Assembly: GCA_021157665.1 (NCBI GenBank)
Contig: JAGGWE010000171.1
Location: 1 to 47,075, forward strand
Length of the DNA stretch: 47,075 bases
Origin: Sulfurimonas sp.
Lineage (GTDB): Bacteria > Campylobacterota > Campylobacteria > Campylobacterales > Sulfurimonadaceae
Direction of reading: 5' to 3'
A program made the translations under genes and the position numbers. The notes under the pieces were generated by a model. The model was not told where the DNA came from. It did not search any database and saw only the letters and a program-made list of their open reading frames with translations. Below, one piece after another: positions 1 to 47,075 of the stretch (positions are counted from its first letter, which is position 1; the number at the start of each line of letters is the position of its first letter).

Positions 1-2
1 AT

Positions 3-740
3 GCTTATGCAAATGCAAGAGTACCCCTTAAAATTGTTTGTGGACTTCATTTGTATGGATATAGTCTTGTAGTAAATCCAGATAAAATTAAAAAAGTAGA
101 AGATTTAAATAATCCTAAATTTAATATTGGAGCTGTTAGAGAGGGAAGTGCTGCTGATGGAATGTTTAATATGATGGTTGAAAAATACAATCTTGATCGT
201 TCTATTTATAAACGGGTAAAAAGAATGTCTCCTGCACACCTTCTGCTGGCACTTAAAAACGGGCAACTTGATGCGGTGGTGATGCCTGAGCAGTATCCAA
301 GTATGGCTCAAGAGGCTGGATTTAAAGAGTTAATTAACGCACAAGATGTATGGCCACAAATGCAAGGAAGTGTATTAATTGTAACTCAAAAGTTGTTAAA
401 TGATAATCCAGAAGCGGTTAAAAAACTGGTTCAAATAACCAAAAAAGGAATAAAATTTATTTATTCAAATCCAAAAGAAGCTGTTACTATAGTCAACAAA
501 CATCTCAACATAGAGGGGCAAAAACTCTATCCAGGTCATCTGAAAAAGAAAGGGAAAATAGAAGATGTGCTTACTACAGAAAATAGTATTAGAAATTCAC
601 TTTATAACAAGCTGGTAAATACACATGAAATAGACCCTAAAATGATACAAGAAGCGATTGACAATCTAGCTAGATGGGGGAATATTAAAAAATCATTTCC
701 TGCGAATGAAATTTTAGACTTGAGATTTATTAATGAATAG
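3..740 (+). CDS. ABC transporter substrate-binding protein, SsuA/TauA/NMT1-like (5'-truncated by window edge)
   Basis: Frame is open from position 3 (AYANARVPLKIVCGLHLYG...). LKNGQLDAVVMPEQY and LLNDNPEAVKKLV are typical of SsuA/NMT1-type binding proteins. Followed by permease and ATPase genes. Confidence 0.75.
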   Translation, partial: AYANARVPLKIVCGLHLYGYSLVVNPDKIKKVEDLNNPKFNIGAVREGSAADGMFNMMVEKYNLDRSIYKRVKRMSPAHLLLALKNGQLDAVVMPEQYPSMAQEAGFKELINAQDVWPQMQGSVLIVTQKLLNDNPEAVKKLVQITKKGIKFIYSNPKEAVTIVNKHLNIEGQKLYPGHLKKKGKIEDVLTTENSIRNSLYNKLVNTHEIDPKMIQEAIDNLARWGNIKKSFPANEILDLRFINE

Positions 741-1500
741 CGAACAAAACAGCTATGCCCCAAAGATAAGAAGTATTTTCTCTGTTTTACTTTTTATTGC
801 CATTTGGGAGTTTTCGGTTCGTTTTGGCTGGATGCCTGGAAATATTTTTTTCCCACCTTTTTCAGAAGTGCTTACTGAAATCTGGGAGATGCTTTTTGAT
901 GATTTGCTTATCGATAGTTATAAAAGCAGTTTAACCCGTGTGATGATAGGATTTTTATTAGGTTCAACAAGTGGAATAGTTCTTGGCGTTTTAATGGGAT
1001 GGAATCAAAAAGTATATGATTGGCTCAAGCCTATTATATCAATACTCTATCCTATACCTGCTTTAGGATGGTTGCCACTTTTAATGTTGCTTATTGGTAT
1101 AAATGAAGTTTTACCTGTCGTGATTATTTTTATTTGTTCTTTTTTTCCTATCGTTTACAATACGGTTAAGGGAATCAAAGAGGTCAAGCCAGAGTTTATT
1201 AATGCAGCAAGGTTACTCGGAGCAAGTGATTTTGTTATATTAAGAAAAGTGGTTATTCCTCAAGCATTACCTTATATCTTTATAGGCTTAAAACTTGAAT
1301 CAGGTGCAGCTTGGAGAACAGTTGTAGCTGCGGAAATGATAGCTATTCCCACAGGAATTGGAGCTTTGATGATGAGAGCTGAAAATTTAATGCGAATAGA
1401 TATCATATTGGTGTGCCTCATCGTTTTATCGGTTATGTGTTTAATTTTTGAGAATTTTTTTAGCTATCTTGAATATAAAATGACAGGAGAATGGAATTAA
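733..1500 (+). CDS. ABC transporter permease, SsuC/TauC family
   Basis: Hydrophobic. Contains PIPALGWLPL, EAA-like loop AARLLGAS and AWRTVVAAEMIA...GIG. Confidence 0.85.
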   Translation: MNSEQNSYAPKIRSIFSVLLFIAIWEFSVRFGWMPGNIFFPPFSEVLTEIWEMLFDDLLIDSYKSSLTRVMIGFLLGSTSGIVLGVLMGWNQKVYDWLKPIISILYPIPALGWLPLLMLLIGINEVLPVVIIFICSFFPIVYNTVKGIKEVKPEFINAARLLGASDFVILRKVVIPQALPYIFIGLKLESGAAWRTVVAAEMIAIPTGIGALMMRAENLMRIDIILVCLIVLSVMCLIFENFFSYLEYKMTGEWN

Positions 1501-1501
1501 C

Positions 1502-2554
1502 ATGGTCAATATAGAATTAAAAAATATTAGTAATTATAATTGCAAAAACATCAATCTTAGCATAGAAGATGGAGAAATGATGGTACTTATTGGGCAAACT
1601 GGAGCCGGTAAAACAACTATATTAAATGTTATCTCTGGTCTAGCACCATACGAAGGTTCTGTCTATTTTAATGGAACTTGTATGGACAATATCTCACCTG
1701 CAAAAAGAGATGTAGGCTATTTATTTCAATCCTTTGCCCTATTCCCAAATTTAACTGTTAGAGAAAATATATCTTTTGGATTAGAAGTAAAGGATTTTGA
1801 CAAAAATCAAATTAATAAAAGAGTAAATGAGCTAATCTCTTTACTTGGAATTGAGCATATAACACATAGATATCCAAAAGGACTTAGTGGAGGAGAAAAG
1901 CAAAGAGTAGCCTTTGCTAGAACACTAGCAACAAATCCAAAAATTTTGCTTCTTGATGAGCCATTTAGTAATCTTGATCCAAGAACTGCAAATATTCTTC
2001 GTAATGAAATGAGGAATTTGCAAAAAGAATTAAATATTACTACTATTTTCGTTACACACAATCAAAAAGAAGCATTTGAATTGGCCGATAGAGTTGCAGT
2101 AATAAAAAATGGGATTATAGAACAAGTAAGTAAGCCTATGGATATTCTTTTCAATCCCCAAACCCAATCAGTTCATCATCTTTTAGGTTCCCCGACTATT
2201 TTAAAATGTGATAAGATAAAAGAGCTTGATTTTGGACTTGCCAAAGTTACTTGTGGTTCTCTTAGTCTTATTGTAATTAATGATGGAAAACCATTTGATA
2301 AAGTGGCTATTTTATCCCATGAAATACGCTTGTCAAAATATCCTATAGATAGTGTTATACCCAATAAATTTAAAGCAAAACTAATAGATATAACTATTGT
2401 TAACAAATCAATAGTTCAAATAGTTGTGGAAGCAGAAGAGACAAAGTTAACAATAGAACTATCAAAAACAAATTGGAATCAATTAGGAATCGGGATATCT
2501 GAAAATATACATATAGCTATACCTTTTGGTTCTATTATTACTCCAACTAAATAA
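1502..2554 (+). CDS. ABC transporter ATP-binding protein with C-terminal TOBE-like domain
   Basis: Walker A GQTGAGKT, signature LSGGEKQR, Walker B LLLDEPF, H-loop FVTHN. Confidence 0.9.
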   Translation: MVNIELKNISNYNCKNINLSIEDGEMMVLIGQTGAGKTTILNVISGLAPYEGSVYFNGTCMDNISPAKRDVGYLFQSFALFPNLTVRENISFGLEVKDFDKNQINKRVNELISLLGIEHITHRYPKGLSGGEKQRVAFARTLATNPKILLLDEPFSNLDPRTANILRNEMRNLQKELNITTIFVTHNQKEAFELADRVAVIKNGIIEQVSKPMDILFNPQTQSVHHLLGSPTILKCDKIKELDFGLAKVTCGSLSLIVINDGKPFDKVAILSHEIRLSKYPIDSVIPNKFKAKLIDITIVNKSIVQIVVEAEETKLTIELSKTNWNQLGIGISENIHIAIPFGSIITPTK

Positions 2555-2562
2555 GGAAAAAA

Positions 2563-3411
2563 ATGTTTAATCTAAATGACAATGAATTGTTAGAATATAT
2601 AAAAGAGGATTTAGCCTATTTTGATTTAACTACTTATCTTCAAGATAGTAGTGATAAAAAAGCAAAGATAGATATATATACGAGAGAAGATATAATAGTA
2701 TCTTGCTCTGAAGAAGCTTCAAGAATAGTAGAACTTCTTGGATGTAAGGTTGATTTTGTTATCCCATCAAAACAAAAAGTAAAAACAGGTGAAATTATTT
2801 TATCTTTTAGTGGAGATTATGAAAAAGTTCATCAAGCTTGGAGATCTTCACAGGTAATCTTAGAATATAGTTGTAAAATAGCAACTTTTACTTATGAAAT
2901 GAAACAAGAGATTCAAAAAACTAACAATAATTGCGAACTATTAACAACTCGTAAAACATTTCCACTTTCTAAAAAGTTTTGTATTAAATCTATTATGATT
3001 GGAGGTGCAATGCCCCATCGTTTAGGACTAAGTGAAACAATTTTATTTTTTCCTCATCATAGAGTTATTTATAAAGATAATAATTCATTTTATAAAGCTA
3101 TTAATGAATTTAAAATAAAAGCACCAGAGAAAAAAATTGTAGTAGAGTCAAAAGATTTTGAGGATACTGTAATGTTAATGAAAAATGGTGCAGATGTAAT
3201 ACAAATGGATAAAGTTAATATTTTACTTTTAAATAAAGTAATAAAATATAAAAATCAAAAATTTCCATATATAAAAATATTAGCAGCAGGTGGAATTAAT
3301 AAAGCAAATGCTAAAGAATTTGCACGAACAAATGTTGATGCTATCGTTACAAGTAGCGTATATTCTTGTGGTATGGCAAATTTGGGTACTAAAATTGAAC
3401 TTTTACACTAA
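2563..3411 (+). CDS. modD: ModD protein (NadC/quinolinate phosphoribosyltransferase-like)
   Basis: EDLAYFDLTT, TTRKTFP, GGAMPHRLGLSETIL and AAGGIN motifs. Lies directly upstream of modA. Confidence 0.85.
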   Translation: MFNLNDNELLEYIKEDLAYFDLTTYLQDSSDKKAKIDIYTREDIIVSCSEEASRIVELLGCKVDFVIPSKQKVKTGEIILSFSGDYEKVHQAWRSSQVILEYSCKIATFTYEMKQEIQKTNNNCELLTTRKTFPLSKKFCIKSIMIGGAMPHRLGLSETILFFPHHRVIYKDNNSFYKAINEFKIKAPEKKIVVESKDFEDTVMLMKNGADVIQMDKVNILLLNKVIKYKNQKFPYIKILAAGGINKANAKEFARTNVDAIVTSSVYSCGMANLGTKIELLH

Positions 3412-3433
3412 AGTAAAAAGAATTATTGAAATT

Positions 3434-3442
3434 TGGTATAAT
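3434..3442 (+). promoter_or_regulatory. Extended -10 promoter element (TGnTATAAT) upstream of modA
   Basis: TGGTATAAT about 30 bp upstream of the modA ATG, with a CAGGAG RBS in between. Confidence 0.55.
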
Positions 3443-3471
3443 CACCAAAACATTTAAATACAGGAGTTAAA

Positions 3472-4230
3472 ATGTTAAAAAAATTAATCATTATTAGTTT
3501 ATTCATAAATACTTATCTATTTGCAGGAGTTATAAATATAGCAGTCGCTGCAAATGTTAGTTATGCAATAGAGGATTTAAAAAAAGAGTTCAATAAACTT
3601 CATCCTGATATAAAAGTTAGAGTTACACTTGGTAGTAGTGGGAAACTAACTGCTCAAATAAAAAATGGAGCACCCTACCAACTTTTTATGGCAGCAAATA
3701 TGAGATACCCTCAAGCTTTATATGCTGATGGAATCGCTATCAGTAAACCTATTGTATATGCACAAGGAACTCTTGCTTATCTTAGCAACAAAAAACAAGA
3801 TTTTTCAAAAGGTATAATAATAATTAAAAATTCAAACATAGATAAAATAGCAATAGCAAATCCAAAAACAGCACCCTATGGTAAGGCAGCAATTGAAGCT
3901 ATAAAAAATAGTGGTATTTATGGTGATGTAAAGAAAAAATTTGTTTATGCAGAATCAATTTCCCAAACTGTCTCTTATACCGTAACAGCTACCGACATAG
4001 GATTCATCGCTAAATCTTCACTTTATTCTCCACATATGTCTAAATACAAAGAGGGTATTAACTGGGCAGAAGTAGATTCTAAATTATATACACCTATAAA
4101 TCAAGGTATCGTAATACTTAAAAATGCTAAAGAAAATGATGAAGTAAAAGCATTTTATACTTTTATATTAAGTGCTAAAGCAAAAAAAATATTGGATAAT
4201 TTTGGGTATTTAACTAAAGGCTTACAATGA
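3472..4230 (+). CDS. modA: Molybdate ABC transporter substrate-binding protein
   Basis: Signal peptide; AVAAN, GSSGKLTAQIKNGAP and IANPKTAPYG motifs. Confidence 0.93.
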   Translation: MLKKLIIISLFINTYLFAGVINIAVAANVSYAIEDLKKEFNKLHPDIKVRVTLGSSGKLTAQIKNGAPYQLFMAANMRYPQALYADGIAISKPIVYAQGTLAYLSNKKQDFSKGIIIIKNSNIDKIAIANPKTAPYGKAAIEAIKNSGIYGDVKKKFVYAESISQTVSYTVTATDIGFIAKSSLYSPHMSKYKEGINWAEVDSKLYTPINQGIVILKNAKENDEVKAFYTFILSAKAKKILDNFGYLTKGLQ

Positions 4231-4628
4231 GTAATATTATAGCAACAGTATCAAAAATTCAAAATTGTGATAATTTACACTTAGTAGAATTCAACTTTAA
4301 TAATCAATCTTTATCTATGGTTAGTTTAGAATTAAATAAAAAAATAAAAATAGGAACACAAGTAAAATTGGTTATAAAACCATCGCATATAACAATAGCA
4401 AAAAACTTTACTGGAGATATTAGCTATTCAAACAAACTAGATTCTACGATAGTATCTATAGAAAATGGTAGACTTTTAAGCAGTGTTAAACTAGATTTTT
4501 TCAATACTACTTTGGAATCAATCATCACTCACACTGCATCACAAAAAATGAATTTACAAGTCGGTGATAAAGTTATAGCCTTCATAAAAGAGAGTGAATT
4601 ATCGATAAGTGAAATTATAGATGCTTGA
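4227..4628 (+). CDS. Double TOBE/Mop-domain molybdate-binding protein
   Basis: SNKLDSTIVSIENG and SIIT...MNLQVGDKVIAFIKESE match Mop repeats. Lies between modA and modB. Confidence 0.8.
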   Translation: MSNIIATVSKIQNCDNLHLVEFNFNNQSLSMVSLELNKKIKIGTQVKLVIKPSHITIAKNFTGDISYSNKLDSTIVSIENGRLLSSVKLDFFNTTLESIITHTASQKMNLQVGDKVIAFIKESELSISEIIDA

Positions 4629-5322
4629 GATAATTTCAACATTAGAATTTGAACCATTTTTACTATCTTTTAAACTTGCTTCTATTACTACTTTAATTTT
4701 ATTTATTTTATGTCTGCCATTAGCTTGGTATCTATCACAAACAAAATCAAAATCAAAGCCATTTTTAGAAGCTATTACAGCTTTACCGATTGTATTACCT
4801 CCATCAGTATTAGGATTTTATATTCTTTTTGCCTTATCTCAAAATTCACCGATTGGAATTTTCTTCGATGAATATTTTGATGTAAAACTTGTATTTAATT
4901 TTCCTGGACTTGTTGTAGCAAGTTGTTTTTACTCACTTCCTTTTATGATTCAACCACTCCAAAGTGGTTTTGAAAATATAAATAAAAATATGCTTGAAGC
5001 ATCATATGTATCAGGGAAAAGTAAATTTCAAACAATTTTTAAAGTAGCTTTACCAAATATAAAACCGGCATTAATGACAGCTATTATTGTAACCTTTGCT
5101 CATACTGTTGGGGAATTTGGAGTTGTTTTAATGGTAGGTGGAAGTATCCCTAATGAAACAAAAGTAGCATCAGTTGCTATTTATGAGATGGTTGAAATTA
5201 TGGATTATACAAGTGCTCATATATATAGTGCCATTATGCTAATAATTAGCTTTTTAGTACTACTTAGTGTATATATCTTTAATCATAAACAAAACAATAA
5301 ATTTAGTGGGTTACAAAAATGA
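4621..5322 (+). CDS. modB: Molybdate ABC transporter permease
   Basis: LPIVLPPSVLGFY and FAHTVGEFGVVLMVGGSIP motifs. Confidence 0.95.
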   Translation: MLEIISTLEFEPFLLSFKLASITTLILFILCLPLAWYLSQTKSKSKPFLEAITALPIVLPPSVLGFYILFALSQNSPIGIFFDEYFDVKLVFNFPGLVVASCFYSLPFMIQPLQSGFENINKNMLEASYVSGKSKFQTIFKVALPNIKPALMTAIIVTFAHTVGEFGVVLMVGGSIPNETKVASVAIYEMVEIMDYTSAHIYSAIMLIISFLVLLSVYIFNHKQNNKFSGLQK

Positions 5323-6179
5323 TAAAAATAAATATTAATAAAAAACTCCATGGAAGTAATGGGGAGATGGATTTAAATATAGATATTGAGATAAAAGATA
5401 ATGATTTTGTAGCTTTAGCTGGAGAGAGTGGAAGTGGGAAAACAACACTTTTAAGAATTCTAGCAGGACTTGAAGAGGTAAAAGGGACAATAAAAATAGG
5501 CGATAAAATTTGGCTTAATGATAAAATAAATCTTCCACCTCAAAAAAGAGAAATCGGTTTTGTATTTCAAGATTATGCACTTTTTCCAAATATGAGTGTT
5601 GAAGAAAATCTACTTTTTGTAAATAAAGATAAAAAAATGGCAAATCATCTACTAAATATTACAGAACTTACTAAACTAAAAAAACGACTCCCAAATACAC
5701 TTAGTGGTGGACAAAAACAAAGAGTGAGTTTATGTAGAGCCTTGATGAATAAACCTAAGTTATTACTTATGGATGAACCATTATCTGCTCTTGATCCAAG
5801 CATGAGAACAAAACTACAAAATGAAATTTTAACACTTCATAAAGAATTTGGAACAACAACCATAATGGTAAGTCATGACCCAAGTGAAATTTATAGACTT
5901 AGTAATCGTGTTTTAGTTTTAAACCAAGGAAAAATTATAAATGATGGAAAACCAAAAGATGTACTACTTAGAACAACTGGTTCACAAAAGTTCTCTTTTG
6001 AGGGAGAACTTTTAGATATAAAAAAAGTTGATGTAATTTACATCGCTATCATATCGATAGGTCAACAATTAGTTGAAATAGTAGTTACGGCTGAAGAAAC
6101 AAAAAACCTAACTATAGGCGATATTGTTAATGTTAGCACAAAAGCATTTAACCCAACTATCACCTATAAAAAAAACTAA
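5319..6179 (+). CDS. modC: Molybdate ABC transporter ATP-binding protein
   Basis: GESGSGKT, PPQKREIGFVFQDYALFP and LSGGQKQR motifs, C-terminal TOBE domain, mod operon context. Confidence 0.9.
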   Translation: MIKININKKLHGSNGEMDLNIDIEIKDNDFVALAGESGSGKTTLLRILAGLEEVKGTIKIGDKIWLNDKINLPPQKREIGFVFQDYALFPNMSVEENLLFVNKDKKMANHLLNITELTKLKKRLPNTLSGGQKQRVSLCRALMNKPKLLLMDEPLSALDPSMRTKLQNEILTLHKEFGTTTIMVSHDPSEIYRLSNRVLVLNQGKIINDGKPKDVLLRTTGSQKFSFEGELLDIKKVDVIYIAIISIGQQLVEIVVTAEETKNLTIGDIVNVSTKAFNPTITYKKN

Positions 6180-7640
6180 TTAAATCTCACAAAGAGATTT
6201 ATCTCTTGAATTTAACATAGTTTTTGAGTTAGTTAGATACTCATCTACTTCTATCGCACACTCACGACCCTCATAAATTGCCCATACAACTAGAGATTGT
6301 CCTCTTCGGCTATCTCCTGCACTAAATACTCCATCAACTGATGTTGCAAATCCTGTTGTTTTAATATTGCTTCTCTCATCTGTATCAAGACTCAACTCTT
6401 TTATAACATCATCTTGTAATGGTCCTAAAAATCCCATAGCTAAAAGTACTAAGTCTGCTTTTAGTACAAACTCACTCCCCTCTATCTCTTTAAACCCTCT
6501 ACCTTCCCACTCAATTTTTGCACAGTTAATCCCAGTAACATTTCCATTCTCATCTTTTATAAATGATTTTGAAAGTATATTGAAATCCATTTCACAACCC
6601 TCAGCCTGAGAAGTTGAAAGCTTAAAGACTCTTGGATAAGTTGGCCAAGGCATATCCTCTGTTCTCTCTAGTGGAGCTTTTGGCATTAACTCTATCTGAG
6701 TTACACTCTTCGCTCCCTGACGGATAGAGTTTCCAACACAGTCACTACCAGTATCTCCACCACCTATTACAACAACATGTTTATCCGTTGCCAAAATAGA
6801 TTCTTCATCAGAAAAACTCTCACCCTCAACTCTTGAGTTGCTTTGAGATAAAAATTCCATAGCAAAATGGATATTGTTTGCATCACGATTATCTATCGGT
6901 AAATCTCTAGGATTTCCAGCACCAGTTGAGATTATAACTGCATCATTTGAGTTTTGTAATTCACTTAAAGGAATATCTACACCAATATTTGCATCAGTTA
7001 TAAACTTCACACCCTCTTGGCTCATCAAATCAACTCTTCTTTGAACAACATCTTTTTTATCTAATTTAAAGTTAGGAATTCCGTATCTTACAAGACCACC
7101 GATACGACTATCTTTTTCATATACTGTTACATTATGTCCAGCTTTATTTAACTGATTTGCAGCTGAGAGTCCTGCTGGTCCACTACCAACAACAGCAACA
7201 TTTTTACCCGTCTGTCTCTTTGGTATTTGTGGTTTCATCCAACCTTTTTTATAAGCTTTTTCTATTATAGAATACTCTATATTTTTAATCCCAACAGCAG
7301 TTTCATTCATCCCAAGTACACATGCCGTCTCACAAATTGCTGGACAGACACGACCAGTAAACTCTGGAAAGTTATTTGTACTCATCAAAGTTCTAAAAGC
7401 ATTTTCCCATTTTCCACGATAAACTTGATCATTAAATTGAGGTATAAGATTTCCTAGTGGACAACCAAAACTAGAGTGACAAAATGGCACTCCACACTCC
7501 ATACATCTGGCACCCTGTTCCTCCATATCTTCTTTTGAAAGTGGAGTTGTAAATTCATTATAGTGCTTAATTCTATCTTCTGGTACCTCTAGTGTAAAGT
7601 TTTTTCTATTATAATCTTTAAATCCTGTTACTTTTCCCAT
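6180..7640 (-). CDS. gltD: Glutamate synthase small subunit
   Basis: RCMECGVPFC, NNFPEFTGRVCP, GSGPAGL, GGGDTGSDC and GQSLVVWAI motifs. Confidence 0.97.
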   Translation of the reverse strand: MGKVTGFKDYNRKNFTLEVPEDRIKHYNEFTTPLSKEDMEEQGARCMECGVPFCHSSFGCPLGNLIPQFNDQVYRGKWENAFRTLMSTNNFPEFTGRVCPAICETACVLGMNETAVGIKNIEYSIIEKAYKKGWMKPQIPKRQTGKNVAVVGSGPAGLSAANQLNKAGHNVTVYEKDSRIGGLVRYGIPNFKLDKKDVVQRRVDLMSQEGVKFITDANIGVDIPLSELQNSNDAVIISTGAGNPRDLPIDNRDANNIHFAMEFLSQSNSRVEGESFSDEESILATDKHVVVIGGGDTGSDCVGNSIRQGAKSVTQIELMPKAPLERTEDMPWPTYPRVFKLSTSQAEGCEMDFNILSKSFIKDENGNVTGINCAKIEWEGRGFKEIEGSEFVLKADLVLLAMGFLGPLQDDVIKELSLDTDERSNIKTTGFATSVDGVFSAGDSRRGQSLVVWAIYEGRECAIEVDEYLTNSKTMLNSRDKSLCEI

Positions 7641-7641
7641 C

Positions 7642-10600
7642 TCACACCTCCTCTTTTTTTGCAGCTTGTTCTGCTAAAACTCTTTTATAATCTCTTGGCA
7701 TAATTTTAATAAATTTAGCTTTGTTATTTTCCCAATCAGCTAAAATCTCTCTAGCCTCTTTGGAATCAGTATATTTGATATAGTTTTCAATCATACCCTT
7801 AACTTCTACCTCATCTTGGGCTGTATCAATAGCATCTAAGTCAACCATACCTTTATTGATTCTCTGAGTTGTAGTACCTCTTTCATCATAAATATAAGCA
7901 ATACCACCACTCATACCCGCTCCAAAGTTTTTACCAATCTCGCCAAGAATTACAACTCGTCCACCAGTCATATACTCACAACCATGATCACCAATACTTC
8001 CAACAACAACTTTTGCACCACTGTTTCTTACACAAAATCTCTCACCAGCTTGACCATAGATATAAGACTCTCCACTCGTAGCACCATAAAAGGCAACATT
8101 TCCTAAAATAGTCGTTCTATTTGCATCATAAGTAGCATTTTTTGGAGGATAAAGAATAAGTTTAGCACCACAAAGTCCTTTACCAAAGTAATCATTTGCA
8201 TCACCTTCTACCTCAAAAGTGATACCACTATTTACAAATGCACCAAAACTTTGTCCACAACTTCCATCTGCTTTAAAGTAGATTGTATCATCAGGTAAAC
8301 CAGCCTCACCATATTTCTTAGTCATAGTTGAAGAGAGCATAGTTCCAACAGTTCTGTTAATATTTCGAAGCTTGATATTCTCCCTGATTGGTGTTTTATT
8401 ATCAATCGCTTCTTTTGCTAATTTTATCAATTCATTATCTAAAGCAGCATCAATTCCATGATCTTGATTCATAGTTTTATATGCAGTATCTTCACTTCTT
8501 AGATGCATTTTATGAAGAAGTTTATCAAGCTGAAGATGTTTTGCTTTATAATGTTTTACGCCATCTTTAGCTTTTAGTTTATCAACCCGTCCAACCATCT
8601 CATCAATAGTTTTAAAACCAAGTTCAGCCATAATTTCTCTTAAATCTGTCGCTAAAAACTTAACAAAATTCACCACATGCTCAGCTTTACCTTTGTATTT
8701 TGCTCTTAAATCTTTATCTTGAGTTGCAATTCCAACAGGACAAGTATTTAAATGACATTTTCTCATCATTATACAACCCTCAACAACTAAAGCACTAGTA
8801 GCGATTCCCCACTCTTCTGCACCAAGCAGAGTTGCTATGGCTATATCTCGTCCAGTTCTTAGTTGTCCATCAGTTTGAACAACAATTCTACCACGAAGAC
8901 CATTTTTAACTAAAGTTTGATGTGTCTCAGCAAGTCCAAGTTCCCAAGGAAGTCCAGCATGTTTTATAGATGTTTGAGGAGATGCTCCCGTTCCACCATC
9001 AAAACCAGAGATAAGAACTACATCAGAATAAGCCTTAGCAACACCAGCGGCAATAGTTCCAACACCAACTTCAGAAACTAGCTTAGTATTTATTCTGGCA
9101 TGTGGGTTTGAATTTTTCAAATCATGGATTAACTGTTTTAAATCTTCAATAGAGTAAATATCATGATGTGGAGGTGGTGAAATAAGTCCAACACCGGGAG
9201 TTGAATGACGAACTGCACCAATTATATCATCTACCTTATGCCCAGGAAGTTGTCCACCCTCACCAGGTTTTGCACCTTGAGCAAGTTTTATTTGTAACTC
9301 CTCTGCATTTACTAAATAATTAGCAGTTACACCAAATCTACCAGAAGCAACTTGCTTGATTTTAGAATTTTTATTAGTTCCAAAGCGATTAGCATTTTCA
9401 CCACCCTCACCAGTATTTGACTTTGCACCAATAGAGTTCATCGCAATTGCCAAAGTTGTATGAGCCTCTTCAGAGATAGAACCATAACTCATAGCACCAG
9501 TTGCAAATCTTTTCATGATATTTTCAATAGGTTCAACCTCATCAATAGAGATAGGTTTTTGTTTTGTAAATTCAAGTAAACTTCTAAGAGTAACAAACTC
9601 CTCTTGTGGCTCATCAATAATTTTTGTATATTGTTTAAAAATATCAAAACTATATTTTTTAGTTGCTTGTTGAAGTAAAAAAATTGTCTCTGGAGAAAAA
9701 AGATGATTTTCCCCTCTTTGTCTATATGCATACTGTCCACCAACACCTAAATCATTAGCTTCAATTATTTGTTTTGGATATGCAATAGAGTGACATAAAA
9801 GAGTCTCTATCTCTATAGTCTCTATATCAATACCGGCAAGTCTTGATGGTGTACCTTTAAAGTATTTCTCAACTAACTCATCACCTAAACCAACTGCTTC
9901 AAATATTTGAGCACCAGTATATGAACGGATAGTTGAAATTCCCATTTTTGACATAATTTTAAAAATACCCTTTCCAATGGCAGTGATATAATTTTGTTCA
10001 GCCATCTCTGGAGTAATATCTTCATTTATCATCTTTCTTTTTCGCATATCTTCTATAGTTTCAAAGGCTAAGTAAGGATTAATAGCATTTGCTCCATAGC
10101 CAATAAGTGTAGCGAAATGATGTATCTCTCTAGCTTCACCAGACTCAACAACTAAACCACAACTTGTTCTAATACCCTCGTCAATAAGATGATGATGAAC
10201 AGCACTTGTAGCAAGAAGTGTCGGGATTGCAGCCTTTGTTTTAGAAATTCCACGAGTTGATAAAATAATAACCTGATAGCCATCTTTTACAGCCATACTT
10301 GCTTCATCTTTAATTTTTTCTAATTCAATTTCCATATTACCACTTTTAGTGGTATCAAACAAGATATTAATGGTTTTAGCTTTGAAATTAAATTTAGAGA
10401 CTCCTCTTAGTTTTTCAAGTTGAATATTTGTTAAAATTGGAGAAGATAATTTTATAAAATTTCTTTTTTCATCTACCTCTTGAAAGAGATTTCCTTGAGA
10501 ACCAATATATGCCGTTAAACTCATAACAGACTCTTCACGAATTGGGTCAATAGGAGGATTTGTAACTTGAGCAAAAAGTTGATGGAAATAGTTATAAAGA

Positions 10601-12150
10601 TTTATAGATTTATGTGATAAAACTGCAAGAGCAGCATCATTACCCATAGAGCCTGTAGCCTCATAAGCGTTATTTACCATAGGAATTAAAATAGTTTTTA
10701 AATCCTCTTGAGTATAACCATAGCACTTTTGTCTTTGTAAGATAGTTTTATGATTTGGTTGTTTCACTTCATGATTTAGAGGTAACTCATCTAAATCTAT
10801 TTTTTGTTCATCTATCCACTTTTTATAAGGATGTGCAGCTGAAATTTCAGCTTTTATCTCAGTATCATAAATTATTTTTCCATTTTCTAAATCTGCTAAA
10901 AACATTTTACCAGGTTGTAATCTACCTTTTAAAACTATATCTTCACTAGGAAACTCTAAAGCACCCTGTTCTGAAGCCATTACTAAAATATTATCTTTTG
11001 TTAAACTATATCTTGATGGGCGAAGACCATTCCTATCTAGTGTTGCACCAATAAACTTACCATCAGTAAAAGCAACAGAAGCCGGACCATCCCAAGGCTC
11101 CATAAATGTTGCATGGTACTCATAAAAAGCTTTTCTATCTTCATCCATCTCATCATCACGCCAAGCTTCTGGAATCATCATCATCATAACATGTGGAAGA
11201 GGACGACCAGCTAAAACTAATAGTTCTATAACATTATCTAAAACAGAACTATCACTACCTTTATCTTCATTTATAAGATATGGATAGATTTTATCAAGTT
11301 CATCATCACTAAATAGTTTAGATTTAAGAAGAGATTTTCTAGCCTTCATCCAGTTAATATTACCACGAAGAGTATTTATCTCTCCATTATGTGCTATATA
11401 TCTAAAAGGTTGAGCCAATGCCCAAGATGGGAAAGTATTTGTTGAGAATCTACTATGAACAAGAGCTAAAGCTGATTCAAAATCATCATCACTTAAGTCT
11501 GCAAAAAAAAGTGGAAGTTGTTCAGTTATTAACTGACCCTTATAAGAGATAGTTTTATATGACATCGATGGCATATAAAAATAACCTGTTCCCTGAGTAG
11601 GTGAAGCAGTTACTACTGACTGTACATATTTTCTGATTACAAAAAGCTTTCTCTCAAAAGCATCACTATCTATGTTATCTGCTTTTTTAACAAAAACATG
11701 CTGAACAATTGGCTCAACTGCTTTTACCATCTCACCAAGAGTTTCATTTGAAGTTGGAACTTTTCTCCAACCCAAACACTCTTGTCCTAAATCCTCAATA
11801 CACTGTTCAACTACGCTTTGACACTCAGTATAAGCATTAGGATCACGAGGTAAAAATACAACACCAACAGCATAAGAACCAAATTCAGGTAATTCAATCC
11901 TCTCCTCTTTTGCCACTCTACGCATAAATCTATCTGGCATTTGAGTAAGTATTCCAGCACCATCACCAGAATTTTTCTCAGCCCCCACTGCACCACGATG
12001 TTCAAGATTAGTTAAAAGTTCTAGACCTTTACTTACTATATTGTGTGATTGTTCACCTTTTAAATGTGCGACAAAACCAACACCACAAGCATCATGTTCA
12101 AATTCTGGGTCATAAAGACCCTCTTTAGATGGATAGCATTTTAATTTCAT
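7642..12150 (-). CDS. gltB: Glutamate synthase large subunit
   Basis: EHDACGVG (Ntn cysteine), HSRFSTNTFPSW, QGAKPGEGGQLPG and 3Fe-4S motif CIMMRKCHLNTC. Confidence 0.98.
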   Translation of the reverse strand: MKLKCYPSKEGLYDPEFEHDACGVGFVAHLKGEQSHNIVSKGLELLTNLEHRGAVGAEKNSGDGAGILTQMPDRFMRRVAKEERIELPEFGSYAVGVVFLPRDPNAYTECQSVVEQCIEDLGQECLGWRKVPTSNETLGEMVKAVEPIVQHVFVKKADNIDSDAFERKLFVIRKYVQSVVTASPTQGTGYFYMPSMSYKTISYKGQLITEQLPLFFADLSDDDFESALALVHSRFSTNTFPSWALAQPFRYIAHNGEINTLRGNINWMKARKSLLKSKLFSDDELDKIYPYLINEDKGSDSSVLDNVIELLVLAGRPLPHVMMMMIPEAWRDDEMDEDRKAFYEYHATFMEPWDGPASVAFTDGKFIGATLDRNGLRPSRYSLTKDNILVMASEQGALEFPSEDIVLKGRLQPGKMFLADLENGKIIYDTEIKAEISAAHPYKKWIDEQKIDLDELPLNHEVKQPNHKTILQRQKCYGYTQEDLKTILIPMVNNAYEATGSMGNDAALAVLSHKSINLYNYFHQLFAQVTNPPIDPIREESVMSLTAYIGSQGNLFQEVDEKRNFIKLSSPILTNIQLEKLRGVSKFNFKAKTINILFDTTKSGNMEIELEKIKDEASMAVKDGYQVIILSTRGISKTKAAIPTLLATSAVHHHLIDEGIRTSCGLVVESGEAREIHHFATLIGYGANAINPYLAFETIEDMRKRKMINEDITPEMAEQNYITAIGKGIFKIMSKMGISTIRSYTGAQIFEAVGLGDELVEKYFKGTPSRLAGIDIETIEIETLLCHSIAYPKQIIEANDLGVGGQYAYRQRGENHLFSPETIFLLQQATKKYSFDIFKQYTKIIDEPQEEFVTLRSLLEFTKQKPISIDEVEPIENIMKRFATGAMSYGSISEEAHTTLAIAMNSIGAKSNTGEGGENANRFGTNKNSKIKQVASGRFGVTANYLVNAEELQIKLAQGAKPGEGGQLPGHKVDDIIGAVRHSTPGVGLISPPPHHDIYSIEDLKQLIHDLKNSNPHARINTKLVSEVGVGTIAAGVAKAYSDVVLISGFDGGTGASPQTSIKHAGLPWELGLAETHQTLVKNGLRGRIVVQTDGQLRTGRDIAIATLLGAEEWGIATSALVVEGCIMMRKCHLNTCPVGIATQDKDLRAKYKGKAEHVVNFVKFLATDLREIMAELGFKTIDEMVGRVDKLKAKDGVKHYKAKHLQLDKLLHKMHLRSEDTAYKTMNQDHGIDAALDNELIKLAKEAIDNKTPIRENIKLRNINRTVGTMLSSTMTKKYGEAGLPDDTIYFKADGSCGQSFGAFVNSGITFEVEGDANDYFGKGLCGAKLILYPPKNATYDANRTTILGNVAFYGATSGESYIYGQAGERFCVRNSGAKVVVGSIGDHGCEYMTGGRVVILGEIGKNFGAGMSGGIAYIYDERGTTTQRINKGMVDLDAIDTAQDEVEVKGMIENYIKYTDSKEAREILADWENNKAKFIKIMPRDYKRVLAEQAAKKEEV

Positions 12151-12399
12151 AGTAAAACTTCTTATATTGAATTTGGTAAATTCTACCTAATAATATATAT
12201 AAGTTTGCTTTTATGAACGAGGCTTAATAAAAATAGTAAAATCTTCAAAAAGTTGATCGCATAACTTCTATCATATATTGAACCTCTTTTTTTACTTCTT
12301 ATGGAGTACTCTTTGTAAGCTAAAATAAATTAAAATAATAAGAATAAAAGATATAAAACTGAATTTGCTATAAAGGTGTGTAATGAGTAGTTTGTTTTG

Positions 12400-12433
12400 A
12401 AAAAAGAACAAGTCTTAAAATAGTTAAGACTTG
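12400..12433 (-). terminator. Intrinsic terminator downstream of rpsO
   Basis: Perfect 10-bp stem CAAGTCTTAA (12409-12418) / TTAAGACTTG (12424-12433) with a 5-nt loop, followed on the minus strand by TTCTTTTTT. Confidence 0.75.
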
Positions 12434-12459
12434 CTTGTATTATAAAAAAAGGTTAAAAA

Positions 12460-12735
12460 TTAGATATTATCTCTAATTCCTAAATCTTCTACTAATTTCA
12501 TATAAGCATCTTTTTGTGTTCTTTTGAAATACTTCATTAAACGACGACGCTGACCAACTAATTTTAGTAGTCCTAATCTTGAAGCGTGATCTTTTTTAAA
12601 TACTTTAAGGTGTTCTGTAAGTTCTGCAATTCTTTCTGTTAAAAGTGCAACTTGAACTTCACTTGAACCAGTATCATTTTCATTTCTTCCGTATTTTGTA
12701 ACAATTTCTTGTTTTTTAGCCGAATCTAAAGCCAT
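12460..12735 (-). CDS. rpsO: 30S ribosomal protein S15
   Basis: [16 protein letters not shown] and [19 protein letters not shown]. Start moved to ATG 12735 (MALDSAKK), which follows an AGGAGG RBS. Confidence 0.98.
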
Positions 12736-12902
12736 AATAGCCTCCTGAGTGGTATAATAATCTAACAAATATGTATCTCTACATAAAGCTGAAATCGAAT
12801 TATAACTAATTTATCTTTAATTACCTTTTAATATACAATATTTTAAATTTCTTTAGCTATAATATACTTTAAATTTAAATCATTATAATAAAAAGTAAAA
12901 AT

Positions 12903-13304
12903 ATGTTAATAACTCGTGCTAGCGAATACGCCATCCTTTCTCTAATTGTTTTATCTGAAGCTTCTGCACCTATGGATAGCGAAACACTATCTAAAGAACT
13001 TTCAATACCTAAAAGTTTTTTAGCAAAAATACTTCAATCTCTTGCAAGAGCAGAAATTTTAAAATCTTTTAAAGGTGTCAATGGTGGTTTTGTTTTAATA
13101 AAAAAACCTAAAGATATAAATATGCTTGATGTAATGTCTGCTGTTGAAGGAAAAGCCCCAACAGTTTTTGAGTGTTCACCTTCACTAGATGATTGTCCAT
13201 CTGATAGAGCTGGACTTTGTAGTATCTGGCCATTTTTAAATAAACTTCAAGGTAAAATAGATTCATTTTTAGCTGATTTAAGCTTAGAAGATATTTTAGA
13301 GTAG
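12903..13304 (+). CDS. Rrf2 family transcriptional regulator
   Basis: ASEYAILSL, FLAKILQSL and SFKGVNGGF, plus three C-terminal cysteines. Confidence 0.9.
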   Translation: MLITRASEYAILSLIVLSEASAPMDSETLSKELSIPKSFLAKILQSLARAEILKSFKGVNGGFVLIKKPKDINMLDVMSAVEGKAPTVFECSPSLDDCPSDRAGLCSIWPFLNKLQGKIDSFLADLSLEDILE

Positions 13305-13308
13305 TAGC

Positions 13309-15477
13309 TTGGCAAAAAAACTAACGATTAAACAGCAAATTGGAACAATCCTAAATTTCTTATTAGGACAAAAAGATTTAAGTGTAGTTTTCTTTGTAAT
13401 GGCTATTCTTGTTATAATTATTGTTCCTCTTCCATCAACTGTACTTGATTTATTATTAACAATATCAATAGCAATAGCTGTTTTAGTTTTACTTATATCA
13501 CTTTATGTACCAAAACCAACAGATTTAACAACATTTCCTACTTTAATTTTAATTATTACACTTTTTCGACTATCTCTAAATGTTGCTACAACAAGAATGA
13601 TTCTAAGTCATGGTCATGAGGGTACTGAAAATGTTAGTAGTATTATTACCAGTTTTGGAGATTTTGTTGTTGGTGGAAATTTTGTAATTGGTATCATTGT
13701 TTTTTCTATTCTTGTTTTAATTAACTTTATGGTTATTACAAAAGGTGCTACGAGAGTTGCAGAGGTTGCAGCAAGATTTACACTAGATTCTATGCCAGGT
13801 AAACAGATGGCAGTTGATGCTGACCTTAATGCTGGGCTTATTGATGATGCCCAAGCTAAAGAGCGTCGTGCAGGAATTCTTCAAGATGCAAACTTTTATG
13901 GAGCAATGGATGGGTCATCTAAATTTGTAAAAGGTGATGCAGTTGCTGGTATTATTATTACACTTATAAATATTATAGGTGGTTTCCTTATAGGTGTTTT
14001 TCAACATAAAATGAGTGTTGGAGATTCTGCTTCAACTTTTACACTGCTAACTATCGGGGATGGACTTGTTGGTCAAATACCTGCACTTATAATATCTACA
14101 GCAACAGGTATTATGATTACTCGTTCTTCTGGTGATGGAGATAACTTTGCAGAGGGTACTATTAACCAGATGATGGGAAATGCAAAGATATTAATAATCG
14201 TTGGTTTAATCATGATTTTATTTGCTATGGTTCCTGGTTTGCCTACTGCGTCAATGGGACTTGTTGGTATCTTATTTACATCACTTGGATGGGCAATGTA
14301 TAAGTATGATAAAGGAGAGCTTTCTATACTTGATGTTGATAACATTTTAACAAAAAAAGAGCAAGAGCTTAAAAACAAAGAACAAGAAGCTAGAAAACCT
14401 AAAAAAACAAATGAAGAGATAGCAAAAGAGGAAGAACATGCACTAGAAGATATACTCAAAGTTGAGATGCTTGAATTAACACTTGGCTATCAACTAATCC
14501 GTTTAGCAGATAGTAATCAAGGTGGGGATTTATTAGAAAGAATCCGTTCAATGAGAAGAAAAATAGCTAGTGATTTTGGTTTCTTAATGCCTCAGGTACG
14601 AATAAGAGATAATTTACACCTACAACCACAACAATATCAAATTTTACTAAAAGGTATCTCTATTGGTGAAGGGGAAATTATACCAGATAAATTTCTCGCG
14701 ATGGACAGTGGTATGGCAACGGGAGAGTTAAAAGGTGAGACAACAAAAGAACCAGCATTTGGACTTGATGCAATGTGGATTTTTGCAAATGAAAAAGAGT
14801 TTGCAATAGAAAATGGATATACAGTTGTTGACCCAGCAACCGTTATATCAACACATATGAGTGAATTAATCAAACGAAATGCTGAAGATTTACTTACAAG
14901 ACAAGAGGTTCAAACTCTTATTGATAAAATTAAAAATGATTTCCCAGTTATTATTGATGATGTCTTAAAAGTTGCTTCTATTGGTCTTATACAAAGAGTT
15001 TTAAAAGCTTTACTACATGAAAAAATACCTCTTAAAGATATGTTGAGTATCTTAGAAACTATTGCTGATGTAGCTGAGTTTACTAAAAATGTGGATGTTA
15101 TCACAGAACAAGTAAGAGCAAAACTCTCTCGTATCATCACGCAAATGTATGCTAGTGAGGATGGAATAGTAAGACTTCTTACATTTGACACAAACTCTGA
15201 GCAAATGATGTTAGAAAAATCACAAGAGAGAGATGGAGTTAGAAACTTAATGCTAAATGTAGGTGAGATAAATGCACTCATACAAGCAACAAGTACAAAA
15301 GCAGCTGAACTTCTTCAAAAAGGTGTATCTCCAGTAGTTGTCATCGTTGACCCTCAACTCCGTCGTGGTGTAGCTGAGATATTTGAGAGATTTTCTCTTG
15401 ATGTTGTAACACTCTCACATGCCGAGATAGATTCAAGTGCAACATTTGAAGTTATGGGTTCAATAACAATAGAATAA
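13309..15477 (+). CDS. flhA: Flagellar export apparatus protein FlhA
   Basis: RVAEVAARFTLDSMPGKQMAVDADL and FYGAMDGSSKFVKGDA. TTG start. Confidence 0.97.
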   Translation: MAKKLTIKQQIGTILNFLLGQKDLSVVFFVMAILVIIIVPLPSTVLDLLLTISIAIAVLVLLISLYVPKPTDLTTFPTLILIITLFRLSLNVATTRMILSHGHEGTENVSSIITSFGDFVVGGNFVIGIIVFSILVLINFMVITKGATRVAEVAARFTLDSMPGKQMAVDADLNAGLIDDAQAKERRAGILQDANFYGAMDGSSKFVKGDAVAGIIITLINIIGGFLIGVFQHKMSVGDSASTFTLLTIGDGLVGQIPALIISTATGIMITRSSGDGDNFAEGTINQMMGNAKILIIVGLIMILFAMVPGLPTASMGLVGILFTSLGWAMYKYDKGELSILDVDNILTKKEQELKNKEQEARKPKKTNEEIAKEEEHALEDILKVEMLELTLGYQLIRLADSNQGGDLLERIRSMRRKIASDFGFLMPQVRIRDNLHLQPQQYQILLKGISIGEGEIIPDKFLAMDSGMATGELKGETTKEPAFGLDAMWIFANEKEFAIENGYTVVDPATVISTHMSELIKRNAEDLLTRQEVQTLIDKIKNDFPVIIDDVLKVASIGLIQRVLKALLHEKIPLKDMLSILETIADVAEFTKNVDVITEQVRAKLSRIITQMYASEDGIVRLLTFDTNSEQMMLEKSQERDGVRNLMLNVGEINALIQATSTKAAELLQKGVSPVVVIVDPQLRRGVAEIFERFSLDVVTLSHAEIDSSATFEVMGSITIE

Positions 15478-15493
15478 AATTTTAAGGACAAAA

Positions 15494-16570
15494 ATGAAAA
15501 AAACAATTCACCACTTATCACACATAGATTTAGATGGCTACAGCTGTCAATTTATTATGCAATACACTCCATATGAGATTACAAATTATAATGCTAATTA
15601 TGGAGCAGAAGTTAAGTCTAAACTAGATTTAATGCTAGAAAATATTAAAAACAATAAAAAAAGTGCTTTAATTTTAATAACTGATTTAAATCTAACTGCA
15701 GATGAATCAAGATGGTTAAATAATGAAGTTCGTAAAATGAATGACAACAAAATGGATGTACAAATCACTTTACTTGATCATCATGGAAGTGGACAAGAGA
15801 GTGCTAAAAAATATGATTGGTATTTTCTTGATGAATCAAGATGTGCAACTAAAATTATGTATGACTATACTAAAGAAAATTTTGAATTTGATGAACCAAA
15901 ATGGATGCAAAAATTTGTAGATGTTGTTAATGCTGTTGATTTATGGAAACTTGATGAAGTCCAAAACTTTGAGTATGGAAAAGTTTGTATGAGACTTGTA
16001 AATGAGACTAGAGAGCTTAACCGTGTTATGTTTGCAACTCAAGATAACCATTATAAATTATCACTTTTAAAAGAGGCTACTAAATATTTAGATGTAGAGG
16101 ATGCACCAATTGTACTTGATGATAAAATTCATACTATGAAAAAAGAGTTTTTTCAAATAGATAAAAACAATACACTTGATAATCTATCTACTAATTATGT
16201 TGTAAAACTATTAGGAGATAAAAGAGATACAAATACTATTTACTACAAAGGCTATCGTGGTTATCTAAGCTATGGAGTAGGTAATACTTCAATAGTTGGT
16301 AATGGCTTTTTAGTAGCATATCCAGAGTATGACTTTATAGTAGACGTAAGTTATCGAGGTGCAATGAGCCTAAGAGCAAATTTTAAAGTAAGTGTTGCTA
16401 AAATCTCAAAAGAGTGGGCAAATGGTGGTGGGCATCCAAATGCTGCTGGTGGTAGAATTATGGGCTTTAAAGAACAATATAGATATGATAAGGTTAAACA
16501 ACAAATCGAAGCTATTATTAATGATAAAGAATCGAGAGCTGGTGATTTAGAGTATAAAAAAGAGGACTAA
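15494..16570 (+). CDS. DHH/DHHA1 family phosphoesterase
   Basis: HIDLDG, ITDL, LLDHH and GGGHPNAAG motifs. Confidence 0.9.
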   Translation: MKKTIHHLSHIDLDGYSCQFIMQYTPYEITNYNANYGAEVKSKLDLMLENIKNNKKSALILITDLNLTADESRWLNNEVRKMNDNKMDVQITLLDHHGSGQESAKKYDWYFLDESRCATKIMYDYTKENFEFDEPKWMQKFVDVVNAVDLWKLDEVQNFEYGKVCMRLVNETRELNRVMFATQDNHYKLSLLKEATKYLDVEDAPIVLDDKIHTMKKEFFQIDKNNTLDNLSTNYVVKLLGDKRDTNTIYYKGYRGYLSYGVGNTSIVGNGFLVAYPEYDFIVDVSYRGAMSLRANFKVSVAKISKEWANGGGHPNAAGGRIMGFKEQYRYDKVKQQIEAIINDKESRAGDLEYKKED

Positions 16571-16596
16571 ACTTGGCATGTGGAGATTAGAATGAT

Positions 16597-17991
16597 TTAT
16601 TTGCAATTAGCAAAATATCTCTCTACTCCATCTGCTAATCCACGAGCTAATTTTTTTTGATACTTAGAACTAACTAATCGTTTAGCTTCTTTTGGATGTG
16701 AGATAAATCCAACTTCAACTAAAACAGAAGGCATTTGAGCACCAACTAATACCCAAAATGGACCTTCTCTAACTCCACCATCATGAATATTTTTATAAGA
16801 TTTTTTAAGTGAACCTAACATCCCTCTTTGTAAATCAATTGCTAATTTATTTGAAGCTACAATATTATGAGAATTTACTGTATTTAAAAAACTTTGTTTT
16901 CCATAAAAATTCATATCACTTAAATCTGCTGAGTTCTCTTTTGCCGCAACTTTTTTAGCTTTACTTGAACGAGACTTAGATAAAAAATAACACTCTATTC
17001 CATTAACTTTTTTAGCATGTTTCTTTGGAACTGCATTCGCATGAATAGATATAAAGATATCTGCATCTTTTTTATTTGCATATTTTGTTCTATTACTAAG
17101 TTTTACAAATTTATCTCTATCTCTCGTCATATAAACCTTATATCCACGAGATTTTAATATATATTTTAACTCTTTAGCAATATCCATAACAACAATTTTT
17201 TCTCTATATCTACGATAACCTACTGCACCAGGATCTTTTCCACCATGACCAGCATCTATAACTATAACTTTATTTCTATCTAGTCTAAATGGAGTGACCC
17301 CTCTTTTTAAACTCTTGGCATGTGGGATTATTTTATTTGAGTCATTAATACTTATGCTTAATTGTTCTAAATCTTTTTTAAATCTTATTTTTAACTTTTT
17401 ATTATTTTCAATAACAAGTCTTAATGTATTTGGTTTAAACTGTGCTAATTTAATTCGTTTAATACCTTTTTTTCTAAGAGCTTTGGATTTTGTAAGCATA
17501 GAAGCATGAATATCAAAAATATATCTATACTGCTGTTTTTTAGAATCATAAAGTGTAAAATAATTAACTTGCTTTGTTGATAAAGGTTTATCAAATTTTA
17601 AAACTAATCTATCACCTTTAAAGTTTATTGATTTTAATTTATGAGAAGATCTGAGTTTTATTTTTTTATTTTTTATTTTTAAAGTTTTATTTTTTGAAGT
17701 TTTAAATTTACTCTTTGGCTTTAGTTCCAATAACTCTTTTGAATACTGATAAGTATCAATACGAAGTTTATCTCCACTTTTAACTATACCCTCTAATGCA
17801 CTAATTTTCAATTTATTATCTTCAGCCATAATAGAGCGAAGATAAAGATTTTTATAGTCATTATATGCACGGAACTGATTACTTTTGTTGCTAGTTTTCA
17901 TAAAACCATCAGCTCGTTTTAAAATAGCACTATCACTTAAAGCATGTATAGATACTACAAGTATAAAAAAAAGTGAAAATAGGCGAAACAT
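16597..17991 (-). CDS. amiA: N-acetylmuramoyl-L-alanine amidase (Amidase_3)
   Basis: Signal peptide; IDAGHGGKDPGA, FISIHAN and SVLVEVGFISH motifs. Confidence 0.92.
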   Translation of the reverse strand: MFRLFSLFFILVVSIHALSDSAILKRADGFMKTSNKSNQFRAYNDYKNLYLRSIMAEDNKLKISALEGIVKSGDKLRIDTYQYSKELLELKPKSKFKTSKNKTLKIKNKKIKLRSSHKLKSINFKGDRLVLKFDKPLSTKQVNYFTLYDSKKQQYRYIFDIHASMLTKSKALRKKGIKRIKLAQFKPNTLRLVIENNKKLKIRFKKDLEQLSISINDSNKIIPHAKSLKRGVTPFRLDRNKVIVIDAGHGGKDPGAVGYRRYREKIVVMDIAKELKYILKSRGYKVYMTRDRDKFVKLSNRTKYANKKDADIFISIHANAVPKKHAKKVNGIECYFLSKSRSSKAKKVAAKENSADLSDMNFYGKQSFLNTVNSHNIVASNKLAIDLQRGMLGSLKKSYKNIHDGGVREGPFWVLVGAQMPSVLVEVGFISHPKEAKRLVSSKYQKKLARGLADGVERYFANCK

Positions 17992-17998
17992 TAACTAA

Positions 17999-19090
17999 CT
18001 ATTCACCTTCAATTAGTTTAGTCATTAACTCTTTTACAGAGATAATTTTATCTAATTTATATCCATTTGTCCCAGAGAAAAATAAACCTGTTTCAAGATT
18101 ACCTTCATAAGCATCACTAAGTCTATCTGCTATACAAAAACCAACCTCTTTTGCTTCAACACCACGATTACATGGAGACACACAGTTTGAGATACATTTA
18201 ATAGCTGGACCCTCTCTTTTTTCAACCAGATGAGTAAGGTTAGTAACTACACCTTGTGCTGGATAACCAACTGGTGAACCCATTAATTTTATATCATCTT
18301 TTTTAGCATTAATAAGAACTTGTTTAAAATTATCATGTGCATCACACTCATGTGTACCAATAAAACGAGTACCCATTTGAACAGCAGATGCTCCAAGAGA
18401 TAACATCAATTCTATATCATTTTTATCCCAAACACCACCAGCAGCAATTACTGGAATATTCCCCCACTTAGCAGCTTCTTCAACTACAGGAGCAACAATA
18501 TTCTCTAACTGATTTTCAGGTAACTTACACTGCTCATAGGTAAAACCTTGGTGTCCACCACTTTTTGGACCCTCCACAACTACAGCATCAGGAAGTCTGT
18601 CATATCTTTTTTGCCATCTTTTACAAATAATTTTAAGTGCTTTTGGAGATGATACAATAGGAACAAGTGCAACATCTGGATAGCCTTCTGTAAACTCAGG
18701 CATATTTGTTGGAAGTCCAGCACCGGTTATAATTATATCTATACCTAATTCACAAGCATTTCTAACAACATCACTATAGCCATTTATGGCATAAAGAATA
18801 TTAGCTGCTAATGGTTTATTTCCAGAAATTTTTCTTGCATTTTTAATAATCGCTTCTAATCCATCTCTTGAATAAAAATTTTCTTCTGTTAATGGTCTTC
18901 CTGAAACTAATTTTCCTGCAAACTCTTTATTTTGGTAATATCCAGTACCAACAGTACTAACAACACCTAAACCACCCTCTTTGGAAACATTTCCAGCAAG
19001 ACCATCCCAGCTAATACCAACACCCATACCACCTTGAACAATAGGCTTCTCAATAGTATATTTACCTATTTTAAAAGACTTAAAACTCAT
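17999..19090 (-). CDS. fabX: Nitronate monooxygenase-family flavoprotein, probable FabX dehydrogenase/isomerase
   Basis: PIVQGGMGVG, EGPKSGGHQG and Fe-S motif CISNCVSPC...FCI. Position between amiA and tyrS matches Helicobacter fabX. Confidence 0.72.
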   Translation of the reverse strand: MSFKSFKIGKYTIEKPIVQGGMGVGISWDGLAGNVSKEGGLGVVSTVGTGYYQNKEFAGKLVSGRPLTEENFYSRDGLEAIIKNARKISGNKPLAANILYAINGYSDVVRNACELGIDIIITGAGLPTNMPEFTEGYPDVALVPIVSSPKALKIICKRWQKRYDRLPDAVVVEGPKSGGHQGFTYEQCKLPENQLENIVAPVVEEAAKWGNIPVIAAGGVWDKNDIELMLSLGASAVQMGTRFIGTHECDAHDNFKQVLINAKKDDIKLMGSPVGYPAQGVVTNLTHLVEKREGPAIKCISNCVSPCNRGVEAKEVGFCIADRLSDAYEGNLETGLFFSGTNGYKLDKIISVKELMTKLIEGE

Positions 19091-20290
19091 CTAATTAACC
19101 TTTAGTTTTGCAAATTTTCTTTTTCCAACTTGTAGTATATAATCACCACTTATAAGTTGAAGTTTTTCATCAAATATTTTCATCTGGTCTATTTTAACAG
19201 CACCTTGCTTAATATCTCTCCTAGCTTGTGAAGTTGATGGCTCAATGTTACAATCTACCAAAGCTTTTGCTATCCAAATCTCTCCATCACAAGAAAATTC
19301 AGCTATATCTGTTGGTATTTTATTTTTTGAATGAAGAGAGTCAAATGCTTCTTTTGCTGCGAAAGCAAGCTCATCTGAATGAAATCTAGCAGTTATCTCT
19401 AAAGCCAATCCCTCTTTAACCTTTTTAGGGTGAAGCGAGCCATCAAGAACTCCATTTTTTATAGTTGCTATCTCATCTAGAGGTTTTGAACTTAATAGTA
19501 GATAATATCTCCACATAAGGTCATCACTTATGCTTAACATTTTTCCAAACATATCATTTGGCTCATCTGAAACACCTACATAGTTTCCTAAAGATTTACT
19601 CATCTTTTGTACACCATCAAGACCCTCTAAAATAGGCATCATTAAAACAGCTTGTTGTTTTTTTATATCATAAGCTTTTTGAAGTTGTCTTCCCATTAAA
19701 AGATTAAACTTTTGATCAGTTCCACCTATCTCAACATCACTTTTTAAATGTACACTATCAAAACCTTGAAGAAGTGGATACATAAATTCACTTACAGCTA
19801 TTGGAGTTTGTGAAGCATATCTTTTAGAAAAATCATCTCTTTCTAACATTCTTGCAACTGTAAGATTTGATGCTAATTCAAGCATACCAATAGAACCAAG
19901 AGGAGTTAGCCAATCATTATTATAAACTATTTCTGTTTTATTTTTATCTAAAATTTTAAAAGCTTGTGTAGTATAAGAGGCTATATTGTTTTTAATATCC
20001 TCTTGTGATAAAACTTTTCTAGTTACATTTTTACCAGTTGGATCACCAATAGTTGCAGTAAAATCACCTATTAAAAATTGAACAATTCCACCATATTTTT
20101 GAAAAGTTGCAAGTTTATGCAATAATACAGTATGACCAAGATGTAAATCAGGAGCAGTTGGATCAAATCCAGCTTTTACAGTATAAGTTTTACCTTCGTC
20201 AAAATATGCTTTTAAAAGTTTTTTTATTCTTTCATCATCAATTATTTCAGCACTACCTCTATGTATCTCTTTTAAAGCTTCTTCTAACAT
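19091..20290 (-). CDS. tyrS: Tyrosyl-tRNA synthetase
   Basis: GFDPTAPDLHLGH, KMSKS and C-terminal S4 domain. Confidence 0.98.
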   Translation of the reverse strand: MLEEALKEIHRGSAEIIDDERIKKLLKAYFDEGKTYTVKAGFDPTAPDLHLGHTVLLHKLATFQKYGGIVQFLIGDFTATIGDPTGKNVTRKVLSQEDIKNNIASYTTQAFKILDKNKTEIVYNNDWLTPLGSIGMLELASNLTVARMLERDDFSKRYASQTPIAVSEFMYPLLQGFDSVHLKSDVEIGGTDQKFNLLMGRQLQKAYDIKKQQAVLMMPILEGLDGVQKMSKSLGNYVGVSDEPNDMFGKMLSISDDLMWRYYLLLSSKPLDEIATIKNGVLDGSLHPKKVKEGLALEITARFHSDELAFAAKEAFDSLHSKNKIPTDIAEFSCDGEIWIAKALVDCNIEPSTSQARRDIKQGAVKIDQMKIFDEKLQLISGDYILQVGKRKFAKLKVN

Positions 20291-20308
20291 CTTTCTCTTC
20301 TTTTTATT

Positions 20309-22468
20309 TTAATTTTGTTTATACGCATCATCAGTTCTAATTAACTGTATTACTTTTATTTTATCAGCTATTCTAACACGAAGTGCGTTAATATCAGCTT
20401 CTTTTGATTCAAATCCAAGTTCACAATATTGGACATAATCATCATTATCTTTACCTAATTCTATAGATGTAATATCAATATTTAATTTCACAAGATATGT
20501 TAAAAAGTTTGCTAATGCCCCTTTTTCATTATGAAGTGATGCGATTAAACTATAGTGATATTTATTTTCTTTATTCCATCGTATAAAAACCATAGGCTCA
20601 TGATTTTCTAATTTTTTATAAGCATTTGCACACATTTTATGATGAACATGCACCTTACCTTTTTCCAAAAATGCCATTATCTCATCACCAGATTTTGGAT
20701 GACAACAGTAATCAAAGACAACTTCATTTACATTGGAAACACTAAATATCTCTAAACCTGAAATAATTTTAGATTTTAATTTAAATCTATGTTTTGAGAT
20801 AAAACCTGCAAATCTATTATTTTTAGCTATTTCTGTTGTATATTTACTAATAGCACCTCTATAATGCTCAATATCACATGGTATTTTTGAACGAGAATCA
20901 CAACCATTTTCATCAAACCATTCACTTACTCTTGCATAATTCAAGTTCATTGCAGTAGAAACAATTAAAATACTTGATTTTGCATTTATTTCTCTAATTA
21001 TTGCATTACAATTAGTTCTCATATTTGTTGTAGCTTTAGATGTTTTTACAGCATCTATCCAACTACATCTTGTTCTAACTTCATCTGCTGTATTTATTTT
21101 AACTATATCACCATTACTAAGTTCAGAAAGTAGTGATGATTTTGTTTTATTTAAAAGAGCTGACACAGCTTTATTTCCAACTTCTGTATGAACTGCATAT
21201 GCAAAATCAAGCACTAAAGCTCCACGAGGAAGAGTAAAAGCATCCCCTTTTGGAGAAAATACAGATATATCTTCAGAATAAAGGTCATTTTTAATTAACT
21301 CATAAAAATCTTCAACTGATTCATTTTGATATTGAAGATTATTTAACCAATCAAGTTTTATATTATTATTTCCACCACTTTTATATTTCCAATGAGCAGC
21401 AACTCCAAGTTCTGCAGTTTGATGCATTTCATAAGTTCTAATTTGAACTTCAATAATCGCAGTATTATAAAAAACTGTAGTATGAATAGTTTGATATCCA
21501 TTATCTTTTGCAACTGCAATATAATCTTTAAATCTTGAAGATAATGGCTGAAAATTAAGATGAATAAGACCTAAAATATTGTAACATTTAACTGCATCAG
21601 TAGTTAAAATCCTAATAGCTAAAAGATCAAGAACCTCATCAATACCAACACCTTTTCTCTGCATCTTCAAATAAATAGAATAGCGATGTTTTACACGACT
21701 TATTATCTCAAAATCATCCTCGCAAAAACCATTTTTAATAAGTAAGCTAGAGATAGAATCCCTAAACTCACTTAATTTCATCTCCATAGAGTGATAATTC
21801 GTATCAAGATAATTATCTATATGATGTTTTTCCTCTTTAAAAAGGTATGAAAAACTTAAATCTTCTAAAATATTTTTTAAAAAACTTATCCCTAAACGGT
21901 GTGCGATAGGTGCATAAACAACAAGTGTTTCTTCTGCAATACGAATCTGCTTATGCTCAGGTAAAGCATCAAGAGTTAGCATATTATGAAGTCTATCACA
22001 AAGTTTTACAACTAAAACTCTTACATCTTCTATACTAGCGAGTAACATTTTTCTAAATGTAAGTGCTGATGTTATTAATTTTTCATTTGATGTTGATGGA
22101 ACAAGTTCAGAATCTCTAATAGTATCAATTTTGGTAATGCCATCAACTAAATGAGCAACATCTTCCCCAAATTTATCAGAAATTTCTTTTATTGTTATAT
22201 CGGTATCTTCAACTACATCATGGAGTAAAGCTGCTATAGCCATAGACTCATCATTTGTTATAGAAGAAACTATACTTGCTACTAAGATTGGGTGTATTAT
22301 GTAAGGTTCACCACTTTTTCTGACTTGCTTTTGATGAGCTTTTTTGGAGTATTCTAATGCTTCTTTTAAAGAATCACTAGCTTCCATGTGGGAGAAAAGG
22401 TATGCTGATGCCGAGTCAACATCATGTAGATGCTTAACCTTTTCTATATCTAATTGACTCAGATTCAA
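20309..22468 (-). CDS. spoT: Bifunctional (p)ppGpp synthetase/hydrolase
   Basis: RKSGEPYIIHP, LHDVVED, synthetase EVQIRT, plus TGS and ACT regions. Confidence 0.95.
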   Translation of the reverse strand: MNLSQLDIEKVKHLHDVDSASAYLFSHMEASDSLKEALEYSKKAHQKQVRKSGEPYIIHPILVASIVSSITNDESMAIAALLHDVVEDTDITIKEISDKFGEDVAHLVDGITKIDTIRDSELVPSTSNEKLITSALTFRKMLLASIEDVRVLVVKLCDRLHNMLTLDALPEHKQIRIAEETLVVYAPIAHRLGISFLKNILEDLSFSYLFKEEKHHIDNYLDTNYHSMEMKLSEFRDSISSLLIKNGFCEDDFEIISRVKHRYSIYLKMQRKGVGIDEVLDLLAIRILTTDAVKCYNILGLIHLNFQPLSSRFKDYIAVAKDNGYQTIHTTVFYNTAIIEVQIRTYEMHQTAELGVAAHWKYKSGGNNNIKLDWLNNLQYQNESVEDFYELIKNDLYSEDISVFSPKGDAFTLPRGALVLDFAYAVHTEVGNKAVSALLNKTKSSLLSELSNGDIVKINTADEVRTRCSWIDAVKTSKATTNMRTNCNAIIREINAKSSILIVSTAMNLNYARVSEWFDENGCDSRSKIPCDIEHYRGAISKYTTEIAKNNRFAGFISKHRFKLKSKIISGLEIFSVSNVNEVVFDYCCHPKSGDEIMAFLEKGKVHVHHKMCANAYKKLENHEPMVFIRWNKENKYHYSLIASLHNEKGALANFLTYLVKLNIDITSIELGKDNDDYVQYCELGFESKEADINALRVRIADKIKVIQLIRTDDAYKQN

Positions 22469-22469
22469 A

Positions 22470-22694
22470 TTACTTTTTCTCTATATCTACAAAGCCTTTA
22501 ACTCTTACAAGTCCTTCAGCTAATTCCATTAATGCTAAATCTGCTGCTTTAACACTTTTAGGATCTATATTCAACTTACTTGGGCTTCCATTTAAAAGTT
22601 CGTCAGTTCTTTTTGCCACAGCTATTGCTAGCTGATAGTTATCCATATTTGGATTTTCTGTTAAAATTTTTGCTGTCAATTCTTCTATTTTCAT
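22470..22694 (-). CDS. rpoZ: RNA polymerase omega subunit
   Basis: 74 aa with YQLAIAVAKR...ALMELAEG. Lies between pyrH and spoT. Confidence 0.9.
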   Translation of the reverse strand: MKIEELTAKILTENPNMDNYQLAIAVAKRTDELLNGSPSKLNIDPKSVKAADLALMELAEGLVRVKGFVDIEKK

Positions 22695-22717
22695 TTATAT
22701 ATTTTCCTTTAATTTTA

Positions 22718-23440
<723 letters not shown>

Positions 23441-23483
23441 TTATAAAATCCGTGAATTATACTCAATAGTGTCTTTAAACTTG

Positions 23484-24779
23484 CTAAAGTTCAATCATAT
23501 CTTGTATTTTTAACTTTATCTCTTTTGCTACTAAATCTATATGTAAAAGTAGATTATAATACTCACCCTTATATGAGAGTGGTACTTTTGTTTGCTCTTG
23601 CACTTCAGACTTAAGTAAAAGCAAATCAGCTACACTTTTTTCCAACTCTTGTTTGCTTAACTCACTCGTCTTTTCAAGTACATCTAATCTTTTATACCAT
23701 TTGTAAATCTTTGACCTAATACTCCATGCATAAAGTGGTAATATACCTTTAAACAATGGAAATAATAAAGTTAGTAAGGGTATTAGTAAAATTTTTAACC
23801 TATCAATCTGTGACGCAATCCAAAATGGAAAAATAGACTCAAGCCAACTATCTCCATTTGTTAAATAGTTTTTAGCTTCTTTATTTATAGATGTATCTAA
23901 GTTACTCAAAGATGGAAACTGATTCTCATCTTCAAAAATAGATTCTTTAGAGTGAACAATTTTAATTTGTTTTACAAAAATTCTAATCAGTTCATCATTT
24001 AAACCCTTATTACAAACTAAATTTGCAGTTGTTGAGAGTAAATTTTTATTTTCAGATGGTAAATTTTTATATAAATCTATAGTTCCCTCATAAAGAGTTA
24101 GTGAAGATAAAAACTTATACTTTTGATTATAAGCTTTTACTCTTTTTAGATTAAGTAACTCTATGCTTGGGTCACTAAGCAATTCAGCAACTTCATCTGA
24201 GTTTGGTGAACTAACCAAAAACATTGCATCTATTTCACCACTTAAAAGTTTGTTTTTTGATTCTTCTGCTGTAAATGACACTAAAGTAGTATTATCAGTT
24301 GTTATACCGTTATCAACTAGCATCCCGATTGCTAGATACTGAGTTCCACTACCATCTCCACCAATAGATACTTTTTTATTTATAAGTTCAACTATATAAT
24401 CTATCGTGTAACCACTATTTTTATAAAAAACCCATAATGGCTCATAATATATACTTGCTAATGATTCTATATCTTGATTATCACTAGAATCTATTATACC
24501 CGCTTGAACAAAGGCGATATCTGCTTTAGAAGAATTTAGCAAATCTAAATTTTCTATAGAACCAGAAGTATTTATAATATTTAACTTTACATTTTGTTTT
24601 GCCAAAAGTTTTTGATACTTTAAGGCTGCCTTATAATAATTCCCAGTAGTAGAACCAGTAGCAATAGTCAACTCTTTTTTAGGAGTATCTTCTATAAAAC
24701 TAGATGCAAAATAAAATATAAATACAAATGAAAAGAAAATCGGTAATATAAGCTTATAAATCATTTGTGAAATTGACAT
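23484..24779 (-). CDS. TAXI-family substrate-binding protein with C-terminal membrane segment
   Basis: IATGSTTGNYY, TSGSIENL, YEPLWVF and GSGT motifs. Hydrophobic LLIPLLTLLFPL near the C-terminus. Confidence 0.8.
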   Translation of the reverse strand: MSISQMIYKLILPIFFSFVFIFYFASSFIEDTPKKELTIATGSTTGNYYKAALKYQKLLAKQNVKLNIINTSGSIENLDLLNSSKADIAFVQAGIIDSSDNQDIESLASIYYEPLWVFYKNSGYTIDYIVELINKKVSIGGDGSGTQYLAIGMLVDNGITTDNTTLVSFTAEESKNKLLSGEIDAMFLVSSPNSDEVAELLSDPSIELLNLKRVKAYNQKYKFLSSLTLYEGTIDLYKNLPSENKNLLSTTANLVCNKGLNDELIRIFVKQIKIVHSKESIFEDENQFPSLSNLDTSINKEAKNYLTNGDSWLESIFPFWIASQIDRLKILLIPLLTLLFPLFKGILPLYAWSIRSKIYKWYKRLDVLEKTSELSKQELEKSVADLLLLKSEVQEQTKVPLSYKGEYYNLLLHIDLVAKEIKLKIQDMIEL

Positions 24780-24796
24780 AATTAAATATCCTTTTT

Positions 24797-26220
24797 TTAA
24801 CTGATTATAATTATATCTTTTTTTGTAAGCTTTTTAATTTTTACTGCACTGTGGTTATAATCAGGTTCTAACGAATCTTTATCTAAAAGATTATTTGTCA
24901 AATAGTTCACTTCTCTATTTGAGATAGGAATAAAAATATTTTTTCTATTTATATTGTCAGTTATAAAAGCTTTACTTTTTATAGCCCCTCTTCTAGATGT
25001 TACTAAAACCTCTTCACCTGAATTTATACCTAATTCATCTGCATCTTGAGTATTTATCTCTACAAAATTAAGCTCTTTAAATTTTAAAAGAGTTTTCGGA
25101 AGCTGTGATTTTGTGCCACTGTGCCACTGATCTCTTGTTCGCCCTGTCAAAAGTATAAAAGGGTATTCTAAATTTGTTTTTTCACTTAAAAATTCATTCT
25201 CTACAAAAAATAGATTTGTTTTTTTATCTTTAGTCAAAAACTCTTTTATATTCTTACCCCAAACAAAAGCCTTAAAAGACAACTCATCATAATCGGCATC
25301 ACATATATCCATATAATCATTGAGTTTTGTCATCTCTTGATACTCTTGAAATATCTCTTTTAGATGCTTGTAGTTAAACTCTTTTTCATAAGCATTTATC
25401 TCAACAACTAATGGAATTTTTTCTATTAGCCTCTCAATGAACTGCTAACATCGTTGAAAGTCCACCAACTTCTCGACCACCCATAGCGTTTGGTTGCCCA
25501 GTTAAACTCAGGGGTCCATTTCCCTCTTTAAATATTTTTCCTGTTAAAAGATGAGTATTTATAAGTGCTAAATTTTTATTTACACCTTGAACTGATTGGT
25601 TAAGTCCCATCGTCCATGCAGTTATGATATTTTCACTCCCTGTATAAAGTTTGAAAAACTCTTCAAACAGCTCTAAAGACAAAACTGTTCTTTTTAACAT
25701 CTCTGAAGTAGAACTATTTTTTAGATATTCAAATCCATTAAGATGCTCTAAAACAAACCTTTCATCATATAATTTTTCATTGATTATTCTTTTAGATATA
25801 AGGTTAAAAAAATCAATATCACTTCCAACTATAAGTGGCAAATACAAATCAGCACTTTTTGCTGTCTCTGTATATCTTGGGTCTATAACTACAACTTTTA
25901 ATCCAGATTTTTTAGATTTTTTTATTTGCACTATAGTAATACCAATCCCCACTAAGAATCAAAAAAGCAAATTAAAAATAAGTCATCATCTACTTCGTTA
26001 AAGCTAATAACTTATTTTTAACCCAAAGGGCGACTATATTGATTCTTAGTGGGGATTGGTATAATCTTCTGTTAAAAGTTGACCAGAGAGGTAAAAACCT
26101 ATTTTTTCTTTAGAACTGTTTTTTATTTTTGTAACTATCATATAGAGCAAAGCTTACCTTTTAAAGAGTTATTTTTATACTCTAGTTCACAACCAACTCC
26201 ACAGGTAGAAGACACCCATG
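24797..26220 (-). pseudogene. Decayed assimilatory nitrate reductase (NasA/NarB-type molybdopterin oxidoreductase)
   Basis: Fragments in gene order: CGVGC...KLC Fe-S remnant (about 26203-26146), VVIDPRYTETA and WTMGLNQS...LTGQPNAMGGREVGGL (25434-25900), LLTGRTRDQWH (24797-25333). Contains stops, large deletions and a MITE insertion. Confidence 0.85.
25940..26061. mobile_element. MITE-like palindromic element, 122 bp
   Basis: Perfect 24-bp inverted repeat ATACCAATCCCCACTAAGAATCAA (25939-25962 / 26039-26062), an inner 12-bp inverted repeat (25972-25983 / 26010-26021), and TAA flanking both sides of 25940-26061. Confidence 0.8.
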
Positions 26221-26244
26221 GATTAGATTTATTTTTATTAAATT

Positions 26245-26772
26245 TTAGTTTAACGCAGTTTTTAGCTCTTCTACTGTTTGTATATATTTAACTTGTGTAA
26301 TTACACTATTATCAAGTGTAACAATAGCAATTTTATCTGCTTTTTCTTCATTTTTTATTTGAGCAGCAATTGTTTTATCATATATTAAAAGTACAGAGAA
26401 TTCACTCTTTTTTAAATCAGGTAAAGCAAATGTATTTCTAATAACAACAGGCATTGGACTAACATCTGCTACAAAATAAGCTTCTCTACTTGTAAGATAA
26501 TCTTTTGATTCTTTTGACAAGAACTCTTTTACAGTATGACCTGTTTCTTTTGCAAAAGATAAAATAAGAGTTTTTGTAGCATTTTTTAATGTATGTTTTT
26601 CATCAAACTGATCTGGTAAAGAAAAAGAGATTTTTGAACCTACATTTAAACCATTTGAAACTTCTGCATTATATTTAGTTGCATCATAGTTATCTGCACT
26701 ATTTAACATAAAAAGAGTAGCACCTCCAATTATTAAAAGCCCTACTAAAGCAAGTACGATTTTTTTCAACAT
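26245..26772 (-). CDS. Hypothetical membrane-anchored protein, possible redoxin-like fold without cysteines
   Basis: N-terminal hydrophobic helix, FSLPDQF motif reminiscent of redoxins, AAGGA RBS. Confidence 0.6.
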   Translation of the reverse strand: MLKKIVLALVGLLIIGGATLFMLNSADNYDATKYNAEVSNGLNVGSKISFSLPDQFDEKHTLKNATKTLILSFAKETGHTVKEFLSKESKDYLTSREAYFVADVSPMPVVIRNTFALPDLKKSEFSVLLIYDKTIAAQIKNEEKADKIAIVTLDNSVITQVKYIQTVEELKTALN

Positions 26773-26930
26773 ATTTTTCCTTGTATATAAAAATTTGTGG
26801 AATTATACCTTTTATAATTGTTACAACTATTAGTAAATAAATTAATTTTAAATTTTAATGATTACTTTTTCATCATCAAGTATTTCTATTAATATATTAT
26901 AATAATACTATAATTTAACTAAGGTGTTTT

Positions 26931-27251
26931 ATGGCAAGCCCTTGCATTAACAAGTCACATTATGACTGCTAATGAAAGGCAACCCTACTCTCTCTTCCTA
27001 TCCTTTCAGGTGCAATACTTCGAATTTTACTTGGCTTTGGTGTTGATAAAATCGGAGCAAAAACAACTGCTCTAATCTCACAAACCATAGTTATTATAGC
27101 CCTTTTAACAGCCTATTTTATGGGTAATAGCATAACTTATAATACCTTGCTTTTAGTAGCCCTTGGTTTTGGTTTTGCAGGAGCAAGAAATATTGGGGTA
27201 GTTATAGACTTTTTATTTGCTCCAAAAATCGCAGAAATTTAGGGTTGCTAA
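26931..27251 (+). pseudogene. NarK/NasA-type MFS nitrate transporter remnant
   Basis: Manual translation gives ATLLSLPILSGAILRILLGFGVDKIGAK...ALGFGFAGA and, after a break, NIGVVIDFLFAPKIAEI*. Frameshifted and internally deleted; absent from the ORF track. Confidence 0.7.
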
Positions 27252-27284
27252 AGAGTTTTCAAGTGATGCTAAAATATAAAAAAT

Positions 27285-27902
27285 CTATTTTAAGGGTATC
27301 AAATTCTCTTGTGGTTTTGTAAGAGAATGAATAACCTCTTGTTCCATCTCTTGTGAAAGTTTCCCTTTTTCTACTAAATCAAGCATTTTATGTAAACGCT
27401 TTTCATTATATTCTTTCTCTTTTAAAATCTGTTCATGATGAAGTTGATCTTGATGAAGTTTATTTTTTAATTCTCTATTTTTTTTGTTATTTAAAAATAA
27501 TAAAAGCATGGCAAAGACGAGTATTATTACTAAAGCTATTGTAATGTAAAATGTATTTTGTATATCATCTTTTTTAGTTACAGCATCTATTTGTGAAGTT
27601 TGTATTTTAGTAGTCGAATCTGTTTTAGCAACATCTTTTTTTGCATCAGCATTCACTTTTGCAATCAACAAGTCATTACTAGATTTAATCTTAGCTATCT
27701 CTATTTTTGTATTTGAATTAATTTTAGAAATTTCAATTTTATTTTCTCTATTTTTTTGATTATTTGCAGATACATAAGAGATTGAATTTGGGTTAACTCC
27801 ATCACGATAACCTTCCATCAAAGAAATTTTATCTTTTGAGGAAGTTTCCTGACAGCCTAAGGTAAAAAGTATTATTAACAAACTTATAAATAATGATTTC
27901 AT
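27285..27902 (-). CDS. Hypothetical lipoprotein with coiled-coil and internal transmembrane helix
   Basis: Lipobox-like TLGC, repeated IEIxKI segments, hydrophobic stretch ITIALVIILVFAMLLLFL. Confidence 0.6.
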   Translation of the reverse strand: MKSLFISLLIILFTLGCQETSSKDKISLMEGYRDGVNPNSISYVSANNQKNRENKIEISKINSNTKIEIAKIKSSNDLLIAKVNADAKKDVAKTDSTTKIQTSQIDAVTKKDDIQNTFYITIALVIILVFAMLLLFLNNKKNRELKNKLHQDQLHHEQILKEKEYNEKRLHKMLDLVEKGKLSQEMEQEVIHSLTKPQENLIPLK

Positions 27903-27909
27903 TTAAAAA

Positions 27910-28530
27910 TTATACTATCTCTTTTTTAACTTTTCGTTTAACATGTCTAGGCTTTTTGTTTTTCTTCTCTTTTCTTGGTGCTGGGGTTGGAGAAAAATCT
28001 TCAAGTTCTAACTCTTTCACCTCTGTTCTCATCAAAAATTCCATACTCTCAAAGATAATCTCTTCATCAGCAGATACAAAACATATAGACTCACCAATCT
28101 CATCAACCAACCTCAAACGAGAAAAATAATCTTGTGAGATTAAAGGTAAATCATAACTTATAACTCGTTCTATATTTGGAAGTTCCATAGATTTTAAAAT
28201 CATATCTGTTGTAATTAAAACTTTTGTTTCACCTACATTAAAAGATAATCTTGCATCATTAATTTGTTCGGCTCTGTGATTTCCATGAATTGCCGTTGCT
28301 TTAATCTCTTTGGCTTTTAAATACTCAGCTAAACTATCAGCATTTTTCTTACTTTTACATAAAACTACTGTCTGCTTTTCATCACTATTTTTTATCAAAA
28401 GCTCAAGCATTCTGTTTTTATCATGTTGTGCAACAAAGTAAACACTTTGCGCTGTTCTTTTAGCAATACTTATAAAGTCATAGTATTTTTTCTCTTTTGG
28501 TTTTGTTACTTCTTTTTCTTCTTCTGGCAT
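27910..28530 (-). CDS. Stand-alone DEAD-box helicase C-terminal domain protein (degenerate motifs)
   Basis: TVVLCKSKKNAD, AIHGN, VLITTD and ISYDLP. No N-terminal DEAD domain; basic C-terminal tail. Confidence 0.75.
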   Translation of the reverse strand: MPEEEKEVTKPKEKKYYDFISIAKRTAQSVYFVAQHDKNRMLELLIKNSDEKQTVVLCKSKKNADSLAEYLKAKEIKATAIHGNHRAEQINDARLSFNVGETKVLITTDMILKSMELPNIERVISYDLPLISQDYFSRLRLVDEIGESICFVSADEEIIFESMEFLMRTEVKELELEDFSPTPAPRKEKKNKKPRHVKRKVKKEIV

Positions 28531-28543
28531 GTGGGTTTCCCTT

Positions 28544-29743
28544 TTATTTTAATTTTCTTATAAACACGACTTTTAAGTAGTCGCCCTCTTTGAACTTAGG
28601 ATTTACTCTAAAATCTTTTGGAAGAGAGAAACTCTCCTCCACTTTATACTTCCCTTTTAACTGATAAAACGCTTTTTTAATAAAATCTCTAAAAGTCATC
28701 ATAGAAAAGTTTGCAGAGTTTGTAGATGCTACAATAACTCCACCATTATTTGTGATTTGTATAGCCTCTTTTAGAAGTTTTACATAATCTTTTGAAGCAG
28801 AAAATGTATGTTTTTTACTTCTTGCAAAACTTGGTGGGTCAAGAACAACCATATCAAAAAGTAGTTTTTTACGAACTGCATATTTGAAGTAGTTAAAAAC
28901 ATCTTCAACTATTATATCTTGAGAATTTGCATCTATGTTATTTACTTCAAACTGCTCTTTTGTCTTGGGTAAACTTCTTTTAGCCAAATCAACACTTGTG
29001 GTTTTTTTAGAACCTCCACATGCAGCAAAAACTGAAAATGCACCAGTGTAAGAGAAAGTATTTAAAACAGTTTTACCTTTTGCATACTTATCACGAATGG
29101 TTTTTCGCACCTCTTTTTGGTCTAAAAACACACCAACCATCGCACCATCATCAAGGTAAATGGCAAAGTTTACACCATTTTCTTTTACAACTAAAGGTTC
29201 AGGTGCTTTTTGCCCAAAAAGAAAATCATCAGCCTCATCAAGATACATCCCCTTAGCATCAAATCTCTTTTTTTGGTAAATCCCCTTGTAATCAACACTC
29301 TGTTTTAATGCCTCTAAAATATCATCTCGAAACTCATAAATCCCGATACTATACCAAGTAACAACATAATAACCATCATAAAAATCGATAGTTAAACCAC
29401 CAATTCCATCACCCTCACCGTTAAAAACTCTAAAAGTAGTGGTTGATTCATCAGCATAAAAATCTTCTCTATATTTAAGAGCAGACTTTATTTTTGAGAT
29501 GAAAAAATCAACATCAATTTTTTCATCTTTAGAAGAGCTAAGAATCCAACCAAAACCTTTGTTTTGCTTACCATAATAGCCTTTTACAATGAAGCTATTT
29601 TTAGAGTTAATAAGATTTAAAATAACACCCTCATCACCAACTTTAGAAAAATCAGAAATAGCTTCTTGAGAGATAAGTGGATACCCATTTTTATATTTAT
29701 CAACAAATTCTGGTTTTATTATTAGATTTATCTCTTTATTCAT
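28544..29743 (-). CDS. Class I SAM-dependent rRNA methyltransferase, RlmI/YwbD family
   Basis: RVFNGEGDGIGG, GVFLDQ, VLNTFSYTGAF and LDPPSF motifs. Start moved to ATG 29743 (MNKEINL). Confidence 0.88.
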   Translation of the reverse strand: MNKEINLIIKPEFVDKYKNGYPLISQEAISDFSKVGDEGVILNLINSKNSFIVKGYYGKQNKGFGWILSSSKDEKIDVDFFISKIKSALKYREDFYADESTTTFRVFNGEGDGIGGLTIDFYDGYYVVTWYSIGIYEFRDDILEALKQSVDYKGIYQKKRFDAKGMYLDEADDFLFGQKAPEPLVVKENGVNFAIYLDDGAMVGVFLDQKEVRKTIRDKYAKGKTVLNTFSYTGAFSVFAACGGSKKTTSVDLAKRSLPKTKEQFEVNNIDANSQDIIVEDVFNYFKYAVRKKLLFDMVVLDPPSFARSKKHTFSASKDYVKLLKEAIQITNNGGVIVASTNSANFSMMTFRDFIKKAFYQLKGKYKVEESFSLPKDFRVNPKFKEGDYLKVVFIRKLK

Positions 29744-29970
29744 GATGGAATTATAGTGTAAATTTGAAATATCTTGGCATGTAGCTTTTACATAATTCAG
29801 AAATAATGTATGAGATAAAACGCCCCTCAAAAGGAAAACCATTTTTTTCTAAAAATACTTCACTAATAGAACGTTCACCATTGGCTTTTTATAAGGGTGG
29901 TTTCATTATAATGACACTAATAAATTTCGCCCTATTAATATGGATGAATGCCTAATAATTAAGAGAGTAA

Positions 29971-31287
29971 ATGTTCTGGTTTAATTTTTTCGATAACAAA
30001 ACAACACAACTTCGCCACCCCTTTGGTAGAGGAATAAATGCTACTATCTCTCCAAATGAAGAGAAGTTATTTGACAATTCTCAAGAATCATTTTTAAATA
30101 AAAAGATTTTAGATGCTTATGAGTATTTTTTTGAATCTATGCAAAACTTTACAAATAATAATTCTAATCAAAATATCATAACAAAAAGAAAAGATAAAAA
30201 ACTTTTTTTTGAGATTTTTCAAGGAAGTGCAAAAGTTACAGGTCATATAACACATGAACATCTTTATGCTGAAGTTATAATGATAAAAACATCTTCTGCT
30301 AATGTAGCACTTAAGCGATATATTTTAGAAAGAAATTATCAATTTACTTATGCTTATTATTTTAGTGATAACAATTATATAAAACTAAAACTTTACCATG
30401 ACAACATAACTATGACCCCTCAAAAAATCTTTTTTCCTCTTCGTGAAATCGCATTAAATGCTGACTTTGATAAAGAATATATGAAAACTGAATTTGAAAA
30501 TGTAGAACTCGAAGAGATTTCTCATCTTCAAAAATTAGATGAAGATGAGTTAACAATAAAATATAACTCTCTACAAGAATGGATAAAAGAATTAAATGAA
30601 AAAATAGCAACACTACCATCAAATGATAATGCTGGAATGCAAGCATTTTTTCTTCTAAACACTATGTATAAATTAGATTATTTACTTGTTCCAAAGTATG
30701 AAATCTATCAAAAATCAAGTAAAAAAATTCAAGAATATTTTAATGATGAAACTACATCTATAGAATCTAAAAATAATGAAATAAGAGACTATATAAATGA
30801 ACTCAGTAAGATGGATTTTAACAAATTTAGCGAAAACTTTTATAATGCTAAATATACTTTTAACCCTACTGAAAAAACTGAAAAAGAAAATATGGATAAT
30901 TTCATAAATGAATCACTTCTTAAAATAAGATGGTATAGAAATAATCGATATAATCAAATCATCCCAACAATTTATAAATATATCGCTTTTTATGTCCTTT
31001 ATAACTATGGCTTAAATCCTGTTTTAAAAGATTTACTACACACTTTTGTAGAGATTCAAAACAGTAAATTTTTTAAAGCACTTGATTATGATGAACTTTA
31101 TAATGAACAAACAAATATTTTTAATGAAAAAGTTATTATCTCAAAAATAGATGATTGTATTATCTCTCATAAAGATCGTTTTAAATCACTTGAAACTTTT
31201 AGTAGTGAACTTAATTTCAGTTCTTTAAATGAATTTTCTAATAGCTTTTATCTTCAAATCCAAAATTTAAATTTTGAGGAGATATAG
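29971..31287 (+). CDS. Hypothetical protein with probable YbjN/CesT-like N-terminal domain
   Basis: 438-aa ORF. FEIFQGSAKV...LKRYILERNY...IKLKL resembles the YbjN chaperone-fold pattern (judged by eye). Confidence 0.55.
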   Translation: MFWFNFFDNKTTQLRHPFGRGINATISPNEEKLFDNSQESFLNKKILDAYEYFFESMQNFTNNNSNQNIITKRKDKKLFFEIFQGSAKVTGHITHEHLYAEVIMIKTSSANVALKRYILERNYQFTYAYYFSDNNYIKLKLYHDNITMTPQKIFFPLREIALNADFDKEYMKTEFENVELEEISHLQKLDEDELTIKYNSLQEWIKELNEKIATLPSNDNAGMQAFFLLNTMYKLDYLLVPKYEIYQKSSKKIQEYFNDETTSIESKNNEIRDYINELSKMDFNKFSENFYNAKYTFNPTEKTEKENMDNFINESLLKIRWYRNNRYNQIIPTIYKYIAFYVLYNYGLNPVLKDLLHTFVEIQNSKFFKALDYDELYNEQTNIFNEKVIISKIDDCIISHKDRFKSLETFSSELNFSSLNEFSNSFYLQIQNLNFEEI

Positions 31288-32373
31288 ATGAATACTCAAA
31301 TAATCCTTGAAACATATATTGAAAATATTATACAAATAATGACACCATATGGAACTGGAACAGGTTTTATTATAGGTGATTTAATTATAACAAACTCACA
31401 TGTTGTAAGTGGATTAAGAGAGGTTGTTGTAAGTGCTAAAAAAATAAAAAGAGTTGTAGCTAAAGTAGTTTATGATGATCCCTATTTTGACTTAGCTTTT
31501 ATAAAACTAGACTCTTTAACAACACCAAAAAATCGATTGAAACTATCTACTAAAATAGTTTCAAACGGAGATACTACAATAGCAGTAGGACACCCCTACG
31601 GGCTAAACTACTCAGCAACAGAAGGTATAGTCTCTCGTGCTTCAAGAGTTCAAGATGGTTTAGAATATATTCAAATAGATGCAGCAATAAATCCAGGAAA
31701 TAGTGGTGGACCACTCTTAAATATTGAAGGTGATGTAATAGGAGTAAATACTTTTATAATCCAAAATGCAAATAATATTGGATTTTCACTTCCTTATTTT
31801 TATGTTCAACAAGCATTAGATGAATTCTTGGCATGTGGGAAAGAAAATATTATAAAATGTAGTTCATGTAAAAATTTAATCCAAGAAAAAAATATAAAAA
31901 ATGATTATTGTTCGGCATGTGGAGTTAAAATAGAAGTAGCAAAACTTAGAAGAAAAGGTTACAAACCAACTGGTGCTACAAAACTTATGGAGGAGATTTT
32001 ATCTTCGCTTGAAGTTGATGTAACACTGGCAAGAAGAAGTCAAGCATCATGGGAAATAGACAAAGGTTCAACAAGAGTTGAAATAAATTATTATGAAAAC
32101 GGAGTAATCATAGGAGATACAAAACTATGTGGAATTCCAAGTAAAAATATAGAAAAAGTTTATGATTTTCTGCTAAAAGAAAACTCAGAACTATCATATT
32201 TACAGTTTTCAATAAATGAAAATAGTATATATTTATCTTATTTAATAATCGATTCATCATTGACACTAAAAGAGGGTAAAATAGCACTACAAAGACTATT
32301 TGAATATTCCAATAAATATGATGATATTCTCATAAACAAATACAATGCAGTAAAACAAAAAAGAGAAGAGTAA
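31288..32373 (+). CDS. Cytoplasmic trypsin-like (S1C) serine protease with Zn ribbon and YbjN-like C-terminal domain
   Basis: TNSHVV, DLA and DAAINPGNSGGPL triad motifs; CSSC...CSAC; no signal peptide and no PDZ domain. Confidence 0.85.
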   Translation: MNTQIILETYIENIIQIMTPYGTGTGFIIGDLIITNSHVVSGLREVVVSAKKIKRVVAKVVYDDPYFDLAFIKLDSLTTPKNRLKLSTKIVSNGDTTIAVGHPYGLNYSATEGIVSRASRVQDGLEYIQIDAAINPGNSGGPLLNIEGDVIGVNTFIIQNANNIGFSLPYFYVQQALDEFLACGKENIIKCSSCKNLIQEKNIKNDYCSACGVKIEVAKLRRKGYKPTGATKLMEEILSSLEVDVTLARRSQASWEIDKGSTRVEINYYENGVIIGDTKLCGIPSKNIEKVYDFLLKENSELSYLQFSINENSIYLSYLIIDSSLTLKEGKIALQRLFEYSNKYDDILINKYNAVKQKREE

Positions 32374-32406
32374 ATTTACTTAATGAAAGAAAGGAATAAA
32401 ACCCAC

Positions 32407-34356
32407 ATGCCACAATTTTTAGAATTTAAAATAGATTTAGATACTTTTATAACAGAGTTAAAAGATAGACTAGAAACAAATAATGAAAAGGTACAAACAC
32501 TTTTAGCACAAAAACATAAAACTTATGCAAATTTCGTAAAACCAATGCAGATGATGGACGAATATTTAGAACAATTTTTCACTCCACTATCACACTTAAA
32601 CTCTGTAAACAATACAGAAAAAACCCAAGAGGTATATAGTGAATCTCTGCCAATAATCACTGAATATTCTACACAACTTTCTCAAAATATTGAGATTTAC
32701 AAAGTATATAAAGAGATAGATAAAAATGAAAAAGACTTTTTAAACTATGAACAAAATAGAGTAATAGAGCTTAATATTCAACATTTTGAATTAAGTGGTG
32801 CTCACTTAGATGAAAAAACTAAAAAGAGACTTCAAGAAATAAACATCAAAAAGAGTGAACTATCAAATAACTTTTCTCAAAATCTACTTGATGCAACAAA
32901 TGAATATGAATATATTATAAAAGATAAAAAAGATATTGAAGGCTTGCCACAGAGTGATATAGCTACAGCTGAATTTGATGATGATGGAGTAATAAAATAT
33001 AAATTCACTCTACAAATGCCATCTTATATCGCATATATGACTTATGGTAAGAATGCCCAGATTCGTGAGAAACTCTACAAAGCTTATGTAACAAGAGCAC
33101 CTCAAAATGCAGAGATTATTGATGAACTTTTAGCTTTAAAAGATGAGATGAGTAAACTTTTAGGCTTTGATAATTATGCTCAGTATTCTCTTGCTAGTAA
33201 AATGGCAAAAGATGAAAAAAGTGTACTTGGCTTTTTAAATAAATTAGTACAAAATTCAAAAGCTCAGGCAAAAGAGGAATTAAAAGAACTTCAAAGTATT
33301 ACCCCATCAACACTTCAAAGTTTTGATACAGCTTACTACTCAGAGATACTAAAAAAAGAAAAATATGATATTGATGAAGAAGAGTATAGACCTTATTTTG
33401 AACAACAAAGTGTTGTTAATGGTACATTTAAATTTTTAAATTCACTTTTTGGAATAACATTTAAAAAACTAGATGAAAAGTTATGGAATAAAAAAGCCAC
33501 ATCTTATAACTTATATATAAAAGATAAACTCAAAGCTAGACTTTATCTTGATTTAGAAGCAAGAAAAAGTAAAAGAGGTGGGGCTTGGATGCACAATTGG
33601 CAAGCTCATTGTCGGGATGAGGAAGGAGAAGAACAACTTGCATCTGCTTTTGTAGTATGTAACTTTCCAGCTTCAAGTGATAAAAATCCATCACTACTTA
33701 GACATGATGATGTAGTTACATTTTTTCATGAGATGGGACATGCTATCCATCATATGCTAAGTTCTGTAAATGAAAATGAAGTGAGTGGAGTCAATGGTGT
33801 TGAGTGGGATGCCGTAGAGTTTCCATCACAATTTTTAGAAAATTTTGCTTATGAACCACAGGTATTAAAACAGTTCGCAAAGCATCATGAAACTGGAGAG
33901 ATAATTCCTGATGAGATGATTGAAAAACTTGTTCGGAGTAAAAACTTTTTATCAGCATCAGGGATGTTAAGACAGTTAGAGTTTTCAATATTTGACTTTA
34001 AACTACATACAAAGCCACATGCCAAAGATGAAGTTCAAAATCTTTTAGATGAGATTAGAAAAGAGACTGCTTTGATAAAAACTCCATCTTATAACAAGTT
34101 TCAAAATGGCTTTGCACATATATTTGCAGGTGGATATGCTGCTGGTTATTATAGTTATAAATGGGCAGAAGTGCTAAGTGCTGATGCTTTTTTTAGTGTT
34201 ATTGACGAGGGTATCTTCAACTCAAATACTGCTAAAAAATATTTAGAAATTATTTTAAATGGTGGTGGAGCCAAAAGTATGAGTAAACTTTTTAAAGAGT
34301 TAATGGGTAGAGAGCCAAATCTATCAAATTTACTGAGATTAAATGGAATTAATTAG
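32407..34356 (+). CDS. prlC: M3 family oligopeptidase A
   Basis: FHEMGH, WDAVEFPSQFLE and GGYAAGYYSYKWAEVL. Start at 32407 (after AAGGA) preferred over 32383. Confidence 0.9.
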   Translation: MPQFLEFKIDLDTFITELKDRLETNNEKVQTLLAQKHKTYANFVKPMQMMDEYLEQFFTPLSHLNSVNNTEKTQEVYSESLPIITEYSTQLSQNIEIYKVYKEIDKNEKDFLNYEQNRVIELNIQHFELSGAHLDEKTKKRLQEINIKKSELSNNFSQNLLDATNEYEYIIKDKKDIEGLPQSDIATAEFDDDGVIKYKFTLQMPSYIAYMTYGKNAQIREKLYKAYVTRAPQNAEIIDELLALKDEMSKLLGFDNYAQYSLASKMAKDEKSVLGFLNKLVQNSKAQAKEELKELQSITPSTLQSFDTAYYSEILKKEKYDIDEEEYRPYFEQQSVVNGTFKFLNSLFGITFKKLDEKLWNKKATSYNLYIKDKLKARLYLDLEARKSKRGGAWMHNWQAHCRDEEGEEQLASAFVVCNFPASSDKNPSLLRHDDVVTFFHEMGHAIHHMLSSVNENEVSGVNGVEWDAVEFPSQFLENFAYEPQVLKQFAKHHETGEIIPDEMIEKLVRSKNFLSASGMLRQLEFSIFDFKLHTKPHAKDEVQNLLDEIRKETALIKTPSYNKFQNGFAHIFAGGYAAGYYSYKWAEVLSADAFFSVIDEGIFNSNTAKKYLEIILNGGGAKSMSKLFKELMGREPNLSNLLRLNGIN

Positions 34357-35360
34357 TGAAATTTTTCACTCTTTTATTCATATTTGTAAGCTTAGCATGT
34401 GGAGATAAAACTTTGACAATAGCAACTTACAATGTTGAAAACCTTTTTGATTTAAATAAGGGTGATTATAGATATAAAGAGTATAAACCAAATGGAAAAT
34501 CTCTTTGGAATAAAAAAAACTATAAAATTAAATTAGATAATATATCTAAAGTTATTAAAGATATTGATGCTGATATAATTGCTCTACAAGAGATAGGTTC
34601 ATTATCAGCACTCAAAGATTTACGACAAACACTAAAACAAAAAGGTTTATACTACCAATATTATAATATTACCAATAAAAAACCAACTGCAATAAAAGTA
34701 GCAATTCTCAGTAAAATACCATTTTCATATTCAAAAGATTTAAGTGTAACATACTCCTATAAATATCGAAATATTTTAGAAACTAAGTTTATAATTGACT
34801 CAAAAGAGTTATATCTATTTATTAACCACTGGAAATCAAAAGCTGGACCAGAGAGTATAAGAATAGTATCTGCAAAAAAACTAAAAGAAAGAATAAATAA
34901 AATTGGATATGAAAAAAATATTATATTGCTTGGTGATTTTAATTCAGACTATGAAGAATATATAAGATTTAAAAGAAAAAGAAAACATAATGATACTAAT
35001 GGAAAAACAGGTATTAACCATATATTAAGAACTTTAAAACAGACTACAAAAGCAAATCAAACTAAATATATAAAAAATAACTTTTATAACTTGTGGTATG
35101 ATACAAATAAAGAGAATAGATATTCATACATATATAGAGGTAAAAAAGAAGCACTTGATAATATTTTAATCTCTCAATCATTATTAGATAACAAAAATAT
35201 ATCTTATGTGAATAATTCTATTTTAAATTTTAGTAAAAGTTATTTATTTAAAAAGAAAAATATTTATAGATGGCAAACAACAAGAGGTAAAGTTAAAAAA
35301 CATAAAGGAAAAGGTTACTCTGATCATCTTCCTGTAATCGCAAAGTTTTATATAGAGTAA
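34356..35360 (+). CDS. Exported endonuclease/exonuclease/phosphatase family protein
   Basis: ATYNVENLFD, LQE, NHWKSK, GDFN and SDHLP motifs. N-terminal signal or lipobox (SLAC). GTG start. Confidence 0.88.
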   Translation: MKFFTLLFIFVSLACGDKTLTIATYNVENLFDLNKGDYRYKEYKPNGKSLWNKKNYKIKLDNISKVIKDIDADIIALQEIGSLSALKDLRQTLKQKGLYYQYYNITNKKPTAIKVAILSKIPFSYSKDLSVTYSYKYRNILETKFIIDSKELYLFINHWKSKAGPESIRIVSAKKLKERINKIGYEKNIILLGDFNSDYEEYIRFKRKRKHNDTNGKTGINHILRTLKQTTKANQTKYIKNNFYNLWYDTNKENRYSYIYRGKKEALDNILISQSLLDNKNISYVNNSILNFSKSYLFKKKNIYRWQTTRGKVKKHKGKGYSDHLPVIAKFYIE

Positions 35361-35387
35361 TATATAAAGTAAACTTCAACCTTAACC

Positions 35388-35411
35388 CTCGTTCCAATGC
35401 TCCGCGTGGGA
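35388..35411 (+). repeat. REP-like element, part left of the IS110 insertion
   Basis: CTCGTTCCAATGCTCCGCGTGGGA joins ATCCATAC (36713-36720) to rebuild the hairpin CTCGTTCCAATGCTCCGCGTGGGAATCCATAC. Confidence 0.7.
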
Positions 35412-35444
35412 GTTTCCACCTTTAAAAATCTTTAAAAAAGTAGC

Positions 35445-36458
35445 TTATTTCATATTTTCTACTTTTTTAATCTGAGTAAAATTCAAATATCTATCTGGGT
35501 CATATTGTTGTTTATTTTTATAAAGAGAATGTGCAAGTAAAACTATTTTACGCATAATAGCAATTTGAGCTAAAGGTTTTGGTTTACCTCTATCGACTAA
35601 TCTATCATACATATGTTTCATTTCCATGTTATATCTTACAACACTAAGTGTAGGCATAAATAATATATCTCGAACTAAGGATAATCCTTGTTTGGATATT
35701 CTAGCTTTTTTTTGTAGTGAAGTACCAGATTCTCTTTGTACAGGGTCTAGTCCACATAATGCTGTAATATGTTGTCTTGATGCATTCGGATATCTAAGAA
35801 AAAGATAGAGTAAAATAATGGCACTTTTTTGACCTACACCTGGAATTGAAATAATATTTTCATATGAATCTAAGTATGACTTATCATTCTCAATAATATG
35901 CATTATTTTTTCAATAAGTTTGTCTTGCTCTTTATCTAATTTAGATATTCTTTGATTAACATCTTTTAAAATATAACTGTCTTCAAGATTATATGTTGCT
36001 CCTTCAAGGTAGTTACTCAATCTTATTTTTTCTTTACCTATAGATTGATAGTATTTAATGAAAGAGCGTATCTGATGGGCTTTCTCATCCCTTAAAGGTA
36101 CTTTTATATCATTCTCTTTAACTAATACATGCATAGATGATAACATACGAGCATCTATTTTATCTGTCTTACTTCTATTTTTAATACTTTTTGAAAAAAA
36201 AGAACTTTGAGCTGCACCAACTTTAAAACATCGTATCTCTTTTGTTTGTGAAAAATATTCTAAAAGTGTAGAATAACTTCCTGTTGATTCGTAAACAAAT
36301 ACAATTTTCTCTATCTCTTTTTTATACAGCTTCTTTAGTTTATTATAGAACTTTTTTAGGCCTCTCAAACTATTTTCTATTTCAATATCTAATTCATTTT
36401 TAGGGATGTAGATTTGAAGTGTTGCTTTTGCAACATCTATTCCGATATAATCATTCAT
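35445..36458 (-). CDS. IS110 family DEDD recombinase/transposase, 337 aa
   Basis: GIDVAK, YESTG and KTDKID (DEDD), SIPGVG, and RESGTS (catalytic Ser). Reads on the minus strand although the ORF track lists +. Start MNDY follows a GGAGG RBS. Confidence 0.95.
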   Translation of the reverse strand: MNDYIGIDVAKATLQIYIPKNELDIEIENSLRGLKKFYNKLKKLYKKEIEKIVFVYESTGSYSTLLEYFSQTKEIRCFKVGAAQSSFFSKSIKNRSKTDKIDARMLSSMHVLVKENDIKVPLRDEKAHQIRSFIKYYQSIGKEKIRLSNYLEGATYNLEDSYILKDVNQRISKLDKEQDKLIEKIMHIIENDKSYLDSYENIISIPGVGQKSAIILLYLFLRYPNASRQHITALCGLDPVQRESGTSLQKKARISKQGLSLVRDILFMPTLSVVRYNMEMKHMYDRLVDRGKPKPLAQIAIMRKIVLLAHSLYKNKQQYDPDRYLNFTQIKKVENMK

Positions 36459-36514
36459 AAGAACCTCCATTAAGTGAAGAGTTCGGTAGCACAGACTTTG
36501 GTCTGTGTGATATA

Positions 36515-36700
36515 CACTAAACCTGACTTTTACTTGTAAATACAGTCTGGTATTTTCCGACTCTGTTTCCACTCAAGTTATCGGTTTAGTTTTTTAACTC
36601 CCACTCTAGCTCATTATTTTATTAATGGCTTCAATTCATAACCCAATATCAATCTCACCGAATCTTACAATATGATTATACTGCTTTCTTGAATGGTATT
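36515..36700 (-). ncRNA. Predicted bridge RNA in the IS110 left end (boundaries approximate)
   Basis: Two internal loops with guide-like segments: TTATGAATT (36641-36633), GTGGGAG (36604-36598), GTGGAAAC (36572-36565) and TACAAG (36538-36533). They match the target and donor junctions, and each pair flanks a hairpin. Confidence 0.8.
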
Positions 36701-36742
36701 TTTATCATACAAATCCATACTTCACTTTTTATTCTTATTGTT

Positions 36743-36774
36743 ATATACACTAGCAAGTAGAACTTGGGAGCGAA
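36743..36774 (-). repeat. Degenerate inverted partner REP (REPIN/BIME-like pair)
   Basis: Minus strand TTCGCTCCCAAGTTCTACTTGCTAGTGTATAT aligns with the rebuilt REP in opposite orientation, separated by a 22-bp spacer. Confidence 0.55.
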
Positions 36775-36787
36775 AAACAATTTTCTT

Positions 36788-37417
36788 TTAATTTTCAAAA
36801 ATTATCAGTCTTTTATTAACACTTACATTTTTAAAATTAAATTCATTTTTTATCCATTCGAAAGTTTCTTTAGAATAGAAAAAAACATGAGTTGGGTCAT
36901 TTTTATAATACCAAGATTCAAAATCAATATTTTTATTATAAACCTCTGTCATCAGATATATTTTGGCATGTGGGTTTAATAAATTTTTTAAAAGTTTAAA
37001 CTCTTTATATGGATTGTAAAAATGTTCTATAACCTCACAACTACCAATATAATCATAACTTTGTTCTAGCAACTCTGGATAATTATGAAAATATGGATCA
37101 TATTGTTTTACTATGTAATTATTATCTTGTAAAACTTTAGATAAAACAGGTCCCGTTCCAGCACCAAAATCTAAACCTCTTGAATACGGTGTAAAATCTT
37201 TTAAAATTGCATCACTAATTGGGGAGATAAACTTTTGATAACCTTTGTCATTAACATCATTTTCATGTTGTTGATATACTAACTTTTCAGACTCTTTATC
37301 GATTTTATCATCTCTACCCATAAAGATTCCAAAACACTTTTCACATCTATAGTAAACCTTAGTATTTCTAAAAAACTCTTCACTTAATGTCGAACATAGA
37401 GGACAATTTATTTTCAT
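36788..37417 (-). CDS. Class I SAM-dependent methyltransferase with N-terminal Zn-binding motif
   Basis: CPLC...CEKC, GLDFGAGTG, EVIEHF and WYYKNDPTHV motifs. Confidence 0.85.
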   Translation of the reverse strand: MKINCPLCSTLSEEFFRNTKVYYRCEKCFGIFMGRDDKIDKESEKLVYQQHENDVNDKGYQKFISPISDAILKDFTPYSRGLDFGAGTGPVLSKVLQDNNYIVKQYDPYFHNYPELLEQSYDYIGSCEVIEHFYNPYKEFKLLKNLLNPHAKIYLMTEVYNKNIDFESWYYKNDPTHVFFYSKETFEWIKNEFNFKNVSVNKRLIIFEN

Positions 37418-37423
37418 TTATTA

Positions 37424-37993
37424 CTAATCTTTAAATTCATACAGTTCTTCAAGCAAATTTAATAATGGTAAAAATAAAACCTCTAGTTCTCTAATATTTA
37501 TATAACTCTGATTAGGAAAGAAAAAATGGCTGTTACGGTTTCGGCGTGTTCGAATGATGATGTAAAACATCTCTGTTATCAATTTTGCTTTTTGAGTATC
37601 AAATGCTATCTTATCAAAGAGTTCTCTTTGTGCACATTTAAGAGCAGTAGTAACTGTACCTGTATTAATTTCTGCCACATAATGAATCTCTAATCTAGTT
37701 AGTGTTTCATTTAGCCATTCATTATTTAGAGCAATAACTTTTTCACCATACTCATAATTGGCTCTTTTTTTAAAAAAAGGGATATGATGTTTTAAAAGAC
37801 ACGCCTTAAATAAAACCTCTGCACAAAGTGAGATATTACGCCAGAAATCAACAACTTCAAAATGATTTATCTCAAAAGAGATATCTGCAATTTCATAAAT
37901 ACCATTTTCATAGCTAATAACATTTTGAAATGTAGCTAAATGGATAGCATATTGATAATTTTCTTGGGCAATATTACTAATATCAACACTCAT
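37424..37993 (-). CDS. Hypothetical protein, possible HEPN domain
   Basis: AEVLFKACL and RNRNSH (Rx4H) in an all-helical-looking 189-aa protein. Confidence 0.5.
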   Translation of the reverse strand: MSVDISNIAQENYQYAIHLATFQNVISYENGIYEIADISFEINHFEVVDFWRNISLCAEVLFKACLLKHHIPFFKKRANYEYGEKVIALNNEWLNETLTRLEIHYVAEINTGTVTTALKCAQRELFDKIAFDTQKAKLITEMFYIIIRTRRNRNSHFFFPNQSYINIRELEVLFLPLLNLLEELYEFKD

Positions 37994-38051
37994 AGTCCAT
38001 CATTTCCTCTTTAGTTTTATATCATAAATTATACTATTTATTATCTAAATT

Positions 38052-39080
38052 TTAATGCCATATTCCCTCAAGAGAATAATTACAATATGGACAAACACCA
38101 TTTTCGTCAAGTTCATTAATAACAAATTGCCCAATATTTCCACTTCTATCTATTACTCTTTTTTTACAACTTGGACAATATGTAGATTCATGGTCTTCGT
38201 TATCTACATTTCCAACATAAAGATATTTTAAACCCTCTTCCTGTCCTATTTTATAAGCCCGAAGAAGTGTAGATTCTGGTGTACGAGGAACATCTAGCAT
38301 CTTATATGTTGGATGAAAAGCTGAAAGATGCCAAGGTATTGAAATATCAAGCCCTGCTATAAATTTTGCAATAGAACGAATCTCTTCATCTGAATCATTT
38401 TTACCAGGAATCAGTAGAGTTGTTATCTCTATCCAAATCCCTTTGGCATGTGCATATTTAACTGCCTCTAAAACTGGCTTAAGTCTAGCACCACATATCT
38501 CTTTATAAAACTCATCACTGAAACTTTTAATATCTATATTCATCCCATCTATATATGGCTCTAGTAAATCTATCGCTTTTTTTGTTTCAAATCCACTAGT
38601 GACATAGATATTTTTTAGACCCTTTTCATGTGCTAGTTTTGCTGTATCATAAGTATATTCAAAAAATACAATTGGTTCATTATAAGTATAAGCAACTGAA
38701 TCACAATCATTTTCAATAGCTAACTCAACTATTCGCTCAGGTGAAAGTTCACGACCTACAATCTCTTGATTATGCTCTTTTGGATACTGAGATATATCGT
38801 AGTTTTGACAAAACTTACAAGAAAAATTACATCCAACTGTTCCAAATGAAAAAACTCTGCTTTTTGGTAAAAAATGAAACATAGGTTTTTTCTCTACTGG
38901 ATCAACATTTACAGCTGCTGCAAGTCCATACACAAGTAATTTTAACTCGCCATCTTCAACCCTTCTAACACCACAAATACCATATTCACCCTCATCAAGT
39001 TTACACGATTGTGCACATGCCTGACACAAAACTTTACCTGAGGCTAGTTTTTTACTTAACCATGCTGTTTTAGACATCAT
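38052..39080 (-). CDS. amrS: AmmeMemoRadiSam system radical SAM enzyme
   Basis: CQACAQSC, GICGVR, DPVEKKPMFHFLP, CNFSCKFCQNYDISQ, AYTYNEP and YVGNV...TYCPSC motifs. Confidence 0.9.
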   Translation of the reverse strand: MMSKTAWLSKKLASGKVLCQACAQSCKLDEGEYGICGVRRVEDGELKLLVYGLAAAVNVDPVEKKPMFHFLPKSRVFSFGTVGCNFSCKFCQNYDISQYPKEHNQEIVGRELSPERIVELAIENDCDSVAYTYNEPIVFFEYTYDTAKLAHEKGLKNIYVTSGFETKKAIDLLEPYIDGMNIDIKSFSDEFYKEICGARLKPVLEAVKYAHAKGIWIEITTLLIPGKNDSDEEIRSIAKFIAGLDISIPWHLSAFHPTYKMLDVPRTPESTLLRAYKIGQEEGLKYLYVGNVDNEDHESTYCPSCKKRVIDRSGNIGQFVINELDENGVCPYCNYSLEGIWH

Positions 39081-39122
39081 ATCCCCTTTAAAAATCTTTT
39101 ATAACTCTTAGACCTTATCAGT

Positions 39123-39159
39123 ATGATAACATATGATGCAATAAGTTAAGATTAGTTTC
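39123..39159 (-). promoter_or_regulatory. Promoter/operator block, copy 1 (upstream of amrS)
   Basis: 33/37 identical to 44982-45018. Minus strand contains TGTTATCAT (extended -10-like). Confidence 0.65.
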
Positions 39160-39215
39160 CTTTATATTATAATTTAGTTAAAATATAAAAATTAATAATT
39201 TTTGGAGAGTAAACA

Positions 39216-39827
39216 ATGACTTCTAACAATAATTTAGTAAATTACCTTATAAATAAAGATGTTTTAAAATCAAATAATATTATAGATGCTTTTAGAAATA
39301 TTGATAGAATAGATTTTGTTTTAGATTCGAGTGCTTCAGATATTTATGAAGACTATCCACTACAAATTGGATTTAGACAAACTATCTCACAACCAACTAC
39401 AGTTGCTATGATGATGGAGATGCTTCAGCCAAAAGTGGGACAAAAAATCTTAGATATTGGGAGTGGTTCAGGCTGGAGTACAACAATTCTTGCTTTTATT
39501 GTCGGTGAGAGTGGTTCAGTTCTTGGGCTAGAGAGAGTTGATTCTCTTGTTAAATTTGGAAGTGATAACCTTGAAAAATATAAATTTAAAAATGCTAAAA
39601 TTATTAAGGCAGGAGATAAACTTGGAGTAGTTGGTGAAAAGTTTGACCGTATTTTAGTCTCAGCGGCAGCTGATGAGTTTCCATCAGATTTATCTAATCA
39701 GTTAAAAGTTGGTGGGAAACTTGTTATTCCTGTAAAAAATTCAATTCTTGAGATTACAAAGCAGGAAGATGGAAAGATTAAAGGAATAGAGCATTATGGT
39801 TTTACTTTTGTTCCATTAATTTTTTAA
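39216..39827 (+). CDS. pcm: Protein-L-isoaspartate O-methyltransferase
   Basis: QTISQPTTV, ILDIGSGSGW, FDRILVSAAA and QLKVGGKLVIPV motifs. Confidence 0.9.
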   Translation: MTSNNNLVNYLINKDVLKSNNIIDAFRNIDRIDFVLDSSASDIYEDYPLQIGFRQTISQPTTVAMMMEMLQPKVGQKILDIGSGSGWSTTILAFIVGESGSVLGLERVDSLVKFGSDNLEKYKFKNAKIIKAGDKLGVVGEKFDRILVSAAADEFPSDLSNQLKVGGKLVIPVKNSILEITKQEDGKIKGIEHYGFTFVPLIF

Positions 39828-39838
39828 TAATATTTAAT

Positions 39839-40081
39839 TTATAAGCCTTGTATAAAATAATCTGCCATATTTTCAAGAGTATCTACTTTTGAGTAGTCTG
39901 CTTCTGGCACTTCAACGCCAAGTTCCTCATTCATTGCTGTAAGTATTTTTAAAAAATCAAATGAATCAATCTCTAAAGAACGCTGTATATTTTCATTCTC
40001 TTCAATCTCATCCTCTTCAATATCTGGTGCAATCTCTAAAATAGTTTTAATTATTATATTTTTAATTTCATCTTTTGTCAT
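39839..40081 (-). CDS. Acyl carrier protein
   Basis: Acidic 80-aa protein with LEIDSFDF phosphopantetheine serine motif. Overlaps the E2 stop codon. Confidence 0.88.
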   Translation of the reverse strand: MTKDEIKNIIIKTILEIAPDIEEDEIEENENIQRSLEIDSFDFLKILTAMNEELGVEVPEADYSKVDTLENMADYFIQGL

Positions 40082-41226
40082 ACTAACTCCTCTGGTTTTT
40101 GTAAAAATTGATTTAGTTTATCTAAAAACTGTGCCCCTATTCGCCCATCAGTTGCACGGTGATCTCCAGCTATTGTAGCCTGCATAACTTTTCTCACACA
40201 TAAAGTATCACCCTCAGCCCAAGGAGAATCAACAATAGCCCCAAGCCCAACAACAGCCAGTTGAGGAGGATAAATAACTCCATAAACAGATTCTACTCCT
40301 AAATCACCTAAATTTGTAATAGTAATAGTCTGCTTAGTCATCTCACTAGCACGAAGCTTACCTGTTCGTGTTCTTGATATTAAATCACTTAAAGAGTTCA
40401 TTGTATCATTTAAACCTAAGTTTTGTGCATCTAAAAGAGCAGGAGTCATTAAACCACCTTTCCTCAGTGCTATGGCGATACCAGGATGAATCTCTTGACT
40501 TATCTGATGTTCATCATCTAACCAAAAACCATTTAACTGAGGAGTCTCTTTAAGAGAGAGTACAACTCCACGAATTAAAATTGCAACAGGTAAAATTCTC
40601 TCTTTTATACTACGCTCTTTATTTAACTCTGCTAAGTAGTTTAATGCTGGTGTCATGTTGATTGAAGTAGATAAATAATAGTGTGGTATTTCAGAATTAG
40701 ACTTACTCATTGCCGCTGCAATAGCTTGACGCATACCATTTTTTTCTTTTTTTACTTTTTCTTTTTTTTCAGGTATTTTACTTATTGTTTTAGACATAGC
40801 TTCAACTTGGCTAAGATGTATAACACCATTTATAGGTTCAATTTTAGTTAAATCTACACCTAACTCATCTGCCTTTTTACGAGCAATAGGAGATATTTTT
40901 AGACGCTCATTTTCAGTCTCTACAACTAACTCTTTTTGAGACTCCACAATTTTTTCTTCACTCTCCACTTTCACTTGAGAAACCTCTTCACTATCAGAAT
41001 TAATAATTGCAAGAACCACACCCACTTTACATTCAGTTTCCTCTTCTACCAAAAGCTTTTCAATTACACCATCTTCAAAAACTTCTATCTCTATAACACC
41101 CTTACTAGTTTCAACCTCAGCTATAACCTGACCTTTAGTAACTCTATCACCCTCTTTAACCAGCCACTCCATTAAAATAGCTGATTCCATATCTGCACCT
41201 AAACTAGGCATTAAAAACTGACTCAT
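40078..41226 (-). CDS. pdhC: 2-oxoacid dehydrogenase E2 (dihydrolipoamide acyltransferase)
   Basis: Lipoyl domain EVETSKG, peripheral subunit-binding ISPIARK, catalytic DHRATDG. Confidence 0.88.
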
Positions 41227-42206
41227 GATACACCCATCACTTTTTTTACCACATCTACAATCTTCTTGGCATGTGGCAGTGCCTCATCTTCAAGATGTTT
41301 AGCAAAGGGAAGAGGCACTTCCACGGTGCATACTCTAGCCATAGGAGTATCTAACTCATAAAAAGCCTGTTCATTTATACGAGCCATTATTTCAGCAGAA
41401 ATACTTCCAGACTTCCAACCCTCATCAACTATAATAACTTTATGCGTTTTTTTAATAGATTTCATAATAGTTTCATCATCTAAAGGACGAAGAGAACGAA
41501 GGTCAATAACCTCAACTGCTATCCCCTCTTTTTCCAAACTCTCAACGGCTTCCAGTACCTTAAAAAGATTTATTCCATATGTTAAAATAGTTATATCTTT
41601 ACCCTCTTTATATACTTGTGCTTTTCCAATAGCCAAAGGTGTAACTTTAGTATCAAGAGAACCTTTAGAGTTATACAAAAGTGAGTTTTCAAAAATAAGT
41701 ACGGGATCTGGATCAGCCAATGCAAGAGTAAGCATATCATAAGCATCTTGAACAGTAGCAGGAGTTAAAACCTTTAGTCCTGGGATATGAGCAAACCATC
41801 CCTCTAAGGAGTGGGAATGTTGAGCCCCTAACTGTTTACCACCACCAGTTGCCATACGAATAACTAAGGGTACATTAAACTGTCCACCAGACATATAAAG
41901 CAAGGTTGCGGCATTATTCATAATTTGATCTAGTGCTAAAAGACTAAAATTTACAGTCATAATCTCCACAATAGGTCGCATACCATTCATAGCCGCACCA
42001 ATTCCTGCACCTGTAAAAGCTGATTCACTAAGTGGTGTATCGATTATCCGTTTATCTGTAAATTCATCTAAAAGTCCTTTACTTACAGCAAAACAACCAC
42101 CATAATGTCCAACATCTTCACCCATTAAAAATACTCGTTCATCTTCTTGCATAGCTTTACGGATAGATTCTCGTACAGCTTCACGATATGTAATAATATT
42201 ATCCAT
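41223..42206 (-). CDS. pdhB: Pyruvate dehydrogenase-type E1 beta subunit
   Basis: MGEDVG, DTPLSE, GAQHSHS and [10 protein letters not shown] motifs. Confidence 0.9.
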
Positions 42207-43173
42207 GATTCACCTCCGAGTAAACAAATTTTTCTAAATCTTTTATAGGTTCAAGTGTACCATTCTCAGCAAACTCTACTGCCTCATCAATAACACTAGC
42301 TATCTCATTCTCAATCTCTTGTACATCTATCTCTGACCAAAGTCCCATCTCTTTGAGTTTTTCTTCAAACACAACTAAAGGACCTTTTTCTTTCCACTCT
42401 TTAACCTCTGCCTTTTCACGGTAAAGTTCAGCATCAAACATAGAGTGAGCACGAAAACGGTAAGTAAGACACTCTAAAAATATAGGTTCACCATTTTCAC
42501 GAATATCCTCAACAGCTCTTTTAGAGGCTTTTGCTACATCTATAACGCTCATCCCATCTACCTGTTTTGAGTGAATCTTATATGAAGCTGCTTTTTTATA
42601 TATCTCAGTTTCAGATTCGGTTAGCTTTAAAGCTGTTCCCATAGCATAACGATTATTTTCACAAACAAAAAGAATAGGAAGTTTCCACAAAGCAGCCAAG
42701 TTCAAAGACTCATGAAATTCACCCTCAGCCACAGCACCATCACCAAAGATACAAACAGTTACACGATTTTTATTTTGCATCTTATCTGCAAGTGCCATTC
42801 CAACTGCTAAAGGTAAAGCACCAGCAACTATGGCACTACCACCATAAAAGCGTGTCTTAGCATCAAAAAGGTGCATAGAACCACCTCGTCCTCTTGAACA
42901 CCCTTCCATCTTGCCAAATAACTCTGCCATAATACTTTTTGCACTTATTCCACGAGCAAGTGCTTGACCATGTTCACGATAAGTAGCCAAAACTGCATCA
43001 TCTTCACTTAGTGCATTCATAACTCCAACAGCTATAGCCTCTTCTCCTATATAAAGATGTAAAAAACCACCAATCTTTTGTTTAGAATAAAGTTCAATAC
43101 ACTTCTCTTCAAATCGCCTAATCAAAAGCATCTGATAGTAAAACTCTTTAGCTTTAGTTAAATTAAGTTCCAT
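42199..43173 (-). CDS. pdhA: Pyruvate dehydrogenase-type E1 alpha subunit
   Basis: [21 protein letters not shown] motif GDGA...ENN and YRFRAHS. Confidence 0.9.
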
Positions 43174-43184
43174 AAAAAACTCCT

Positions 43185-44936
43185 CTAATCTTCGAGTGTT
43201 GAAGTATCACCCTCAGGCAACCCCATCTCTCTTGCTTTTAATAAACGACGCATAATTTTTCCACTTCTTGTTTTTGGTAAATTATCTTGAAATTCTATCT
43301 CTTTTGGTGCTACGGCAACACCTAGTTTTTTACGCCCAAAACCGATAAGTTCTCGCTTTAACTCATCACTAGGCTCATATCCAGCTTTTAATGATATAAA
43401 AGCTTTTACCAACTGACCTATCATCTCATCAGGTTTACCTATTACTCCAGCTTCTGCAACTGCTGGATGCTCCATAAGAGTGCTTTCAACCTCAAAAGGA
43501 CCAACCATATGTCCAGATGTTTTGATAATATCGTCAGCTCGTCCAACAAACCAAAAATATCCATCTTCATCTTTGTACGCCAAATCACCAGAGATGTACC
43601 AATCTCCCACAAAACATTTATCATATTTTTCTTGTGCATGAAGATAAGCTCGAAACAAAGATGGAAATCCAACTTTTATAGCTAAGTCTCCCTCTTTATT
43701 TGGCTCCGTGATTTCTGTAACAGTTCCATCTTCATTTTGACGAATAATTCCAGTCTCAATGCCAGGAAGTGGTCTACCCATAGAACCGGGACGAATAGTT
43801 TGAGAGATAAGATTTGATATCATAATCCCACCTGTTTCAGTTTGCCACCAGTTATCATGGATAGGTAATTTTAGTTTTTTCTCTCCCCAAATAACAGCTT
43901 CAGGATTTAACGGTTCACCAACACTTTGAATAAGACGAAGAGAAGAGAGGTCATACTCTTTTGTAGGCTCACTATCTATCCTCATAAGACGACGAATTGC
44001 TGTAGGTGCTGTGTACCAAACACTTACCTTTTCACCTTGAAGTATTTTATACCAACGAACTGCATCAAATTCACCCTCATCTACAATGTTCGTAACTCCA
44101 TGAATCCACGGGGTAATGATTCCATATGAAGTTCCAGTAACCCATCCAGGATCTGCTGTACACCAGTAAATATCATCTGGATGTAAGTCTAAGACATATT
44201 TACCTGTCATATAGTGAGTATATACCGCTTTATGTACATGAACAACACCTTTTGGCATTCCAGTTGTACCACTTGTAAAATGTAATATAGACATATCTTC
44301 AGCTTCTGTATGTAGAATTTCAAATATATCTGAAGCCTCATCCATCAAAGAAGAAAATGAGAGCACTTTTTCATTCTCATGTTCATCAGAGTCAAGAAGT
44401 AATATAAAACGAAGTTCTGGAAGTTTATCTAGTATGGGAATAATTTTCTTTTTATATAGTCTTTTTGTAGTGAGCAGAACTTTCGCATCACCCCTTTGCA
44501 TACGCTGTAATATAGGTTCAGGACCAAACTGAGAAAAAAGAGGACAAACAACATTTTGATTTTTTAATATCCCTATAACAGAGATGTAAAGTTCTGGCAA
44601 ACGGGGTGAGAGAGTAAAAACTCTCTCACCTTTTGAAATACCTAATTTTTTTAAAACATTGGCAAACTTTGCTGTTTCTTTTTTCATTTTAGCAAATGTA
44701 TAAGTTTTTCGTTCACCATTTTGACCTAACCACAACAAGGCAGTTTTATCTGCTAACTTGCTATTCGCATGACGGTCAATAGCTTCATGAGCAATATTCA
44801 AACCACCCGACGGCAACCCATCAAGTCCACATGCCATATCATCCCAACTAAACCTCTGATATTCTTTATCATAATCTATTAAGTTTGGCTCAACAATAAA
44901 ATCATCTACATTTTTTTCTATCCACTTCTCATTCAT
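43185..44936 (-). CDS. acsA: Acetate--CoA ligase / AMP-forming acyl ligase
   Basis: [29 protein letters not shown] and [12 protein letters not shown] motifs. Confidence 0.88.
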
Positions 44937-44981
44937 CTCACACCCTTTTAAAAGTCCGTTACAGTTTTTAAGCTTTCAAGC

Positions 44982-45018
44982 ATAATAACATATAATATAA
45001 TAAGTTAAGATTAGTTTC
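44982..45018 (-). promoter_or_regulatory. Promoter/operator block, copy 2 (upstream of acsA)
   Basis: 33/37 identical to 39123-39159. Minus strand contains TGTTATTAT (extended -10-like). Confidence 0.65.
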
Positions 45019-45150
45019 ACCACTGATTCATACAGAATATGGATGCGATGGCTTGCTTTCGCCTTGTGCTTTTATTCTGTATATCTCTGCCGAAGGCAAG
45101 CCATCGGTTCCTATATGCCTTAAGCTAATTATTTGTATGAATCAGCCGTG
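45018..45150. mobile_element. MITE-like palindromic element, 133 bp
   Basis: Termini CACcaCTGATTCATACA / TGTATGAATCAGccGTG, inner inverted repeat CGATGGCTTGCtTTCG / CGAAgGCAAGCCATCG, and AGTTT direct repeat on both flanks (45013-45017 and 45151-45155). Confidence 0.7.
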
Positions 45151-45212
45151 AGTTTAGTTCTATTTTTTATTTTTAGATGTTATAATTATTTCTAAAATAA
45201 AAGGAGTCACTC

Positions 45213-45981
45213 ATCATTCCTAAAACATGGAGACTAATTGATACTAATCTTGGAACTGCTGAGTATAATATGGCAGTTGATGAAGCACTTTTAAGTAATT
45301 TTAAAGATAAAGACTTGCCTATACTTCGACTTTACAGATGGGAACCCTCACTTAGTCTTGGACGATTTTCAAATCTCTATGATACTCTTGATTTAAATAC
45401 TCTTGAAAAACAAAACATCCCTTTTGTTCGTCGTATGACTGGTGGTGGTATTTTAATTCATGGTGGAGATTTATCTTACTCTATTGTATTACCCAAAAAT
45501 AGTTTAAAAGGGATAGGAGTAAAAAAAAGTTATCGTTATCTATGTGAGTTTCTTATACATCTTTACAAAAAGTTAAATCTCCATGCTAAATTTGCCAATG
45601 ATTTAGAACTTCATATATCAAAATCAAATATTTGCATGAAAGCTAATGAGCCTTATGACATCATTATAAACTCTAAAAAAATTGGTGGTAATGCTCAACG
45701 ATATACTAAAGAAACACTGTTTCAACATGGTAGTATCCCTATTAACCTAGATACAAAACTTTTTAAAAATATTTTTTTAGAAGATATAGATTTAAAAAAC
45801 TTAACTACTTTAAATAAAATTGGTAAAAATATAACATATAAAGAACTTTCTAATATACTAGTTGAATCATTTGCTCAAAGTTTTAATATTAAACTTGTTA
45901 ATGATACACTTAACAAAATAGAACTGCAAAATGTAGATAAACTTTTAATTTGTAAATATAACACCAAAGAATGGAATATAA

Positions 45982-45992
<11 letters not shown>
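45213..45992 (+). CDS. Lipoate-protein ligase / octanoyltransferase (LplA/LipM family)
   Basis: NMAVDEALL, LRLYRW, VRRMTGGG, KIGGNAQ and QHGSI motifs. The conserved WRLIDT N-terminus lies upstream of ATG 45270, so the start is uncertain (45213 or 45216). Confidence 0.85.

Positions 45993-47075
<1,083 letters not shown>

What the first reader, a model, noticed from the sequence alone, without database searches (positions are those of the whole stretch)
35388..36720. IS110 recombinase with a readable bridge RNA whose guides match its own donor and target sites
Seen (minus strand): the left junction is GTATGGA-TT-TGTAT and the right junction is GTGGAAA-CT-CCCAC. These give donor GTGGAAA-CT-TGTAT and target GTATGGA-TT-CCCAC. 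The ~250-nt non-coding region upstream of the recombinase holds four segments in the expected order. TTATGAATT is 7/9 identical to the left target plus core. After the hairpin AGCCATTA..TAATGAGCT comes GTGGGA(G), the reverse complement of TCCCAC. GTGGAAAC is 8/8 identical to the left donor plus C. After the hairpin AGTCGG..CCAGACT comes TACAAG, the reverse complement of CTTGTA. Outer stems are TCGGT/ACCGA and AACTTGA/TCAGGTT. Established: this LTG-RTG-LDG-RDG layout is that of IS621-type bridge RNAs, so the system class is known. Inference: this is an intact Campylobacterota ortholog of an RNA-guided recombinase with its own donor and target specificity and may be reprogrammable.
Basis: partly seen in the sequence, partly recalled or inferred. 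Interest (0 to 1): 0.85.

Follow-up and report, generated by a model that had tools for sequence, protein, structure and literature searches.

The report
Bridge-RNA transposon with mismatched crossover core
This is an intact, recently mobile jumping gene of the known RNA-guided IS110 kind that lands in a host hairpin repeat, and its landing site reads TT where its own crossover site reads CT, a mismatch its predicted guide RNA mirrors and that would loosen the matching-core rule used to design these genome editors.

Summary
Observation confirmed, except the two outer stems. The 1,301-bp element (36711-35411, minus strand) encodes an intact 337-aa IS110 recombinase with the IS621 fold. All four guides are real: in 74 parsed homologs they covary with junction DNA (left target 4.69 vs 2.66 of 7 matches; right target 4.58 vs 1.39 of 5; 0 of 20,000 permutations). 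A handshake base also covaries (37 of 50). A second right end lies on G000 contig C65. One vent metagenome run holds a contig joining this element's left end to a site that is empty in G000 and two other runs. The target is a genus-wide REP-like hairpin, entered from the arm opposite to the one most close relatives use. The empty target core is TT while the donor core is CT; the left target guide ends TT and both right guides keep AG. Right junctions read CT in 118 of 123 loci and never TT, as top-strand exchange predicts. RNA expression, the circle and reprogramming are untested. The scan noted mismatched cores before in other IS110 elements. Verdict: known class, modest variant.

The parts
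36714..36720 (-). Left target (LT, positions 1-7), host DNA: arm of the REP-like repeat
   Evidence: 5 of 7 match to the LTG, against 0-2 of 7 for this LT with the LTGs of 27 close relatives in the same 9-nt register
36712..36713 (-). Left-junction core TT, target-derived
   Evidence: At the C186 site the empty allele reads TT-CCCAT and the filled allele TT-TGTAT; inferred to hold here
36707..36711 (-). Right donor (RD) TGTAT, first bases of the element; overlaps a -10-like TATGAT
   Evidence: same RD as IS621; homolog contigs break here
36675..36680 (-). Second -10-like box TATAAT upstream of the guide region (candidate internal promoter, inferred)
   Evidence: Within one mismatch in 32 of 34 close and 46 of 55 distant left ends; AT-rich DNA makes this weak; the sigma-70 scan lists no site here
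36516..36650 (-). Predicted bridge RNA, two-loop core (transcript ends unknown)
   Evidence: Folding z = -2.7; covariation; no Rfam family
36633..36641 (-). LTG, 9 nt, ending TT
36608..36630 (-). Inner hairpin of the target-binding loop
   Evidence: 4 of 6 pairs with compensatory change
36598..36604 (-). RTG, 7 nt; its AG is complementary to CT, so G faces target T8 as a wobble before exchange and donor C8 after
   Evidence: pairing states inferred from PMC11208158
36596..36597 (-). Target-loop handshake guide TT
   Evidence: Second base complementary to donor position 6 in 42 of 52 rows
36575..36590 (-). 5' strands of the donor-loop outer stems (ACTAAACC; ACTT)
36565..36572 (-). LDG, 8 nt
   Evidence: LDG equals LD in 65 of 66 elements over five LD types
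36544..36562 (-). Inner hairpin of the donor-binding loop
   Evidence: 6 of 7 pairs with compensatory change
36533..36541 (-). RDG, likely 9-nt discontiguous (AT, two bulged bases, ACAAG)
   Evidence: A and T at 36541-36540 invariant in 46 sequences; the base a contiguous model needs is T in only 55 of 74; near-identical stretch in the IS621 RNA
36531..36532 (-). Donor-loop handshake guide TA; its T matches target A7
   Evidence: Complementary to target position 7 in 37 of 50 rows, null 14.7
36516..36529 (-). 3' strands of the donor-loop outer stems (AAGT; GGTTTAGT)
36464..36510 (-). 3' hairpin and Shine-Dalgarno GGAGG ahead of the recombinase
35445..36458 (-). IS110 recombinase, 337 aa: D8, E57, D99, D102 and S244-G245
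   Evidence: PF01548 + PF02371; residues invariant in 12 sequences; IS621 E 3.1e-19, ISCro4 E 1.1e-19; Foldseek TM 0.71, 24% identity to 8wt9
35413..35419 (-). Left donor (LD) GTGGAAA at the element's right end
   Evidence: identical on C65
35411..35412 (-). Right-junction core CT, donor-derived
   Evidence: CT in 118 of 123 loci with an LD motif, TT in none
35388..35410 (-). Right target (CCCAC) and the rest of the split REP-like hairpin
36745..36776 (-). Second, degenerate REP-like copy in inverted orientation upstream of the insertion
   Evidence: Seen in the sequence

Best explanation
This is an intact IS110 element of the IS621 type whose left end is predicted to encode a bridge RNA that likely guides its recombinase to join a circular donor (core CT) to a host REP-like hairpin whose core is TT. 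Shown: the recombinase domains and catalytic residues, the four guides and a handshake base covarying with junction DNA across homologs, several insertion sites, and a filled/empty pair. Inferred from the IS621 mechanism: the LTG (ending TT) reads the target bottom strand exactly, while the AG of both right guides reads CT by Watson-Crick pairs and TT by one G:T wobble. Top strands are cut 3' of position 9 and swapped, so the left junction keeps the target's TT and the right junction keeps the donor's CT. The position-8 mismatch would be repaired on the nicked bottom strand along with the mismatches at positions 6-7. Only T9 need be shared. The element is aimed at the RTATG(A/C)A arm of the repeat; most close relatives are aimed at the CTCG arm.
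For: Protein. Guides: LTG vs LT 4.69 vs 2.66 of 7 (42 distinct guides; 5.08 vs 2.55 for 12 guide clusters); RTG vs RT 4.58 vs 1.39 of 5 (24 guides); both 0 of 20,000 permutations; LDG = LD in 65 of 66; RDG positions 10-11 match RD in 74 of 74. Handshake 37 of 50. RNA structure 0 of 500 shuffles, and slid controls drop from 95.7% to 22-42% paired. Mobility: second right end on C65; two more left junctions in runs X2 and X3; the X2 one maps to a site empty in G000 and bridged by X3 and X4 contigs. Core (64 scored elements): LTG T at position 8 goes with left TT 20 times and CT 9 times; LTG C goes with CT 32 times and TT once; LTG G with CT twice. Right core CT in 118 of 123, TT in 0. All 12 empty repeats of this arm in G000 read TT. 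Cut sites and expected bottom-strand mismatches: PMC11208158 section 12, PMC13626964 methods passage.
Against: The permutation and shuffle tests ignore relatedness and so overstate significance. In IS621, pairing with the CT core was strongly preferred and matched TT cores were less efficient (PMC11208160); CT and GT cores did not cross-react (10.64898/2026.04.29.721476). Nine elements with a T guide have a CT left junction, so these systems also use CT targets. IS621 itself gave 15 of 117 off-target sites without CT, so tolerance may be general. The window's own target has two LTG mismatches (positions 1 and 6). The target-loop closing stem is weak in this copy (one of three supported pairs is A-A). 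The filled allele at C186 rests on one contig with 30 flank letters, from one study that may be the window's source.
Confidence: 0.8

Rival explanations
1. Ordinary IS621-like element with no special core logic: every bridge recombinase tolerates T at core position 8 through the G:T wobble, and the LTG simply drifted to match the repeat it happens to target.
For: 15 of 117 IS621 off-targets lacked CT; TT left junctions also occur in 3 of 54 distant homologs; the scan's unchecked notes report mismatched cores in several other IS110 elements; the published strand-exchange mechanism already predicts the TT/CT product.
Against: TT is the majority state in the close clade (22 of 31) and tracks the guide base, so it is the programmed target rather than an off-target. 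No donor/target core-mismatch test was seen in the passages read.
Confidence: 0.45
2. Targeting needs the hairpin as well as base pairing (sequence plus structure, as reported for ISPpu10), here with the stem beginning at the right target.
For: All 3 insertions with a known right flank (window, C65, C186) are in the hairpin, although only 8 of 222 genomic sites within three mismatches of the guide-predicted 14-mer and 8 of 27 sites with a perfect centre are repeats. 19 of 32 close relatives have the hairpin at the right flank. ISPpu10 precedent.
Against: About 89% of G000 is coding by my crude ORF mask, so insertions elsewhere may be purged by selection. Sister elements with other guides insert at sites without this hairpin (L069, L073, L083, L107). 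Three sites are few. The ISPpu10 stem lies 5' of the target, not 3'.
Confidence: 0.25
3. The cores were CT at both ends at insertion and the left C later mutated or was converted to T, or the boundaries are shifted by a base.
For: C-to-T is a common mutation (general knowledge); 9 of 31 close relatives have CT at both ends.
Against: The empty C186 site already reads TT and the filled allele is identical up to the element's first base; all three known left junctions of this element read TT; the guide itself encodes TT.
Confidence: 0.03
4. The element moves by single-strand copy-out and donor-only 'half-match' reactions, so the target loop matters for insertion but excision does not restore an empty site.
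For: Reported for IS621 (10.64898/2026.08.31.748434, passages). Three close relatives have donor-like right flanks unrelated to their RTG (L034, L071, L099).
Against: Nothing here tests excision chemistry. This is compatible with, not exclusive of, the best explanation.
Confidence: 0.4

Closest known systems
IS621 of E. coli and its bridge RNA (PMC11208160, PMC11208158, PMC13626964; PDB 8wt6, 8wt9)
   Same: RuvC-like DEDD plus Tnp serine domains; RNA region upstream of the gene; LTG-RTG-LDG-RDG order with 9/7/8/9-nt guides; donor core and right donor CT-TGTAT identical; handshake at target position 7; inserts in palindromic repeats.
   Different: 24% protein identity; own LD and target; natural 7-nt RTG; target core TT against donor CT where IS621 has CT in both; no sigma-70 -35 evident at the rejoined ends; a second -10-like box inside the left end.
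ISCro4 / IS622 (10.1101/2025.05.14.653916; PDB 9t56)
   Same: Same fold and 14-bp donor and target layout.
   Different: Design rules there require identical cores and non-matching positions 6-7; here the cores differ and position 7 is A in both donor and target.
ISPpu10 of Pseudomonas putida (10.64898/2026.03.19.712850)
   Same: IS110 element that targets a repeat with a stem-loop.
   Different: Its stem-loop is 5' of the target and the CT core is duplicated; here the stem begins at the right target and the core is not duplicated.
REP elements (E. coli and Pseudomonas type)
   Same: Short dispersed palindromes with conserved arms and variable loop, often in inverted pairs; IS110 targets.
   Different: No GTAG tetranucleotide at the arm (that hallmark is recalled, from no call); the two Y1 transposase ORFs of G000 have none of these repeats in their loci. 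Hence 'REP-like'.

Membership tests
IS110 family | PF01548 (DEDD RuvC-like) followed by PF02371 | tested here: met
   both above the curated cut-off
IS110 family | DEDD residues and catalytic serine intact | tested here: met
   D8, E57, D99, D102, S244-G245 invariant in 12 sequences and aligned to IS621 D11/E60/D102/D105/S241
IS110 group (not IS1111) | Long non-coding end upstream of the gene, no sub-terminal inverted repeats | tested here: met
   253-nt left end, short right end; longest inverted match between the ends is a 7-nt A/T run
IS621-type bridge system | Two-loop RNA structure | tested here: met
   (46 of 69 distinct left-end segments given)
IS621-type bridge system | Four guides that covary with target and donor DNA | tested here: met
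IS621-type bridge system | Handshake guides pairing with the incoming strand | tested here: met
   donor-loop base vs target position 7: 37 of 50; target-loop second base vs donor position 6: 42 of 52
IS621-type bridge system | Identical core dinucleotide in target and donor (CT at both boundaries) | tested here: not met
   target TT, donor CT; only T9 is shared. It is therefore filed as an IS110 bridge element and a core variant of the IS621 type
IS621-type bridge system | Circular intermediate | tested here: inconclusive
   no joint listed in four assembled runs; contigs drop rare forms
IS621-type bridge system | Promoter rebuilt across the joined ends | tested here: inconclusive
   a -10-like hexamer follows the core, but no TTGACA-like -35 lies 17 nt upstream in the computed junction
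IS621-type bridge system | RNA expressed and bound; RNA-dependent, reprogrammable recombination | not testable with these tools
   needs bench work
REP elements | Dispersed palindromic repeat in many copies | tested here: met
   24 hairpin hits vs 2 in a shuffled genome; exact pattern in 84 of 194 genomes of the genus, control 0
REP elements | Flanking a cognate RAYT gene | tested here: not met
   two PF01797 ORFs, no such repeat in their 2.4-kb loci; the genome is 88.5% complete
REP elements | Strictly intergenic | tested here: inconclusive
   crude ORF mask puts 4 of 8 best target repeats inside long open frames; no annotation was run

The most novel reading that the evidence does not exclude
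A whole Campylobacterota clade of bridge recombinases is programmed for unlike cores: the RNA writes TT in the left target guide and keeps CT-reading right guides, so only one base is shared and core position 8 works as a third handshake position. This enzyme, 24% identical to IS621, would insert a CT donor at YT sites efficiently. The clade also records natural retargeting between the two arms of one host palindrome by coordinated changes in the LTG and the donor-loop handshake base.
Probability: 0.45. Interest if true: 0.6.

Novelty: new variant of a known kind. Interest (0 to 1): 0.42.

Why it matters
Bridge recombinases are being developed as programmable insertion tools, and current design assumes identical donor and target cores. 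A natural clade with a guide-encoded TT target and a CT donor, backed by a filled/empty pair, gives a ready test of whether only the second core base must match and of which strand templates repair. It also supplies a distant ortholog with all guides, handshake bases and boundaries mapped. Class membership alone is ordinary, and the mismatch follows from the published strand-exchange mechanism, which caps the surprise.

Tried and rejected
No RNA holder listed among sequencing runs: no evidence either way on expression. Circle junction: no joint listed in X1-X4 contigs; the donor 14-mer has no exact match in G000. Rfam: no match. Viral contigs: no relative. Plasmids: only distant IS110 members, best listed 29.9%. 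Sigma-70 scan: 9 sites against 8.8 expected, none in the left end. My first structure string had the target-loop hairpin out of register and was redone. My first regex picked wrong LTGs and was replaced by alignment columns. The AG of the RTG in 74 of 74 is forced by my anchor and is not counted as evidence; the RDG AG is not forced. Direction of the arm switch: unresolved, the window's branch sits at an open fork (80/62) with two lineages holding CTCG-arm elements. Whether left CT junctions come from C-bearing repeat variants: 2 of 3 CT cases have the matching G on the other arm against 1 of 10 TT cases, too few. The X3 left flank was not found in G000. Host genus not established; the taxonomy look-up was a guess and is not used. 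Literature: no paper held IS110 + bridge RNA + Campylobacterota; 'core mismatch' gave one listing whose text had no whole-word hit; searches listed nothing on unlike natural cores. Subscription papers, bioRxiv supplements and most of the cut supplementary files of PMC11208160 were not seen and may contain this clade or unlike cores.

Full report
1. The observation. The element runs from 36711 to 35411 (1,301 bp), between a methyltransferase-domain gene and an endonuclease/exonuclease/phosphatase gene. In 5,000 dinucleotide shuffles of the left end, none held all four guides at the observed match levels and 26 held three. RNAalifold and pair counting on 46 of 69 distinct left-end segments support other helices instead: ACTAAACC/GGTTTAGT, ACTT/AAGT, the two inner hairpins and a short stem closing the target loop (95.7% of cells paired, 21 of 28 pairs with compensatory change, 0 of 500 shuffles). 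The structure was derived from these sequences and kin are not independent, so this is strong but not a probability.

2. The protein. The ORF from the ATG at 36458 (Shine-Dalgarno at 36468-36464) gives 337 aa with PF01548 and PF02371. D8, E57, D99, D102 and S244-G245 are invariant in 12 aligned sequences and line up with the IS621 catalytic residues. The only two sequence hits among solved structures are ISCro4 and IS621. The AlphaFold2 model (pLDDT 83.4) matches 8wt9 at TM 0.71 and 24% identity. Relatives at E below 1e-60 occur in 22 of 194 genomes of the genus, and at E below 1e-70 in 26 of 401 of the order. Named close relatives are mostly Sulfurovum and Campylobacterales MAGs, so Campylobacterota is inferred.

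3. Are the guides real? I gathered 137 distinct homolog loci. A left junction could be parsed in 89 and guides in 74; 15 were dropped because my anchors did not parse them. Junctions were placed by element-end motifs, not by the target guides. With one row per distinct guide, the LTG matches its own left flank at 4.69 of 7 positions against 2.66 in permutations (42 rows; better of two registers, applied to real and permuted rows alike), and the RTG complements its own right flank at 4.58 of 5 against 1.39 (24 rows); 0 of 20,000 permutations reached either. LDG equals LD in 65 of 66 elements across five LD types, and RDG positions 10-11 match RD in 74 of 74 across three types. The first donor-loop handshake base is complementary to target position 7 in 37 of 50 rows (null 14.7), as described for IS621 (PMC11208158, passages). 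The window's LTG is unique in the set; its own flank matches it at 5 of 7, and the LTGs of 27 close relatives match that flank at 0-2 of 7.

4. The element is mobile. G000 contig C65 begins with 57 bp identical to the right end and diverges at target position 14. In four vent metagenome runs of one study (possibly the window's source), two contigs join the left end to other flanks. One flank is the sequence before G000:C186:14913. Laid on that region, run X2 shows a contig leaving the reference right after the TT into the element's first bases, while X3 and X4 contigs and G000 run through the empty site. The empty target therefore reads GTATGAA-TT-CCCAT, and the left TT comes from the target.

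5. The target is a host repeat. Both right flanks in G000 and the C186 site are copies of a hairpin, RTATG(C/A)A-TT-CCCA-loop-TGGG-AACGAG. A scan gave 24 hits against 2 in a shuffled genome. A stricter scan with no constraint on the left arm gave 19, of which 12 are empty copies of this arm; all 12 read TT and match the LTG at 6-8 of 9. An exact pattern occurs in 84 of 194 genomes of the genus, reversed control 0. The commonest arm has C at position 6; the guide has A, and the three known left junctions have G, A and A. Most close relatives carry a CTCGTT-ending LTG and enter the same repeat from the other arm; 19 of 32 with enough flank have the hairpin on the right. Their donor-loop handshake base is C against target G7, and here it is T against A7. 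The tree does not resolve which arm came first. No RAYT gene sits beside these repeats in the two Y1 loci of G000, so I call them REP-like.

6. The core. Right junctions read CT in 118 of 123 loci with a donor motif and TT in none (5 other readings; 14 loci had no motif). Left junctions read TT in 22 of 31 close and 3 of 54 distant elements. Among 64 scored elements (4 ambiguous and 6 without flank left out), a T at LTG position 8 goes with left TT 20 times and CT 9 times; a C goes with CT 32 times and TT once. The RDG ends AG in 74 of 74. IS621 cuts top strands 3' of position 9 and the right guides then pair with the incoming core (PMC11208158 section 12). Products are expected to carry a nicked bottom strand mismatched next to the core (PMC13626964, passage). 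I infer that a T/C difference at position 8 is read by G:T wobble and repaired towards the top strand, which gives exactly left TT and right CT. Against this being trivial: IS621 prefers CT, published core changes altered donor and target together, editing designs filter for identical cores, CT and GT cores do not cross-react, and the published boundary pipelines looked for repeated or concordant cores. For it being general: 15 of 117 IS621 off-targets lacked CT, and unchecked notes of this scan report unlike cores in several other IS110 elements. I had reached the core reading before that look-up.

7. Likely life cycle. Shown: anatomy, covariation, several insertion sites, the TT/CT product pattern. 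Inferred: low-level RNA and protein from the linear copy, excision to a circle with LD-CT-RD, a two-loop RNA bound by a recombinase tetramer, and insertion into the repeat arm. The joined ends place a -10-like hexamer after the core but no clear -35; a second conserved TATAAT at 36680-36675 may drive the RNA from the linear element (weak evidence). Expression, circle and reprogramming are untested.

8. Papers seen. PMC11208160: passages, sections 7, 9, 10, the supplement list, part 1 of 400 of file 3, and a term search of cut files. PMC11208158: passages and section 12. PMC13626964: passages. 10.1101/2025.05.14.653916, 10.64898/2026.08.31.748434, 10.64898/2026.08.14.744561, 10.64898/2026.04.29.721476, 10.64898/2026.10.21.760802, PMC12306157: passages. 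10.64898/2026.03.19.712850: abstract, section 7, passages. 10.1101/2025.10.25.684509: term search with no hits. Searches. None showed this clade or a natural unlike core, but the library lacks most subscription papers.

9. Verdict. A real, intact, recently mobile IS110 bridge element. The class is known and large. What it adds is a mapped distant ortholog, a genus-wide repeat target entered from either arm, and a guide-encoded one-base shared core with filled/empty support. New variant of a known kind; interest 0.42.

Noticed in passing
G000:C116:1116-2114 and G000:C31:1-98: A second, unrelated IS110 (332 aa, about 30% identical) whose right end abuts the same repeat arm in two places; its left end holds GGGAATGC, complementary to the repeat, 130 nt before the ATG. 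Two IS110 lineages share one target repeat in this genome.
   Followed up: partly
L034, L071, L099 right junctions: Close relatives whose right flank looks like the donor's RD rather than their RTG target; these resemble the published half-match insertions.
   Followed up: no
G061:C1:1160992-1164340; G063:C1 (several); G355:C1; G058:C1: Distant relatives occur as pairs of inverted copies about 1-3 kb apart, suggestive of composite units.
   Followed up: no
L047 right end; L161 right flank: L047 has a tandem duplication of the right end and right target; L161 shows a second right-end-like motif just downstream.
   Followed up: no
table: LTGs come in two registers (9 nt covering both core bases, or 8 nt stopping at the first), switching even between sister elements such as L050 and L063.
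   Followed up: partly
L036: An element in a MAG labelled Clostridia has a left end nearly identical to L034 from a Campylobacterales MAG; misbinning is likelier than transfer.
   Followed up: no
G000:C19:6903-7181 and C231:11912-12199: Two Y1 transposase (RAYT-like) ORFs without these repeats nearby.
   Followed up: partly
L059 left end; L074 left end: Short insertions inside the left end, one between the RNA loops (L059) and one just after the donor loop (L074).
   Followed up: no
window 37424-37993 (-): 189-aa ORF with no Pfam match.
   Followed up: no
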